This document shows positions 1 to 33,237 of a stretch of DNA of 33,237 nt, piece after piece. Positions within the stretch are counted from its first letter, which is position 1. Every line of letters starts with the position of its first letter. Position numbers and translations under genes: made by a program. Source of the stretch: a bacterium (lineage in GTDB: Bacteria > Verrucomicrobiota > Kiritimatiellia > RFP12 > UBA1067); the NCBI GenBank assembly GCA_963618095.1, contig CAVERN010000002.1, positions 1 to 33,237 on the forward strand, given 5' to 3'. Under the pieces are notes generated by a model, which made no database searches, was not told the DNA's origin, and worked only from the letters and a program-made list of their open reading frames with translations.

Positions 1-366
1 GGCCTCGATGCCGCCGAGGTTCGCCGGCATGTGCAGGGGGCCGAACTTGACGAGCCTCTTCGCCTTCGCCATCACCGACTTCGTGAAGAGCACGGAGTCC
101 TTGAACACCTCCGCGCCGTGGAGGACGCGGTGGCCGATGGCGTCGATCTGGAGAGGTTGAGAGGAAGAGGAGCCGAGGGCGGGGTTGGCCGACAGCTCCG
201 CGACGACCGTCTTCAGGGCCTCGGCGTGGTCCTTCGGGCCGCCGCAGCCGATGCGCTCCACAACGCCCTTGCAGAGCGCCTTCTCGCCCTCCATGTCGAA
301 GAGCTCATACTTGAGGGACGACGACCCCGAATTGACTACGAGAACCTTTCTGATTTTCCTTTTCAT
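1..366 (-). CDS. ackA: Acetate kinase, 5' portion (122 codons; the gene continues beyond the window start)
   Basis: Absent from the ORF track because it runs off the window. Reverse-complement translation from the ATG at 366-364 gives MKRKIRKVLVVNSGSSSLKYELFDMEGEKALCKGVVERIG...QIDAIGHRVLHGAEVFKDSVLF...FGPLHMPANLGGIEA. This carries the acetate/propionate kinase N-terminal signatures (VxNxGSSSLK, GHRVxHGx, PLHxPANL). The ATG lies 4 nt after the giant gene's stop (373-371). Confidence 0.85.
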   Translation of the reverse strand, partial: MKRKIRKVLVVNSGSSSLKYELFDMEGEKALCKGVVERIGCGGPKDHAEALKTVVAELSANPALGSSSSQPLQIDAIGHRVLHGAEVFKDSVLFTKSVMAKAKRLVKFGPLHMPANLGGIEA

Positions 367-370
367 CTTT

Positions 371-3300
371 TCACTGCTCGATTTCAACCTTGAAGAAGCC
401 CCTGGAGGCGTCCAGGCCCAGGTCGGAGAGCGCCTTCGTGAACACGGCGTCCACCGCGCCGTCCTCGACCGCGAACTCAACGGGCTCGCGCACCTCGCTC
501 CACTCGCCGCCGAGCGAGTCGGAGTACTTGACGACGAGCGTCGCCCTGACCTTGCCGTCCGAGACGAACAGCGTGCTGCCGGCGAGCGGGTCCTCCGCCT
601 CGGCGGACATCGCTATCGAGACCACGCCGTCCGCGAGCCCGAGCGACGTCACCGTGAGGGTCGAGCCCTTGATGGACGGCTCCACGGTGTCGACGGCCGA
701 GATGAGGGAGGCGAGGGACGCGCTCATGCGGCGGGAGGCGACGGACGCGAGCTGCACCGGCATTCCGCCGTTGACGAGGTCGGAGATCGCGCTCTCGAGG
801 TTCGGGTTCACCGTGATGTACCCGTTGTTCGCGTTCGTGGAGACGTTCTTCTTCTCGAGGAAGTTCGCCTTGGACGTGCCCGCGACGTCGTACTCGTAGA
901 CGTCAGGCAGGCAGTCCTGGTCGGTGTCGGCGTCCTCCACGTAGACCTTGGCGACGCCGGGGTTGACGCCGTAGCCCAGCGTGACGGCAAGCGGGGTGAA
1001 GATCGTCCCCGACGCCTCGCCGCTCGCGCGGGCGCAGAGGTAGCCCCACGACTCCCACTGGTCCTTCTCGAAGTCGCCGTCGCTGTCGAGATATGCGCGC
1101 ACGTAGTACGTGCCGGCGTCCAGCCCGCGGATGCGGGCGTTGACCGTGCCGTCCACGTTCGTCACGCTCGAGAGGTCTGCCACGAACGCGCGCCCGGCGG
1201 GGTCGCCCGTGAAGTCGGGCGTGGTGAACGCCTCGACGCGCAGGATTCCGGGCGTCTTGGACGAGAGCGCGCTGACGGCGCCCGGGCCGTAGTACTTGAC
1301 CAGCGCCTCGAGCGTGAACTTGCCGGCGGCGTTGACCTCGTCCTCGCCGTAGGCGTTCATGCGGAAGGTCCTCGCGTCGGACCAGCTGTCGGACTGGAAC
1401 TTCGAGTTGTACACCGACACCTGCCAGGTGTAGTTCGCCAGGTTCCTGAACACCGCGCCGAGGGAGGTCTGGTCGTCCACGTAGAGCGGAGGCGTCCACT
1501 CGTACGCGCCCGCGACGTTGCGCGGCGGCAGGCGGCGCTTGCCGGAGTTCCACACCACCTTGCCGGCGGAGTCCTTCACCTGGATCGCGAAGGCGGTGTA
1601 GGTGTCGGGACGGTCGCCCGCGATGCTCCACCTAAACGTCGGACGGGCGCCGTAGAACACGGCCTCCGTCGCCTCGGCCGAGACGGGCACGCCCTTCGCC
1701 TGGGTCCTGCCGAACTCGCGACTGAACTCGATGTACGGACGGCCCGACGGCGTCTTGATCTCCTGGACGACGTTCACCGGCTCGGAGTAGACGCGGTACG
1801 TGACGGACGTCACGGGCGAATAGTTCAGATTCACCTTCTTCATGACCTCGCTCTGGAAGTAGTTCCAGTCGATGTCGAGGTTGCCGTCCGAGAGGAAGTC
1901 GCCCTCGTGCAGGTAGTCGCGGCCGAGCACCTCCTTGCCGGCCACCATGCGGTTCGTCACCGCGGAGACCGTAGCATAGGCGTCGAGCAGATAGCGGTAC
2001 ACGTACACCATGCCGTTCGTCGCGCTCTCGGAGGAGGCGCTGTCGGTCTCGTTCGTGCTCACGAACGAGAGCGTCGGGCGCGAGCAGACCGGGCTCTCCG
2101 CCGTCATCTCAAGCTCGAGCGACGCGCCGCTCCAGCCAACGTCCACGCCGCTGACCACGCCCATCGGCTCGCCATCGGACCAGACGCCGTTCGAGTCGAG
2201 GTCGACGAACGCCACGAACGTGTTCTTGCCCTCGCGCACATGGCCCGAATCCGCTTCGGAGAGCGAGTACTCCCACTCGGACTCGCCCGCGACGCGGATG
2301 CTGTCCCACGTCACCTTCATGTAGCTCTTGGAGAGGTCGATGCGGGAGTACTCGTTGGAGACGCTCGGGCGGTAGAACGTGTAGACGCCGCTGCCGTCGT
2401 CCGAGTCCGACTCGCCGGAGGAGCTGGAGATGTAGTAGGCGTAGCCGGTCAGATCGGAGAGATTCAGCGTCAGCTCGCCGGTCTTGTAGGAGATCGTGCC
2501 CACGGAGTCGTTCAGCTTCACTATGTCGGCGGTCTCGACATTGCCCGCTCGCACGGACTCCACGAGCCCCTGGTGCCATTCCGTCGAGGCGGGATTGAGA
2601 AGCAGGAGGCTCCCGGTTCCGTCATTCTTGCACTCGGTCATGTCCCTGAACAGGATGTTGACCGAACCCGGCACCACGTAGCCCGGGCCGAGGTTGGCCG
2701 TGAGCGTGCCGGTTGCGGGATTCAGCCCGAGCATGCGCTCCATGGACTTCGTCTCCGAGGATCCGGGGATCGTCCAGGTGGCGTCGGCCTTCCTGAGCGA
2801 GGAGTCGGAGTACGCCTTCACCACGATCGGGGCGGAGATGTCCTCGGCGTCCTTGCAGAAGAGCTTCGCCTTGATCATCGGCACGGGATACTCGGCGAGG
2901 GACTCGCCGCCGGCCATGAGCTTGGCGGTGCGGTCGGGCATCGTGCCGGCGCGGCACTCGGCGTAGTTGCTCCAGCCGTCGGCGTCGTTGTCCCGGTGGG
3001 CGTCGTACGCCCCCGCCGTCACGTAGGCGTCGGAGAACCTGTCCTCCCACCAGTCCTCCATGAAGTCGTGGTCGGAGAAGAGCTCGCCGAGATAGAGGCG
3101 GCCCGCCCGGCGGAAGTAGTCGTACTCCTTGCCGTTCGTCATCGGCTTGGTCGGGTCAACCGTGCCGAACTTGAACACCTCGGAGACGAGGTACTCGGCC
3201 CAGTCCGCGAGGCCGTCCATGTCCTGGTCGTTGCGGCCTATTCCGTCAAGGCCGTACATCTTCTGCCACCAGTCCTTCACGCCGTCGCCGTTGGAGTCGG

Positions 3301-6300
3301 CCTTCGACGCGTACGCGGAGTCGACGGCGCCGCTCGGGAGCAGGCCTTCCGCGAGCGCGCGGAGGTAGGCCTCCACCGTCGTGTAGCCGAGGGCCTCCGC
3401 CCAGTCGGGGATGCTGTTGCCGTTCGCGTCCAGCACCTCGCCCGCGGCCGTGGTCTCGGCCCAGGCGTCCATCGCGCCCTGGCCGTCCCAGTAGTCCGTG
3501 CCGCGGCGCGCGAACGCGCCGCCGAGCGGCACGAGGTCGCTCGTGCCCACGAAGTCGCTGCGCAGCTGGAACTCGTAGCGCCTGGCGAGGAAGTCGCCGA
3601 TGCTGGAGGAGGCCGTCACCGCGAGGCGCGGGGCGGTGTAGAGCCGCATGTAGTGGTTGAAGCGGTCGCGGTTGTAGAAGTAGTACGGGTAGGGGTTCGC
3701 CGAGTTCGGGAACTCGTAGCGCTCCGCGTTCTGGAGGCCGGCGAGCACCATGTGGTACGCGGAGGCGACGCCTGCGGCGTGCTCGCTCCAGTACTGGGAG
3801 TCGGCGCACGAGCCGTCCATGAACGGCAGGTGGGCGACGGTGTTGCCGATCCACGGCACTATCGCGTGGTTGAGGTACACCTCGCTCTTCACGCCGCAGC
3901 CGTCCCACCAGCCGACGCGGAGGAAGCTGTCGAGCGTCTTGCCGTTCGGACGGCGCACGTTGTCCATCACCGCCGCCTGGAACCCGGTCGGCTCGGTCAT
4001 CACGCTCGATGCCTCGGCGGCGCCGGGCAGGGTGGTGAACGAGTAGTGCTGGAGCAGCTCCGCGGGGAGGGCGGCGCTGCCGTCTCCGCCGTTGCGCGTC
4101 GCGCCGTTGAGCCAGCGCCTGTACACGCTGTCGCGCAGGGCCGAGACATCGGCGAGGGTGTAGCGCTTGAGGTAGTCGGCGTTGATGTCGGCGGCCGAGC
4201 GGGCGCCGTCCCACACGCGCACCTCGTCGATCCAGCCCCGGAAGAAGGAGCCGTAGTCATCCCAGCTCGTCTCCTCGCCGAGGGTGAAGGCGCCGGCGCC
4301 GAGCGTCTTCGCGCCGAGCACGAACGAGCACGGGAGGGTGCGGTAGCCGATGAACGCCATTGCGGAGAGCCCGGCGTCCTGCAGGATGCCGTCCACGCCG
4401 TTGGCGGGCAGCACGCCCGCGCCGGAGACGGACGCGACCGGGGACATGGAGCCGTTCACGTAGAGCGCCGCCTTGGAGCCGTCGAAGGCGAAGGCCACGT
4501 GGGTCCACTTTCCGTCCTCGAGGGCCGCGCCGGTTGCGCGCACGGACGCGGAGCTGAGCGTGGAGCCCTCGAACTCGCCGTAGAGGCGGCCGGAGGCGTC
4601 GACGCCGATGCGGAAGTTGGCGCGGATCGCGGAGGTCGCGTTGGAGAGCGTGGACGCGCCGTAGTTGCAGACGCGCTCGAGGATCACCGCGTCGGACGCG
4701 GCGCCGTCGGGACGCACCCAGCACTCCACGGTGAACTGCTTGAGGAGGTCCGGCTCGGTGGCCGCGGCGCGGCGGAACTCGCCGTTGCGGGTGGCGGCGG
4801 CGGAGCCGACGCCGTCCACGAGGCCCGGCAGGTAGAGCGCCTGGCGGCAGTCGGGGTCGGTGAAGTCGAGCGGGTCGCTCGTCGCCTCGAGGCCGCGGGT
4901 GAGCTCAGTGGAGTCGCGCCTGAAGTCGTGGTCAGTGTCGAAGCCCTCGTTCTCCTCGAACGCGAACATCCACTCGGAGCTCCTCCCGCCCATGCCGTAG
5001 GCGGCGAGGCGGAGGCTCCACTTCATGTCGTCCCACGGGAAGCCGAAGATGTCCGGATACGAGGTGAGCGGGTCGTAGCCCTCGACCTCCTTGACGTACG
5101 GGTCGGGGTTGTAGTACTGCGAGGTGAAGCTCGCGAAGCTCCCGGACGTGGAGTCGGTCATCCACAGCGGGGTCGGGTCGGTGTGGGTGTACTGCGGCGA
5201 GGTGACGTTCGCCTTGATGGACTCCTCGTCGTTGCGCAGGCCGTCGCCGTCGGCGTCGCACTCCATCGTGCCGATCATCCACGGGTAGCGGATGGCGTCG
5301 AACGCGGGCTGCACGAGGTCGGTCGGCCAGCCGGTCCAGTAGTTGCTCCAGGAGGTGATCTTGCCGTTGTGGATGGAGGCGATCACGTCGTAGCGCAGGT
5401 TCGGGAAGCCGTACTCGTTCTCGCCGGACGGGTCGACCGCGCTTCCGAGCAGCGGGTTGAGGCCGTGGAAGAGCTCGTAGTAGTCGTCCATGCCGTCGTT
5501 GTCGGAGTCCCAGCGGCGCGGGTCGGTGGTGGCGTAGCGCATCGCGCCGTTGACGTAGTACCTCAGCACCGAGGTCGGGAGGAACCCGAGCGGCGGGAGC
5601 ATCACGCGGTAGCCCGCGCCCTCGGACTTCTCGTAGTTCGCGCACGCGCTCTGCCCCTGCGTGTTGAGCCGGAGCGGATCCCACTCGTGCGGCGGCAGGG
5701 TGAAGTAGCCGAGCTCGGAGAAGCGCCAGGTCGACAGGCCCGTGAAGCCGTTCGCGAGGCAGCGCTTGTGGAACGCCTCGCCGTCCCACGCGCTGAACGG
5801 GATGAACTTCACGAACTTCGCGTCAGTGAGGATGCCGTTCTCGGGGCTGGAGAGCGCCTGCACCGTGGACGGGTCGAGGCCCATCAGCGGGGTGGAGGGG
5901 TCGTCGTAGCGGAGGTGGCGCAGGGACTGCACGAGGTACTCCTGGCAGTTGACGAGGCCGTCGTGGTCGAAGTCGAGGCACGGGTCGCCGTTCCAGGTGC
6001 CGTCCATGCCGCCGCGGATCGCGTAGCCCGTCTCGGACACGGCGGACTGCTTGCCGTCGGCCTCCGTGAGGGTCGCGAGGTCGGTCGCGGAGAGGCCGGG
6101 GTCGGTCTCGGGCTTGCCGTCCTTGAACACGATGCCCGCGAACTGGAACTCCCAGGCGTCAGGCAGGAGGTCGCCGTCCGTGTCCACGGTGCAGGGGTTG
6201 AGGCCGCCGCCGCGGAAGCAGGTCGTCGTGCCGTCGAGCGCGTACTTCTCGGCGTTCTCCTCCTTGCCGTAGATGAACGAGAAGGTGCCGCTGTACTCGC

Positions 6301-9300
6301 TGCGGCCGACGTAGAGCGTGTCGCTCCAGCTGGAGCCCTCCGCGTCGTCCTTCACGCCGTCGCCGTCGGTGTCCATGTCGTACGGATTGGTCGGGAAGAA
6401 CTTGTTCCACCAGCCGAGCGTCTTTCCGGGATTGTTCTTCGTGATCGACTCGGCCTCGGGGAAGATCTCCGCCCCGTCCATGTCGAAGCGGTTGGTGTAG
6501 GCGTTGCAGGAATCGACGCCGGCGTACTCGGCGAGGAGCGTGAGCGCGTCCTTGTCGTCCGCCCAGCCGGACGCGAGCGTGGCGTCGTCGTGGTTGTTCG
6601 GGTCGGAGTTGACGTAGAGCTCCCAGCCGTCCGGGATGCCGTCGTAGTCCGTGTCCGCGCCGTGGACGTCGTGCTCCTGCTCAAGCCACTCCCAGTACGA
6701 CACGACCGTGCGGTTCGTGGAGTTGTCGAACGGGGAGACCTCGCTGCGGGCGGCGTACTGCTCGCGCACGAAGGTGACGGGCAGGTTCGGGTAGGTGGTC
6801 GCGGAGGTCATGTACGCGATTGTCGTCGGGGCGCCCTCGGCGACCAGGTACGCGTCGCCGCCATGGAGGAGCGACTCGGTCTCGGAGCGGGAGCCGTCCG
6901 ACCCGATCTTGCGCATCTGCTGGCGGTACTGCATCACGAGGTACTCGTCGCGGGAGGTGTAGGGGGCCGTCCTCACCGCGAGGCCCGCCTCGCCCTTCTG
7001 CGAGGCGCTGGTCACGAGGCCGTTCTCGCTGACGGTCGTCGGCTCCCAGCGCACGTCCACGTAGCCGTTGGCGTTGATGTTCCACGCGACGCGCGGGTCA
7101 AAGCCGTACTGGCTGAACACCTGGTTGTGGACGAGGGTGACCTTGTGCTTCTTCTCGACCTTCGAGACGGCGGGGCGCTCCACGCCGTTCTTGGGGTCGT
7201 CCCTGACCGGGGCCGCGGCGTAGTGCGCGGCGTTCGTGCCGCAGGGCACGTACGTCACGCCGTCGCCGCCGTAGTTGAAGAGAGGCAGCGCCTTCGCCGT
7301 CGACTCCGTCTCGAGCGTGACCGGGTTGCGCCAGGTGAAGCCGCCGGAGGGCCCGACCAGGCCCGCGCCGATCGCCATCACCCTCACCTGCGTCATCTGC
7401 GCGGGCGCGTCGGAGACCGCCGCGACGGGCGTGCCGGCGGGAAGCGTGATGGACTCGCCGAGGTAGAGCGAGCCGTCGTCGTGCTCGTACGTGCCGAAGC
7501 AGGCCGTGTCCACGGCGAGCATGAGCTGCCCAAGCCCGTTCGGGCCGACAAGGGCGGGCTTCGCCGCGCACCACACGTCCTCGGTCTTGGCCCCGGCGAT
7601 CCTCTTGACCAGGTAGTAGGCGGAGGCGACGGTCGCCTCCTCGGCGGCGTCGGAGGTCTCGGCGGCGTTCACCGCCGTGCCGGCGGCGACCGTCACGGGC
7701 TCGAGGTTGGCGAGATAGACGACGTCGCCAATCTTCACCGTCTGGAAGCACTGCGCGTCGGCGGTCAGCGCCGCGCCGTCGTGCTGGGCGGCCTCGACCG
7801 AGTAGTAGACCACGTCGCCGGAGGCGTCGGAGACGGTGAGCCGGTACACGTTCGTGGAGACGGAGACCGGATCGGCGGTGAACGTCGGGGACGTCTTCGT
7901 GGGCAGGGCGAAGATCTCGCCGTTCGAGAACGTGTAGACCGTGAACGTGTCGCCGTCGTACTCGCAGCGCGCCATGAAGTCGCAGTCGGGGTTGTCCGCC
8001 CCGTCCTTCGCGTTGAGCGGGTCGAGGCCGTTCATCACCTCCCAGAGGTCGTTGACGCCGTCGCCGTCGGAATCCCAGTCGACCGGGTTCGTGCCGAGCG
8101 CGAACTCCTCGAGGTCGGTGAGGCCGTCGTTGTCGGTGTCGCGGTCGATGGAGCCCCTCTCGAGCGGGTTGAACGCCGCGGCGATCTCCTCGGGCGCGAT
8201 GCGGGCGGAGGAGGCCGGGGAGGCGATGGAGTACCTGCGGCCCTCGAGCCTGCCCCACACGCCGTTCGTCACCGCGCCGACCTTGGCGTAGTACCAGAAG
8301 TAGTACTCCCAGCCGTCGCTGAAGCCGTCGCCGTCCGTGTCCGCCTTCGCCGGGTTCAGGCGCACGCCGCCCTCCTGCCAGGCCTCGGGCGTCCACTTCG
8401 CCCCGGTCGCCCAGTTCGTCGCGGCGACGTAGTCGGCGGCGGCGACGCCCGTGAGCGAGTTGCCGGCGGACACGAAGTCGGAGAGCAGCGCGTAGCGCTC
8501 CGCCTCGCTGAGGTCGTAGTCGGAGACTCCCGGCTCGTTGAGGCCGCTGTGCATGCCGCGGATCTCGTAGAGGGCGTCGAACGGGACGCCCGGGCCCCAG
8601 TCGAGGGTCGTGGGCTTCAGCGGGTTGGCGGAGCCGGCCGCCGCCGGGAAGAAGTCCAGGTCGCCGTTGTACGCGGAGATGTCCGCGAGGTCCGCGTCCG
8701 AAACCTCGCCCTCGTCGCCCTCGCCGCCCTCGGCGGAGCCGCCGCTGACGATCTCGCAGAGGCGCGCGGTCTCGCCGGCGTCGCTCGTCCAGGTGCGCAC
8801 GGCGTAGGCGTCGGGGATGCCGTCGGCGTTGATGTCGCCCATGTTGTCCGCCACGTACTTCTCGCGGGAGAAGATCGCGAGGGCCATCGTGTCGGGATAG
8901 GTGTACTCGGTCTGCGTGGACGGCAGCGTGATCATCGTCTCGCCCTTCCTGCCCGGCGCGGGCGAGCCGGCGGTCCAGGTGGTCTCGGAGGAGGAGCCGG
9001 ACGACGACGAGGAGGACGACGAGCTGGAGTCGCTGCTCGGCACGTACTTGAACCAGCGGTAGAAGAAGCTGTCGTAGAGGCTGTCGTTCCTGTAGTGCGG
9101 GGCGTCGGTGCCGTCGCCGGTCTCGTTCGGGGCGGAGGACTTGCCCACGGACGTGGACTCGTCCGTCTCGCCGGCGGCGTAGCCCTGGCCGTAGACGGAC
9201 GCGGAGCGGGAGCTCGTGCCGTACGTCCAGGTGTGCCTGAAGGACGTGATGGAGCCGAAGTTGCCGTCCGCCCACACGCGGCCCACGCCGCGGCCGGGCT

Positions 9301-12300
9301 GGGTGAGGTACTTGGCGATCGCGTCGCTGTCAACCGCCGCGACGGAAGGCCCGTACGGATAGAGGAACACGTTCTTGGACGTCTCCACGAAGAACCAGAT
9401 GACCTTGCTGGAGGCTACGTCGCCGTCCTTGTCCGTCGCGGTGATCTTGAGCTTGTTGATGCCGGGCGTCTCGAACCACACGCTGAATATGCCGCTGCTC
9501 TCGTTCGTCACGGTGCCGATCTCGTGGCCGCCGATCACGGCGCACGTCACGAGCAGGTTGGTCGACCCGTGGTTGGAGGCCACGAGGTCGCCGTCTACGT
9601 CGCTCACGCTCCACCTGAAGTTGAAGTGCTCGTTCGGGGCGTACGTCACGCCCATCATGGCGTTCGTCTCCGTGTCCTGCCCCTCGTAGTCGGGGTCGAC
9701 GGTGATCGCGGGCTTGGTGTTCTGGAGGCGGAAGTAGTTCGTGGAGACCGTGTAGAGCTCGTTCCACGGGGTGCCGCTCGGGCTGGCGCCGGTGGACGTC
9801 ACCTTCGCGACCAGGCGGTAGAGCTGCGGCTTCTTGACGAGCCCGCGGCCGAGGTAGGTGCCGTCGAAGCCGACGAACGCGAAGCTGTTGGAGTAGGCGT
9901 TGCGCGTGAACTTGAACTCCCTCTTCGAGATCTCGGGCGCGACGTCCGTGTCCGCCGCAGCCGGCGCGTAGCTGTTGTCGAGGGCCTCAATCGCCACCTC
10001 GACCTGCACGCTGCCGAAGCCCGTTATGTTCGGGCTCGAGTTGAGCCCTACCGAGAAGCCCATCGGCTCGCCGGCGAGGAGGTCGCCCTCGGTGAAGACC
10101 GGCACGCCGTCCGACCCGGAGGTGAACGTGCCGTAGGGATTCGTGTCGACGTACGGGTTCCTGTCGATCTGCAGCTCGAACACGTACGCGTCGCCCCAGT
10201 CGTTGCCGGGGTTGAGCGAGTCGCCCTCCGGGTACGCCGAGACGGCCGTGCCGCTCATGTCGAGGCCCTTCCAGGGGTCGTAGACCCACTTCGCGCCGTC
10301 GTAGTAGAGGTAGTCCGGCTTGTTGCCGCGCATGTCCTTGTCCTGGGCGCGCACGGAGAACTGGTACTCGCCGCAGAAGGCCTCGTCGAGCTGGTCAGTG
10401 CCGAACATGTCCCTCATGTCGAGGGTGCTGTCGAGGCCGACGGTGTAGTACACGAGGTTCGGCTTCTCGGGGTACTTCCCGCTGTCGTCCTTCTGGCGGA
10501 CCTCCCAGGAGTAGACGACCTGGGCGGCGTCCGCGCCCGCCTTGTCGGCGTCCACGTCGGAGAGCTGGCTCACGCGGAACGTGCGCATCGGGTCGCTCAG
10601 GCTCATCACGATCCTATCGGTCGCGAGCTTGTCCTGGGCGGTCGCGTTGTTCCTGGCGCGGACCTCGGTTATCACGGGGAAGTTGTTCGTGACGTCGATC
10701 ACGAGCGTGTTCTCGGTGAACTCCGTGATGCGGCTGGCGGGATTCCAGACCTCCGAGGAGCAGAGCTTTATGTTGTAGACGAAGTGGCCGGAGTCGTTGT
10801 CGTAGAACCTGAGGCCGTTCCCGCTCGTGAGCGCGTCGGAGACCGCCGCGAGCGCCCCGCTCGAGAACGGAACGCCCCGGCCCGCGGAGCCGCGCGCCGC
10901 CTCGTCGACGGTGTTCGTGGTGAAGAACGCGGCGTAGGAGAGGTTCCTCGCGGCGTCGTTCGCGGGCTCGAGGTAGGCGTAGAGGGAGCTCGCGCTCGCC
11001 GTCTCGGAGAGCGTGAACGTCACGCTCTGCACGCCGCCCTCGCCGACGATCGGGGCCGAGATCGCCGCGGACACGTTCTTGGGCTGCCTGACGTAGACGT
11101 AGAACGCGCGCTCGGACGTGCGGCCGTCGGAGTTCGTCACCTTGATGGTGGTGTTCATGTTCTGGTCGGCCGAGGGGACGGGATACGACACCGGCACGTA
11201 GAGGACGCCGTCCTCGTCCGGCACGAGCGGATTGCCGTCCGCGTCCCTGTCAATCACGATCTTGGCGCCGCCCTCGTACTGCCACGTCACCTTGAAGGCG
11301 CCGTTCGTGCCGTCCAGCCCGAACATGTTGCGGTACGTGTCGCTGACGCGCACCTCGAAGACCGTCTCCACGCCGCCGCGGATCGAGAGGGCGGAGTTCG
11401 TGGCGGACGAGGCGATGTCCGCCGGGGCGTAGCCGTTCACGCTGACGATCTCGGGCTTCGTGCCGTACACCGTGAGGGTGAGGGGCTTGACGGTGAAGTA
11501 CGCGGCCATCGCCGGGTCGTCGAAGTACGGGGTGACCACGATCCTGTCGCCCTTCACGCCGGAGGTGAGCGCTCCGAGGGCGTACAGGGCCTTCGGGTTC
11601 GCGGGGTCCTCGGTCGACTCGGTCTCGCCGGACGGTATCGTCACGGAGAGCGGAAGGCCGTCCGTGTAGCCGCCCTCCTGGCTGGCCGAGATGGCGATCA
11701 GGCCGTCGGGGATCGCCTCCTCGCCGTTCACCTCGTACTTGAGCTTGACCTCTACCGGGTCGTCGGCGGTCCAGGCCTGCGTGAGCTCGACCTTGAACGG
11801 AATGGTGTTCGTGTAGTCGGAGGTCGCGTTGATCGTGCACGCGGAGGCGCCGTTGGCGAGCACGGTGACGGTCGGGGCGAGCGGATCGAGGCACGCGACG
11901 GTGCGGGAGACGAAGTTCGTGATCGTCCTGCCGCTCGCGCTCGTTATGTTCGTGAGGGTGGAGGAGAGGAAGAGCTCGGTGGAGGTGCCCCTCGTCACGC
12001 CGCGGAGGCGGAACTGGAGGCTCGCGTCGCTGCCGTCGATCGTGAGCTTGAGCACGCGGGTGGAGCCCACCACGTACTGCGCGTCGGGAAGCACCACGGA
12101 GTTGGTGTCGGCGGTCCAGAGGTACACGGACCCGCTGTAGTCGCCGGCGAGCTCGCCGGGGATCGCGAGCGAGGGCACGAACTCCTTCGTGCTCGTGGAG
12201 CGCTCGTGCACGGCGCGCCAGACGGGGTTGCCGGCGGCGTCGCTCTCTGCGTTGGAGTCGAAGTCGATGGACTTGACGAAGATGCCGGCGTTGAAGAGCG

Positions 12301-33237: not shown

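Follow-up and report, generated by a model that had tools for sequence, protein, structure and literature searches.

Genes and domains at the locus

The window analysed here, a stretch of 33,237 nucleotides from the genome assembly of an uncultured gut member of the Kiritimatiellia, carries near one end a giant minus-strand gene (371-13036, stop codon at 371-373) that encodes a protein of 4,221 aa; all features described below lie on the same strand. A preliminary description had reported an intact frame of 12.7 kb, and this holds: the ORF is open over 371-13135, with the ATG at 13036 yielding the 4,221 aa, and Met7 (nt 13018), a methionine invariant across homologs, is a possible alternative start. 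A plus-strand ORF of 4,427 aa (185-13468) overlaps the gene, but GC at codon positions 1/2/3 is 0.59/0.48/0.97 in the minus-strand frame (GC3 0.97) versus 0.95/0.49/0.60 in the plus-strand frame, and we therefore take the minus strand to hold the real gene and rejected the plus-strand ORF as its GC shadow. The gene accounts for about 0.75% of the 1.7-Mb assembly (about 80% complete), and its product of ~450 kDa is very acidic, with a net charge of about -256 compared with a family median of -259. In agreement with the earlier suggestion that the protein is exported, it begins with a Sec-type signal peptide (12953-13036, aa 1-28; MKKGASMKNTALGFIAAAMAFVANISLA), which is its sole hydrophobic segment.

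Downstream, 4 nt past the stop codon of the giant, is the ATG of ackA (acetate kinase; 1-366), a gene inside which the contig ends and with which the giant is possibly co-transcribed. Upstream, a small gene (13033-13398) encodes a putative lipoprotein of 121 aa with a lipobox (LSG|C), an RMxDPxY motif, and an Ala/Arg/Lys/Glu-rich body, and its TGA overlaps the ATG of the giant (ATGA). It is followed further upstream by the gene for a Peptidase_C10 protein of 1,092 aa (13398-16676).

The signal peptide is followed by an N-terminal region (10577-12952, aa 29-820) that is the fastest-evolving part of the protein, with a median identity of 27% where ackA has 68%, and to which profile searches assigned no family. 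Next is a PKD/Ig-like region (9029-10579, aa ~820-1336) that includes a clade-variable part at aa ~800-1050. Within aa 820-1345, PKD was matched in 11 of 34 family members, a profile matched the Bap Ig-like domain (E 3.6e-5), and the query itself gave a weak Big_6 match. The PKD/Ig-like character first described for the initial ~1,250 residues thus applies to aa 820-1345, but not to aa 29-820, where no family was detectable. A run of ten serines (8999-9028, aa 1337-1346), inside a longer Ser-rich linker, separates the PKD-like region from a conserved core, which comprises part A (7907-8956, aa 1361-1710), a clade-variable insert (7157-7906, aa 1711-1960) whose occupancy and identity are low when the family is aligned, and part B (2957-7156, aa 1961-3360).

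The C-terminal quarter (374-2956, aa 3361-4221) consists of a variable stretch and then about seven beta-sandwich modules. One of these is the FN3-like module that had been placed at ~1355-1645, which we locate at 1358-1654 (aa 3795-3893) as an Ig/FN3-like module of the Rha78A N-terminal domain type; it scored 31-32 bits when segments were searched but fell short of the 27.4 cut-off, at 26.5 bits, when the full-length sequence was, and it was matched in 16 of 58 members. The match is confined to this Ig-like module: the catalytic (alpha/alpha)6 domain of GH78 was not recovered, and the NCBIfam rhamnosidase model scored 11.5 bits against 1800. Of the carboxypeptidase-regulatory-like segment suggested earlier, what we recovered was a weak DUF2141 match (aa ~3930-3992, E 0.046; 14 of 58 members). 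The protein closes with a beta domain of ~129 aa (374-760) that ends in a conserved GFFKV motif. We also considered a C-terminal sorting module common to the C10 protease and the giant, but this was unsupported, with a pairwise BLAST E of 0.098 and no other match at E <= 10 when the C-terminal domain profile (129 positions) was compared with the ORFs of the genome. Comparison using hhalign detected no repetition between the N- and C-terminal regions.

We found no enzyme domain, sorting domain, or transmembrane segment beyond the signal peptide in the giant. There was also no LPXTG, PEP-CTERM, lipobox, RTX motif, or second hydrophobic segment, and no anchor domain in Pfam or NCBIfam, so that none of the usual marks of an adhesin anchored in cis (LPXTG, PEP-CTERM, lipoprotein, autotransporter, T9SS CTD) was present. 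The preliminary description was correct that the protein has no anchor of its own, but it missed the small lipoprotein gene just upstream. Because no outer-membrane translocation route for a protein of 450 kDa was identified, the giant could remain periplasmic.

Calcium-type loops and the conserved core

The calcium loop of bacterial TSP3 repeats, Dx[DN]xDG, has the form D-x-[DN]-x-D-G, positions 9 and 12 being acidic (PMC3123361), and the giant carries this linear motif many times. Strict DxDxDG matches numbered 13, compared with 0.2 in shuffled sequences, and full EF-hand-type loops numbered 12, compared with 0.1. With a relaxed pattern and a family-conservation filter, we counted 18 loops (1.7 expected by chance) between aa 1401 and 4037 (nt 8836 down to 928), close to the ~17 dispersed loops from ~8840 down to ~900 that had been noted initially. 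They occur singly or in pairs, with 20-150 unique residues between single EF-hand-like units, and most of them lie within the ~2,000-residue centre: four in core part A (aa 1401, 1566, 1633, and 1655, which are TSP3_bac matches) and eleven in part B (aa 2128, 2222, 2285, 2355, 2510, 2594, 2700, 3203, 3247, 3270, and 3349), with three more in the C-terminal quarter (aa 3612, 3984, and 4037). The question of whether such loops match TSP3 or EF-hand-like sites was answered positively by several results: Pfam TSP3_bac (PF18884) scored 57.4 bits against a cut-off of 25, the chelating positions 1, 3, 5, 9, and 12 are about 100% conserved family-wide, and of 15 loops modelled using AlphaFold2 (AF2), 13 have a helix that begins at position 9. 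Sequence and models together thus indicate that these are true EF-hand/Dx[DN]xDG-type sites, for which calcium binding is predicted.

Structure was modelled using AF2 without ions and from family-only alignments, and two models both had a high pTM (0.86 and 0.81). Residues 1961-3160 were predicted to form one compact body (pLDDT 81, pTM 0.86) made up of short helices and 62% coil, in whose secondary-structure string no barrel, propeller, or Rossmann unit was recognisable. Embedded in it is a LamG jelly-roll (4181-4747, aa 2764-2952), reported previously at 4160-4745, which matched Pfam Laminin_G_3 (PF13385) in two stretches with 80 bits against a gathering score of 27.6 (E 2.6e-22). The AF2 strands at model residues ~774-983 form the expected beta-sandwich, and Foldseek related it to the LamG-type domains of PAPP-A, PTX3, SAP, and neurexin (probability 1.00, E 1e-9 to 1e-5); among PDB sequences, the match to 8sl1 had an E of 2.5e-6 using phmmer and 3.4e-11 using a profile. 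This jelly-roll was the only PDB fold match within the aa 1961-3160 model, leaving ~950 core residues with no structural match.

Two long stretches had been described as unassignable, and both remained so. The first, nt 7100-7950 (aa ~1696-1979), corresponds to the clade-variable insert, while the second, nt 3450-4150 (aa ~2963-3196), belongs to the compact core and is highly conserved. Pfam was searched with the whole protein, ten overlapping segments, and family members, and NCBIfam was searched as well; PDB sequences were queried using phmmer and five profiles, and Foldseek was run against the PDB (two models) and BFVD. These searches returned only LamG, TSP3, PKD/Ig-like, and generic beta-sandwich matches, and placed none of the unassigned regions in an enzyme family or a known fold. 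Core identity is 40-42%, similar to that of Amuc_1100/1099-like envelope proteins, whereas ackA and pta at the same loci have 68% and 86%, and we therefore rejected the idea of a housekeeping-like slow rate of evolution for the core. Outside the loops, many His, Asp, Glu, Cys, and Trp residues are invariant, for example in HxQV..GFDPR, CxRGGGLNPC, THTDPTPLW, and FEENEG.

A family of giants and its lipoprotein partner

The Kiritimatiellia occur commonly in the gut communities of humans, primates, ruminants, horses, and birds, but almost none is in culture. The family of the giant comprises 390 clusters at 50% identity, all of them giants, from at least 132 species genomes, nearly all of gut or rumen Kiritimatiellia, and we found no paper on it. 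The gene is single copy, and strong matches were present in 18 of 20 sampled genomes of the same order outside the source family and in 10 of 12 genomes of the same family, the source genus included. The architecture is conserved end to end, and the giant shares with the other members full-length collinear similarity, the core that precedes LamG (~residue 1,600-2,700), and the upstream small lipoprotein gene. It is a member of an orthologous family rather than a shuffled repeat adhesin. A second giant ORF upstream of the gene in other clades was examined as a paralog and rejected.

The lipoprotein gene is the most persistent neighbour. A small lipoprotein gene abuts the start of the giant in 69 of 69 loci, with a lipobox in 60 of 64 partner proteins. 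Of 12 distant genomes from the same family or order that have lost every other element of synteny, 10 still keep it; among eight class-level relatives, no comparable small ORF was seen upstream in three. It is unique in the source genome and has no relatives in Pfam, NCBIfam, or the PDB. Owing to this persistence and uniqueness, we consider it a candidate for a partner that acts in trans, as an anchor or in assembly, and that may tether the giant to the cell envelope; it could alternatively serve not as an anchor but as a chaperone, inhibitor, or regulator.

Other neighbours are more restricted, with the Peptidase_C10 gene limited to a subclade (27 of 83 loci). In nearly all of the 83 loci whose downstream DNA is long enough, at identities as low as about 30%, the order is giant-ackA-pta-SIS-Amuc_1102-PilM-Amuc_1100-Amuc_1099(TSP3)-secretin. 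This arrangement of ackA-pta and Amuc_1098-1102-like genes is conserved within one clade only: 20 more distant homologs, including those of three genera of the same family, have none of the ackA-to-secretin genes within 20 kb downstream, and for this reason we downgraded a functional tie between the giant and the secretin/PilM cluster. In the source genome, the Amuc_1098-1102-like cluster is located on another contig.

Proposed role and comparison with known systems

Our preferred reading, held with about even confidence and in which we infer both location and ligand, is that the giant is a Sec-exported, calcium-dependent binding protein of the envelope or surface that forms a two-gene module with its dedicated small lipoprotein. 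After export, Ca2+ at the dispersed loops would staple the irregular chain into a rigid body, by a logic akin to that of the "wire plus lectin-like" signature domain of thrombospondin. The lipid-anchored, helical partner would tether the giant to an envelope membrane or aid its assembly there, and ligand binding, probably of a glycan or of another surface in the gut, would fall to the LamG face together with the N-terminal arm, which evolves fast. Given that the gene takes up such a share of the assembly, is single copy across the order, and lacks a characterised relative, its product probably has a central part in the building or use of the cell surface.

A rather improbable alternative is that the giant is a structural scaffold of the envelope and not an adhesin, such as an S-layer-like coat or a brace in the periplasm or between the membranes that the lipoprotein holds in place, in which calcium would serve assembly and there would be no specific external ligand. 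The single-copy presence in most genomes of the order and family (18/20 and 10/12), the end-to-end conservation, unlike the patchy pattern of typical adhesins, the adjoining and possibly co-transcribed housekeeping gene ackA, and the lack of an evident outer-membrane export device are all consistent with this, and the partner resembles Lpp-type small helical tethers. One generic Foldseek match was indeed an S-layer protein, but it was non-specific, of the Ig-array type with a TM of about 0.1, and no lattice-forming or peptidoglycan-binding domain was detected. Moreover, the fast divergence of the N-terminal third (27%) and the clade-variable inserts better suit an exposed interaction surface.

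A broader reading, to which we give a slim chance, joins several of these elements: the lipoprotein and the giant would be an undescribed, lineage-specific envelope device whose ~2,000-residue centre is a new architecture, a single body held by about 15 dispersed EF-hand-type sites around LamG instead of by a regular hydrophobic-core fold. Environmental calcium would switch its assembly or conformation, and it might act together with the pilus-like, Amuc_1100-type system found in the PVC superphylum.

It is unlikely that the giant is a cargo, tip adhesin, or accessory of the Amuc_1098-1102-like secretin/PilM system, in the manner of PilY1 and MshQ in type IV pili. PilY1 is a large, Sec-exported, calcium-binding protein and MshQ contains LamG, and both are encoded near pilus or secretin genes. 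The fixed gene order from giant to secretin argues for such a role, as do the TSP3 loops of the Amuc_1099-like neighbour, a core divergence rate equal to that of the Amuc_1100/1099 homologs, and the occurrence of LamG in MshQ-type pilus proteins. However, the order is clade-limited and the 20 distant homologs lack the cluster, which in the source genome lies elsewhere. Even where the order is kept, ackA, pta, and a KpsF-like (SIS) gene intervene. The giant has no prepilin signal, PilY1/PilC beta-propeller (Neisseria_PilC), or MshQ domain (DUF6701) match, and its compact body seems too large to pass a secretin folded.

The preliminary description had viewed the protein as an extracellular fibre or adhesin rigidified by calcium, and its size, acidic composition, calcium loops, and Ig/PKD-like modules at both ends do recall the classical giant adhesins built of repeats. 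We consider an extended fibre of this kind equally doubtful, since AF2 packs the central 1,200 residues into a single compact body, which weakens the fibre reading at least for the centre; the pTM values point to fixed packing and not to beads on a string. The protein is also orthologous, not modular, and its sequence is non-repetitive, with no tandem repeats of a single module and with mutually unrelated N- and C-terminal profiles, and it has neither an RTX/T1SS signal nor an autotransporter barrel. Least probable of all is a new enzyme concealed in the core, acting for instance on glycans or as a protease, with LamG as its carbohydrate-binding module: Kiritimatiellia are polysaccharide degraders, and the ~950 unmatched residues and many invariant side chains leave room for one, but no catalytic fold was matched in Pfam, NCBIfam, PDB-profile, or Foldseek searches, the core is largely coil with no recognisable enzyme-like unit, and the invariant residues are for the most part Asp/Gly of the loops or structural Trp/Pro.

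Returning to the calcium-dependent binding protein, the family lends itself naturally to asking how a very large polypeptide that lacks repeats can be organised by dozens of isolated EF-hand-type sites, and the lipoprotein and giant provide a defined two-gene module for studies of tethering. The family is also a possible handle on the Amuc_1098-1102-type cluster, which is known from Akkermansia and poorly understood. If the giant is merely another calcium-dependent adhesin, the value would lie mainly in better annotation of several hundred giants now called "hypothetical" or "LamG domain".

Among known systems, the RTX/BIg adhesins of the LapA, SiiE, and MpIBP type share with the giant a length of >4,000 residues, acidity, calcium-type sites, Ig-like modules, and a lectin-type region. 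In contrast to them, the giant has an N-terminal Sec signal peptide instead of a C-terminal T1SS/RTX signal, no GGxGxD or HemolysinCabind match, no tandem identical repeats, and a compact predicted core, and it is a conserved ortholog rather than an accessory gene. Within NCBIfam, only the models of CglD and MtsD of Myxococcus xanthus (NF033765 and NF047639), envelope proteins with TSP3_bac loops, reach the giant; they align over ~60-120 residues of loops with 29-31 bits against cut-offs of 400-800, and the giant differs from them in having no VWA domain, a fourfold larger size, and an unrelated architecture. The LamG (LNS) domains of PAPP-A, pentraxins, and neurexin are relatives of the only part of the giant with solved-structure counterparts, a similarity confined to about 230 residues.

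A parallel in overall design exists with thrombospondin, an extracellular protein of calcium-dependent conformation, whose C-terminal signature domain combines a Ca2+-binding type-3 "wire" with a lectin-like module (PMC2781399). In both proteins, many DxDxDG-type sites lie in an irregular chain packed with a concanavalin-A-like beta-sandwich. However, thrombospondin has a contiguous array of 13 repeats, whereas the loops of the giant are dispersed; its lectin-like module is C-terminal, whereas the sandwich of the giant is Laminin_G_3/pentraxin-like and mid-chain; and the giant has no EGF matches and a body about five times larger. Thrombospondin was also absent from the top 50 Foldseek matches and from the top PDB-profile matches, and the resemblance is best described as an analogy rather than membership.

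Reading frame, export signal and domains

The window spans one entire contig (C2) from a fragmented MAG (202 contigs, 1.69 Mb, ~80% complete). It contains two giant ORFs that overlap, one on each strand. At codon positions 1, 2, and 3, the GC content is 0.59/0.48/0.97 in the minus-strand ORF (371-13036) and 0.95/0.49/0.60 in the plus-strand ORF (185-13468, 4,427 aa), and the amino-acid composition of the latter is aberrant, with Val, Ala, Arg, and Gly dominating. Based on these features, we identify the minus-strand ORF as the gene, as the preliminary description had held, and we rejected its antisense counterpart as a GC shadow, an artefact of 68% GC. Gene-finding programs could miscall this shadow. 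Every real gene of the contig is on the minus strand.

The only hydrophobic segment of the 4,221-aa product (the giant) is an N-terminal Sec-type signal peptide. Since the Met that is invariant among homologs is Met7, translation may in fact start 18 nt further downstream. A motif scan of the giant revealed neither an LPXTG, PEP-CTERM, lipobox, or RTX motif nor any further hydrophobic segment, in agreement with the initial view that it has no membrane or cell-wall anchor. Acidic residues prevail (570 Asp+Glu vs 314 Lys+Arg), and the median net charge of the family is -259. Nearly all family members end in the motif GFFKV-x-(I/L)-x-x (aa 4213-4221, window 374-400), and the C-terminal domain bearing it occurs in no other protein of the genome.

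The LamG block was found where it had been described, as a Laminin_G_3 domain (aa 2764-2952, nt 4181-4747, minus strand, E 2.6e-22), and a domain search recovered the module resembling the N-terminal domain of GH78 enzymes as a Rha78A-like Ig module (aa 3795-3893, nt 1358-1654, minus strand). For the carboxypeptidase-regulatory-like segment, nothing stronger than a weak DUF2141 match was obtained (aa ~3930-3992, seen in 14 of 58 relatives). The PKD/Ig-like character ascribed to the N-terminus holds only for aa ~820-1340, where 11 of 34 family members have PKD matches and a profile matches a Bap Ig-like domain (E 3.6e-5); family searches detected nothing in aa 29-820.

Putative calcium loops and predicted structure

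Some 17 dispersed Asp-rich loops had been noticed initially, and pattern searches bear them out. Strict DxDxDG matches number 13 (0.2 expected) and full loops of the form D-x-[DN]-x-[DNS]-x3-[DNSE]-x2-[ED] number 12 (0.1 expected), and a relaxed pattern with a conservation filter gives 18 loops at aa 1401-4037 (nt 8836 down to 928; 1.7 expected). The loops fall where the AlphaFold2 models are most confident, and 13 of the 15 that were modelled have a helix beginning precisely at position 9 of the loop, a geometry common to EF-hands and other Dx[DN]xDG contexts (PMC3123361).

The ion-free AlphaFold2 model of the core (all 1,200 residues of aa 1961-3160; 68-sequence alignment A2) has a mean pLDDT of 81 and a pTM of 0.86, which implies that this region adopts one fixed compact arrangement. 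The model consists of 62% coil, 23% short helices, and 15% strand, with the strands almost entirely within the LamG sandwich. Foldseek searches of modelled segments had been suggested by the preliminary description; for the core, the sole match in PDB and BFVD was the LamG/pentraxin jelly-roll (~230 aligned columns, query-normalised TM 0.10-0.14), and profile searches of PDB sequences with the core returned nothing besides LamG proteins. A profile of aa 1340-1725 gave only non-significant EF-hand and integrin calcium-loop matches to PDB sequences. The C-terminal quarter (aa 3161-4221; 62-sequence alignment A5, also ion-free) was modelled with a pLDDT of 82.7 and a pTM of 0.81. Its first ~200 helix/coil residues, with four loops, complete the core, and these are followed by about seven beta-sandwich modules similar just to generic MG/FN3/Ig arrays.

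Family distribution, lipoprotein partner and neighbouring genes

Of the 176 relatives that a word-indexed search yielded, almost all have 3,900-7,300 aa, and the small number with a name are annotated as 'LamG domain-containing' or hypothetical proteins from Kiritimatiellae MAGs. Both BLAST coverage and a full-length alignment of 22 sequences indicate collinear conservation from end to end, interrupted by three variable inserts (aa ~800-1050, ~1710-1960, and ~3360-3600) and highest at aa 1361-1710 and 1961-3360. When one genome per species was scanned, 132 genomes contained a relative. They are rumen MAGs and gut MAGs from horse, chicken, primates, and humans (Hadza, Nepal), and carry the labels Kiritimatiellae, Lentisphaerae, or Verrucomicrobia; a few further bins are obviously misnamed. 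Bins with the giant gene that are labelled Limosilactobacillus gorillae, Clostridiales, Faecalibacterium, Gemmiger, or Muribaculaceae (L005, L028, L042, L043, and L065) are probably mislabelled or chimeric. In a phylum-wide sample of 301 genomes, strong matches (E < 1e-60) were obtained in 2/2 other genomes of the same genus, 8/10 from other genera of the family, 18/20 from other families of the order, and 12 elsewhere in the class, and matches in other classes were limited to LamG or TSP3 fragments. The giant is single-copy in its own genome. An exhaustive search with an HMM of the pre-LamG core (aa 1961-2745) recovered 390 clusters at E <= 1e-30 from 1.84 billion representatives; the best 150 were all giants or giant fragments, with the core at about residue 1,600-2,700 in the near-full-length members among them. 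Together, the core search and the distribution identify an orthologous, class-restricted family as opposed to a mosaic adhesin.

Evolutionary rates were estimated from 34 loci as the median identity to a single reference locus. On this measure, the giant (core 40-42%, C-terminus 32%, N-terminus 27%) evolves like an envelope protein, with its N-terminal arm the least constrained region; the neighbours have values of 68% (ackA), 86% (pta), 58% (PilM), 40% (Amuc_1100-like), and 41% (Amuc_1099-like).

Directly upstream lies the gene of a 121-aa lipoprotein, P0122 (window 13033-13398, minus strand; lipobox LSG|C). Its TGA overlaps the ATG of the giant (ATGA), and there is a similar overlap between its start and the stop of a C10 protease gene. 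All 69 loci with enough upstream DNA have an ORF of ~110-190 aa that terminates where the giant begins, and in 60 of 64 non-redundant loci this ORF has a lipobox; by our reading of the other four sequences, three have a TM-like N-terminal helix and one has a Cys-rich segment missed by the pattern. The mature part contains a conserved RMxDPxY motif, and the body, rich in Ala, Arg, Lys, and Glu, is presumably helical. The lipoprotein is unique within its genome, and Pfam, NCBIfam, and PDB searches returned no relative. In 12 distant genomes of the same family or order, in which no other synteny survives, its HMM placed the ORF immediately before the giant 10 times. Among eight class-level relatives, five were seen on inspection to have at this position a comparable ORF of the membrane-tethered, coiled-coil type. 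We therefore regard the lipoprotein-giant gene pair as the conserved unit, and a homologous or analogous small ORF, predicted to be anchored, appears to precede the giant across the family.

Beyond the lipoprotein gene lie a gene for a 1,092-aa Peptidase_C10 (streptopain-like) protein (window 13398-16676, minus strand; acidic Glu-Pro-rich repeat near aa 978-1005), addA/addB-like genes, rmuC, a TPR gene, an oxidoreductase, recD2, recA, uxaC, and another oxidoreductase. The repair/recombination genes among these (UvrD/AddA-like, PD-(D/E)XK AddB-like, RmuC, RecD2, and RecA) form a same-strand run (window 16762-30201, minus strand) broken by the TPR gene and a GFO/IDH/MocA oxidoreductase. The protease, which neighbours the giant in one subclade only (27/83 loci), might act on the giant as a processing enzyme, or might itself be a target that the lipoprotein inhibits. 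In clades without it, the position immediately before the pair is taken by another giant ORF, unrelated to the first, of at least 2,700-3,190 aa and with Gly_rich_2, Laminin_G_3, or DUF2341 domains (L029:54-9620, L055:44-9253, L078:953-9577, also L039, L041, L045, L060, L073, and others). On the downstream side, the ackA ATG is 4 nt past the giant's TGA (window 364-373), and the contig stops inside ackA; the gap is about 100-120 nt in relatives L001 and L003, so this tight coupling is particular to the window's lineage. Promoter-like or terminator-like sites between the protease gene and ackA were not above chance.

Proposed function and relation to known systems

The giant is exported and very acidic, has Ig-like flanks, carries 18 EF-hand-type loops that are conserved, and is obligately paired with a lipoprotein gene. 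We propose that, once the protein has left by the Sec route, calcium, low in the cytoplasm and plentiful in the gut, would staple its irregular chain into a rigid body, that the lipoprotein would anchor it to an envelope membrane or aid its assembly there, and that it would bind, probably to glycans, via LamG and the variable N-terminal arm. We give this reading as a whole an even chance of being correct. As no route across the outer membrane was found for the 450-kDa giant, a periplasmic location is possible, and the protein could be an S-layer-like or periplasmic scaffold, which we think rather unlikely.

It might also be the cargo or tip of the secretin/PilM system, which we consider improbable. 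The order in 83 related loci is giant, ackA, pta, SIS/CBS (KpsF-like), Amuc_1102-like, PilM-like, Amuc_1100-like, Amuc_1099-like, and secretin, kept wherever downstream DNA suffices, to about 30% identity, and the Amuc_1099-like neighbour carries TSP3 loops. The Amuc_1102-like-to-secretin cluster, which ackA, pta, and the SIS+CBS gene precede across gut Kiritimatiellia and which is on contig C98 in the window's genome, is homologous to the Akkermansia Amuc_1098-1102 'pili-like' cluster (PMC5332112). Within 20 kb downstream of 20 more distant homologs, three same-family genera included, there was no gene of the ackA-to-secretin cluster; we therefore treat the apparent tie as clade-level synteny, with a functional link unproven.

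The preliminary description had seen a calcium-rigidified extracellular fibre or adhesin, and this is partly supported: the giant is genuine and exported, with its conserved loops around LamG. An extended fibre of the classical type is hardly probable; in the models, the centre is compact and coil-rich around LamG. An enzyme hidden in the giant is very improbable, as no catalytic domain was detected.

For the calcium-stapled binding protein that we favour, the closest analogue by logic is the thrombospondin signature domain, with its calcium 'wire' plus lectin-like module (PMC2781399). The giant differs in that its loops are dispersed single units, its LamG is internal and pentraxin-like, and EGF modules are absent; together with the absence of thrombospondin structures among its top structure matches, this rules out membership in the signature domain. 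The bacterial TSP3 proteins CglD and MtsD have the loops alone in common with it (29-31 bits vs cut-offs of 400-800), and it lacks the domains that define PilY1 and MshQ. RTX/BIg giant adhesins are likewise large, acidic, and calcium-using, but they differ in secretion signal, repeat structure, and accessory-gene character. The family is uncharacterised, yet it falls within the familiar kind of 'giant calcium-binding bacterial surface protein'. It is distinguished by its predicted non-repetitive compact core with dispersed EF-hand sites, which in the models has no PDB counterpart outside LamG, and, judging from gene order, by its obligate lipoprotein partner.
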